Source of the DNA: Mobula hypostoma
Taxonomy: Eukaryota
Direction: 5' to 3'
Length of the DNA stretch: 64,000 bases
NCBI RefSeq assembly: GCF_963921235.1
Contig: NC_086119.1
Span: 8,122,001-8,186,000, forward strand
A program made the position numbers and the translations under genes. Positions 1 to 64,000 of this stretch are shown one piece after another; position 1 is the first letter of the stretch; each line of letters begins with the position of its first letter. The notes beneath the pieces were generated by a model that was not told where the DNA came from, ran no database searches, and saw nothing but the letters and a program-made list of their open reading frames with translations.

Positions 1-1640
1 ATTTGATAGGTTTCAGTGAGACCTCTCCCCCCGCATTCTTCTGATTTCCTGTGAGTACAGGCCCAGAGTCATCAAATACTCCTCAAACAATAAGCCTTTC
101 AATCCCAGAATAATTTTCGTGAACCTCCTTTGAACACTCTCCAATCTCACTACATTCTTACTTAGATAAGGGGCCCAAAACTGCTCACAATACTCCAAGT
201 GAGGCCTCACCAGTCCTTATACAGCTTCAACATTACATCCTAGTCCTCTCAAATTGAATGCTAACATTGCATTTGCCTTCCTCGCCACCAACTCAACCTA
301 CAAATTAACCTTTAGGGAATCCTGCACAAGGACCTCAGATTTTCGTAATTTCTTTCCATTCAGAAAACAGTCTATGCTTTTACTTCTTCTACCAAAGTGC
401 ATGAACATACACTTCCTGACACTCTATTCTATCTGCCATTTCCTTGCTCAAAGCCATCATTTTCCTTCATCCAAATCATTGACATATAATGTAAAAAGAA
501 TCAGTCCTAACACAGACCCTTGTGGAACACCACTGGTCACCAGCAGCCAACCAGAAAAGGTTCCCTTTATTCTCACTCTTTGTGTCCTGCCAATTAGCCA
601 ATGCTCTATCCATGCCAGAATCTTTCCTGTTAACTTAAGCACCCTCATGAGCAGCACCTTATCAAAGGCCTTCTGAAAGTCATAGTACACAACATGAGCC
701 AATTCTCTTTTGTCTATCCTGCTTGTTATTTCCTCAAAGAATTCCAGCAGATTTGTTAGGCAAGATTTTCCCTTAAGGAATTCATGCTGACTTCGGCCTA
801 TTTTATCATGTGTCTCCAAGTACCCCAAAACCACATACTTAACAATCAACTCCAACATTTTCCCAACCACTGAGTTCAGACTAACTGCCTATAATTTCTT
901 GTCATTAGCCTGCCTCCTTTCTAATAGAATGGCATCTGTAATTTTCCAGTCCTCTGGAACCATGCCAGAATCCATTGATTCTTGAAAGATCATTATGAAT
1001 GCCTCCGCCATCTCTTCAATCATCTCCTTTAGAGCTCAGGGGTGAAGACCATCTAGTCCAGGTGACTTATCAACCTTCAGACCTTCTCCCTAGTAATGGC
1101 AACTTCATTCTCTTCTGCCCCCTGACACTTTGAATTTCCAGCATACTGCTAGTGTCTTCCGCAGTGAAGACTGATGCAATATAATTATTCAGTTCATCCT
1201 CCATTTCCTTGTCCCCCATTGCTACCTCTCCAGCATAATTTTCCCGAGGTACAATATCTACTCTCACCTCTCTCTTACACTGTATATATCTGAAGATATA
1301 TATACCTTAAGCTCTCAGTTCATTGCACAACACCCAGTCCAGAATAGCTGATCCCTGAATGGGCTCTACCACGAGCTGCTCTAAAAAGCCATTCGTACGC
1401 ATTCTATAAACTCCCCCTTCACAGCACACAGTCCTTCACTGGTATACTGCATGTGCAGCAATCCAGAGATTACAACCCTGAGGTCCTGCTTCTCAGCTTT
1501 GACCTAGTTCCCTAAAATCTCTCTTCACGACCTCCTCACCTTTCCTACCTACTGAGTCTTCTGGCTGCTCACCCTTCCCCTGACCCTGGTACCTGGGAGG
1601 CAACATACCATCCGGGTGTCTCCATTGCACCCACAGAATC
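1..1640 (-). mobile_element. Decayed CR1-type LINE (ORF1 esterase remnant plus ORF2 RT fragments) in SMG8 intron 1
   Basis: ORF fragments QHEFLKGKSCLTNLLEFFE, YDFQKAFDKV, SGVPQGSVLG, RPHLEYCEQFWAPY and an ORF1-type RMVCCLPGTRV; many stops and frameshifts. Confidence 0.9.
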
Positions 1641-2403
1641 TAGACTCTATTCCTTTGACTATTAGATATATAATTAACCTAAAATACAGTGCAGTCCGAA
1701 GACAAAAATGGATCTGCTTGGGTTTATCCTTCCTGAAGAATCTCAGTGAACCTAATAGACATTCAGGATGAACCAACAGCTCTTACTTCTGAAACGGGCC
1801 CACAAAGTAACACAGTCATTGAATCAATACTCCCACTCAATTCAAGACAAAATCAATACTAACGGAGGATTAGAAAAGCTACTCTATAAACTGTTATATG
1901 AAAACAATGCTTAACACACATTTTCCTCTTTGGCTTATTCTATTTTAATAATTTATTACCTTTATTAAATAAAGCACAACATAGATTGTGCCGATGCACA
2001 ATACACTTTCGAATTGTGTGGAATCAATCCCACCATTATGGCTAATTGGAAGTCATGCAGACAATCTAACCTAGATTGCCTACAATAATTGCTACTCTGT
2101 TGCAATTATAGCGCAGCTCCGCTTTATAAGGAACAGGCACATCAGGCACCATCTCCCAGAGGCTGCTGACGATGCACTGAGGGAGCAGGAAGCAGACAGA
2201 TAACCAGATTCTGTGATCAAAAATGTATCTAATTTATGAATGGCCAGGCATGAGAAGGGAACACACATCATCAGCGATGTTCCAGTGAGTGGTGGGAGAA
2301 GGGAAGAAAACTCTCAGCCAAAATCTTCAAGATACCTGCAAGAACCTTACAAGCTTAAGATTATTTTCCCTTGTCTTTCTCCTGACAATATCTACTGTTA
2401 AGG

Positions 2404-2700
2404 CTGGCACCATAGTGTAGCAGTTAGCATAACAGTTTATAACACCAGGTGCAAGATCGGGGTTCAATTCCCACCACTGTCTGTAAGGAACTTGCACAAA
2501 TTCCCCATGACTGTGTGCTTCGGTTTTCTGTCACATTTCTAAAAACGCAAGGGTTAGGGTTATTAAGCGATGTGCATGACATATTGACGCCAAAAGCACA
2601 GTAACACTTGTGGGCTGCCCCAGCACATCTTGGACAGTGTTGGGCATTGACGCAAACAATGCATTTCACTGTGTGTCTCAATGGAAAGTGAAACTTAATT
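2404..2700 (+). mobile_element. tRNA-headed SINE; related copies near 26325-26610, 32060-32370(-), 37120-37320, 39265-39540, 50380-50620(-)
   Basis: Pol III-like head (tagtgtagcagttag...gggttcaattccc) followed by a shared body (ctgtctgtaagga...) that recurs across the window. Confidence 0.65.
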
Positions 2701-3183
2701 TTTAATTGACAATGCTCCTTCCCCTCTGCCATCAGATTTCTGAATGGACATTGAACCTATGAACACTACTCCGCTACATTTTTCTCCCGCTTTTTGCAAT
2801 ATTTAATTTACATACGTTTATTCTTCTACCTTAGTCGTAGTTTAAAGTTCAAAATTATTGGACTACTTTAATTTCAAAATTAGAGGAAAACAGTATCATT
2901 TCTGAGAAATTACATAAGTAAAGAACTTATTAGTCTAAATCTGAATGTAAAACATAGGCTCTTTTCCTTTTCATTGTGATGGAGACAACATGATTTTTCT
3001 CATGAACTTTCAATAATTTGTACAATTACTGGTACATCATATATTCTCATGATTATAAATATTACTTGTCATATCAGGATGGGGCTTCTGCATTTATGTG
3101 TGATTAACTTCTCTCTCAAGGCTTTTCCCTCCCGTTTCCCCCCCCCCCTTCAACTCCAATAACTCAACCCAAACCAAGCTCAC

Positions 3184-4696
3184 CTGGTTTAGGCAGCAGA
3201 TGGAACTTATGAACACAGTGTTGATCTGTTAAGCTTCTCTCTTCGCATAACTGGTGCCCATTACTCCAGAACTTGTAGCAATCTTCATGCAGCTGCATGG
3301 CATACTTCTGGAAGGCTGGCCCACGAGCATGCTGACTGTAAACACGTAGGGCCTGTGCCAGCTGGTTCTTGTGGACAGTCGTTGTGTAATGGTGAGGCAG
3401 GTTAGACTGGTAGGCACTGTGAGCCAGAGGCAGAGCCTTTTGGCAGCGGTTCTCAGAAAACTTATTATCTGCATCCAAAAATCCTTCAAGGCCTCTCAGC
3501 TGTACCTGTATCTTGGAGGAAAGGTCTCCAGAGAGAAATCCCAGCTCATCATCCCTCCAGTTTATCATTACATCATAGAGCTTGGAGGCCACAGCCAGCC
3601 AGTTTTTGTAGGCAGGAAGCTCAAAATGTGACGGTTGTGGATTCCTTCCAACACTATCCTCAAAACCCTTTTTAGTTAGTACCAGCTCCACATGTTGCCA
3701 CAGAAACTCCTTCAGCGTGCAATCCACCAGCTGCCCACTAGAGCTGTTGAGGTTGCTTTCCAGAATGAAGGACGGCTGCCGGACATGCCTCATCATCTGA
3801 TAGCGCCGTGAACCAGAAACCGGCAGAGATTCATGTTCCCTCATGGCGCAGTTCCCTTTCAGCTGCCCGATCAGCATGCTGATGGGATCGTCCCCCTGAC
3901 CTGCCACCACGTAAACAAACGCTTGGTTGGCAGGAACAGTGAACAGACAGTTAATGCTCTGGTTGGTCAGCACTCTGCTCTTTCTGAAAATCCTGTAAAT
4001 CTGATCTTCCAAGGCATGCTGGAGTCTCCTTTTGGGAGAGTGTTTTTTGGGTTTATCCAGATTGGAAGGGTCTAGACACTTGGGCTCGACCTTCAAGGCT
4101 CCATTCAGCTGAAAAATAAAGAGCAGCCTCGGAGGGCAGGGTCTACAATTCAATCGCCATTCCTTCCCTACTGGACAATCTTTAATTGTGCTCTTTAGAT
4201 AAGGAAGAACCTTTTGCCGAAGGTTGTCCAGGGCTCGGAAGAGACGGTCGTAAGTGATGTCGAAGGAACAAGTGGGGTGGACCAGGAGGAGGATGTGCGA
4301 GACGGAGAAGAGGTAGAGGAGGTGGATGCAATGGAGTTTCTCTTCTCCTTTCCAAAACTCGTGAGCCTCGGCGTGGGAGATGTCGTCCGCCAAGGCCCTA
4401 CAGGCCTGCAGCAGCTGGTGGTTGTCGCAGACGGCGGTGAGTATCAGGTAGAGGACCTTACTATCCTGGTTGTAGTAGCACTGCAGTAAGTTATTGCCCT
4501 GGTGATGCTCGTTCATCAAGGACGGAAATAAGGGGAAGACCGGCTTGTCGCACAGGGTGTTGACGATGGCATACTTCTCTGCGCTTAACTCCGACGTCTT
4601 GCCGAAGATGCCCACCACACACATCTCCTCATCCTTCCATGAAATGTCCTCGCCGTCTGAGGCTAACACAGATCTCAGAGACCGGGCCGCTGCCAT
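3184..4696 (-). CDS. SMG8: SMG8 (nonsense-mediated decay factor), large coding exon 1, about 504 codons, phase-1 donor; the remaining exons lie left of the window
   Basis: Translation matches vertebrate SMG8 (CVVGIFGKT, HAEAHEFWK, RPCPPRLLF, KKHSPKRRLQHALEDQIYRIFRKSR, CEERSLTDQHCVHKFH). ATG at 4696 (MAAARSL), in-frame upstream ATG at 4720. Donor CCAG|gtgagc at 3184/3183. Confidence 0.97.
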
Positions 4697-5719
4697 CTCA
4701 CTTGCCGTTCCACCCTCCATCCTTTCCGGCGGAAAAACCGTCGTACTCACAATCGTTCCGTGGAGTGGGTCCCGCAGCTTATCTCCTCCGACCGGAAACA
4801 AAATAAATAAAGGCTTGTATTAATTCATCCACCTTCCTCTCCACCTCAGAAACTGGTAAATGCAAATTTCAGACCCCACTTCCCTCCTCACGCTCCAATC
4901 CCACCATTTTCCCGGTAATAATCGTGGTTCTAGGTGTCTCACGGTTTAGCACCACACCACAAAATGCTTTCACCAACTGAAGCATGTTTAATGTAAAAAG
5001 CTATCAAGAGACGGACCTGCTAATATCAATCATTAGGCGTGAAAATTACTCATAATACTGAGTTTAAAACGTCACCGGCCCTACTCTCAGCATTTCTCCA
5101 ATGCTAAAAGCTGTGTCAACAGGCAAGTGTCAAGACAAGATTTCCATGTGCACCTGAAGAGAATGCTGTATCTTAATCTAAGTCGTGAAATTATCATCGA
5201 ACGTGATATTTGCTTAGTACCTTTAACGGCAATCCATGTTAATTGGTAAACTTCAACCATCCGTCTGTCTGAATTTTATGAATACTATGGATTTTGCTCT
5301 TACTAATTTTCGATAGAGAGAAACAATGTACTGATCATCGCTTTTTAAAAAATTTTCGCCAGCAATCTCAAAACATCTGCACGTCAGAAACAATAGCTTC
5401 TATTTTTAACCAACACTCTTCACGATTTTAAACACTTGTTATATTTTTTATTTCATAAAAAAGGACACCAATCTCACTGGCAGCTTACAGTTAACAAACC
5501 TTCTCATGGCATCTTTTAACCTCTGTCTGTCTTGAACTATATTCCTAAAGGAAAAACACTCACAGAAATTAATTTTTCAACAATACCCTGGTCGAAATAC
5601 AGATTAAGTTTTAACAAGTGAAAATCTGCAAATTACAAATGTAAAATGAGTTTGTGCCACTTTAAGAATCGAAAAAAATGACCAATTGTCCTCTGCTTCT
5701 GCATTTTATGTTATAAAGG

Positions 5720-5948
5720 TGTGGTAAACCATGTATATATGTTGTAACTCGGTTACCTGTCTGGACACACCCCTCTGCTGACTGCCCCTGTGGCTCCTCC
5801 CACAGAATCCTGTATAAAGGTGTTCGCCTTGCCCCTCCCCCTCAGTCCGGGGGCAGACACTCACTGTGGAGGTCGTATTGTACAGCGAATAAAAACCTTT
5901 CAGTATTTTACCAAACCTCAGTCTTTTGGAGTAATTGAAGGTGCTTCA
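5720..5948 (+). mobile_element. Solo LTR (229 bp, probably Gypsy) inserted in the end of the outer LTR
   Basis: TG...CA ends, internal tataaa and aataaa, 4-bp TSD aagg (5716-5719, 5949-5952). Confidence 0.8.
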
Positions 5949-6522
5949 AAGGGGGAGGATGGGAGCAGACCCAAAAGCAAGACCCAGACACTGAAGTACT
6001 AGGAACAGGACTAGGTATGTCAGGAAAGAAAGGGAAGAAACAATACTGGACAAGACACAGGCCCTGGACAAGACTAAGATTCAGGGCCTGGGCTAGGACT
6101 ATACTAGAAAAGTGGGACCTGGACGAGGAACAAGAAATTTGGAACCTGGAACCGGACAAGGACTCTGAGCCAGAGACTGGACAGGGACCTGGAACCTAGG
6201 TCTTGACCCGGGCTCGGACCCCGGATCTAGGCGAGAACAAGACATGGCTACAGGACTGGATATGGCCACAGGACTGGACGTGGAACTCCTGAACAGGACA
6301 AGAAAACAAAGCCGTGGCTTGGACTAGACGAGGTACTCCTGGGCTGGGCGAGGCACAAGGACAGGACAAGACCCTAAAGCCTTGACTTGGTCTTAGGACA
6401 CAGGAACACAGACCACAGAGCCTTGGTCTTGGGAGACAGGAACGCAGAACACAGAGCCGGGACCCCTCCTTGGGAACAGGACGTAGGGCCAGGACTCATA
6501 CACAGAATGCTGAACACAACAA

Positions 6523-6660
6523 GACGGTTCCCAACACAAGATAGTGGCAAACAGCTGGACCTACCTAGTGAAGGTGTGGACACAGAGACGGTTCCCAACA
6601 CAAGGTAGTGGCAAACAGCCGGACCTACCTAGTGAAGGTGTGGACACATAGACAGTTCCA
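6523..6660. repeat. About 64-bp tandem repeat (2+ units) inside the outer LTR
   Basis: gacggttcccaacacaag.tagtggcaaacagc.ggacctacctagtgaaggtgtggacac repeated. Confidence 0.85.
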
Positions 6661-8817
6661 AATAATGAAATACAGTTCCTTATCTAGGCACAGCAAGGCT
6701 CCAGCCTTGCTCCAGCGGTAGAACTTGACAGCGATACTGGTGAGGACACAGGCAAGGCTTCAGGAGGAAGGGAACAGTCCAGCAAATGAAGCTCCTCCTT
6801 CTTTTTTGTTTTATGGCGGTTGGCAACCAGTTTTTCAGTGCATTACCGCCACCTGCTAGACATGGTATTCCAACCAAATATGTCCTGGAGTTCTCTACTT
6901 TACAATCTAGTTCAGCCTGCAGTTCTCTATTAGCATCACTCTGTAGTTGCAATTCCTCGTGAATGCTTAATGTGCTCATTAGATGATGCTGCAAACTGCT
7001 ATTCTTCCCTAATTTTGTCACGTTTTCATGTAGTTGCATTACCTCAATTACATTGATTTCATCTACATCACTTGTAAGACTAAAATTGTCTTGTTAAAGA
7101 ATAGTAATTATCGCACGTTATACTTTTAAAATTGCTGTTTTTCCAAGTCTATCTGCTTTTTCAGGTTTTCCTTTTCTTGGATCGCAGCCTGCAGTTGTTT
7201 ACTGAGACCTCGGAGTTCTTCTTCATTTGCTTCCATGTTTTCATTTTATAATCTGAATATAGATAATTCACTTTGCAACAAATTCCTTTTCCTTTTGTAT
7301 CCTTGTAATAATTTCCTCCATTTTCCAATCTCTTTTCCAACTCACAGTTGTTCTTGTCAAGTACTTCTATTTGTTGTTGGAGTTCTGCACATTTACCCTG
7401 GGCTTCAACCATAAAATCTGAGGATTTTCCTTAAGTTCTGAAACGTATTTCTTAAATTCTTGACCATTTGTGATAAATATACTGCCGTTAAGATTCCATC
7501 TCCCCTGCCTGTGAACTGTTGGATCCTCCATTCAGCATTTCTTTGACTTCTTCCCACCTAATCCCTTTAATACCAAGATACTTTTCTGCAGACTTGACTA
7601 TAATTTTAATTTTCTCAGTTCTTTTGCTTGTTTGTGCTGAACAATTTATTGCATCCACCATAAAAAGTACGAAATCCTTTCTTCTCATTAATAGTGTATC
7701 CTTATTTTTCATATTACAGCCCTCACAATTCACCAGTTTATTATTCCCTGTATTTGTTTGCTTGACAGTCTTTTTTTCAGTGAATTCTTTCACTGCCTCT
7801 GCATAACTGATTCCTTGAGTTACTTTTACATATCGTATCTCAGCCGCCTTCTTGCTATAAATGCACCCTCGATAAGCTGCACTGTGTTCCTCGCCACAAT
7901 TGCAGCATTTCAGCCTAGCTCCTGCTTCACATTTCCCATATTCATGTTTTCCAGCGCATCTCCCACATCTTTGTTTTCCTCTGCACACTGCCGCAATGTG
8001 CCCAAATTTCTGACATTTATAGCATCTTAAAGGAGGTGGTATATATATTCTAACCGCATAACACATACACCCTAAGTAAACATTACTCAGCAATCTCTCT
8101 TCATCAAAGTTAATCATTACCAATAAACTATCACACTTTTTTCCATTTCTTGTAACTTTCAAACGTTTGGCCTCAATAATTTTTGCCCTTTCATGTTCTG
8201 TTTAATCTCATCCACAGTAACTTTTCCCCGAAGTAACTCCTCTAGTCCAGCAGTCCCCAACCACCGGGCCGCAAAGCATGCGCTACCGGGCCGTGAGGAA
8301 ACTATATGATTTGGCGATATGAGTCAGCTGCACCTTTCCTCATTCCCTGTCACGCCCACTGTTGAGCCATTACGCATGCGAGGTCATTACCCGCGCGTCA
8401 TCCATGTCAGCGCGGGAAGAAGATCAACTCCTCGAGCTTGCAAATGACGGCGGGCTGAAAAGTATGTTTGCCATAACATCTCTGCTGGCATTCTGGATCA
8501 AAGTCAAGGTTAAATATCCTGAGATAGCCACGAAAACACTGAAAACGTTGCTTCCATTTCCAACATATCTCTGCAATGAATGGAATGAAAACAAAATTGC
8601 GGAATAGACTGGACATAAGGAACCCTGTTCAAGTATCGCTGTCTCTCATCACCCCTCGATAGGACTGTCTTGTTGCAGAAAAACAAGCCCAGGGCTCCCA
8701 CTGATTCAGCGATATTGGTGAGTTACAATGATTTTATATGTTCATATGGGGAAAATATGTGCTGTGTGTTTAATATCCAAACGTTACTTAAAATGTTATG
8801 ATGCTATTGACTTACTT

Positions 8818-9020
8818 ATATAACCATATAACAATTACAGCACGGAAACAGGCCATCTCTGTCCTTCTAGTCCGTGCTGAACGCTACTCTCACCTAGTCC
8901 AACCGACCTGCACTCAGCTCATAACCCTCCATTCCTTTTCTGTCCATATACCTATCCAATTTTTCTTTAAATGATAATATCGAACCTGCTTCTACCACTT
9001 CTACTGGAAGTTCGTTCAAC
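8818..9020 (-). mobile_element. 5'-truncated CR1 3' end inserted in the Charlie element
   Basis: CR1-type 3' tail (ggcctgtttccgtgctgtaa); TSD acttactt at 8810-8817 and 9021-9028. Confidence 0.7.
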
Positions 9021-9231
9021 ACTTACTTCAAGCTCTCCTGTCCTCCCTGATAATTGACTTATCGCTATATTCATGCGAAGAAAATATGTGCTGTGTGTTT
9101 AATATTAAATTCGTTAGATAAACCCTTTCAGAAACGAAATTGAGTGTATTAGCCACTTATCACCTATATTCCGGTCGTGATTAACATCCCCCACTCAACA
9201 GAATCGCCAGAAACGATTTGTAGAAAACATC

Positions 9232-9395
9232 CATCAAAGTTGCTGGTGAACGTTCGTTAGTCCTGACGAAGGGTCTTGGCCTGAAACGTTGACTGTACCT
9301 CTTCCTAGAGATGCTGCCTGGCCTGCTGCGTTCACCAGCAACTTTGACGTGTGTTGCTTGAATTTCCAGCATCTGCAGAATTCCTGTTGTTTGCA
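9232..9395 (+). mobile_element. Short Penelope-derived element with minimal hammerhead ribozyme (9259-9294)
   Basis: agtc-CTGACGA-agggtcttggcct-GAAAC-GTT-gact; 13-bp TSD tgtagaaaacatc (9219-9231, 9396-9408); 9232-9252 is an inverted copy of 9329-9349. Confidence 0.75.
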
Positions 9396-11099
9396 TGTAG
9401 AAAACATCGGCACGTACACGCATACGCAAAGCACGCATGCGCACTGGTACACACGCAAGGCTTCATGGTCATTGTAGTCTCTCTGTGTAAACAACGTATT
9501 TCGCTCTGCTCTTGTCCATTGGCAACCCTACCTCCCCCTTCCCCCAGGTCGGACGGTCCGCAAGAATATTGTCAATATGAAACCGGTTCGCAGTGCAAAG
9601 AAGGTTGGGGACCCCTGCTCTAGTCCACTTTCTATTGTTGGGTATTGAGCATTGTACTTCTTTGCCGTCTATTTTACTTAATCTTATCACTTTGCCTTGT
9701 TGAGCACTATCCCGACAAATCACTAACAGCGATCTATTTCGTAAAATCTTTGCTCTTTTAATCTGGCCTATAATTTTGTCGAGCATCTTCGTCAAACGAA
9801 TCAGGTTCCAATCACCAAACGACGCCCCGTCTTCACTTAGTTTTATAATTGCCTCAGTCTCATCTTCTTTCCATTGCTTCGCTGTCCTGTTTTGATCATC
9901 CACTGACTCCTCTGAGTTTGATATCCCGTACCTCTGCTTTCTTTTCTTCCTCTTTCCACTCCGTTCCCCCTTCCCGCCGACCTCCATCTCTAGTTCACTT
10001 CCACTCTCACCAAAAGCTTCCTTCAACAGCATTGGCTCTTTCCTTGATGTTCTCTCTCTCCGCCATTTTCCAGTGAGCTCCACAATCAGCTTCCGCTCTC
10101 CTACTCACAAGATCCAACACTTGAACATTGCAGTTCAGCCGCCGCCAGCAAATGAAGCTGAACCCAGGAGCTATTTATGTAGCCAGCCCAAAATGAGAAT
10201 CATGTGCTTCAATTAAGGCACACATCAGGACAAGGGAAAACCAGAAAACGTGGAATACAGATCGATGGACCGGGCCGTGAACTGGAATGTGGACTTCACG
10301 GACCGGACCATGACATTTTAGCGTTGAAATAGCCCATAGGTATCTCTGTAGGGGAAAACATACAATGCAAGTACAGTGCAAGATCTTTTTATCAATAAAT
10401 TACCTCTGTTTGTCAGCTTAAATTATTGAGTGGGTGAAAGATGCCAACTGTACAAATTGCAAACTTCAAAACTACTAAAATTAATCACAGGTTACATCAC
10501 CACAGCATGTTTTTTTAAATCATTCCACAATGATAGTGTAACATCCAAATGTTGCTTATTGAGAGATAAAGGAATAAAATTGATTTTATTTTCATACTGG
10601 AATTTAAGTATTCAGGTTAGAAATTTCTAGGCAATTGCTAAAATAACTTGCCCACCTTACAAACTGGCAACAGTAGCTTTATTCTCGTTAAACTCCTTAT
10701 TGATGTGCAAGTAATTCAATTCAAAATTTATCCTTATTCACTTATAAGTCATTCTTGTTTACTTGTTTCAGACCTGAATAAATCTTCCATCAGCCTTCAA
10801 TATTATAAATAAAAATATCTACAGCTTAACCTTTCTTTATAACTAAAATTTTCCTGGCAACGTCATCATATTTTGTCCTCCCTCTCCAAGGACATCAGTA
10901 TCCTTACTGGAGTGGGGGGATCAGTAATGTACACTGACTATCTTGTCTTTCATCATGTGTTGGTTGCCTTGGGGATTCTCAAATTCCTCTTCTGCCAACC
11001 TTGCTCTGACACCTGATGAGCTTTTATTTTTTGACAGGTAATTGCTTCTACTTTGGATTATCCCTTTAAAATTTCAAATTAGGCTTTGCAAATTTCAAT

Positions 11100-11853
11100 T
11101 TAGTCTGGAGTATATGAGTTATATTAGAAAATATTAAAGAGGTTGTATTGGCACGTGGCCAAGTGGTTAAGGCATTCGTCTAGTGATTTGAAAGTCACTA
11201 GTTCGAGCCTTGGCTGAGGCAGCGTGCGTGTCCTTGAGAAAGGCACTTAATCACACATTTCTCTGCGATGACACTGGTGCCAAGCTGTATGGGTCGTAAT
11301 GCCCTTCCCTTGGACAACATCAGTGATGTGGAGAGGGGAGACTTGTAGCATGGGCAACTGCCGGTCTTCCATACAACCTTGCCCAGGCCTGTGCCCTGGA
11401 AACCTTCCAAGGCGCAAATCCATGGTCTCATGAGACTAACGGATGCCTTAAAAAAAATTAAATAGGTTAGGACTTTATTCCTTGGAACATAAAACACGGT
11501 GGGGATATCTGATAGAGGTATAGAAAATTTTGAGAGGGATTAGACAGGGTAAATGCAAGCAGGCTTTTTCCACGGAGGTTGGGATAGTCTACAACTAGAA
11601 GTCATAGGTTAAGGGTGAAAGTTGAAAAGTTTAAGAGTAACAGCAGGGGAAACTTCTTCACTCAGAGGGTGGTGAGAATGTGGAACAAGCTCGGAGGTTG
11701 ATTTCAACGTTCAAGAGAAGTTTGGATAGGTACGTGGATGGAGGGCAATGGTTCAGGTGCAGGTCGATGGGAGTAGGCAATTTAGATGGTTCAGCATGGA
11801 CTAGAAGGGCCAGATGGCCTGTTTCTGTGCTGTAATTTTTTTATGACTCTATG
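11100..11853 (+). mobile_element. CR1 3' fragment interrupted by a tRNA-derived SINE
   Basis: LGLYSLE-type coding remnant, ggggaaacttcttcactcagagggtggtg, 3' tail ggcctgtttctgtgctgta. Confidence 0.75.
11150..11457 (+). mobile_element. tRNA-derived SINE
   Basis: A box tggccaagtgg, B box gttcgagcc, A-rich tail. Confidence 0.75.
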
Positions 11854-13589
11854 ATCAGGGTTAACTGATTCCTGTTTAAGATCTGGTTAAGAGAATAAAT
11901 GAGCAACAGACAAACATGCTTCATGTTCCATTTTATATCAAGCATTAAGAGCATTCTGGCCCAACGTCAATAGATAAGTGGTTGGGAAGAGGTTAAAGTA
12001 AGTGTGAAAATAGGGTAGTTACAATATCATATGGTTTCTGAGAATGATGGTTGCAGGATTTGCAGATTACCATATTTATAATAGTCTTCATGATCGTGAA
12101 TTATTCATGTCAATGAGTTTGTGCTAGTTTGTGGTTCTACTTATTTATCATATTTTAATTCTGTATCAGTTATTGAAAACATATTAATACACCTTTTACA
12201 ATATTCCACAGAAAACTGCTGTTTCTGAACCCTCATTCCAGGCAGAAAGAAAAGGTTAGTTTAATTTTGCTGCTTCTTGCCTTGTAGGCACTTTATCTGC
12301 CACTTTATTTGCTGTTCTTTTGTTCGTGAGTGGTCCACAGAGCATTTCTTTAAACTGGCAAGGGGAGGCCCAAGCAGTGTTTACAGCATATTCACACCGT
12401 GTTTACCTGCGCACTGCTGGCAGAATGCTTGCGCATTAACTTACCAGCACACTTTCCCAGTTAGTGTTTACAGTAATCATGTTACATCTTGAATCAAAAA
12501 CTTGACATAGAGCCAAGCCCACCCGGGCATAAATGTAACTTTTTTTTTAACCAAACAGTAGTTATACTGTAATATAAAAATAATTTGTATAAAATGTATG
12601 TTTGAAATTGCTTATTTGAAGTACCTGTTAATTTAAATTTGAAAATGGAAGTCATGATTTTGATATGCTACTACCGCAGTAATGTTATTAATTGACACAA
12701 CAGAACAAAAGAAGGATTAAATACTAGAAGAGGCCAGACTGGAATACTGAAGGGAAGATGATGCTGAATTGTTTCAGCAGATTCCACTTGGTCAAATCGG
12801 GGACTTGTAATTCGAAGTTTGGGAGGATGCACCAGAACCATACTGTTATGCTGCTGCACGTTAGAGATGCCTTCTGTGTTCAAGTGGAAAGCCAAGGTTT
12901 GTAAGGTAGTCTTTGACAACTCAGTGAAACAATTTCACAAAATTCTGGTAAATATTTGTTCCTCGATCTTACCCATGTTCAACTTTAAGTTCAACCATAC
13001 ATGAATACAGCGAAATGAAGCAGAGTTACTCTGGGGCCAAGGTGGAAAACACAGTAACGACAGTCACACACAGTACAAGGCACATATAAGATAACAGTAA
13101 AATACAGTCACACAAAAAATATATAGTCGAAGTCCCTGAGTCCATGAATGTTTGCAGGAGTCTGCAGTCGAACACAATATAGCTCGTCTCCTGCTGAGCG
13201 AATACTGGAGAGCAGCAATGACACCTCTCTACTGGACGGCTGTAAACAGGCAACGCCGCAGCTTAAGGCCTAGTCCTTGCTACGACCGAGGCAACACAGC
13301 CCCCCCCACCCACCCCCAATGCCAACACCCTCCATTCGCCTTTAAACTAGCGAAGCAGACCTGCTGCGTTCCACATTACCAATGTCTAACAGGGTTTTGC
13401 AACCACAAGAAAATTGGCTAAGGCAATCACTCACTGTTAGGCTGCACACAGCCTTCATGCACCGACTCCGGTGCCTCTCCACAGAAAGCAGCAGCACCTT
13501 CTGCACCAAAAACTCAGAAAATGGAAGAGTTCATGGGTTCATAATGAGTGGGTACCGGCTGGTGATAATAATGATCATCAAAATAAAAA

Positions 13590-15450
13590 AAAAAGCAGAA
13601 ATGGCTGGCTACATCGGGAAGATTGGTTCTTTTGATTACACTGTTGTGAAAGTGGCGCAGGAACATTTTGAACTGAAGCTATTGTTGATTGCAGAATGCT
13701 TGAAGTTTCATAAGTGGAATCAAAAGGAAGGTGAATAGATTTCAGTGTACATGGCTCTATTGAAGATATTGTCTGAACATTGTCAGTTTGGTGATAGGCT
13801 TAATGATACATGCAGAGATCATTCGGTTTGTGGTATCTTAAAGTAAAACATTCAAAAACAGCTCCTGTCTGAAACATAGCTTACATTTAAAAGAACAGTT
13901 GAAATTGCTGTTTCAATGGAAGTCACAGACAGAGATGCAATTGAGTTGCAGTCAGGAACGAAAGTGAGTGTGAAGGAAACAGAAACTGGGTTGTCTGAAC
14001 AAGTTGTGTTACCTTGTGGCAGAGGCTCACGTTCACCAAACAAATGCAGGTTTAAAAGCAAAACTTGCAGAAAACGCAACGAAGTAGGACACATACAAAG
14101 GGCATGTCGGGAAGACAAAATAAATAGATTGCATAGGGAAGAGAAAAGGGTAAAAAATCAAGTTCCAGTTTCAAAAAGAGCACTAATCTATTTGCTGTTG
14201 ATGAAAAATCTGATAATGATGAGAGTGATACAGGACTGTGTAGCTTTGTAGATTTACAGTGTGAAAATTAACATTTGACAAGCAGTATAGCTTACGCCAG
14301 AAAGAACGGCAAATTAATTAAAGTGGAATTGGACACTAGTTCGGCTATTTCAGTCATTTCACAAAATGAATTTGAATGGCATTTCAAAGATATTAAACTG
14401 GAGCCAGCAGATATTCAATGAAGAACTTGTACTGGAGAAAAGACAACTCCCATGTGAATGACATTTGTAACAGTGAAATACAACCAACAAGTTACATTAA
14501 GCTACAATATAGTAGAAACAGGAAGACGTGATTGGCTGAGATAACTACATCCCGAATGGAGGTCCATCCACCATTTACAAACCACATCCCCTGCAAGTAT
14601 CAACTGGAATTGAATTCAGGAAGACACTGGATGATGCCACAACTATCTTCATGCCGCACACCACCAACTGTTGCCCAACAGAGGACCATGAGGTGTAGGT
14701 GCCAGCCTCTGTGCCTCCGGTTTGAAAGCATATTGGACCAAGGAAGGACCATGCTGCTCAGAGGAACCCTGAAAGTAACGAAAGCAATGATCCAACTACA
14801 ACAGATTTTCTAGCAACATATCTGACAAGGCTTGTGTTGAGTTAATCAAGCAGATCCTTGCGAAATGTGGCTTGCTTTTAGCTGGAAAAGAATTCAAGGA
14901 ACTTCAGGAAAGTTGCAAGCATTCAGCTTTGGTGAGTATAAAGAACCAGTAGTTACTTTGCGCGCGTTAAGATTATTGTCAAGCGGAAGACAAAAAACTG
15001 CTTGTTTTTATAGATGGAAAGACCAAAGCCCAGCTGGAGAAATGGAAGGACAAAAGGAAAGGAGTCAATGGGATTCGTCGAATGATGTTGTGGATGAGGA
15101 AACCAAGAGGAGAGACCAGAACCTGAAGGGAGCACTAGAAGACTTAATAAGAGAATACTCCAGTGAATTAAATGCACCTTTCCAAGTTCAGGATGCACAA
15201 GCTCGAAGAAGAAAAATACCTAGGACTGTCAGAACCATTTCCTACAGTCTCAGAGTTTACAATGACCATAGAGGGGCCCTGGAACCTGAGATTGTTTTCA
15301 CACCCAAAAGTCTCAACCAAGCGGAGTGATTTCCCCCTTGTCTGGAAAGATATTATCCCACAAAAGTAAGAAAGTCTCCACAGCGATACTGTGTATATAG
15401 TTGAGATGTATTTTCCATTGATTTGGAGTTTGTAGCTAAGCAGGGAGGAA
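13590..15450 (+). mobile_element. Degenerate Ty3/Gypsy internal region (gag, protease, integrase tail, polypurine tract)
   Basis: MAGYIGKIGSFD gag start, CRFKSKTCRKRNEVGHIQRAC knuckle, ELDTSSAISVIS protease-like motif, PPT agcagggagga at about 15439-15449. Confidence 0.75.
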
Positions 15451-18400
15451 TTCCAGCCTCCCCGATGGCCACATCCGCGCCAGGTGCATGGAGATGCAGC
15501 TCCTTAGAGACCGAGTTAGGGAACTGGAGCTGCAGCTCGATGACCTTCGGCTTGTGAGGAAAAGTGAAGGGGTGAGAGGCAGGAGCTACAGGGCGGTAGT
15601 CACCCTAAAGCTACAGGAGACAGATAAATGAGTGGCTATCAGGAGAGGGAAAGAAGAACAACAGATAGTGGAGATCACCCCTGTGATCGCCCCCCCCCAA
15701 CAATAAGTACTCCATTTTGAGCACTGTTGGAGGGCTTGGGGAAACAACAGCAGCCTTGCCTCTGGCACTGAGTCTGGTCCTGTGGTTAGGGGAATAGATA
15801 GGCTATTCTGTGGATGCAGAAAGGATGGTAGATTGCCTCCGAGGTGCCAGGGTCTCAGATGTTTCTGAATGCATCCACAATACCCTGAAAAGGGAGGGTG
15901 AGCAGCTAGAAGTTGTGGTGCGTATTGGTACCAACAAGATAGGTAGAGAAAAAGGGAGGAGATCCTGAAAACAGAATACAGGGAGTTAGGAAGGAAGCAG
16001 AGAAGCAGGACCCGAAGGGTAGTTATATTAGGGTTGCTGTCTGTGCCACACAACAGTGAGGATAGGAATAGAATGAGGTATCAGGTAAATGTATGGCTGA
16101 AGAATTGGAGCAGAGGGGCAAGGATTCAGATTTCTGGATAATTAAGACCTCTTCTGGGGCAGGTGTCACCTGTACAAAAGGGATGGGTTGCTCTTGAATC
16201 CAAGGGGTGGGGGGATATCTTTGCGGGCAGGATTCTTAGAGCTGTTGGGAGTGGTTTAAACTAACATGGCAGGGGGATGGGGACCAGTATGACAGAGCTG
16301 AGGATGAGCCAGCAGGTTTACAAGTAGATGATGTAATATATAACATGAATGTAAGGAAGGACAAGTCAATGATTGGGTACAACTATAGACAGAGCAAAGA
16401 CTTAAGTTATACCACAGAGGCAAAATTCATAAGGACAAAGAATACAGGAATGAAGGTGTTGTATTTAAATGCGCGTAGCATTCAGAATAAGGTGGACAAA
16501 CTCGTGGTGCAATTAGAGATTGGTTGGTATGACACTGTGGGCATCACTGAGTCGTGGCTTAAAGAAAGTCATAGTTGGGAGTTTAACATCAAAGGACAGG
16601 CAAGAAGGCATAGGGAGTGGTGTGGCTCTGTTAGTAAGAGATGGAATTGCATCTCTAGAAAGATGTAACATAGGGTCAGAAAATGTTGAATCTTTGTGGG
16701 TGGGGTTAAGAAATTGCAAAGGTTTTAAAAAAAAAACATTATGGGAATCATATATAGGCCTCCAAGTAGTATCCAAGTTAAGGTGTTGAGATTGCAAAGG
16801 GAGCTGGAAAGGGCATGTAATAAGGGTAGTGTCACAATTGTAATGTGGGACTTCAATATGCAAGGGGATTGGGAAAATTGGAGTGATGTCAGATCGTAAG
16901 AGAGGGAATTTGTTGAATGCCTACGAGATGGCTTTTTAGAGCAGCTTGTGCTTGAGCCTACTAGGGGAAAGGCCATCTCAGATTAGGTGTTGTGTAACAA
17001 CTGATTTTGTTATTCAGCTTTACGTAAACGAACCCCTAGGAGGCAATGATCATAATATGATTGAATTCATACTGCAATTTGAGAGGGAGAAGCACAAGTC
17101 ACTTGTGTCAGTATCACAATGGAATAAAGGGAATTACAGAGGCATGAGAGAGGAGCTTCCCGGGTGGATACTGGCAGGGATGATGGCAGAACAGAGGCTG
17201 AAGTTTCGAGGAATAGTTCACGAGGCACAGGATCGATATGTCCCAAAGAAGTAGTTGTTCTCAAATGACAGAGCTAGGCAATCGTGGCTGACAAGGGAAG
17301 TTAAGGACTGCATAGAAGCCAAGGAAAGGGAATATAAGGTAACAACAGTGAGTGGGAAGTTGGATGATTGAGAAGCTTTTAAAATCCAACAAAAGGCAAC
17401 TAAAAAGCTCTAAGAAGGGAAAAGATTAAATATGAGGGCAGGATACGAAATGTTTTTTTCAGTTATATAAAGAATAGGTGGGGGGATAAGAGGTGTTATT
17501 GGACCATTGGAAAATGATGGTGGTGAGGTAGTAATGGGGGACAAAGAAATGGCAGATGAACTTAATAAGTACTTTGCTTCAGTCTTTACTGTGGAAGACA
17601 CAAGCTGTATATCAGAGGTCCATCAGTATCAGGGAGCAGGAGTGAGAGCCAATGCTATTACAAAGCAAACATCACGAGGCAAACTGGAAGGTGTTGGGGT
17701 GGATAAGTCACCTGATCTAAATGGCCTACATCCCAGAGTCCTGAGAGAGGTTGCTGAAGAGATAACAGATGCATTGATCATGATCTTTCAAGAATCACTT
17801 GATTCTGGCTTGGTCCCAGAAGACTGAAAATTTGCAAATATCACTCCACTCTTTAAGAAGGGAGGAAGATAAAAGAAAGGATATCATAGGTCAGTTAGCA
17901 TAACCTGTGATTTGAAAAGTGTTGGTCCATAATTAAGGAAGAGGTTTTGAGGTACTTGCAGACTAATGGTAAAATAAATCAAAGTCAGCGTGGTTCCTAG
18001 AAAGGGGAATCTTGCCTGGCAAATCTGTTAGAGCTCTTCAAGAAAGTAACAAGCAGGGTGGACAAAGGAAAGGCAGTGGCTGTCATTTACTTAAATTTTC
18101 AGAAGGCATTTGACGAGGTGTCTCACATGAAGCTGCTTAACAAGATAAAATCCCATGGTGTTACAGGAAATATACTGGCATGAACAGAGGAAAGGCTAAT
18201 GGGTAGGAGGCAGAGAGTGGGAATAAATGGGGCCTTTTCTGGTTGGCTGCCAGTGACTCGTGGTGTCCTCAGGAGTCTGTATTGGGATTGCTACTTTTCA
18301 CATTGTTTGTCAATGATTTAGATAGAAGGTTTTGTGGCAAAGTTTGCGGATGATCTGAAGATAGGTGGAGGGGTAGGTAATGCTGAGGAAGCAATGTGAT

Positions 18401-20178
18401 TGCAACAGGAGTTGGCCAAATTGGAAGAATGGGCAAAAAAGTGGCAGATGGAATATAGCGTTGTGAAATGTATGATAATGCATTTTGGTAAAAGGAACAA
18501 TAATGCAGACTATTATCTAAATGGAGAGAAAATTCAAACATCAGAGGTGTAGAGGGACTTAGAAGTCCTTGTGCAAGACTCCCGAAAGCTTAATTTACAG
18601 TTGAGTCTGTGGTAAAGAAGGTAAATGCAATGTTAGCATTTATTTCAAGGGGAATAGAATATAAAAACAAGGAGATAAACACAAAATAATCTACAGATGC
18701 TGGGGTCAAAGCAACACTCACAACACGCTGGAGGAACTCAGCAGGTCGGGCAGCATCCATGGAAAAGATCGGTTGACATTTCAGGCCGGAACCCTTCGTC
18801 AGAACTGAAGAGGGAAGGGGCAGAGGCCCTATAAAGAAGGTGGGGGGAGGGTGGGAAGGAGAAGGCTGGTAGGTTCCAGGTGAAAAACCAGTAAGAAGAA
18901 AGATAAAGGAGTGGGGGAAGGGAGGCAGGGAGGTAATAGGCAGGAAAGGTGAAGAAAGAATAGGGGAAAACAATGGGTAATAGATGGAGGCGGAACCATG
19001 AGGGAGATGGTAGGCAGCTGGGAGAGGGGGCAGAGTGACATAGGGATAGGGGAAGGGAGGGGGAGGGAATTACCGGAAGTTGGAGAATTCTATGTTCATA
19101 CCAAGGGGCTGGAGACTACCTAGACAGTATATGAGGTGTTGCTCCTCCAACCTGAATTTAGCCTCATCATGGCAGTAGAGGAGGCCATGTATGGACATAA
19201 AGTAGGTAGTTTCCAGCCCCTTGGTATGAACATAGAATTCTCCAACTTCCGGTAATTCCCTCCCCATATCCCTATTTCACTCTGCCCCCTCCCCCAGCTG
19301 CCTACCACCTCCCTCTTGGTTCCGCCTCCTTCTACTACCCGTTGTGTTTTCCCCTATTCCTTCTTCACCTTTCCTGCCTATCACCTCCCTGCTTCCCCTC
19401 CCCTACTCCTTTATCTTTCCCCTTACTTGTTTTTCACCTGGAACCTGCCAGCCTTCTCCTTCCCACCCTCCCCCACCTTCTTTATAGGGCCTCTGCCCCT
19501 TCCCTCTTCAGTCCTGACGAAGGGTTCTGGCCCAAAACGTCGACCGATCTTTTCCACGGATGCTGCCCGACCTGCTGAAAACAAGGAGATAATGCTGAAG
19601 CTTTATAAGACACTAGTCAGGCCGCACTTGGGAGTATTGTCAACAGTTTGGAGCCCCTCATCTCAGAAAGGTTGTGTTGTCATTGGAGAGAGTTCAGAGT
19701 AGGTTCACAAGATTGAGTCCAGGAATGAAGGGGTTAATATATGAGAAGCGTTTGGCAGCTTCAGGCCTGTACTCACTGGAATTTAGAAGAATGCGTGGGG
19801 ATTTCATTGAAACCTACTGAATGTTGAAAGGACTAGATAAGGTGGATGTGGAGAGTATGTTTCCTATTTTGGTGGTATCCAGAACAAGAGGGTAGTCTTA
19901 AAATTGAGGGACAACCTTTTAGAACAGAGGTAAGGAAGAATTTTTTTTTTTTTTTTGGCCAAAGAGTGGTGAATCTGTGGAATGCTCTGCCACAGATGCA
20001 GTGGAGACCAGGTCTATGGTATATTTAAAGTGGAAGTTATTAGATTTCTGATCGGTTGGGGCATGAAGGGATATGGTGAGAGGAAAGGGATATGGGGGTT
20101 GAATGAGATCAGTCATGATGAAATGGCAGAGTGGACTTGATGGGTTGAATGGCCTAATTCCACTCCTATGTCTTGTGG
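15451..20178 (+). mobile_element. Near full-length decayed CR1 LINE (SGNH-esterase ORF1, APE endonuclease, RT, 3' tail)
   Basis: LYLNARSIQNK, GITESWL, DHNMIEF, HPRVLREVAEEI, DFQKAFD-like, KFADD, LYKTLVRPHL, 3' tail; multiple stops. Confidence 0.92.
18679..19577. mobile_element. Penelope-like element with about 380-bp inverted arms, GIY-YIG C-terminal remnant and two degenerate hammerhead motifs
   Basis: 15-bp TSD aaaacaaggagataa (18664-18678, 19578-19592); arms 18738-19122 and 19203-19578; LEEQHLIYCLGSLQPLGMNIEFSNFR on the minus strand. Confidence 0.8.
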
Positions 20179-20180
20179 AG

Positions 20181-20412
20181 TGGTGTGTATTTAATATTTC
20201 AGTAATATTTGAGTAATCTTGTGAATATATTGTTTGATTAACCATTTTTATTTCAATAATTCATTACAGGTTATGTATAATTTCATGAATTGTGTATGTC
20301 ATCATGCTACCATGTGATACGTTTGTGCCTCGCTTAAAGTAAGCGTGAAGCTAGACTGACATCTTGGACTCCCGAGTCTTCTTCAAATCAGTTTTAATGT
20401 TTTGAAGTTACA
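20181..20412 (+). mobile_element. LTR, probably the 3' LTR of the Gypsy remnant; related inverted fragment near 27215-27330
   Basis: TG...CA; follows the PPT once the CR1 is removed; the end ttttaatgttttgaagttaca recurs inverted near 27220. Confidence 0.6.
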
Positions 20413-20419
20413 GAAGAAA

Positions 20420-20975
20420 AGTGATGAATCAGCATATAGGAGGAAGATCGAGAATCTGGCTGAGTGGTGCCACAATGGCAGCAAGAGCAAGGAGGTAATT
20501 GTTGATCTCAGGAGGAAACCAGAGGTCCATGAGCCAGTCCTCATGGGAGGATCAGACTTCAAGTTCCTTGGTGTTATCATTTCAGAGTACCTGTTCTGGG
20601 CCCAGCACAGAAGTGTGATGAAGAAGAGTGGCAGTACCTGAGGGGTAAGTGAAAATTTGGCATGGCATCTAAAACTTTGACAAACTTCTGTAGATGTGTG
20701 GTAAAGAGTATATAGACTGGTTGCAGCACAGCCTGGTGTGGGCATCCCAACGTAGTGAATGTGGCCCAGTCAATCATGGGTAAAGGCCTCCCACACATTG
20801 AGCACATCTACATGAAACGCTGTCGTAGGAGAGCAGCATCCATCATCAGAGCTCCCCACCACCCAGGCTGTACTCTTTTCTCGCTGCTGCCACCTGGTAG
20901 AAGGTACAAGAGCCTCAGGACTCACGCCACAGAGTTCAAAAACAGTTACGATCCCACAAATATCAGGCTCAATAA
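20420..20975 (+). mobile_element. Rex1/Babar-like LINE 3' fragment; others near 27500-27850(-) and 59350-59730(-)
   Basis: DESAYRRKIENLAEWCHN, KEVIVDLRR, HPGCTLFSLLPPGRRY. Confidence 0.75.
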
Positions 20976-21069
20976 ATTGTCAATTAGCATTCATTATTGC
21001 ATTTTTCTTTGGTCAGGACATCAGTAATTTATCTCAGCATCTGACTGAGAAACGAATGATAGTGTACAT

Positions 21070-23152
21070 TTTATTAAATATACACAGAAACAAAGCATAC
21101 CATACACTGGAATATAGGCTGAAGACCCAATTTTATTACATAGATAAATGATAAAAAGCAGTCTATATAGATTTTAAAACATTTAAAATTGACATCCACC
21201 CACTGGGAATAGTGCAATGTTCAGTACTGGCTTGATGTATTTGTTTTTTTTTCTTTGTACAAGCTACATAAAAATGTGTAACCTTTAAATGAAGAAATTT
21301 TAAGCACCACTTTTGTAACAGATATTCAAGTCCATCATGTCCAAAATGCTGTATTATATACATTAAAATTCTATAGTATTTTGCTTCAATTTGGAAATTG
21401 ATTTCTGGCTGGGATGTATATCATACACTATCACTTCCACATCTAAGTTGCACAGGGCTGCTCTCAGCCAATGACAGAATGGTACAGTGTGAGCAGAAAT
21501 CTGACATTCAACAACTGTTTTCACTGTATGATAAAGTATTTTTTAACAAAGCTAGCTGGCTTTTTTTCCTTCACTGCAGTTAAATCTCAATGAGGAGTGA
21601 GAAATAGGAAATTACAAATTCTCCATTATCAACAGCATTTGAGACAATTCCTTTTCCTACAATTACAAAATAGATATATAGCAAAGCTTTTTGATTTATT
21701 GGTTCTCTCAGTCTTGTCAATTTTGTAGTTCCCACAAAGTGAACAAGATGCACATAGCACTTGGATACAACTGAAATGTCTGGATGTTATTGCAGTCCAA
21801 TAGCTTTTCTCAAATTCATTTTGGTGGCAACTTCATTAAATGGTTGTTCATCTCCAATTATAAGTAACCGATGCACTTTTTGGATCCTTCTTACTGAAGC
21901 TTGTGAATAATCATTACTGCGGAATACACTAAATTATCTCACTTACTGATAGCCACAAAGAATTACATAAAAACAGGAGCAAGCTAATAGGGAAATTCAT
22001 CAATGCAGAAACTGAGTGGAGGTAGTAACTAAACTTTTTAAAATTGAATTTTCCAGCTTCTGATACTGAATACTTGGAGTATGTTTGCTTTCATTAGCAA
22101 AATAGAGGATTTTGCACTACACTTCCATGTGGCAAGTGTAAAAATGCACCCTGGACATCTGAAGTCGAGTTAAAATGTGAAATTGAGCTCACATGTGCAA
22201 CAACACATTTCCAAATGAAAATATAAAATTATCATCTTCTCACTTTGTTATTGTTTGCACACACCTAGCATTAATGAAAATCCAAGATCTGATTACTTTA
22301 TCCCCACTAATTACCAAAAGGTGCTCATTTTAACACCCTCCCAGTTTAAGTGTACAAAATTGGCAATGCTGCAAAGTTCTGTGGCTTAAAGATGTTGCTT
22401 TGGTTGTGTTGTTTATAATTGCTACTAAATTTGTATGAGATAGGTTCCATAACTCAGGATCATTAATATCAAACACCCTCAACTGCAAGGATATATCTGA
22501 TTTCACAGAGAAAGGCTGCAGCTGAAAGGCTAGAAGTGAAGAGTTGCTCTCGGAATCATTGTTTTTGGTTTTAAACCACCCCTAAATAATATCATTTCCT
22601 TTGGGACCCTATATTTTAAAAGATGCGGGGGAATTAGATTAAAACTAACAGTGAATAAATTAACACTTAAGTTTTAGTTATACTCCTAAAATCTGAATTT
22701 TAGAGAGTCAATGCGAAACTATGAAGATGGTGTAGACCATGAAATCTATGGCAACTGTATAAACATAGGTTGAGTCCAAAAAGAGTTATCTCCCTCCCTA
22801 AAGAGGACAATTAAGTCATTTGACTGTTGCTTTAGAGAATAAACAGGTTCTGTCCCAGCTTGCACTCTGGAGTAGTGCACACCATGTCATCAGTTAACAA
22901 CTGGAGATCCAGGACATACACCACAGGTGGCCAGGTGACCAACTGGAAATAATGATTTTCACAGGCTAGAATCCATCTGATCTACAACATAAAATACACA
23001 TTTATATATATATATACAGAAAGTGAAACCTTTACATGCTTCATAATTGACAAGGCACAGGTGGAATCCATTCATCTCAACATTGTTGAATATACATGTT
23101 CATACACAGAAAACAAAGAATTTACATGCTTCATAATTTGATAAGTAAAAAG
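21070..23152 (-). other. PRR11: Putative PRR11 3'UTR (repeat-poor, AT-rich); candidate AATAAA signals at 21695-21700 and 21070-21075
   Basis: Directly downstream of the stop codon; tttatt on the plus strand; true 3' end not determinable from sequence alone. Confidence 0.5.
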
Positions 23153-23227
23153 TTAGCAAGCACTTTGCTCATCAAAGCTGGTGTTTGAAGAGGAGCAGCC
23201 ACCAGGAGGACTTTTCGGATGAGCCAT
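23153..23227 (-). CDS. PRR11: PRR11 last coding exon (MAHPKSPPGGCSSSNTSFDEQSAC*)
   Basis: tttcag acceptor, TAA stop; resembles the human end LAHPRSP...SSFDEQN. Confidence 0.92.
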   Translation of the reverse strand: MAHPKSPPGGCSSSNTSFDEQSAC

Positions 23228-24883
23228 CTGAAACAGAACCTAAAGTGTGTTAATTGAAATGATTTCTCACTCCCGAGTGTTGATTGAACAAAAACATGGA
23301 ATAGTTATTGTTATTCATTTATTATTGTCACATGTACTGCGATTCAGTAGAAAAAATAGTTCTGAAAGCCACCTGTAAAGTTCATTCAAAACAAGCTGAT
23401 TGAGGTAGAACAGGGAGAAGCACTGACAGAATGCATAATGTAGTGTTGTAGTGCCCTGCAGCAGGTAGACAAAGTGCAAGGAAGGGCCACTGTGGGGTGG
23501 ATTGAGAGGTTACGAGTTCATCTTTAACAAGCAAGAGGGGTATATTCACAAAGGTTTCAGTAGTCAGAGTTTCCATAACAACCCTCCATGTCCCATATGT
23601 GCTTCCCTCATTGCAAGAAACAGTAATTTTGCATGAATTCATGTCAGGGGAGGCAAGTAATTAAGCACCGAATTATGGTTTAAAAATGTTTTATTACAGT
23701 TTTAGTCTTTAAACATGAAATCTTCTGTAACATTATGATTTTTTGGCAGGCAATACCTGAGAAAAATGTCTGAAGAAACTCAGTGGTGGAAACAGAACAA
23801 GTTGGAGACCAATCAGAGAATTTTCCATTTTCTCCACAGGGCAAGTAACCAAACTGACTAAAATTGCATGGTTTCCTTTTTAATTGGGAATACAATTGGG
23901 GGTTTGGAAATTTGTGGTTTAAATACATGTTACTTTGCAGAAGCTAAAAGTACAAGTTTCTTTTTCTGCATAAACGAGTACTCGTGCTGCATTACAAATA
24001 TACTTCCCAATGTGATATAAAATAAATGAAAATTGCAAGAAATTAAACTTTGAGACAGTTTTTAAATGAATATTATCACTGACTTATATGAACTTTGTTG
24101 TTTTGTAGCAGTGCTACAGCGCATGGGCAAAATTACTATAAATTACAAAATAAATAGCGCAAAAATGAGCTAGTGTTCATGGACCATTCAGAAGTCCAGT
24201 GGCAGCTCTCTACTCTCTCATCAGGATGACCAGATGCTCACTAGTGGCCACACCCCAGTACACTGCTTTGACAGGCAGGCTAAACCAGGTGAGGAAAGCC
24301 GGGAACCTCCATCCCCAGTGAGAAAGGGATATGCCTACTTCAGCAAGTGAAGCCAGTTCCAGTGGACCAGGTGGGTGGGATCAACTACAAGATCCAACGG
24401 CCAAGAAGGCGGTGCTACAACGCTTCATGGAAAGCGAAGGTCACGACAAGGCACAGAAGACATCATGGCTATCCACCACAGCCGAGGAAGTCTCCAGTCG
24501 TGACAATTTTTCGTACCATTGGACCAAGATTTTTGAAACCGAGAGTGGAACTGCCCTAGTGCAAAGGCTTTTTCCACCATAAACTTTACGAAATATCAGT
24601 GATGATAAACCCTATTCTGACTCCCACAAGCCATGCAGAAGTTTGTAAAGAGTACAGTCAAGAATCTGCCCAAGAGTGGTGCAGGAAGTGCCAAGTGTAC
24701 CTTTGAAACAAACTGTGAGCAAGGAGATACAATTCGCTTAAACTCGCTTATGTCAAAGAAAAACAGCAAATTTAGGATAAGCACAGATGATGCACACACT
24801 AGAGTTAAACCCAGACTGCTGAGTTAGTCTTTAACCTTTTTGTATACAAGTTGGATAAGCTGGTTATTAATCAAAAGGGCATA

Positions 24884-25414
24884 TACTCAGTGGCCACTAT
24901 TTGATACACTTGCTCATTAATGCAAATATCTAATCATCCAATCATATGGCAGTAACTCAATGTATAAAAACATGCAGACATGGTCAAGAGATTCAGTTGT
25001 TGATCAGACCAAACATCAGGATGGAGAAGAAATATGATCTGAAGTGACTTTGACTGTGGACTGATTGTTGGTGCCAGACAGGGTGGTTTGAGTATCTCCA
25101 AAACTGATCTGGGATTTTCACACACAAGTCTCTAGAGTTTACAGGGAATGGTGCAAAATCCAAAACAAAAAAAATCCAGCGAGTGCCAGTTCTGTGGGCA
25201 AAAACTCCTTGTTAATGAGAGAGGTCAGCTAATAACCAGACTGGTTTAAGCTGACAGGAAGACGACAGTAACTCAAAAATAACTATGCACTACAGCAATG
25301 GTGTGCAGAAGAGCATCTCTGAATGCACAACACATCAAACCTTGAAGTGGATGTGCTACAGCAACAGAAGACCAGGAACATACACCCCTGTATCTAAAAG
25401 TGACCATTTAGTGT
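24884..25414 (+). mobile_element. Tc1-like transposon deletion derivative
   Basis: Terminal ctcagtggccact with a degenerate inverted copy at the right end; remnant of the DLSDFD.G.IVGAR..GLSIS transposase N-terminus. Confidence 0.7.
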
Positions 25415-25655
25415 GGGATGGATGTGGGTGCTTTGATGGGGATTTCCTGACAGGTGGAGACTGTGAGCAAATCCTGGCAACTGGAGACTATTAGCAATCA
25501 TCAGCGGGCAAGCACAGACCACATTTCAGCAAAGGGTCAATGCCCTGAAGACAGTCATAAAAGGAAACAGTTTGGATATTTTGAGGACACCATTTATTAG
25601 ATGCCACATTGACAAAATGATGGATGAAGAGCGTTAAAGCAACCAGCTAACTTAC

Positions 25656-25749
25656 CTCAAATTTGCGTCTTAGTGCTTGGGTCATAACTGGCGTCAATCC
25701 CGTCGCAGTATCTTTGTTTTCCTTGTGCAGAGGTGTTCCACCCGGGCTC
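25656..25749 (-). CDS. PRR11: PRR11 exon ([32 protein letters not shown]), contains a KEN box
   Basis: AG/GT flanks, phase 2 to 0; close to human [13 protein letters not shown]...[14 protein letters not shown]. Confidence 0.97.
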
Positions 25750-27960
25750 CTAAAATCAAACACCTTTTAGGGTGAGTGATCATAGCATTCAACTCAAAAT
25801 ACACAAGCATCTATTCTTCATTAGCAAGGTATATAATTTTACACAACAAGATTTCAAGTACTCCACATAGTCCTGAAGAGTAATTTTAATTCTTTGTAAA
25901 ATGATGTACAGTATCTTGTTCAGAAGTTGTGTTTTTCAACTGGAAAAATGTGGGTATCAATTATTTAAATCACATTCAGTCTCTAATTTTCATCTGCTAA
26001 CAAACTGGAGTTGGACTTCAATGATATTTGAGAGGAGCAGCAAGTAGCACAAAAATGTGCTTAAGGATGAAATTAAAGAATGCAAAATCTCCTTCAGACA
26101 TACTGGATACGAAGGTGGCTTGATAGGTAGGTCAACGTCATGGGACTGAGGAACTCTGGGTCCGGCAGCATCTTTGCAAGGAGATGGACTGTCACCGTTT
26201 CGGATTGAGACCATCATGATATTAAATGGCAGGATAGTCTTAAAGAACCTGATGGCCTGCTCCAAATGTTTCTTGTATTCAGCTGGGAACAATGTACAAG
26301 GATCCAAACATGCATAGGGATACTGTGGGCAGCATGGTACGTATTGGTTAGCACAACACCTTATAATGCCGGCTGTAAAAATCGATCGGGATTCAATTCT
26401 TGCTGCTGTCTGTCTGTATGTTCTCCCAGTGACCGCGTTGGTTTCGTCCTGCACTCCAAAGACATTATGGGTCAGGTAGGGTTAGTAAGTTTTGGATATG
26501 CTATGTTGGCACTAGAGGCATGGCAATACTCGCAGGCTGTCTCCAGCACAACCCAGTGTTGGTCACTGACGCAAAACAAAGCATTTCAATGTATGTGAGA
26601 CAAATAGACCTAATGTTGCCCCCCCACCCCACCTCCATCACCTTTGTTAGATTCAAGGCTGAGTGGAAAGAGGGCTACAGATTGTTTGGTGAAAGAATGA
26701 GAAAAAAAATCAAGTTTCTCCTCATAACAGACATATTGAGCACCCCACGCCCCCTCCCAATGCCATTCTTCAGTTATAAAGTACGTGTGGAATTTAAGAA
26801 GATAAGCAGGGCTAGATTTCATTCTGATGTTTACCAGTAGCCTTGCAGGTTGACAAAGTGCATTTCCATGAATGACTGGAAGAATCACAGGTAGTTATGG
26901 AATTGTATTTATAAAGAAGGCACTATTCTTTGAGCGAGATATACTGAAGATAACAAAAGAGAAAGAAATGTTGGAGATGCAAGAACCAACTGACCATTGC
27001 TATCTAGAACTCAAAACAGAATAATGGATCATGGGCTATGTCTATCCTCACCGAACTGTTGCACAATGGCAAGTGGTGAATAATCTCATTATTGACTTCT
27101 GCCCTGCAGATGGTGGAAAGAGCTGGGAAGTTGGGAAAGGAGTTACTTGCCACCAATATATATCCTTTGTCTTACACCTGTAGTCACATCAAAATTCAAA
27201 GTAAAATTCACAGTGTTTTGTAACTTCAAAACATTAAATTGATTTGAAGAAAAACCATGAGAGCTGGGAACGTGATTCTTGAGTTTATTCTTTAAGGAGG
27301 CATGCATATCGCATGCCATACACTACGTTGAGAATTATTTTCATACCGGCACTTACATGAAGATTAATATAATAGGATTTATAAAAAATATTCAGAAATA
27401 GACTGACAAACAACCAATGTGCAAAGAGAGTATGAGTTGTAAAGAGTCTTCGAAAGTGAGTCGATAGACTGTAGAATCAGTTCCGAGTTGAGGTGAGTGA
27501 AGTTATCTACGTGACTTCAGGATGGCTGTAGTGTGGTGTGGGACCCAAGGCTCCTGTACCTCCTGCCTGATGGTAGCAGCTACAAGAGAGCACATGGGGG
27601 TCTTGGAGGATAAATGCTGCTTTCTTGAGGCAGTGTTTCATGTAAATGTGCTCAATGGTGGCAAAGCTTTGCTTGTGATAGACTGAGCCACCTCTGGCTA
27701 AATCCACCACTTTCTGTAGTCTTTTCCATTGTTGGGTATTGGTGTTTCTATACCAGTTAGGATATTTTCCACTGTGCATCTATAGAAATTTGTCAAAGCT
27801 TTGGTGACATGCCAAATCTACACAAACTTCTCACAAAGTAGAGGCAATGTTAATCTCCAGGCCAAATCTCAGCACATTTTTGTCACGTGCACATGATTAA
27901 TATAACTTCATAACATTACCAATGCAACTTAAGGATTAATGTTTAAACACTAGCTATTAC

Positions 27961-28023
27961 CTTTCTATATTTACTTTCTTTAGACGCTGCCGAAGATCCA
28001 AAACAGGTCGATGTGGAGTGATC
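27961..28023 (-). CDS. PRR11: PRR11 exon (ITPHRPVLDLRQRLKKVNIER)
   Basis: AG/GT flanks, 63 nt, phases consistent; human ITPGKSQMDLRKLLRKVDVER. Confidence 0.92.
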
Positions 28024-28629
28024 CTTAAATAAAAATTTTTAAAAAAATCAAGACTTGCACTGCAGTTTGTTTAAATGTGCCTTATTTACTTTAAACATTG
28101 AAACAGTTTAAACAAAGTGAAAGGTTAGGTTAAACTCCTTCATCCTTTAGAAAAGCTTTCAAGACCTATGGTGTTCTATTCAGATCTACTGACATCTTCA
28201 AAACTTGAAGTGATATGCATTTTTGAGAATATTCCTGATTAGCTAATAAAGGGCTAGAAAGAATTGTCTGAGACAAAGTTGCAATTCAACATGTGGTCTT
28301 TTGGATGCAACAAACGCTACTCCATCTGTGATCTCCACTGAATGAAAAAGAAGGAATTAGTACTGGTATCAGGTTTGCCATCCATCTCTTAAGCAACTTT
28401 ACCAAAACAGATTAGATAGTCACTATCACCTTGTTCTTTTTCAGGACCCCAGTGTCAATAAAGTTCCAACATTACAACAATGACCAGACTTTGAATGTTT
28501 GTAAAACATTTAAGTCCTGGGTCCTTGAATGCGTTTACTTTCAACTGTTTCCTGAACTATATCAAGAATATTGACATTTGAAGTTACAGATTATAATTCA
28601 AGTTTAAGATGCTTTTCCTCACCCACTTA

Positions 28630-28888
28630 AGTGGATGTCATTTACTTAAATTTTCAGAAGGCATTTGACGAGGTGCCTCACATGAAGCTGCTTAACAAGG
28701 TAAAATCCCATGGTGTTACAGGAAATATACTGGCATGAACAGAGGAAAGGCTAACGGGTAGGAGGCAGAGAGTGGGAATAAATGGGGCCTTTTCTGATTG
28801 GCTGCCAGTGACTAGTGGTTTCCTTTGGAGTCTGTATTGGGATTGCTACTTTTCACATTGTTTGTCAGTGATTTAGATAGAAGGTTTT
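28630..28888 (+). repeat. 259-bp internal CR1 RT segment nearly identical to 18075-18333
   Basis: Direct comparison; shares the same inactivating lesions. Confidence 0.85.
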
Positions 28889-28968
28889 ATTAAACTGCTA
28901 CATACAATAAAAATTACTCTGCAAAACATTCAGGCACTGAGTGTTGTCTGGAAGGATGTCTGACTTAC

Positions 28969-29075
28969 ATCATTTTTGTTGGTTTCTGTAGTTGATTAGC
29001 ATTTCCCTGAAAATTAAAGCCTTGTAGATCAGAGAGTGTGACCAAAGGAGACCTTTTCTTTCCTGGTGTATCCAT
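28969..29075 (-). CDS. PRR11: PRR11 exon (MDTPGKKRSPLVTLSDLQGFNFQGNANQLQKPTKM)
   Basis: AG/GT flanks, phase 0 to 2; human RNPLVTVSDLQ. Confidence 0.92.
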
Positions 29076-29570
29076 CTGCAAACAAAGTACGTGATTCATA
29101 GCGCTTCAGACAAAAAGAAAAGGCTTAAAATCTTTGCTCAACTTTGTCTCCTGGTGTATTCATGGTTAGTAAAGCTAAATACTCTAAGTGCAAGTATATT
29201 TTTTAAAAATCCTGAGTTCCTGTTAGAAATAAATACAAAAGCAAGATATTTAGGCCAACTCAGTGTCAGCAGGCACATCCCACTTGAGCCTCTTCTGTCA
29301 GTCTTTGCATAAATCTGTCAGCACAACCCTCTAGTTGCTTCACCCGACTCCTCTTAGTCTCTTGAAGCACTTACCATTCAGCAAGATCCACATTCTCACT
29401 GCTCTTTTGGGAAACTTCACTACTGGATTTCCTGGTGACAATCAGGTAAACATTGCTATTTTCAAAACATCATTACCAGAGATAAATCTGAATAGCACTT
29501 GTTCACGTGTGGATTTAAAAATTATTTAAGCTCAAAAGTGTGCTGGTTTGAAACAAGTAGTGCATCTACA

Positions 29571-29651
29571 AAAGGGGTTTCCAACCTGGGGTCCACAGAC
29601 CCCTAGGTTAAAGGCAGGGATCCATGGCATAAGAGAGGTTGGGGACCCCTG
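29571..29651. mobile_element. Small hAT-type MITE; similar copy at 54366-54445
   Basis: aggggtttccaacc...ggttggggacccctg terminal inverted repeats. Confidence 0.6.
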
Positions 29652-29741
29652 AACTACAAGAATAATTATACAGAGTAACGAACCAGTACATTTGGGTGTT
29701 AGATTGACAATTTAAGAAAATCTTATTAGAATTATGCTCAC

Positions 29742-29840
29742 CTTCGTCTTTTCTACATTGTTCTGAGTCTTTCTCAGCTTCACATGAAGCAGATCTTTTA
29801 CTGTAACAAATGGAGGTCCGTCCTTCTTCTTGTTATCCAA
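29742..29840 (-). CDS. PRR11: PRR11 exon 6b (LDNKKKDGPPFVTVKDLLHVKLRKTQNNVEKTK)
   Basis: 99 nt, phase 0/0, cag acceptor, gtgagc donor; best match to human KKDGPMQITVKDLLTVKLKKTQ. Confidence 0.92.
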
Positions 29841-29932
29841 CTGGGGGGGGGGGGGGGAATCACAAGATCAACCCTACAACAAATTATAATGATAAACCAA
29901 CCACTAGCTTGATATGACCAAAACTGACTGAC

Positions 29933-30031
29933 CTTCGTTACTTCAAATCTGTCTGCAGTGCTCTTCAGCTTTACTTGAAGCAAATCTTTCGTAGTTATGG
30001 ATAGTGACTTACGAATCTCCTCATGGATTGT
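29933..30031 (-). CDS. PRR11: PRR11 exon 6a, paralogous copy of 6b (TIHEEIRKSLSITTKDLLQVKLKSTADRFEVTK)
   Basis: 99 nt, phase 0/0, ttcag acceptor, gtcagt donor, open frame, same KDLLxVKL motif. Confidence 0.8.
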
Positions 30032-30474
30032 CTGAATGAATAAAGATTGCAAATGCAGTAACAATATTTAGAAAAGATTCTAATGAGTACACCCCAAAGA
30101 AATACCTCTGAAAACGAAGCTTTGAAAAATTAGACATTTGTTAGTTTGTTAGATGGTTTTGGACAGTATGCAAGCAAAAAATTTATTGAAGTTTATTAAT
30201 AGTCAGGGAGAACAATAGTATCCCGATTGGAATATATCCAACAAGTTGAAGTGAGAGTAAAAAAAATATCAGAATCAGGTTTATTGTCATTGACATACAC
30301 AACACGAAATTTGTTGTTTTGCGGCAGCAGTACCGTGCAATACACAGAAATATTACTTTAATTTACGATAATATGAAAAAGTAATGCAAAAAGAGAGAAA
30401 ATATTGAGGTAGTATTAATGCACCATTGAGAAATCTGATGGCAGAGGGCAAGGAGCTGTTCCTTAAATATAAGC

Positions 30475-30563
30475 AACACACATAAAAGTTGCCGGTGAAC
30501 GCAGCATCTCTAGGAAGAGGTACAGTCGACGTTTCGGGCCGAGACCCTTCGTCAGGACTCAAC
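30475..30563 (-). ncRNA. Short Penelope-derived insertion with a consensus-perfect minimal type I hammerhead ribozyme (30524-30559)
   Basis: Minus strand agtc-CTGACGA-a-ggg-tctcgg-ccc-GAAAC-GTC-gact; TSD tataagc (30468-30474, 30564-30570). Confidence 0.72.
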
Positions 30564-31634
30564 TATAAGCCTCCCTTTAAAAACCACCTATACTAGCGCT
30601 GCAGCTGCAGAAAACAACAAAAACTACAGTTTGTCTCAGCTCCCATTTGGTTTCACAATATTCCAAATGCTGACTCCTCTCTCTTACTTTACTTATTAAT
30701 AAACACTGCTGCACAGAATTGGTACAAAAATACATGGCCAATTTCTCCCATTTTTCTCGTTTCCCTTGTTCACTCACGATTATAATCGAATTTGATCAAA
30801 CTTTGATTGGGAACAGAATACGTTTGAACCTGGGTGAACACTGCCAGGTAATGTTCTTCTAATTACAGCAAGGGATAATTTATAGATAGATTGGAACTCA
30901 TCCCAAACACAGTATTTCATTTGGGGTTCACCTTTTCATTTGTGAAACTGAAGACCGAAAGGGGATCAGACTCACAGGTGGGCACTGGAGTGTCAATTAT
31001 TGAAACTTCACTCACTGTAGGTAGGGATTTTATCTCATCTGCTTCATCATACTACAAGCACAATTTCAGTCAAGATCCTGAAAAACTTGTGCAAGTGCAT
31101 CATGTTCCTAAAATTCAATATTTCACTTGGAGTCAACAAATGATTATGCATTTAGTAAATTTACTAATACTGTGGAATTGTTTCAAAACATTAGGAATAC
31201 GGTCATGCGGTTATGCAAGTAGGCCATTCGGCCCACTGAGTCTATACTGACCATCAAGTCATTTACACTAATCCCATGTTTTAAATACTCTCCTCACATT
31301 ACCATCAACTCTCTCCGAATACTACCACTCACCACACACTAGCAGCAGTTTTCAGTGGCTAATTTACTTATCAACTTGGTTTTTTGGGCTGTGGGAAGAA
31401 ACAGAAGCACTTGGATAGACCCCAGGCAGAAACACTATGCAGACAGCAGCGGAGGTCAGAGTCAAACCCAGGACTCACAGCTGAACTGTGAGACAGCAGC
31501 TCTACTAGTGGAATGACTGTGCCACTGCAAACAAAATACATTCAGATGCTACCCTAATTATAAAAATGCTTTCCTTTCAAAATGTTCACATAGCTTAATT
31601 AACTTTAAAACTGAACAGGTCAGTGCACACTTAC

Positions 31635-31886
31635 CTGCTGAGGATTTTCAGTTCTGCTTTTCCGTTTAATCTGCAGAGGTTTCTCTGCAAGCAGGAAAGC
31701 TGGAGGTAGTGGAGGTGGGGGAGGAGGAGGAGGAGGAAGAAGAGGAAGAGCCTCATCTGATATCTTCAGCAGAGCACGACTGACAATTGGCTGCACTGGC
31801 CATACTGGAATTTTATTAAGTCCTGGTACAGAATCTGCATGCTTTCGGCAGCAACATCCTTCAGCTGCTTTTGCAGTATTAGGGTC
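31635..31886 (-). CDS. PRR11: PRR11 polyproline exon (DPNTAK...LLPPPPPPPPPLPPAFL...ENPQQ)
   Basis: 252 nt, phase 0/0, AG/GT flanks, proline-rich tract typical of PRR11. Confidence 0.93.
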
Positions 31887-34569
31887 CTACAAATTACAAA
31901 ACAGAATTCAGAAACAGCAGACAGCAATTAAAGCAACATTTTGTCCAGCATCTGCAGAATCTCATGTTTAAGACATTTCAAACTAGCAATTAGTGCTCAC
32001 ATTAATACAGAAGTACAAAAGAACATGCTGTGCCATGTGATTCAATAAATTCATCCATTAGAGAGATTAGCTTTGTCACGGATACATCAAAACATACAGT
32101 CAAATGCTCTGTTTGTGTCAATGACTAACACAGCCTGAGTATCATGCTGGGGGCAGCTCATCAATGTCACCATGCTCCTCGCAGATACATAGCATAGCTA
32201 CAACTCTAATGTACAACTCTAATGCAGAGCTAATTACTCTAACGTATGTGTCAGTGGAATGAATATCCAGAGGAAACCCATGGTGCCACTGGAAGAATAT
32301 CCTTACTGACAGTAGTGAGAATTGAATCCCGCTTTTCTGATCACTGGTGTTACGCCAAGTGCTATGCTACTGTAGTGGCTACAATTTACATATTCCTGAA
32401 CTCAAACCATCATGTATGATGGCAAGAGAATGTTGTACACGGAACTACCAATGCCTGCAATAAATTCTTTCCATGTCAATGGATCAAGATCCCAGAATTC
32501 CTTACTGAAGAGCCATGGGAGAGTCGCCATCACAAGAAATGCAGCAGGTCAAGCTACCATTAGCACTTTTCCCTATAAATATTAGGAATAAATGTTTGCT
32601 TTGCTTATGCCACCCACATCCCACACAAATTAACATCGGTTCTCATAAAAGATTTATCTAAAGCTAATACCAAATGAAATTGGTTCAAGTGTATCCATGG
32701 GATGGAATTTGAGCAAATTTAGTCACGGCCAACAACTTTGTCCAATTTGGGATTCATCTCTCCAACACAATTTAATTTTCACTTTCAAATATTCAGATTT
32801 AAAAATCGCTCAAAAAAAAAGTCGCTAGTTGCTGATAGCATCCTTTCGCACTGTTTCCTTGGAGCCCTGACACCCAAAACATCATGCAGTCTTCTTATGG
32901 AGACTTTATCTTACACCTATGAACAAATAAAACAGATGATTTACTAAAGGCCAAGGATTCATGCTGTTATTTATCATGTGTTGCTGAATAAAGATGCAAC
33001 CTCACTGCGCAGTTTCAGCTCACACAAAGCCTGCATTAATTCCACTAGGTGGCGGGTCATTCAAGAAATCACTGGTAAAGAATGAATGAGTCTTGAGATG
33101 CACATCTCCCGGATCACATGTCAGATTCTAACCTTGCACTTTTTCAAATTTTTAATCCAGTAGAATTCTTTCAAATTTCTTTTTTGGCAGGGAATTAATT
33201 CCTTTCATTGCTTTCTCCAGAACAAGATTTATTAAATAATAATTCGAGCAATCTTTAAGTCTATTTATACAAATACAACCCAAGAACAAATATCAGCTGC
33301 TTTTGCATGGAAAATTAAAGTTCCCACCATTGGCTGGCTTTTATTATCTGCTATTAATTAGCAAATTCATACATTTTAAATTCCCAGCAGAGGTCTGAAC
33401 CTAAATTTAGGTCGGTAAAAATTAACTAGGCTTAATTTCTATTTTTCCCTGAAGAAATACACAAATGTTGCTCCCATTCAGAATGAAGCATTAACCTAAG
33501 TTCCCAGAACATTTCTAGAAAACACTTAAAAATGTTCACATTATTGCCCAACCAAGGCAAACTGTGGACTTAATGAACCATGGAATTTTAATCACAGCAA
33601 CTTTTATTTCCTTAAATAAACACTCACTTGGCTATTTTGAGATAAAATTATATTTAATCAAATTGTTGCAAAGACGCAATTTCTCATCTTGAACTGCCCA
33701 CTTCTCTTCTACCTTGATGGACAGAGACCTTGACTTGTTTTCTGCATCTTCACTCTCACTCCACGTACTGGCAGAAGTAGGAAACATTTCCCAGTTTCTC
33801 AATTTCCATCCCACCAACATCTACATACAACAGGTCAATGTCTGGTACTTTCAATGGGATACTAGCACCAGAAATTTCTTGCACTTCCCACTCATTTCAG
33901 AAGGGACCATCCCCTTTGAGACCACGTAATCTAATTTGTCTACGAAGCACTCCCCTTCTCACCACTTTCCCATGCAGCTGTAGAGGCATCACACTCTCCT
34001 TTTACCTCTTCCCTTCCCACCATACAGGACAGCAGATAACCCTTTCAGATGAGGTAGCAATATACACTAATTGCAGTTTTCCCCAATGCAATCCCGGCTC
34101 CAAGAGTTTTTGGCTAAATCACTGATCACAGACGAGGTGACTGCTTTGTGAAAGGCTCATGTTCAATCCAAAAGGCTGATTGCTCATTGCTTTCATTCCC
34201 CACCCATCTCCTAACCTAGCTTGCCTGTGGCTTTCTTGTATTACTCTAAAGAGGCTCAAGAAACAGTACATTTTCTTCCATCCTCCACGTTTAATATCAA
34301 ATTCAACAATTGCAAATGACATTTCCTCTTTTTGTATCAGAACTGGATGGTTCAGTTGCAGGTTACCGCTCTGCAATATTAGCTTAGTTTACCTTTTTTT
34401 TTGGAATTAACATGAGCTTTATTTGTCACATGTACATCGAAGCATACAGTGAAATGTGTCGTCGTGTCAAATCAAATCAGCAAGGATTGTTCTGGGCAAT
34501 CCTAAACTCACCAGGCTTCCAGCACCAACATAGCATGTCCACAATTTACTAACCCTAACCTGTATGTCC

Positions 34570-35290
34570 AGAAGAGCAGAATTAGGCCATTCAGCCTATT
34601 GAGTCTGCTCCATCATTCCCTCATGGCTGACCCCAGATCCCATTCAACCCCAAATACCAACCTTCTCACCATATCCTTAGATTCCTGATTGGTCTGGGCG
34701 TCAATCAACTTCCACTTTGAATATACCACAAACTTGCCCTCCATCCCAGTCTGCGGCAGAGCATTCCACAGATTCACCACTCTTTGGCTAAAAAAAGTTT
34801 CTCCTTACTTCTGTTCTAAAAGGTCATTCCCCCAGATTTGAGGCTGTGCCTCTAGTTTTGGACACCCCCCCACCAGAAGAAATATCCTGTCCACATCCAT
34901 CTTATCTGGTCTTTTCAACATTCGGTAGTTTTCAGTGAGATCCCCCTGCATTCTTCTAAATTCCAGTGAGTACAGGCCCAAAGCTGCAAAATGCTCCTCA
35001 TATGTTAACCTCTTCATTTCTAGAATCATCCTTGTGAACCTACTCTGGACTCACTCCAATGACAACACATCCTTTCTGAGATAAGGGGCCCCAAACTGTT
35101 AAGAATTCTCCAAACGCAGACTGACTACTGTCTTTTAAAGCTTCAGCATTATCTCCTTGTTTTTATATTCTATTCCCCTTGAAATAAATGCCAACATCGC
35201 ATTTTCCTTCTTTACCAAAGACTCAACCTGTGAATTAATCTTCTGGGCATCTTGCACGAGGATTCCCAAGTCCCTCCGCACCTCTGATGT
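34570..35290 (-). mobile_element. CR1 3' fragment inserted within a SINE (34415-34565 and 35295-35445)
   Basis: LGLYSLEFRRMQGDL coding remnant and CR1 3' tail. Confidence 0.8.
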
Positions 35291-35867
35291 TTGACATCAT
35301 TGGAATGTGGGAAGAAAGTGGAGCACCTGAGAAAATCCACGAGGGTACAGGGAGAACGTACAAACCCCTTTACAAGCAGCGACAGGAACTGACCCCCTGA
35401 TCAGTGATCATTGGCAGTGTAATTAGCTGCTTTGCTACCATGTTGTCCACTTATCAATAACATATCGACCAAACGGCTTTGTTAACAACTCATCACCTTG
35501 GTCATCCCTCCTATGGAGCTAGAAGCCTTTTCTTGTCCTATCCATCTCACCCTCCACTGTGCAACTTAAAACTAGTTTCCTCTCCTTCTGATGAAGGATC
35601 TTTGACCAAAAATGTTACAACAGTTTTTCTTTCCATAGATATTGACATTGTTTCATTAAAATCATTCTCTCTTCTTTCACTTTACCAGTAAGGAGCAATT
35701 AGTTTAAGGGGAATACTAATCTTATAGCTCACAATGTTTACATCAAATAATTTAGTACAAATAATTTATTAAAACTATAGAAATTTTAATAGCACTTTCA
35801 AAGTTTTTCTTTCAGAGGAATCCTAATATTAAGCAAATGGATATAATACTAGCAAGAGAATGATAAC

Positions 35868-35999
35868 CTGATGGTGCTCAAAGATTTCTTGCATTCGTGT
35901 TAGTTTGATCTCAAGTGACTCAATTTGTTGCCGAAGTGCATTCAGCTCCCGCAGGTAAACACGTGAAGGATATAGAGTATCTTTGATGAATTCCAATCC
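35868..35999 (-). CDS. PRR11: PRR11 exon (GLEFIKDTLYPSRVYLRELNALRQQIESLEIKLTRMQEIFEHHQ)
   Basis: 132 nt, AG/GT flanks; human [25 protein letters not shown]. Confidence 0.93.
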
Positions 36000-38557
36000 C
36001 TGTGAATGCAAAGGAAATTAATCAAAATATAGATCTGACTGTCATTTCCTAATTCTATCCCTCTGCCTCATCTGCCAAAGGTCACATGCAGATAAGCTTG
36101 GATCAAAAAAGTTCTACTTCAGATAGTACTGACCAGGCTCATTTAAAAGTAATAGTTGGGTAATGAAATTACATGGAAGATAATAAAAGACAAGATTTCA
36201 TATGTTTTGATAGATTTTAGCAGGACTTGTTACAAGGTTCCTCATGGTAGGGCGAGAAAGGAGAAGCCTACAGAAAGTAGGAAATTGGCTTTAAAATTGA
36301 CTTAGTGGCAGGTTCTAGCAACCCCTCAAGTATAAAATTCATAAATTAGAGACTAAAAGTTATGAGACCCGTTTTACCGGGTCATTTTTTTGATTTAACA
36401 AAAGTCATAACAAATGTTTTTCATCCCAAAATTTTTGTGTGGTAGATTTATGTAATTAAAAGTTTTGATGCGACAATTTTTGGATCAATACTTCACATTG
36501 CAGTGACATTATGCCTCTCAAAAGTGGAGAGGAAAAAAAAACACAAACATGCCTCTTTGTGCAGAGGAAAACAAAAATACAAACACATTACAGTTGTGCT
36601 TTTGATATTGTGTAGAATCACAAACAACCTCCATAAAAAAAGGGGGGGGGGCTTTGTGGTAGCAGAAACCTTGCAGCATATATCCACAGATCCTAAGAAG
36701 ATATCAATGTTAGTCACCTTATTTTCCTTTAGTAGCCACAGCATAGAACCCAAGAGCAGGAAGGGTATGTTAGAATAAATAAAACAGCGTGCAACACTAT
36801 TTGGACACCATTTTGAATTCATAAAAAAAGTTCTGGTCACATTATTAGAAAAAGAGGCAACTTCATCAGAGAAGGTGCAGAGTAGATTTACAAAGGTGTT
36901 GCCAGAATTGTGATATTCTAGCTCTGAGGAAGGCTTAGATAAGCTAGAGGTATTTTCTTTTGGAAAACAGGAGAGATAATTGACGTTTTATAAAAGGCCT
37001 GGATTAAGTCAGGGGTCAAACCATTTCCTATGGTAGAATGGAAAAAGATCAGGGTGCACCTGCTTTTGAGCATTTTACAGAAGGATTAGAGGAAAGAGGA
37101 GGAAGTTTTTTCAGCCAGTTGGGCAGCACAGTAGCATAGCACTTAATACAGTCGTTTTATAGCACCAGCAATCACTAATTGGGGTTCAGCTCGTGCCACT
37201 GTTTGCAAGAAGTCTCTACATTCTCCCCATGTGGGTTTCCTCCCACATTCCAAAGGTGGATGGATTAGGGCTAGTTAAGTTGTGAGCATGCTATGTTGGC
37301 ACTGGAAGTATGGCAATACTATTCTCCTGCATTCACCCTGTAACCTTTGATGTCCTTACTAATCAAGAACCTATCAACCTCCACTTTAAATATACCCAAT
37401 GCATTGGCCTCCAGAACCATCTATGGCAATGAGTTCCACAGATTGGCCATGCTCTGGCTCAAGTGATTCCTCTTCATCTCTGTTCCAAGAGCATAGCTTG
37501 TAGAATCACGGGCAGAATATCCTTAGTGTTTATCATTGAGTTCTGTCAAAAATCATTGAGAGTTAAATTATATTATATTAAAAAAGTCATCTGTTAGGGA
37601 ACTGAAGAATCCTCCACTTGTGTAGAGCAAGAGTGTTACTGTTGAGCAGTACAGAGATCATATTAGGTGCTCGTATCTTTCTTGTCATGTTCAGAGAGGT
37701 TTTAACTACATTTTTATGAAAAAAAAAATACAGTGATCCCTAAATGATTTTCTCATCCAGATGGGTTCAGGCAGAATAAATGTAGATGAAGGGTCAGAGA
37801 GGTAGAACCACTATTCTTTAAGAATTGCTTGTCACAACCTGCAGAGATATGAACTTAGTGGCAGAATGTGGGATTGGACTTGGTAGTTCTTTTTTGAATG
37901 ACACAAAATAGCCTCAATGGCCAATGTTGCAAATTTCTGATGCTACTCACTAAGAGCTCAAGAATTCCTGGTGGAAAGTTTCGATTTATGCCAAATGAGA
38001 ACAGGTTTAGGTTGAGATGAAATGACTAGTGGGAACAATGAAGTGCTGGCAGTTAGGTTTGGGTATGGATGTAAATGTTAAGAGGTAGGGTGTGGATGAA
38101 GAATACATGGCATCAGCATAAAGCCTCGGAGGGACTCTTACCCTGGATCATCTTGTTTGGCTACAAGATCAGTTGCTGGAAGATATGGGCAATTTTTAGC
38201 TATTAGTTGCGGGTGAGCAAGATACAAGGCTGATTAGTGTCTGAATCAAGCCAGTCAGTGCACTCAAACCTGTATAAAGAACATTATTGTGATACTGTGG
38301 GTTCAAATGCTTTCACTCCCTCCACAATCAAACAACCAATTGTTGGACTTACATTAGCCATGTCGTAATATACCAGAGCGCACTTAAAATTTCAATTTAT
38401 GTTATTTACCAAAATACAATATATAGCAAAAAAAGTTACAAAATGGAGATTTAATGGACACATTAAATTTGTAGGATTGAAAATGACCATTCAATGAATT
38501 AGCAAAGAGCTGTATTTCTACAGTTTGGATTGGAGTAGATTTGATTTGAACTTATAC

Positions 38558-38711
38558 CTGCCTAATGTTCTTAAGCCACCATGAATACATGGAGTAAACC
38601 ACAGTCTTAAGAGGATTCAAAAAATTCTTCACATTTGCTAAAGGAATGAGCCCAACAGGAACTGATTCATGCAGGAAGGAATTGCTGTTAGATGCGACCA
38701 CGTCCTCCTTC
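38558..38711 (-). CDS. PRR11: PRR11 exon (EKEDVV...VVYSMYSWWLKNIRQ)
   Basis: 154 nt, phase 2 to 0, AG/GT flanks; human VWSIYSWCQNCITQ. Confidence 0.88.
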
Positions 38712-39904
38712 CTGGATTTAAAATAAAAATAAATGTAAGCGGACTATATGTCACATAAAAGTTAGTCAAAGAGAGGAACAAACATCAAATGTTAAGTAAC
38801 AAAAATCAAATGATAGCAGGGAAGTCATGCAAAATCCAGTATAGTCCAAATAATTCCATTAAATTGGGACAAATGAATAGTCTATCTTTCACAGCTTTGT
38901 GATGTCTAAGACACACAATGAAGCAATACAATATAAAAATGCAATATGACTGCAATAAGATGCTTGAAACAGGACAGAATGGTAACCTTTCACTCCTTTG
39001 CTACTCATTTATCTGAGTCTGCTTATTCTGTTGTTTGATGGAAAGAGTCATGATCTCTGAGGGGGGGGGGAAATTGCATGCATCGTAACTGGAATGATTA
39101 TTTTTGAACTGAAACCCTTACTTCTAGATTCTCCCAGGAGGAAGCATCCTCTCCACAGCCACCGAGTGATCATATGATCCAAGTCACATCTTATTTCATT
39201 GTTTATAAGAAACCTAGCCATTCTTGTGGCCTTCTCTGAACTGTTTCCAATGTATTAACATCCATCGGGTGCCACAGTAGCGTAGCGGTCAGCGTGACAC
39301 TGTTATATTGAAGCTGGAGTTCCATTCCAGCATCATTTGTAAGGAGTTTGCACATTCTGCCTGCGTGTGCATGTGTTTCCTCTGGGTGCTTTGCTTTCCT
39401 CCCACAGTCCAAAGAGGTACCACTTAATTGGTCATTGTAAATTATCCTGTGATTAGGCTAGCGTTAAATCAGTGGGATGCTGGGCGATGCAGCTTGTCGA
39501 GTTGCGAGGGCTTGTCCCACACTGTATCCCTAAATAAAATAAATTCTTACTCAAATTAGGAGGCTAATACTGTCTACTGTACTTCTGATGCAATCTAACA
39601 AATACACCGTGTATCTGAAATACAAGCTCCATCGTTTTGTGTTCAGTGACCCTGTTAATAAATGATAACCAACTGTAGGCTTTCCTAATTACATGCAGCA
39701 TACTGGTATACAGCTACCATCTGTTTTCCGTTATTAACACCCCAGATTTATTTTCTTCATAGATGGACAAAGACCAGCAAAAGCTTTTTTACAAAGCTGT
39801 TTGAAATAAAGGGCGTCTGTCATACCCTAGCAACTTTTTCAAACAGTATTTGATACTAGGTGTGTCAGAAGCAATGCGGAACATAGTGTTCATTTATTGT
39901 AAAA

Positions 39905-40670
39905 CGGTGGATTCCAGTAAATTGAGCCATCAGTTAATTGGGACAGCCTCTTATTTGGGTCAATTCTTAAAGAACAAATCAAGAAAATAGCCAGGATTCC
40001 CTTTCTTTATTGGGATGCTGTCACTTAATTGGGGCAGGAGACTTGCCGAACAGATTCTAACTAGCGTCAATTGTGTGTACTGTGTGAACAGTTTTTAACT
40101 AGCATCTGTGTGTGTTTGTGCTTTAAAAAAGTGTTTTTTTTTGGTCACTGACATTTCATGAGAAATAAGCAGCAAGAAAATTCCGAACTGTTTTGCACAC
40201 AGTGGTGGTTTTAAGTATTCAGGTTTGGAGATGCCAGAAACAGCAGGGAGTGAAAATGAAATGATTTCACTACTTCAACAACTTAGGAACTATGAAGAAT
40301 TAAGGCATCTATCGACAATCATTTTGAATGTTACAATGAAAATGAAGATTTGCAAGATGCAATTGTTGATAGCATTGTTTGAAGGCAGTTCAATACTGTA
40401 CTAGGAGTCCGCACTGATTTTGTTCATTGCATACACTGGATGAATTCTTCTGTCGATAATTACTAGGAACTAATACAGTTCTACAGTACTATAATACAAT
40501 TGGTAAAGTTTAATTTGGTATGCATTTCATTTATATACATAATTTGTTACTGTCCTTTTATACTTTTCTCTAATAAACCATTTCCATGAAACTTAAGCTA
40601 ATATGGGCAGCCACTTAATTGGACCAAAATGTACTGGTCCCAGTGTGTCCCAATTAACTGGCTTCCACCA
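39905..40670. mobile_element. Tigger/pogo-like non-autonomous DNA transposon
   Basis: Inverted termini ggtggattccagtaaattg...caattaactggcttccacc with repeated taattggg subterminal motifs. Confidence 0.6.
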
Positions 40671-40727
40671 TACTTTCATGTAATCCAGGCTCAATTTGAA
40701 AAATGGGCATTTTGAAAAGTTACTTAC

Positions 40728-40879
40728 TCGGTTGTTTGGCAAGTGGTTGGCTTTGGCTTACAGATATCTCCCTTGTACTTTCTTAGCATCGTTTGCTTAT
40801 TTTTTCTCTGTGCCCTTCCTATTGCTTGCCATTTTCTCATGATCTTCCGCTTTCTGCGACGCCAATTCAGTTTAAACAT
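40728..40879 (-). CDS. PRR11: PRR11 first major coding exon (MFKLNWRRRKRKIMRKWQ...), basic NLS-like N-terminus; the assembled ORF is 408 aa with both exons 6a and 6b
   Basis: Exon begins at 40881 after a cag acceptor, ATG at 40879, gtaagt donor; human MPKFKQRRRKLK; all downstream exon phases join into one frame (1227 nt). Confidence 0.9.
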
Positions 40880-41877
40880 AACTGTGGAAGAAACTTATAA
40901 TGTCAATAGATCCTGCATTTACACCAAATTCAAAACATTGCCCCAACCTCTCAAGGCTCTACAGCAGTCAATTGAACACAAGTGCTGTCGATCAAGAATT
41001 TGTTTGGAATTTAATTTTATAAAAATCACTTTTCTCATGCGTCATAGTTTCAGTTCTGTCACAGCACCAATCCATCTTGTCTCTTCAAGGTGGTGATCTG
41101 AAGTAGGTTACCAGATGTATGCGGTTGTAACCTGCCACTCTCCTGTAGCGCATCATGCCTGTAATATACTGTACCTTCTTTAAAGCACCGTGGCCAATAG
41201 TCCCAACAATGTCTACAGGCAGATTTACCAATCATCCAAGTGGGATTTTGCTCTGCTTGAGAAACAGATTCCCAAAGCACAGTATTAACTATAACTAGAG
41301 ATTATTTTTATATGATTCCGCACTACATATAAACTGCTCCCAGCTGTCTCACTATCAAAATCTTAGGGAGAGTTAACCAGCACAAAATGTTCAGTGCAGC
41401 TCATCTGCATCTACCAGGTTGCCTACCTGAACCAGTCCCACCTGCTGAATTTAATTTATATTCCTCTAAACCTTTCCAATGGTAATATCAGAGGCTGTAG
41501 ACAAAACTGTTACTCTTCACAGATATCCGTGAAACAAAAAAACCCAAAGATTGACAGAAAAATGTAGAACCCCAAAGCCCCCCTCCCACGCAGAAGCAGC
41601 AACCCTCCCCCTTGCTCCATTAGATAGCATCCGACTCCACATCACCCACCATACAAGCAATAGCAAAGCCCCCAAAGACCATGATCTGGAATCTATCAAA
41701 AACCACTGTTCAATATATTTGTCCAAATGATTTTTAAACTTTGTAATTGCACCCACCTCTTAACACTTCCTCTGGCAGCTTATTCCATATACACAACACT
41801 ATGTGGGTCAAAAACTTGCTGCAAGGGCCCCTTCTAAATTATTCCTCCCTCACTTTAAACCAAGTTCTCTAATGTTA

Positions 41878-42130
41878 TAAACACAAGAAGGTATGCAGAT
41901 GCTGGATATCCAAAGCAACTGGAGGAACTCAGCAGGTCAGGCAGCATCTATAGAAATGAATAAACAGTTGACATTTAGCAACAAGACCCTTCATCAGGAC
42001 TGAAAAGGAAGGAGAAAGATGCCAGAATAAAAAGGCGGTGGAGGGGAAGGAGGATAGCCAGGACAAGCCAGGTAGGTGGGTTGGAAAGATAAGGGCTGGA
42101 GAAGAATGAATCCTCTGGTACAAGACTCCT
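41878..42130 (-). mobile_element. Penelope-derived hammerhead-type repeat (degenerate); other copies near 35586, 51957, 54960 and 58468-58690
   Basis: cagtcctgatgaagggtcttg...aaatgtcaactg and the shared gatgctgcctgacctgctgagttcctccag tail. Confidence 0.7.
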
Positions 42131-42923
42131 CTACCCAGGGGGAGAAAAGACTGCAACCATTCATTTTACCAATGCTTTCATCATTTTACTTACCTCTAAA
42201 GTTACCCCTCAGCCATCTGTTTTGCCCTCCTGTCATTGGAATCCTTTTAACACCCCTTCTCAACTTAATTACATGCTTTTTTTAAAGCTAAGCAACGCTT
42301 AAAGTTGTTGCTAAGACTTTTCACAGTAAACCAGTTGACCTCTAATTAGTCGTATGTAGTTAATTCGTTTGCTTTATGGTCCATAACATTAAGCATGCTG
42401 TAAGAGAATGGCTTATCTACTTGCCGGATATAAAAGCTTTTAAACAAGGTAAACTTAAACAAGTACACTTTGTCAGCTGAAAACTTTTAATATCCTACTC
42501 ACTTCCTGCAAAGTAGGAAATGATCAGGTCCAGGCAGTTAACAACAAAAATAAATTAAAGATGTTGGCAGAATTTGAGGACGCAGAAATCCCAGTGATTT
42601 TGTAAGGATAGAAGACAATGAGGGGCGAGGTCACGCAAAGATACAGACACTTCCCCAAGAAGAACCGTTAATCTGACACTACTACCACTACAGCGAGTAC
42701 CTCTTATGCTGAAAACTACTGCTTGGACTATGAATCTCTAGCATTGACAACACACAGCACTACGAATAATTAACAGTCTCCAAACTTAGAACCTATAGGG
42801 GAAAAAAAGCAGAGTACAGACTTCCACAATACTCACCTCAAACAAATGAATTCACCAACATGACATGGACAGCGGCAGCAGTTTAAAATTAAAACGCTCA
42901 TTCACTACCCAATAGACACTTAC

Positions 42924-43294
42924 CTTTCATAAGCCGCGCTTAGAAACTATTCTCGACCAACCGCCTCGAGTTTCTTATCGTCATTCGACTTAACTCAACA
43001 AATAGGAAAACACAAGGTCCAGAGCCGAACGCCACTTCCAGCCAATCCAACATTTCCTTTCTGATCCAATAGCGTGCAGAGCGTATTATGACTGTCCAAT
43101 GAAGTGACAGTATAAATGATCCCGCCATCCTATCGGCACACTACAAAATCTAAAAGGCAATCCAATCAGAAATGGCGTTTCTGCTATTCCCAATAAGAAG
43201 ACAGAGTTTGTGCAGCAACTGTCCAATCATAAGCCACGTTACATCTGCTTAAAAGGCCTTTATCGGTTCGCCTTCGGAATGTAAACTATTCAAT
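42924..43294. promoter_or_regulatory. PRR11 exon 1 and PRR11/SKA2 bidirectional promoter with six CCAAT (NF-Y) boxes
   Basis: Minus-strand donor gaaag|gtaagt at 42924; CCAAT at 43042, 43066, 43096, 43162, 43190, 43223; head-to-head arrangement known in human. Confidence 0.8.
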
Positions 43295-43327
43295 ATGGAG
43301 ACCGCGGTCAACAAGCTGGCAGCGATG
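43295..43327 (+). CDS. SKA2: SKA2 coding exon 1 (METAVNKLAAM); exon 2 not found in the window
   Basis: 33-nt ATG exon with gtaaga donor, like human MEAEVDKLELM; head-to-head with PRR11; intronic miR-301/454 as in human. Confidence 0.88.
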
Positions 43328-43419
43328 GTAAGAGGGATTTTTAAATTCAAAAAAAAATTATTTAAATTTGGAAACCAGTTTTAATCAAAAGAAAAACATT
43401 GCAATGGGTAGATGAAGGC

Positions 43420-44420
43420 CTCGCGGTCACGGGGAAAAAACTTTAAAAAATTTCCGCGCGCGCGCGATAGGTGTATTTTTTCGGCAAAAAGTTTAATTTG
43501 TTTGAAAGCTCGATCCTGATTTGCATCCGGGTAATTAGGTGCAAAAATGGCGGGATTGAGATCTCTTACTTGTGGTAGCAGCAAATTGGAGTTCTTTTTT
43601 TTTCACCCCCCCATCCCACCCCCGCCCGCCCCGGGGATTGCCTCAGAATTCCGAGTTCGGGGGGTGGGGGGGTTTATAAAATAGGAGCGATCATCTGGGT
43701 AAACCCGTGGGAGGGCCGAAGCATTCCGGTGTTGTCGCGCCTGTTTTCATTCGTCTTGGGTGCCCCTCCCCTTTTTTTTCCCATCTTCAACCCCCCCACC
43801 TTAACTAACCCTCCCCCTCCCCCTCGCTCGCTCGCGCCCGCACGCGCGCCGGGGAGAGCGGCAGCCGCCGATTGGGTGACGGTTTGGACGGTTTTTGACA
43901 GTTTGGGCGACGTCGTGCCGTGCGCGCCGCCGTCCCCGCGCGCGCACCCCCCCCCCACCTCCCCGGCCGCTCGGCGCTTAACCGCCACCCGGCGCTTGTT
44001 CCTCGCTTGACAGCCAGCTGCTAGGTTGCGCGCGCAAACGGGGTCCGGGCTGCCTAGATCGGTCGACCTTTTATTTTTTTTTCTTCTTCTCGTGTGTGTG
44101 TGTTTTCTTTCTTTAAAATAACTCCGTGTTGGTATTTTTGTTCCGTGCACGCTTAGCAAACCAAAGGGCGACAGGGAGCTACGGTATCGCTCGTCAGATT
44201 GTTCACGGCGGCAATCCCCGGCACCCCTCCCAGTAGTACGAGAAGCTGTGTGTGTGTGTGCGCGCCCCCGTGGGGATGGGACATTGTAGTGGGTGCATGG
44301 TGTACCGGCTTGTTTGCAGCATGTTTCATTGCACCGGTTCTCGTGAATTGCACTAGTGTCTCACCATTTAAAATCGCTCATTTCGCGAGGTGCCAGGCTA
44401 TTGGAAACGTAAGGTATTCA
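43420..44420. promoter_or_regulatory. CpG island in SKA2 intron 1
   Basis: High GC and CpG density, gcgcgcgcgc runs, YY1-like aaaatggcgg, E2F-like tttccgcgc, GC boxes. Confidence 0.75.
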
Positions 44421-47400
44421 TAAACAGAAGAGATTCTGCAGATGCTGGACATCTAGAGCTTCATTCTTGTCTGGTGCAGTCCAGCTCTGAAAAAAAATAT
44501 TAAACATTCTTTTGACTTGTTGTGCTCTTCAATTTAAGGAAACAAGATACCTTCAAGTCTTTGGACGGACTGTTTCCTCCGTGTAAGGGAGCTGCTTGAG
44601 TTTTCATGATCTGTTTTAGACATGTCACTAAAATTTGAAATTCTTTATCCAGGTAAAAATGTATGGCCACCTTGCATGTCAAAAACACTTGCTTTTGAGT
44701 TGGTCTCATCTTTGCATACAAAAGCATTTCATGTGGGTTGATCAATAGCTGAGTGGGTAGAGTTAAACCTGGAATGTTAGTGATTAATTTGAGGCTTTGC
44801 CTCTCAATAAATGCAGTTTTCAAGAAACTCATCTAATGCTCATTGAGATGTACTTGTGAAGGAGGAAGTATCAATTGCCTGAAAAATTGTCCCTCTATTT
44901 AAAGTTCTGTAACTTTTATATAGATTTTTATGTTTTTATTCTGATCCAGAATTTAATATGCTAAACACAATGGAAAATTCATTTAGGCTTTTAAAAAGCT
45001 TGTTGTCAATAAGTGCATAGAACCACCTTGGCTGACTGTTCAATTTAGGGAGCTTAGAGTGTGGGAGGAGCATTGCATGTGGGTGTGGAGGCATTTTTTA
45101 AATCCTCCTCTTTATGACTCGGATTCTTAACTCTCCCTTGTTCTTGTTGGATGAATTGATAAATTCTTGAAGTAATACAAAACAAATCACCTGTCAATAA
45201 AGCTGTTTTTTGCTAATTTATTTATAAACAAGCACATTTTTTTTGAAAGTATATATTTTAATGTTGAAATTGAGTTCCTGTATGTTTTTTTTTGGAGTAT
45301 AGATTTCAGGAATCTTTTTTAACCAGTTGCTAGCGTTGATGTTGAAGTGATCTTGTCCTAACATTGGAAAAAAATCTGCATTATTTAATGAATTAAATAA
45401 ATGGAAATAGTTGGGAGAACTGGCAGTAATAATGGTTCCCTGTTGCCATGGCAACTGCATGAAAACCCATTTTTGCTTTTTTAAATGTATTTGAGAACAT
45501 TGTATTTGAAAATGTCAGCACTTATATGCAGGTTTGCCAATTTTATTTACTGCCACTTTTTTTTTGTTTGATAGTGATATGCAGTGATGTTTTTAAGGTA
45601 AATTTCACTGGTTAATTGATGTGTAGGGAGAGGCCTGGGATGTATTCATCCTCAGCATGAATGAGCATTTGATAGTCTGCGTCGCAGCTGCAGTTACTTG
45701 AGGTGAGATTTATACTTAATGAAGAAAAGGACAAATCAGACTGGGAAAATGTTGCAGTAGTCTAAGAATTATTTTGAAGTTGGTCTTTTTTATCATTTAG
45801 AAATCTGGTTTGCGTTATTTCCTTAGCTTTTTGACATTCTCTGCCAGTTTGTATCATATGAAAAGTAAACAATAACGCATTGTATTTGGAGAAAAATAGA
45901 AATGGTTCTCCTGTACTGAAATTTGCTTTCCATGTTTGACAGTTGGGTTGATAAAGACGTGAACCTAGGAATGAAGAATAAAACTCTTGCCAATATAGTT
46001 CAGTCACTTTTATTCATTCTTTAAAATTCCGAAGACAAAAGCTAATTGCTATTATTTGGCATGTTGTTGAATTTTCCCCCTAAATGAAACTGAGGTATGC
46101 AAGTTCTGTTCGTTACATATTTAGTAATTAAATTATTTGGCCATTGTGCATATGGAAGCCACCTTGTCCTTTGTACTCTGCACTTTAACTTGCATCTACT
46201 TGCTGCTACAATGTACTACAATGCTACAAAGTACTACAATGCCCCTGCCTAAGTTTGTTATAGGCCTAATTTAGCATTGAGCTGTGTTAAAAAGCTGGAA
46301 GGCTTTAAGACCTCCTCTTGGGTGGGGGTGGGTTGGAATAACTGGAATCTTAAAGTTTATGTGTAAATCATTGGGGTCAGAGATGGAAATATTTATTATC
46401 TTGATGTTCAAAAGGCAAGAACTGGAGGATATTTTCTGGGAGAGTTATATGGCTTGAGGAGGTTGGAAATTAAGTATGAAGTTGTATGCATATGAGAATT
46501 TTAAAGTGAGGCACTGGTGATATTATAGCCCAGTAGATATAGGGCTGATGGATGAAATTTGAGTATGTGGCCAGGTTATGTCAGGAGACAGGAGAAAAGC
46601 TGCGAGTGTATTGAAATGTTCCATTGGCAAAAGCTTCAGTAGCATACACATGGTGGGAGGGAAAGAATCATATTATATTCTGGTGGTGAGAATATGATGT
46701 ATTTGTTTAAAGTTGGTATTCAAGAACAGAGCTGTCTTTCAGAATAACCGAGTAAAAAATAAATGGAATAAATCCATAAATTGTAAGATCAAATTCCAGA
46801 AAGATGTCTTTCTGGATGAAATTCCTCTGTTCTCCAAATCACTATTCATACTTTTCCCACCATACTGTCTTTGGGAGTGAGTGTTTCATTCCAGAATCTT
46901 CATTTGATCAGTTTTGATCCATAATCAGAATTTCCAAGTGCTTGTGCTGACTTTACATCCAGGATTTGTATTCAAAATTTTCTGACGTGGTGGTTCAATA
47001 TCTGTGCTTATGCTCACACATTGAGTGGATGAACTATTCAAAGTAAATTTATTATCAAAGTACATATAGCCATCAAATGCCACCGTGAGATTCATTTTCT
47101 TGTCGGCATTAACAGTAAGTAGAAAGAAACACAATAGAGTCATTGCTGCACACGACAGAGACAATATGCAAAAGATGTTGATTCAGGAATCAGCTGAGCC
47201 ATGTACTGGATCATCATAGACTAATACAGCAAGGAGACAGACCCTTTGGCTCATCCTCACATGTAATCAATTTCCTTCATTCCAAACTATATACTTATCC
47301 AAATGTTGTTGTACCTGCCTCAGCCATTTTCTCTGGCAAGTCATTCATGTAGAAAAAGTTGCCCCACGAATCTCTTCTTAAATCTTTCCGCTCTTGTTTT

Positions 47401-48661
47401 TAGACCTACGTCCTCTAGTTTTTAGTTTGCCTTTCTTGGGGAGAAAGACTATGTTCATCCTAACTGCCCCTCATGATTTTATATACCTTGATAACGTCAC
47501 TCTTTATCTTTTGTTCTCCAAAGAATAAAGTCCTAGCTTGTTCAACCTTTCCCTGTAACTTGGGACCTTGAGTCCTGACATCCTCACAAATCTACTCTGC
47601 ACTCTTTCCAGTTCAATGTATTTCCTATAGCAGGGTGATGAAAACTACATTCTTCCTTGACCTTTTTTATCTGCTCTGTGATGATCAAGTTTCCCTCAGC
47701 TGGGGCAGTGGAATAAGAACTCCAGGGTGGAGAGAAGGAAAATAGTTCCTTGTGGAATTGTAGGTTGATTGGAACGCATTGATAATTCTGTATAAAGGAT
47801 CAGAGAAGCATAAATTGTTGGGTTGCTAATGTTTTCAAAGAAAATCACCATCTGGGATCCTTTATGAAAAGGGTCAAATACAATATGCATTGGTTGGAGG
47901 GTTGAGGATCTGATGGTAGATTTTAACGCGATTGACAAAAAACAATGGAGGGTAGCTATGATTTGAAATTCTGTGCCTGAAAGTGTGGTGAAAACACTAG
48001 GTGGAGGAAAATTGAGGTAATGGGTTTACTGGATTGCTTGCTTCCCTTGTTTAAAATAATCTGGTATGAGCAATCTGGGTTAAAAGATCCCTTTCTTGGA
48101 TAAATTGTTCTTTTGTCTCTTTTAATGCATTCATCTAGCGACCAGCTCTTTGCTGGTGAGATAGGTTTAGCTGAGAGATCTAGTGGCATGCAACACCTTT
48201 GAAACCATGAATCTGTAAGAAGTTGATTCCCAATAAACTTCATTTAAATAAATGGGGGAAGGGAAGTGATCTTTTCTGTATATTTTTTGAAAATGACATA
48301 CTTGGTCTGCAAAGAGCTTAGTGGCTTCAGGTGTGAATTTATCTTCTGGTCAGTCTATTCAGGGTGTTAGAAAATCTTATCAATTTTCTCTGAATGTTTT
48401 AAGTTTTCTCTTTGTGTATATATGCTGTTGCTTTATATAAACTGTTGTTTTTGTTGTAGTGAATGTACCAATATGGTGAGTTTGAAGAGGCAATTACATT
48501 TGTTTGATTCTTTGTTGTCCTACTGGTGCCAGATACTAGCTTAAAAGGTTTAATCTTTAACAAAACCCACAGATGATCGCACCAAATTAAACTTCATTGA
48601 TTTTCCAGCTTTGATGTCTGAGAATTTCCATCAATCATCGAACTCTGTGGCCTTTGTCCGT

Positions 48662-48742
48662 TTGTCCAGTGCCCTTTTCATGTTGTACTACTAGTGATAA
48701 CAGAAAGAAAGCAGTGCAATATTAAAAGGGCATTGGCCGGCG
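48662..48742 (+). ncRNA. MIR130C: pre-miR-130c (mature 3p 48712-48733 cagtgcaatattaaaagggcat)
   Basis: Mature miR-130c-type sequence; complementary 5p arm gcccttttcatgttgtactact from 48671. Confidence 0.93.
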
Positions 48743-50160
48743 AGCAGATCAGTGTGGCGATTAAGATTTATAGATCTTTGCATTTTATTTTTTTTAATCA
48801 ATCTTTACTCCATTTCTACTACAAGAACTTTGGAAGTGGGATTTTGTAAGTGAAAATCTATATTTGGTAAGTTGGAGGTGATGTTTGGAGGGAGGTAGGG
48901 GAAATCAGGGATTTAGTGTAAAAATGGAAAATTATTAAGTTCCATTTTTGATATTTCAGCATCCACCATATATTTTAAGAAAATATATTGAATGAAGCTC
49001 TGGATTCATCATTCTTATTCCCTGCAAGGTTTCTAATTTCTATCTGGATATTCAAATGAAATCTTTGATATTTTGTGCAAATTTTGGGATATAAAGATCT
49101 GAGGAAGTATTTCATGTATACAGTATTCATAATTGTACATAAGTGTTGTCATTTGGAATTAAAAGCCATTCTCATAAGCATATAGCTCAGGATTTGCACT
49201 TTTTCATTGTCATTACACAAGTGCACCACAGGCATTTACTAAATGAATTTGATTTATATTTGTGTGATGTTGACGTATATAATGTACAATGGGACAGTCT
49301 GATTAACTTTGGTTCAATTGTAGTCATTTAATTAAGGAACATAGGTGATTGAATTTCAGCATTGGATCATGAAAAGTTCACAAGAAAACGTGGTGTGGTA
49401 GGAATACACCACCCCATTTTACATCATCTGCTGCAGCAATAAATGCTCAGTGGACCCATCGTTCTGCATTCGCATGATGCATTATTCATGTATGCCGTCC
49501 TCCCATTAGAGTTTCATGGTGGATTCCATTGTCATTTGTTCAAACAAAATGGCCATGTTTCAAAAAAAAGTAAATTCAGTTTTTATTAACTGTAGTTCAG
49601 TAGGTTATAAAGCCAACCAGATGCTTGAATAAATAAAACTCTTACACTATACACTTTACTTCAAACAGTAAGAGGAATTGGGACACTGTTTTAATGCCAT
49701 GGAGCTGTAATAATGGTGCTTAGACTTCAGTGAGTAGGAAATTTCTTCCAAACCTTTCAACCCTTTGTTAATTGCAATTGCCATTAACAAACCTCGATAA
49801 ATAGGCTGTAGTCTTTATCTTTGTTTTCCATCACCTGAGGGACAAATGTGTTGTATGGAAGACTGGTATGGAATGTGGAAGCAGATATGAGATTTATTTA
49901 AATAGTTGGAAAGGGGGAATTCTGAGTGTAATTGTGTTTTGCACAGTTAATTATTTAAACTAGCTGGTTTATTTTTAAACTTCAAAATTGTCAGATTACT
50001 CTTAAACTCTGATCTGAGTGTGTTTCTTTAAATAAAGTTTGTATTCTATATGCTTTAACCAGTTGTTGAAGGTTGTCCCTATGTTTAACCAGTTTCATAT
50101 TTTAAGTGTATTTATTGAGTTTGGAGTTGATGAGCAGTTCTACAGAACATTTCTGGATTT

Positions 50161-50245
50161 GCTGCTGACAGATGCTCTGACTTTATTGCACTACTGTGTT
50201 TCACAGCTAGCAGTGCAATAGTATTGTCAAAGCATCTGAAGGTAG
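50161..50245 (+). ncRNA. MIR301A: pre-miR-301a (mature 3p 50211-50233 cagtgcaatagtattgtcaaagc)
   Basis: Matches miR-301a-3p and the 5p arm gctctgactttattgcactact. Confidence 0.96.
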
Positions 50246-52559
50246 ATCACCAGCACAGAATGGAAAATCATCAAATGGTCAACAAGTAACAATACCAATC
50301 TTTTAGTAGTCTTTTACAAATATTGATCTTAACTGTTGTATTTCAGTATTAACTTTAGTAGATGGGTGATGAATGTTTGAGATACAGTGTGTAACAGGCC
50401 CTTCTGGCCCTTCGAGCTGCACTCCACCAGAAAGCCCAGTTTAACCTTGGCCTAATCATGTAAGTCTTTAGTCTGTGGGAGGTGGGTGAGAACTGGAGCA
50501 CCCAGGGGAAGCCCATGCGGTCACAGGGAGATCATGCAAACTGCTTAAAGACATCGGTGGGAATTGAACTAGATTTGCTGGTACTGTAAAGCATTGTGCT
50601 AATCACTGTGCTACTGTGCCATATTGTTACAGCTTTTTAATCATCTGTAATTCTGGGTAGACTTGTTTAATATCCAGTTATAGATTGTGCTCTTGCAATG
50701 TTTGAGTATATGTAAGTCTGTATAGCTATGTATGTAGAAGGAGGAGTGGGATAATTGGGGAATGTTTAGCTCTGCATGATGGACAAGTTTAAAAATGCAT
50801 CTGAATTTCTGCTAAAGCCTGTTGACTTTATTATGCGTTTATTCCTTTAGTGTTTTGATATGAATGCTGCAAGTTTGTGGCATTTACTGTTTTCTTATTT
50901 CATACCTATGCTTTGAATAATCATAGAATAAGTATGTTAATGTTTTAATGTTCTTATGCATTTTGACAATTTTAAGTTTCTTGTGCTTTTCAGTTCTGAG
51001 CAAGATTAGGTAAGTATATTTCCACAAAAATACAAATGTTTATACATATGAGGTCTTTGATTGCAACAGCAAGTTAAGCTGTTGTCTTTGCATCCTTTGG
51101 GGGAAAAATATCACAATCTGCCAATGCATTTAAGCTTAAGTTTTGAACATCCAAATGGTTGTTTGATTCTAATAATGTATCTATCTCTTGTCTGGTCCTT
51201 ACCTGAATGTCTTTTAAAGTTTTTTTTTCTGAAGTGTTGCTTTCTTCCTATCCCTTGGCAACAGTGGCAAATAAGAGGTTGGAGAATTTGCAGAACTAAA
51301 ATGCATCCAGTTGCAGTACTTTTAGGCAATTTCAGAAAATATTCTGAGCTTAAACGTCATTGCTTTTTTTTACAATGTTACTACAATGTTGCTGGATAGA
51401 AATGCAATTTTGATAGCTTTGATGCATTTGATAATTTCTACCAAACAATAGTCAGGTTTATAAATGAAAATTTTAATATACTAATAAGCAAGTTTTTGAA
51501 CCTTGACTGTTATTTGCAGTTATTGATCTACTGCTGTGTCTGCTCACAAGAGTGGAAACAGTGCAATGAATTTTACCTTTGATATGAGTTCAGTAAATTT
51601 GCTCAGCTCTTTAAAATGATGGCAAAAGTCCATGGGTGTGTGTTGGCCCCTGCTGTGCTGATGGGGATGTTCAGCTGTAATTCCTTTCATCAGTGTAGTG
51701 TGTAGCCTAGTACCTCCTGCAGGTCTAGTTGTGAGCATTTCATGTACGTGATTTCAGGTTTTTTAAAGTGGATCTAAGAGTTCATCAATTAGTAGTCCTT
51801 TTTAATTATTACCATTTGTGTCACAGATGACTATGCTTTTTCCAGTAATTAAAGATTAGCATGAAGTTCCAGACTTGCATGGCATACTTAAACAGCAATC
51901 AATACAGGAGTTGAATTGGTGCAAACAAAGTTTAAATAAAATCTTTAAACCCAATACTGGTGAAGGGTCTTGGCCCGAAACATCAACTGTACTCTTCAAT
52001 AGATGGTGCCTGATTTGCTGAGTTCCTCCAGCATTTTATGTATGTTCCTTAGTTTGATCACTTACTTTAATATGGTATTTGGGTTGGTAGGAAGAGCATA
52101 AGTGCTGCATAAGTAGCCTGAGAAAAGTTATGTCTGTCCAGTTTAAATCATTCCTAAATGGAGGTAAAATTTTTGTGGAAAGCTATCATTTTAATATATG
52201 GCTCATGGAGCTTGCTGTCTTTTTTCTGATGGCATCCCTGTAATTGAGTCATTGAATCTTGGTGAATGAGCTGCAAGGTAATTGCTGCAATTACTTTTTG
52301 ATTCTCTTTATATATAAAAATAACTGTTTGTTCCGGAAGGTTTCCAAGGCCAGCAGTCTTGTAGATTTCCCTTCAGCCGAAGGCAGTTAAAATTAAAAGC
52401 CTGATGCTGAAACCTGTGAAAAATGAACTTCCATGATGAGCACTAAATAGCTGTTCATTTTGGTGGAAAATTCAGCTGGCCAATGGTCTTCAGTGCACAA
52501 ACAAGAGACTGTACTTGTTCTGATGTTTGGCAATATCAACATTGTCCATGTTGATTTAA

Positions 52560-53440
52560 AAATAATAGTCATACTTTATTGATCCCGGGGGAAATTGGTT
52601 TTCGTTACAGTTGCTCCATAAGTAATAAATAGTAATAAAACCATAAATAGTTAATTAGTAATATGTAAATTATGCCAGGAAATTATGAAATAAGTCCAGG
52701 ACCAGCCTATTGGCTCAGGGTGTCTGACCCTCCAAGGGAGGAGTTGTAAAGTTTGATGGCCACAGGCGGGAATGACTTCCTATGACGCTCTGTACTGCAT
52801 CTCTGTGGAATGAGTCTCTGGCTGAATGTACTCCTGTGTCCACCCAGTACATTATGTAGTGGATGGGAGACATTGTCCAAGATGGCATGCAACTTAGACG
52901 GCATCCTCTTTTCAGACACCACCGTCAGAGAGTCCAGTTCCATCCCCACAACATCACTGGCCTTACGAATGAGTTTGTTGATTCTGTTGGTGTCTGCTAC
53001 CCTCAGCCTGCTGCCCCAGCGCACAATAGCAAACATGATAGCACTGGCCACCACAGACTCGTAGAACATCCTCAGCATCGTCCGGCAGATGTTAAAGGAC
53101 CTCAGTCTCCTCAGGAAATAGAGATGGCTCTGACCCTTCTTGTAAGACAGCTTCGGTGTTCTTTGATCAGTCCAGTTTATTTTCAATTCGTATCCCCAGG
53201 TATTTGTAATCCTGCACCATGTCCACACTGACTCCCCGGATGGAAACAGGGGTCACCAGTACCTTAGCTCTCCTCAGGTCTACCACCAGCTTCTTAGTCT
53301 TTTTCACAGTAAGCTGCAGATAATTCTGCTCACGCCATGTGACAAAGTTTCCTACCGTAGCCCTGTACTCAGCCTCATCTCCCTTGCTGATGCATCCAAC
53401 TATGGCAGAGTCATCAGAAAACTTATGAAGATGACAAGAC
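52560..53440 (-). mobile_element. Rex1/Babar-like LINE 3' part, relatively young
   Basis: HKFSDDSAIVGCI, KTKKLVVDLRR, LYFLRRLRSFNIC, long nearly open frames. Confidence 0.85.
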
Positions 53441-53779
53441 AGAATAGACAGAATGACAATAGAAATTTCCTCCAACTAAATATTAGGAAGAGAAGCATTG
53501 AGTCGTAAGTGTCAGGTTTTCTTGACACTTTTGCAGTGTCTCGATGTGTTTTGTTATAGTTGATGTCTTGTATAGATATTAGGGGATTTGGTTTGACCCT
53601 TCACCTGTTCTGATGGGAGATCAACTGAAAATTTAGTTTACTTTAGGGTATATTTTTAGAGTATTTTTCTGTCCTTTGATTTCTGAGTGCTTACGGCATT
53701 TGTGTTTTTGTTCCAGATTTTGCTTTTTAATTATACAAGTAGAAGCAATTAGAATGCTGCAGTAGCGGGTATAAGCCAC

Positions 53780-54235
53780 GCTTGGGTTGGAGAAACAACA
53801 CCTTGTATTCCAATTGGGTAGCCTCAGCCTGAAGGCACGAACATTGATTTCTCAAACTTCCAGTAATGCCTCCAATTCCCTCCCCCACCATCATTTCTCA
53901 TTCCCTTCTCTCGCTCTGTGTCTCTCATGTTATCTCCTTGCCTGCCCATTGCCTCCCCTGGTGCTCCTTCTCCTCTTCTCCCCCCCACCCCCCAAACCTT
54001 CTTTCTTCCATGGCCTTCTGTCTTTCACCAATCAACTTCCTGGCTCTTTGCTTCATCCCTTCCCCTCCAAGTTTCACCTATTGCCTGGCGGTTCTCTCTC
54101 CCATCCCCCACCTTTCAAATCTTGTTCTCAGCTCTTTTTCCCCAGTCCTGCTGAAGGGTTTCAGCCCAAAATGTTGACTGTACAAATGCTGCCTGGCCTG
54201 CTGAGCTCCTCCAGCATTTTGTGTGTGTTGCTTCG
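53780..54235 (+). mobile_element. Penelope-like 3' end (GIY-YIG tail, pyrimidine-rich segment, degenerate hammerhead at 54142-54180)
   Basis: EKQHLVFQLGSL; cagtcctgctgaagggtttcagcccaaaatgttgactg. Confidence 0.72.
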
Positions 54236-56189
54236 AATGCTGCAGTGCCTATTAAGTAACCTCTGAGTGAAGGTTAAAGATCCTATGGTACTGTTTTAAA
54301 GAGCCAGATAATTGTCTTGATGTGTTGGTAAATATTTAGCACTCAACTAACAGTTACAACAGATTCAGGAGTTCCCAACCTGGGGTTCCTGAACCACTAA
54401 GTTGATGGTAAGGCTCCATGTATGGCATAAAGGTTGGAAACCCCTAGACTAGCAGGTCATTCATTTTATTGCCATTGAGATGTTATTTGTAAGTTGCTAC
54501 TTTTTGATGCTTCAATTGCAGTTGTCTTTCATCAAAGGTACTAAATCTTCTATGATGTTTGGGACATGATAATAGGATTGAATGTAAAAGGTGTTTGTAC
54601 CTATTGTTAGATTAAGGTCTTGGTATTAGCATTTTTCGTTGTATCCCTTTGATATGCTAATGAAGACTTTACTTTTGGAAGAAAGTGGGCAATTTTGTAG
54701 GTTTTTTTGACATACAAGTACATTTCTTCAGAGTTAATTTTTCAGGTGGTAGAATGGAGTGGCTGTGAAAACAGGTAAACCAGGCAGAGTTAAGTCAAAG
54801 AATCTATTTTAACAAGATTCATTGTAAATTCAAGCATTAAGCAAACAAGTATTATATACCATTAATTTGAAAATATAATGTGTGCAGGGTAACCAGCAGC
54901 ATCAGGAGAATACCTGAATCAGCTGTCAAACAACAACAAATAACAGCAAGTTTTCAGTCATAAACAAGTGAAAATCTGCAGATGCTGGAAATCTAAGCAA
55001 CACAGAAAATGCTGGACCCTGCCAAAGGACCTCGGCATGAAACTTTGACTGTACTTTTTTTCCCATGGATGCTGCCTGGCCTGCTGAGTTCCTTCAGCAT
55101 TTTGTGTGTGGCAAGTTTTCAGTCTCCACCTATGATGTCAAGTTTTGATTTAAGAAAAAATGGTTACAATACACTGTTTGTATTTTACTTTTTCAGTTTT
55201 TATGAAAAACAATGTAGACCTATTCTGGTGTTAGATTTTCATCAGTGATGTTATTGGCAAGCTTATCAATGAATTTCTCTGTTGCTTCGTGATCAGCAAA
55301 CCTTTTAATCCTAATTTTTTTTAATCTGTAAAAAAGAGTGCTATGTGTTGTTAAATTTCTGCAAGCAGCTTACTGAATATTCACAATTATTATCAATTTT
55401 CATTTTGTCGTAATAGATTTTTGCTTGTTTCAGATCAGCATATGTTCCCTCTGATGAATCCACTCTTTCAATGCATGATCATCGTTATTTTTTTGCTTTA
55501 TGCAGTGTTTTTCCATTTTTCATTAACTTCTGCATTACATATGTGAGGTCACTTCTCAGAATGGTTTGTGATGTGCAGAGACCTGCGCATCAGCTGGGAA
55601 TCTTCTAGCACTTTGTGGAATTTTCTGTTTGTGACATCATGCCCAAGCTCAAAAAAATTCTGACTTTGCTTTTTGGATTTTAGTTTTTCGGTAGGGGGTA
55701 CTCAATCTGTATTCTGTGTAACAAATGTATTTCACAAATTAAACATTTTCAAATGTACATATTAACTATGCTTTGGGACATACTGAAATTGCTATGTAAT
55801 TTTTTTTTGTTTTGCTTTAGGCTATTTGTCAGTTTCTGGTTAATTCCAGATAATCCTGCGGCAGCTTGTGTCTCCATCCTCCAGTAAGAATCCTACTATC
55901 CACATACTTTATCATAAACCTAGCTATGCCATGCCCTTCTAATAATTTCAACTGATTATCCAGATTTTTGTACTTGGTCAAAATGAGGGATGTTAATATT
56001 GGGAATTGGAGAACTTAATCAATTTGGCAGCCAGTATTCATGTTGTGCATATCCATTTCAGATGTAGCATGAGGTTTAGGGCAGCTTTTATCTATCCTCT
56101 CATTTCATCTAGTCTGCAAATTGCACAATGCTCTGCTACATACCTAATCCCTTACTTTTCAATGCTGTGTATATCATGTATCACACGGA

Positions 56190-56890
56190 TGTATGATTTT
56201 AAGTTTGTAGGTGATGCCAAGGTTGATGGTGTCATGCAGAGTGAGGCAGATTGTCTAAGGCTACAGCAGGTTATCAATCCGATGGAATGTTGTTCAGGGC
56301 ATTTGTAGATGGAATTTACTGCTGATGACTTTTGGGTGATGTATTTTGGGAAGTCAAATGCTAGGTCAGTGAGAAATGTTGATGAACTGAGACTTTGGAG
56401 TTCAAGTCTATAGATCTGAAGATGGCAATGTGGATAGATAAGGGTAGTGAAGAAGGCATATGAAAAGATTTTCTTCATAGGTTGGGAGAGCGAATCTGAA
56501 AGTTGGGCTGTGTTGAGATCATGATTTAAAAAAATATGAGGGCCTAGAGTGAAGGAGTGACGAGATAGTTGCATTTAAAAAAAAATTACATCAGGGCATG
56601 CTTTGGGTAGATAGGGTCCTTTCCCCACGGTATGACTATCAAAATCTAAAATGTAGAACCTAAGATGAAATGAGGGAGTTGTAAAAGGAATTTGAGGGGC
56701 AAGTTTTTCTGGAACCTGCTGCCAGAGATGGTGTTGGAATCGGGTATAAATGCTATGTTCGAGACAATTTTAGACAGCACTTGAATAAGCAAGATTTAGA
56801 AGGATATAGATCTAGTGCAGACAAATGGAATGTAGATGGACAAAATGGTTAATGCTGAAGGTTCTGTTTCAGTGCCACACAACTGTGACT
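56190..56890 (+). mobile_element. Old CR1 fragment
   Basis: KFVGDAKV...DCLRLQQ remnant, CR1-like tail. Confidence 0.6.
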
Positions 56891-57764
56891 GATGCACAGT
56901 AAATCCTGACATGATTATTTTTTTCTATTGAAACAGCAGTTGTAAAAGCTAACGATGTATTCATTGATCATGACAGAAGACTAATAAGGAGGAGATAGCA
57001 AACTCATTTTTATGTTGCTCTTAATTATTGTTTTTGTTCATATTTGTGTACTGTAGAAATGACAAGCAATCTTGAAACTTAAATTAACAGAAGCGTATTT
57101 TAAGTTTCAGCCTTAACTGTTAAGGGCATGTACAGTAATGTCTTTTTCTTTTCTATAAAGCAAAGACCAATAATCAGCAATATTTTGTTTAGAACTTATC
57201 CAATTTCCCATTTGGAATATTATACAAAATTTTCTAATAATCAGAACTGTTTTAAAACTCTATGGTACAAACAGAACAGACTAAAATATGGATGCAATCA
57301 CTTTTGGGATTTTTGAAATGACTTTATTGTGAATGTAACAGATTCTTTCACTTGCAAGAGATGTGTTGGTCAACATTTTGATTATAATCTGAAAGAAAAG
57401 ATGGGAATATATATTTTGGTACAGCAATTCTATGGGTCGAGGGTTTGGCACTGAAAAATAGATTCATAAATCAAGTACTTCTAATGATTTTGTGATTTGT
57501 ATTTTGAATAACTGGCTGAATCTACAAAAAGTATCAGGTCAAAAGTTTTTTCTTCATTGTCAAAAGGTTTGTGAGAATTTAAGTTAATTTAAACAGAAGT
57601 GTATAGGCAGGTCTGTTCTATGAGATGGATGGATTGTAATCTTAAATTTAAAGCATGAATGGTTCTCTTCTGACTCTCATCTCAATTTCACAAGCAAATT
57701 TTGTTTTGATTTTGGAGCTTGCATCCAGGTACACTTTTAGGAAGTGATGGCATTTTTGATGCTC

Positions 57765-57848
57765 AGGTACTGTAACCCTATCGATATTGCCTCTGCTTTG
57801 TAGATAGCTGTGAGTAGTGCAATATTGCTTATAGGGTTTCAGTGTTTG
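57765..57848 (+). ncRNA. MIR454: pre-miR-454 (mature 3p 57815-57837 tagtgcaatattgcttatagggt)
   Basis: Matches miR-454-3p; 5p arm accctatcgatattgcctctgc from 57775. Confidence 0.96.
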
Positions 57849-60800
57849 GGAATTGCAGCAAAACATCGGTGAGTAGAAATGTGAGTATCTGCATCAATGC
57901 ACTTTTGCAAGGGCCGATTGTGCATAGTGGGGGGAGTATCCAGCAAAATATCCACTAGGTTGTACAGTTATTTTGCAATCCATTTGCTTCATGCAGCCAG
58001 TCACTCCAATGTTTACACTTGCTGCAATCTTACCCAATGGTTTATCATCAAATATGAATGACCTGTTGCTTTGGTGTACTGTTCTATGTCCTTTGGCTCT
58101 ATGCCATCAGGATGTCAAATTTTGAATGATTAAAGCACCAATCCATTGTGTTTGGTGACAATAAAGGGGAAAACATCCATATAACTGACAAAAAGGATTT
58201 GGTCCATGGAAATAATGGCTGAAATGGGATCAGGTGCACTTATGGTGGTATGATGCTGCTGTGCTACTTTTCCAATTGCTGGAAACAACAAGTGTGATAA
58301 TTTGCTCAACTGACTTCATGTGAACTTCTACAGGTGTGACTTTTGAGCATTGTTTCATAAAGAAGATTGAATCAAGGTATAGTCCAGACTTTTGTGGCAG
58401 CTGTGTGAATGTGTAACTTTATGGCTTTAGGATCAATGCCATTTGAAAGGCATGTTGACATTACAGTCACAAACAAGAGAAAATCTGCAGGTACTGGAAA
58501 TCCAAGAAAAACACACAAAATGCTGGATGAACTCGCATGCCAGGCAGCATCTATGGAGAAGAGTGCAGTCGATGTTTCAGACTGTGACTCTTCATCTTGT
58601 TTAAGGGTTTTGGCCCAAAACATTGACTGTACTCTTTTCCATAGATGCTGCCTGGTCTACAGAGTTTCATGCCAGCATTTTGTGTGTGTTGACATTATAG
58701 TGCATGTTTATTTAATCTGAGAATTTAGTGATCAATAGAAATGCTCATTCCTTCACGGGTGATGATAACATTTGTATTTGCATACACAGGGGTCCTATTT
58801 CAGTTCAGTTTTTGTTTATTGTCATTTAGAAGTGCATGCACTTTTATGCACTTAACTAGCACTTGGGTTTTTTTTGCTCATCTTCTCTGAAAGGCAGCAC
58901 TCTACAAAGATGCAGCTTTTTCTGTAACACCTCTCAATATCACTGTAGATTCTACGCTTAAATCACTGAAAATGAGATAAAACCTATAGCTTTTGTCTTT
59001 TGGAATGAGAGCAGGTGTTGATCTGAGGTTCGTGATGGGTCTTTAGAGCAGTGGTAGGAATGCTTGCATTATTTCCCAGGAATATGCCTTGTATTTTGTG
59101 GTTTGTTTAGCTGAAAATATTAAGTGACATAGACTGAAGTTTGGTAGTGTTATCCATTACCACGCTTTTTAATGGAGTTTGATCTCAAAATCCAAGCCCT
59201 GTTGTTGTTCACCTTTATCTGTTTCCAAAAGGGATCTCTATTCAGCCCTTCTGGAGAACAGAAGCACAGTAATATGTAATGACTAGATTCCTCCAAAGGG
59301 TATATTCTAGAACCTGCTCAACTGGTTCTAGGGGTGCATTAGATAGAGATGGTTTGATGCTTTATTGACCCCAAAGAAATCGGTGTCACAGTAGCATTAC
59401 AAGTGCACAGAGCTACAGTATTAGAAGAGAAATGAGAAAGAATAAAAAAAAACTTGCCTCAAACAATCTACCAGGAGGGGGTCATAGGTTGAATCATTAT
59501 GGAGCCTAATGACCAAGGATAAGAATGACCTCATTGGTACTCTTTGTAGCAACACTGTTGTCTTAGTCTATTACTAAAATTGCTTCTCTGTTCAGTTAAG
59601 GTGGTGACAACTAAGGTGGTTATTGCAGAGGGTGAGAAACATTGTCCAGGATTTTCTTCAGGAACCTTTGTTCTACCACAGCCTTCAGTATGTCTGACGC
59701 TAAAGGACCCCAGTCTCCTCAGGAAGTAGAGGCAGATTAATGTTGGAAGGGATGAGTATTTTCTGTTGTAATCTGAGTGGAGCAGATCAAGTTTGCTCTT
59801 GAACTTTTGTAAGATCTTGTGTCACAGGTAAACAGTTCTAATGTAAAAACAGAACAATGCAAGTATTTTTGTGGAGCAAGGCAGGGTAATTTGTAAATTT
59901 CTTGAAAATTGGGGAAACATTGGATTAGAGAGACTGATGTTGTTTTGTGTTTTATCTGCTTAAACAGCAAAACTTTGGAAGCATTATCCCCTCCTGCATT
60001 GTATCAAGGGAGACCTGGGTTTCAATTTCAAATAATAATTGGATCGGCCCTGAACACTTGGTTTTCCAAAAGCACTAACTTTTTTTTTGAATAATTGAAG
60101 ATTACTGAATAATTTATGTTTTGTATTATGCAGAACTCAAGAAGAGCAACATAAATGGCTTTGTCTAATTAAGAGATTTCCTGTTCTTGCATGTCACAAT
60201 GCAGTAAAGTTGATTTAGAATAAATTTGGCTAAGATCAGTAATTAAGAGCCTTGGTTTCTTCAAGGGTTTATAGGTGTTGTATCAATGATAGTTGTCTTA
60301 TAGTAGCTATGAGTATATGAACTAATTTAAAGGTATGAGTTAAAGTTTTTAATATTGATTAATTTTAATTGGCATCTTGTTCACCAGTAGGTGACCTGTT
60401 CAGAGTTAGTTGTCTGCTCTTTACCAACCAAAACCTGATGATAGCTGTTTTATTAATTAGTAGATCAATAAACCAATTTAACAGTTTTTTCCCCCTAAGT
60501 TTCTGGCTTTATTTCAAAATATGAAAGTCTTAGCACCGTTGATCATGGATGTTTTGCATCTTTCTGATGCTTATGCAGATTCATTAAAGGAAACTCTTTT
60601 CCTAGCAAATATCTACTTTATGATGCATGGCATATGGAATCTTAGCTTGGTCTATATGTAGGGCTATTACCCTTCAGCTATTTGATTTGGGGTTCAGGTC
60701 CATTGCAGGATGTGAGATTTGGGTTAGAGGTTAAATGGGGAATGATGTTGGCATTTATTCCAGAGGATGCAATTAGTTAAAAGTATTGAGGAAACTTTAA

Positions 60801-62139
60801 TAGCCATCTGAGTGGTCATTCTGGGCCTTTATTTTTTGTTACCTCCTTTGACGGTACTGCTGTGAAATACCTGACTCTTGTGTGTTCCTGTTATAGAACA
60901 ATGTTTCTGCCATTTTCATGATGATGCAATAATTTTGATACTGAAACTCGAATTCCAGGAATTCTGGGGGGCAGTGGGGTGGGGGGAAAATTTGTTAAAT
61001 GTGGCTGGATAGCTAAAGTGTATGTTGACATTTTGTTTTTTTTCTGAATGGATGGGATGGCTGAACAGATGTTCATTCTCTGGGTCCTGTACTTCCTGCT
61101 AAGTGACAATGGTATTAAGTTTCTGTCCTGCTCAAGTGAAACTCTGCCTGAGATTTACTTACAGTAGCCCAAAATATTCTTTGTGGAAAATAATGAAAAT
61201 AGATTTTGGCCTCAATTGTTTCCTGTTTTTCTGGAAGAGGAGGAAATCACAGCTGAAACCAATGAATGATTTTAATTTTATTATTGGATTCCTTTTCTGT
61301 GGAATGGACTAAGTAATATAGACTTTAATCGGATGCCCATCTTGATCCTTTCTCTTCCCCAGGACTGTGGGCCTGAGAATTAGAAGAACTGTCAGGCAAA
61401 ATGATTGCTAAAATTGCTTCTCTGGTTTACAAACATTTCCATTGTATTAATGACATGTCTACTAGAAAATCGTCTCTAAACCCAGGTGTCATCTTAGGCC
61501 AATTAATAATATTTTCAAATGAAGCAAATTGTGGTTGAATAGTTCAGTTGAGGACAGGAGCTGTAGTTTTTAGTCAAATTGACTAAGTATGCTGCTTTTT
61601 AGAAACTGAAATCAAAGAAAATAGTGGAAATCTTTGTGCAAATACATTGTAGCATGCAACTTTTGCGATATGATGTAAATATTTGCACCTGTCCAGTTGA
61701 GGCTTGCAGCCTTTAAGGCATCAAACACAAATGTTGCATCTCAGGTATACTTTGTAACTAAGTTTGTAGGGTTTCTCATCTGGTGATCCTTAAGAATAAA
61801 CAGTTGAATAATCTTCCTGGGAGATTCTGGGGAAAACCTACTTGCAAGTTTGTACAGTCAAGATAGAAATGCTATCTGTATATTTCTGTGGGTTCATGTG
61901 TATCAAAACAGTGAGTTGTCCTTCGCCTTAATCTTTCTTGCTTTTGATTTGTGTGCTGTGTATTTATTTAATTTAAAAGATCTGAGAATGACATCATTTT
62001 TCACCTTTTTTTGATCTCCTGTGGATAATATTGTAACATTCCCTGGACTCTCCTTCAGGATAAGGAAAGAACAAAGCAGAATCTAGAAGTAGAGAACTAG
62101 AACAATGGTTTCCTTTCTTCACGTTCCCTGACTGGATGT

Positions 62140-62805
62140 TCTTTGCCAATTTCTAAAGCTTTAAAAATCAATTTACAACCTAATAAATTGACAGTTTTGT
62201 TTGGTATAATTCCTCAATATATTCACGGTATTTCGATATCAGACCAATACGTAATTGCATTTGTCACATTACTGGCTAGAAGGGCTATTATTAAAATGGA
62301 AAGATGCCTGTGCTCCCACTTTGATACAATGGTTCTCTCAGGTGATGTTATGTCTTAGTTTGGAAAAAAATTAGAAGTCGAACTTTTGATCCTAGATTTG
62401 ACTTCGAGAAAAGGTGGGGTTCTTTTGCCCGTTATTCTCATTTGATTTGAGTTAATAAAGATGGTCCATTTCTGATGCTTGGGTATATGGATTTGGTTGG
62501 TGGATTGATGTCTTTTTTTATGGAAGCTTGTATGGCGCATAGCTCCGGGTTTGTGCTCCAAATGGGTTTTCCCCCCTGTTTTTTTGTTATTACGGGTTTT
62601 TTTTCTTTTTTAGTTAGTAGGGGTTTTTTCTTTTTCTTTTTTTCCATTTTAAAAAAACATTTTGTTTTTTTATTATTATATACTGTTCAGCTTGGTTGAT
62701 AGTTTAACTCTTATTCTATATATGGATATGTTGTCTTGATTATTTTGATGTATTTTTCTCTGTTGATTTTCAATAGTAATTAATAAAGATTTAAAAAGAA
62801 AAGAA
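62140..62805 (+). mobile_element. L1/Tx1-type LINE 3' end
   Basis: LFGII...FVTLLARRAI...LSLEKI ORF2 C-terminal remnant, T-rich 3'UTR, aataaa and A-rich tail. Confidence 0.7.
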
Positions 62806-64000
62806 GAATGAGCTACTCAGGAGAATCTTACTTTGAGATGTGTTCACATTCATGGTGAACATGGTACTACCATTTCAAAAATGTGTTTTGGGTCATTTGA
62901 GGATATGTCATGACAACAAATGGCCTGTAACTGAGGTGAGGGATTGGAGTGTCTCGAACAGGCATTGTATGTGTCAAAACATTACTTGTCAATAAAGAAC
63001 CTTCTTCCTGTTCATAGTTAGAAGAAAGCTTAAATCCCACACCCAAGACTTAGTTTGGTTGCATTTCTGTGCTTTAATATCATAGATTAATTTAAACTCC
63101 CATCTTGAGTGAATATAAAATACATACTTTCAAAGATGAGATTTAGGATGCTTATTACTGATCTTGCTAGTCCATATTCATAAAAGAAGCTATTGTGCAA
63201 CATGCAATCCTTGACAGAAGACGGGTAAGGGTATACCCTTGATGATAATGAATTTCATCTTCCTTTACAGCCTTCATCCAGTGTTACTGAAATTAAGAAC
63301 AGCAGTACTTTCATCTGTCTGCTTTGCCGTTGAGGTCTTTGATTTGGATCATGATTTGTCAGGAGCCCACCGAACCATTTACCATTGCAACCACATGGGA
63401 AGCATTCAACAATTCTTGACTCTAGCTTTCATTCATACTTCATCAAATTTGTGGCCTATAGAAGTCCATATTTGGTCTAGCTTTGTTTTATTATTGTAGT
63501 TGGAGAACTTGTTATGGCAAATTGTTTACTGCATTCTATGTATTTCAAGTGTTTAATTTAAAAAGATATTTCATCGGATGTGAAGCCTTCCTCAAATACT
63601 ATATAAAATTGTGTCTCTCTTGCACATTGTGTTCACTTGTAACAGGTGAACTCAGTCTGGTCACTAAACAGCAGCTGAGTTGTATCTCGGCCACAACTGA
63701 AACTAGTTACCAGCCATAGATTACTGTAGTGTGGGTACTTCAAACTTGCTTGTCCACCGGGACGGGAGAATGATCCGGAATTCCAATACAGTACTTCGCA
63801 TGTCAAGGAGATGCATTTTTGAAGGAAAAATAGAATGAATTCACTTACTAGGGAAATTATACAATTCACAACTTAAGCTAGAATTCTACAAATGGGAGTG
63901 AGTCTCTGGATAGTTAAAATGAAGAGGAAAAAAACAGGTGTTTAGCAAACAATAAATTTTATGACAGAAGTTCCTTGGGGCTTTCAGTAGTTTAAATGCT

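What the first reader, a model, noticed from the sequence alone, without database searches (positions are those of the whole stretch)
29742..30031. Tandemly duplicated 99-nt exon in PRR11 adds an extra KDLLxVKL(K/R) module
Seen: two phase-0, 99-nt, open exons separated by a 92-nt intron, both ending acgaag|gt. They encode SITTKDLLQVKLKST and FVTVKDLLHVKLRKT, and have diverged outside the motif, which implies an old, selected duplication. Knowledge: human PRR11, as I recall it, has one such exon (ITVKDLLTVKLKKT) followed by related VTVSDLQ and DLRKLLRKV segments. Inference: these resemble WH2-like actin-binding repeats behind a polyproline tract, so this lineage has an extra repeat (408 aa) or alternative/mutually exclusive isoforms (375 aa).
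Basis: partly seen in the sequence, partly recalled or inferred. Interest (0 to 1): 0.7.

Follow-up and report, generated by a model that had tools for sequence, protein, structure and literature searches.

The report
Duplicated PRR11 exon, already annotated
Sharks and rays carry a second, tandem copy of one small exon of the gene PRR11, which gives the protein an extra short motif; the copy is real and old, but it is already in public gene models for this species and 18 relatives, so it is a modest curiosity.

Summary
On the minus strand there are two 99-nt, phase-0 exons: 6a (30031-29933) and 6b (29840-29742). A 92-nt intron separates them, and both have AG/GT sites. Each encodes a KDLLxVKL(K/R) module just after the polyproline exon of PRR11.

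My 10-exon model gives 408 aa and is identical to RefSeq XP_062887928.1, Mobula hypostoma PRR11 isoform X2. Both exons appear in annotated PRR11 of 19 elasmobranch species, and 6a is in all 39 isoforms checked. Isoform X3 (378 aa) skips 6b, not 6a; the same skip is annotated in three sharks. In the zebra shark 6b has decayed (acceptor AG changed to AA, DLL codons deleted).

Lamprey, ray-finned fishes, amphibians, reptiles, birds and mammals have one such module. The bowfin genome has only about 139 nt where 6a would sit. Profile comparison identifies 6b as the ancestral exon and 6a as the derived copy. The duplication therefore predates the shark-ray split; chimaeras could not be checked.

The WH2 reading is not supported. 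There is no Pfam WH2 hit, and the only PDB resemblance is a weak match (E 0.21) over VKLKKT.

Low novelty: the double exon is already annotated broadly.

The parts
29933..30031 (-). PRR11 exon 6a, the derived duplicate. It is 99 nt, phase 0-0, and encodes the SITTKDLLQVKLKST module. It is present in all 39 annotated elasmobranch isoforms examined.
29841..29932 (-). 92-nt intron between 6a and 6b. It runs GTcagt...C15-AG. The C15 polypyrimidine run is at 29843-29857.
29742..29840 (-). PRR11 exon 6b, the ancestral copy and ortholog of the single KDLL exon of other vertebrates. It is 99 nt, phase 0-0, and encodes FVTVKDLLHVKLRKT. It is skipped in isoform X3.
31635..31886 (-). Polyproline exon (252 nt) immediately upstream of 6a.
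28969..29075 (-). Exon 7 (107 nt), the VTLSDLQ module. It is an older, more divergent relative of 6b.
27961..28023 (-). Exon 8 (63 nt), the LDLRQRLKKV module.
25656..25749 (-). Exon 9 (94 nt), the most conserved PRR11 segment ([28 protein letters not shown]).
23153..23227 (-). Last coding exon, including the stop codon.
35868..35999 (-). Coding exon 3, a conserved helical segment (LEFIKDTLYPSRVYLRELN...).
38558..38711 (-). Coding exon 2.
40728..40879 (-). Coding part of the exon that holds the isoform X2 start codon (ATG at 40879). The acceptor lies 2 nt upstream of the ATG.
42924..42930 (-). ATGAAAG|gtaagt, the end of an upstream 5' exon. Spliced to 40881, it gives the MKV N-terminal extension of isoform X1.

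Best explanation
This is the PRR11 gene of a devil ray; its predicted protein is identical to a Mobula hypostoma RefSeq protein. Exons 6a and 6b come from a tandem duplication of about 180-190 bp (one 99-nt exon plus a short intron). The duplication arose after cartilaginous fishes split from bony vertebrates and before sharks and rays split. Exon 6b is the original exon. Exon 6a is the inserted copy, lying between the polyproline exon and 6b. Both exons are symmetric (phase 0-0, 99 nt), so each can be included or skipped without breaking the frame. Both have been kept open, spliceable and conserved in their 14-residue core. The full protein therefore has three consecutive exon-sized modules of the type [VI]T.xDL..V.L[KR]K, followed by an LKKV segment. 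Other vertebrates have two modules plus the LKKV segment. In current gene models 6a is constitutive and the older 6b behaves as a cassette exon; in the zebra shark 6b has decayed. This implies the two copies are at least partly redundant and that one KDLLxVKL(K/R) module is the minimum kept. Shown here: the anatomy, the orthology, the taxonomic distribution, the constraint and the annotated isoforms. Inferred: each module is a short helix-forming linear binding motif in a disordered region behind the polyproline tract, so the duplication changes the number of binding sites for a partner. That partner is not identified; actin or Arp2/3 is plausible from the human literature.
For: The gene model has 10 coding exons, all AG/GT, and gives 408 aa. 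It is identical to P0185 = XP_062887928.1, PRR11 isoform X2 of Mobula hypostoma. Both modules are present in annotated PRR11 of 19 elasmobranch species; 6a is in 39 of 39 isoforms and 6b is absent from 5. In six elasmobranch genomes (this window plus five fetched loci) 6a is 99 nt (96 in Rhinoraja) with intact AG/GT. Exon 6b is 99 nt (93 in Heptranchias) and intact in five of them. The intron between them varies: 75, 79, 92, 190 and 804 nt in the five genomes with an intact 6b. In shark-versus-ray pairs the intron is 51-62% identical, against 71-78% for 6a. Nei-Gojobori dN/dS in deep pairs is 0.24-0.70 for 6a and 0.17-0.42 for 6b. The 6a and 6b profiles align with P 2.3e-14. The single module of 19 other vertebrates matches 6b better (score 63.5, P 4e-17) than 6a (44.5, P 1e-11). 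Lamprey, bichir, bowfin, gar, teleosts, axolotl, frog, squamates, turtles, birds and mammals each have one KDLL-type and one SDLQ-type module. In the bowfin genome the intron at the 6a position is about 139 nt and holds no 6a-like sequence. In Stegostoma the 6b acceptor is AA instead of AG and 9 nt encoding DLL are deleted; its RefSeq protein lacks 6b. AlphaFold2 puts a short helix on each module within a low-confidence, otherwise unstructured region. Human PRR11 associates with Arp2/3 and affects F-actin (PMC8720695).
Against: I have no direct transcript evidence. Inclusion of 6a and skipping of 6b therefore rest on RefSeq model isoforms whose read support I could not inspect. Chimaeras were not found in the protein collections, so the older bound of the duplication is not fixed. 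Starfish PRR11-like proteins also have three modules, so module number has changed more than once; the direction of change rests on parsimony and profile scores. dN/dS on 33 codons is noisy, and one shallow pair gives 1.9 for 6b. The binding function of the modules is not demonstrated.
Confidence: 0.85

Rival explanations
1. The modules are divergent WH2/LKKT-type G-actin-binding motifs. On this view PRR11 is a polyproline plus tandem-WH2 protein, and elasmobranchs have an extra actin-binding site whose use is tuned by splicing of 6b.
For: Each module ends in KLKKT, KLRKT or LKKV, which resembles the WH2 LKKT/V motif, and the modules sit just after a polyproline tract. A profile of the vertebrate module hits the 32-residue MIM WH2 chain 2d1k_C over VKLKKTTTNDR. 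Human PRR11 affects F-actin and Arp2/3 (PMC8720695). AlphaFold2 predicts short helices at the modules.
Against: There is no Pfam WH2 hit at E up to 10 for the exons, the whole protein, the 225-345 region or 19 orthologous modules. The PDB hit has E 0.21 and covers only 11 residues. Profiles of 6a and 6b hit no WH2 chain. In canonical WH2 (LLxxIxxGxxLKKV, from general knowledge) the LL lies about 9 residues before LKK; here a single residue separates LL from VKLKK. No paper in the library mentions PRR11 together with WH2. Model confidence in this region is below 56 pLDDT.
Confidence: 0.2
2. Three KDLL/SDLQ modules are ancestral, and the 6a-type exon was lost in lampreys and bony vertebrates rather than gained in cartilaginous fishes.
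For: Starfish PRR11-like proteins (Acanthaster, Asterias) have three modules before the LKKV-type segment.
Against: It needs at least two independent losses, in lamprey and in bony vertebrates, against one gain. A crinoid has two modules. 6a is far closer to 6b (P 2e-14) than to exon 7, as expected for a younger copy. Bowfin has no relic of 6a in a 139-nt intron.
Confidence: 0.06
3. 6a and 6b are mutually exclusive exons that give two 375-aa proteins.
For: They have the same length and phase, are adjacent and are homologous, which is the usual origin of mutually exclusive pairs.
Against: 34 of 39 annotated isoforms contain both exons, and none lacks 6a. The intron is 75-804 nt, long enough for ordinary splicing. 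The frame stays open with both exons included.
Confidence: 0.03
4. The modules act as leucine-rich nuclear export signals or other hydrophobic docking motifs unrelated to actin, and the duplication alters localisation.
For: V-KD-L-LH-V-K-L fits the loose pattern Phi-x2-Phi-x2-Phi-x-Phi of class 1b export signals. This rests on my own knowledge and on reading the sequence.
Against: The pattern is highly degenerate and was not tested here. The basic residues inside and after the motif are not typical of such signals.
Confidence: 0.08

Closest known systems
RefSeq PRR11 of Mobula hypostoma (XP_062887927.1 X1, XP_062887928.1 X2, XP_062887929.1 X3) and of 18 other sharks and rays
   Same: X2 is identical over all 408 aa to the model built from the window. 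X1 adds MKV at the N-terminus. X3 lacks exactly the 33 aa of exon 6b. The other species show the same 6a + 6b arrangement.
   Different: Nothing differs in sequence. The public records are gene models and carry no comment on the exon duplication.
Human and other tetrapod PRR11 (360 aa, ten exons; PMC9775115)
   Same: The order of parts is the same: basic N-terminus, helical segment, polyproline tract, KDLLxVKLKKT exon, VTVSDLQ exon, LRKxLKKV segment, then the conserved SPGGTP...KEN...[14 protein letters not shown] tail.
   Different: These proteins have one KDLL exon instead of two. The extra 33 aa (6a) lies between the polyproline exon and the ancestral exon.
Tandem exon duplication in general, a well-known route to repeat expansion and to alternative or mutually exclusive exons
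   Same: The exons are adjacent, of equal length, of equal symmetric phase and significantly similar. The duplicate is missing from outgroups.
   Different: Here both copies are usually spliced in together. The older copy has become optional, and in one lineage (Stegostoma) it has decayed.
WH2 domain (Pfam PF02205; for example the MIM WH2 bound to actin, PDB 2D1K)
   Same: The modules have an LKKT/LRKT/LKKV-like basic motif preceded by hydrophobic residues, are repeated in tandem and follow a polyproline tract. There is a weak PDB match over VKLKKT.
   Different: The Pfam model does not match. The hydrophobic LL sits directly next to the LKK motif instead of about three helical turns upstream. 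Actin binding has not been shown.
Todr1 (2610318N02Rik) ortholog reported elsewhere in this genome (earlier finding s1-142170)
   Same: It is said to combine polyproline, a WH2-like segment and a PRR11-type C-terminus, so it may be a distant paralog built from the same parts.
   Different: It is a different gene on another piece of the genome. I did not examine it.

Membership tests
PRR11 (proline-rich protein 11) | Full-length identity or similarity to annotated PRR11 proteins | tested here: met
   The window model is identical to XP_062887928.1. Against the skate PRR11 used as query, shark and ray orthologs score E 1e-111 to 1e-213 and tetrapods about 1e-56.
PRR11 (proline-rich protein 11) | Pfam PRR11_1st (PF28521) and PRR11_2nd (PF28520) | tested here: inconclusive
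   Precomputed hits are listed for all orthologs, including the 90%-identity cluster that contains the window's protein. The local Pfam copy I could scan returned neither family for P0185 at E up to 10; I could not tell whether it holds them, so I did not reproduce the hit myself.
PRR11 (proline-rich protein 11) | Head-to-head neighbour SKA2 | not tested
   SKA2 lies head to head with PRR11 in the Hemiscyllium, Hypanus and Amia loci. I did not look for it in the window.
Tandem exon duplication | Adjacent exons of the same length and the same symmetric phase | tested here: met
   Both exons are 99 nt, both phase 0-0, and 92 nt apart.
Tandem exon duplication | Sequence similarity beyond chance, in register | tested here: met
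   BLASTP E 8e-7. hhalign P 2.3e-14 over columns 2-33 of both profiles. 52/99 nt identical, with 0 of 20,000 shuffles reaching it.
Tandem exon duplication | Single copy in outgroups | tested here: met
   19 non-elasmobranch vertebrates have one KDLL module. The bowfin genome has no 6a. Chimaeras were not available.
Mutually exclusive exon pair | Transcripts contain exactly one of the two exons | tested here: not met
   34 of 39 annotated isoforms contain both exons. This rests on annotation only; no reads were available.
WH2 domain | Match to the Pfam WH2 model | tested here: not met
   No WH2 hit at E up to 10.
WH2 domain | LKKT/V-type motif | tested here: met
   KLKST (6a), KLRKT (6b) and LKKV (exon 8) in the window. 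KLKKT/KLRKT is conserved in orthologs.
WH2 domain | Amphipathic helix of about three turns ending a few residues before LKKT (LLxxIxxGxxLKKV) | tested here: not met
   LL is separated from VKLKK by one residue. AlphaFold2 gives helices of 5-13 residues that overlap the motif, at pLDDT below 56.
WH2 domain | Binds monomeric actin | not testable with these tools
   This needs biochemistry or a complex prediction; only monomer prediction was available.

The most novel reading that the evidence does not exclude
PRR11's exon-sized modules are a compact, unrecognised variant of the LKKT/WH2 actin-monomer-binding motif. PRR11 would then be a polyproline plus tandem-motif actin assembly factor. Sharks and rays would have raised its valency from two to three by exon duplication, and would adjust it by skipping exon 6b.
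Probability: 0.15. Interest if true: 0.5.

Novelty: already known. Interest (0 to 1): 0.2.

Why it matters
It matters little for discovery, because both exons and the shorter isoform are already in RefSeq for this species and many relatives. The comparison still has some value. It shows which residues of the PRR11 module are kept over roughly 300 million years in two independent copies: I/V-T-x-K-D-L-L-x-V-K-L-K/R-x-T. It also shows that at least one such module is always retained. This points to the part of this cancer-associated but poorly understood protein that most deserves a binding assay. It is also a tidy example of exon turnover: the younger copy has become constitutive, while the ancestral copy became optional and has decayed in the zebra shark.

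Tried and rejected
- **RNA-seq junctions:** I have no read-level evidence.
- **Transcript-derived fragments:** a search for protein fragments spanning 6a-6b (P0185:211-345) found nothing.
- **Genomic DNA that could not be fetched:** files too large for Scyliorhinus canicula, Hemiscyllium, Cetorhinus and Hypanus. Narcine X2 and Chiloscyllium plagiosum X2 were not on record because only the longest isoform is indexed.
- **Chimaeras (Callorhinchus and relatives):** none appeared among the 120 hits listed of the 279 found with the full-length skate query, nor among the 60 representatives that match the conserved exon 9. I ran no further search on this. A full-length chimaera protein should already have ranked above birds.
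- **Pfam on the exons and on whole proteins:** only chance-level hits.
- **PDB sequence search with the whole protein:** nothing relevant.
- **AlphaFold2 model:** mean pLDDT 55, too poor in the module region for a fold search, so none was run.
- **My first guess for the last coding exon (about 25360-25490):** wrong. Ortholog mapping places it at 23227-23153.
- **6a as a chance open frame or pseudo-exon:** rejected, because it is conserved with intact splice sites in six genomes.

Full report
**What is in the sequence.**
The feature lies on the minus strand. Exon 6a runs 30031..29933 and exon 6b runs 29840..29742. Both are 99 nt, open and phase 0-0. The intron between them is 92 nt and ends in a C15 tract before the AG. 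The encoded peptides are as quoted: 6a carries SITTKDLLQVKLKST and 6b carries FVTVKDLLHVKLRKT.

The two exons align without gaps in the same register. At protein level 12 of 22 residues are identical, BLASTP E 8e-7. At nucleotide level 52 of 99 bases are identical, and 29 of 42 in the core. None of 20,000 shuffles and none of 9,014 other 99-mers from the window reached that. The window contains no N.

**The gene.**
I bracketed the exons by mapping orthologs with tblastn and then fixed every boundary on AG/GT sites. There are ten coding exons on the minus strand between 40879 and 23153.

To obtain relatives I searched the most conserved exon (25766..25650) against the protein representatives. 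I then searched the closest full-length hit, a skate PRR11, against the named collection.

The window model is identical, residue for residue, to XP_062887928.1, 'proline-rich protein 11 isoform X2 [Mobula hypostoma]'. Isoform X1 (411 aa) adds MKV from an upstream exon that ends ATGAAAG|gtaagt at 42930-42924. Isoform X3 (378 aa) is identical except that it lacks exactly the 33 residues of 6b. The window is therefore this species or a very close relative, and both the double exon and a shorter isoform are already public gene models.

**How widespread it is.**
I checked 39 annotated isoforms from 19 elasmobranch species:
- Rays and skates: Mobula (2 species), Hypanus, Hemitrygon, Narcine, Amblyraja, Rhinoraja.
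- Sharks: Heptranchias, Cetorhinus, Carcharodon, Rhincodon, Stegostoma, Chiloscyllium (2 species), Hemiscyllium, Scyliorhinus (2 species), Mustelus.

Exon 6a is present in all 39 isoforms. Exon 6b is present in 34. The five isoforms without 6b are M. hypostoma X3, S. canicula X2, C. plagiosum X3, C. punctatum X3 and the only Stegostoma protein. None lacks 6a. The exons are therefore not mutually exclusive. On the annotation, 6b is a cassette exon and 6a is constitutive.

A search for transcript-derived protein fragments across the junction found none.

**Genomic comparison.**
I obtained PRR11 loci for Heptranchias, Rhinoraja, Stegostoma, Rhincodon and Amblyraja.

| Feature | Result |
|---|---|
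| 6a length | 99 nt (96 in Rhinoraja), intact AG and GT in all six genomes, counting the window |
| 6b length | 99 nt (93 in Heptranchias), intact in five genomes |
| 6a-6b intron | 75, 79, 92, 190 and 804 nt in the five genomes with an intact 6b |
| Intron identity, shark vs ray pairs | 51-62%, with indels |
| 6a identity, same pairs | 71-78% |
| dN/dS (Nei-Gojobori), deep pairs | 6a 0.24-0.70; 6b 0.17-0.42 |

The dN/dS values are noisy on 33 codons but point to purifying selection on both copies. The invariant residues cluster in the core: I12, T13, L17, V20, K21, L22 and T25 in 6a; V12, T13, D16, L17, L18, V20, K21, L22, R23 and T25 in 6b.

In Stegostoma the 6b acceptor reads AA instead of AG, and nine bases encoding DLL are deleted. 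This matches its 374-aa RefSeq protein, which goes from 6a straight to exon 7. So in one lineage the ancestral copy has decayed while the younger copy carries on.

**Which copy is the original, and when it arose.**
In 19 other vertebrates there is exactly one KDLL-type module followed by one SDLQ-type module, 32-33 residues apart. These are lamprey, bichir, bowfin, gar, three teleosts, axolotl, a frog, two squamates, alligator, turtle, two birds and four mammals.

In the bowfin genome the polyproline exon is followed after about 139 nt by the single module exon. No 6a-like sequence lies between them.

A profile of that single module matches 6b better than 6a. The score is 63.5 (P 4e-17, 31 columns) against 44.5 (P 1e-11, 27 columns). 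Exon 6b also keeps the KKDGP lead-in and the position next to exon 7. Exon 6a is much closer to 6b (P 2e-14) than to exon 7, where the probability is 42%. Exon 6b and exon 7 are themselves distantly related.

The simplest history is that PRR11's middle was built from exon-sized repeats, and that one further tandem duplication of the 6b exon produced 6a. This happened after the split from bony vertebrates and before sharks and rays diverged. Chimaeras could not be found in the collections, so I cannot say whether it is elasmobranch-specific or common to all cartilaginous fishes.

Starfish PRR11-like proteins also have three modules and a crinoid has two. Module number has therefore changed more than once in deuterostomes. 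I give about 6% to the alternative that three modules are ancestral.

**Function.**
The modules sit in a region that AlphaFold2 models with low confidence (pLDDT mostly below 56). It places a short helix on each module, at residues 244-256, 277-281, 310-314 and 342-345. This fits short linear motifs that fold on binding. Human PRR11 is reported to recruit Arp2/3 and to affect F-actin, with the second polyproline region needed for filopodia (PMC8720695). Reviews list only an NLS, two proline-rich regions and a zinc finger as features (PMC9775115).

It failed the tests available:
- There is no Pfam WH2 match at E up to 10 for the exons, the whole protein, the module region or 19 orthologous modules.
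- The only PDB resemblance is a non-significant hit (E 0.21) of the module profile to eleven residues, VKLKKTTTNDR, of the MIM WH2 peptide 2d1k_C.
- The 6a and 6b profiles hit no WH2 chain.
- The spacing differs from canonical WH2, because the LL pair sits directly next to the LKK motif.

No paper in the library links PRR11 with WH2, sharks or exon duplication. I put the WH2-like reading at about 20%. My committed reading is that the duplication adds one more copy of a partner-binding motif, with the partner unproven.

**Verdict.**
It is a feature of sharks and rays in general and is already present in RefSeq models for this genome. What I add is the polarity (6b ancestral, 6a derived), the fact that the ancestral copy is the one that is skipped, its decay in the zebra shark, and the negative WH2 tests. 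Interest is low.

I did not test it. It may be a distant paralog and is worth including in any motif study.

Noticed in passing
L003:14427-14519 (Stegostoma tigrinum PRR11 locus): Exon 6b has decayed in the zebra shark. The acceptor is AA instead of AG, and 9 nt encoding DLL are deleted in frame. The rest stays open, and the RefSeq protein skips it.
   Followed up: yes
window 29843-29857: A G15 run on the plus strand (C15 on the gene strand) forms the polypyrimidine tract of the 6b acceptor. Skates and sharks have TGTGGCATTCACAG-like sequence at this position, so the homopolymer is specific to this ray lineage. It is also the kind of tract that is prone to length errors in assemblies.
   Followed up: partly
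window 42924-42930 (minus strand): An upstream exon ends ATGAAAG|gtaagt. Spliced to 40881, it explains the MKV N-terminal extension of RefSeq isoform X1.
   Followed up: partly
window 25656-25749 (exon 9): The most conserved PRR11 segment contains a KEN tripeptide (HKENKD). K362 and E363 are nearly invariant across 52 deuterostome sequences. This could be an APC/C degron in a cell-cycle-regulated protein; I did not test it.
   Followed up: no
P0061 versus P0189 (Amblyraja radiata X2 versus X1): Isoform X2 lacks exactly the 21 residues of exon 8, the LRQRLKKV module. A second module-bearing exon is therefore also annotated as optional in a skate.
   Followed up: partly
P0054, P0059, P0060, P0041 (echinoderm PRR11-like proteins): PRR11 is not confined to vertebrates. 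Starfish, crinoid and sea cucumber proteins share the polyproline tract, the VTLxD(I/L)xxVKL(K/R)K modules (three in starfish, two in the crinoid) and the SPGGTP...GLTP tail.
   Followed up: partly
L002:17048-17060 versus P0002 residues 259-260: The annotated Rhinoraja protein reads VN at the start of 6b, where the fetched genomic sequence translates to ID. This is a small mismatch between the gene model and the locus.
   Followed up: no
window 28649-28852 and 18094-18297 (minus strand): Two nearly identical stretches of about 200 bp give the same open-frame translations. One lies in the PRR11 intron after exon 7 and the other about 10 kb downstream of the gene. They look like copies of an interspersed repeat.
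   Followed up: no
L006:1-334, and the loci: SKA2 lies head to head with PRR11 within about 0.3-0.7 kb in bowfin, Hypanus and Hemiscyllium. The bidirectional PRR11-SKA2 pair known in human is therefore old. I did not check it in the window, where the GC-rich region at 43700-44400 is the likely shared promoter.
   Followed up: no
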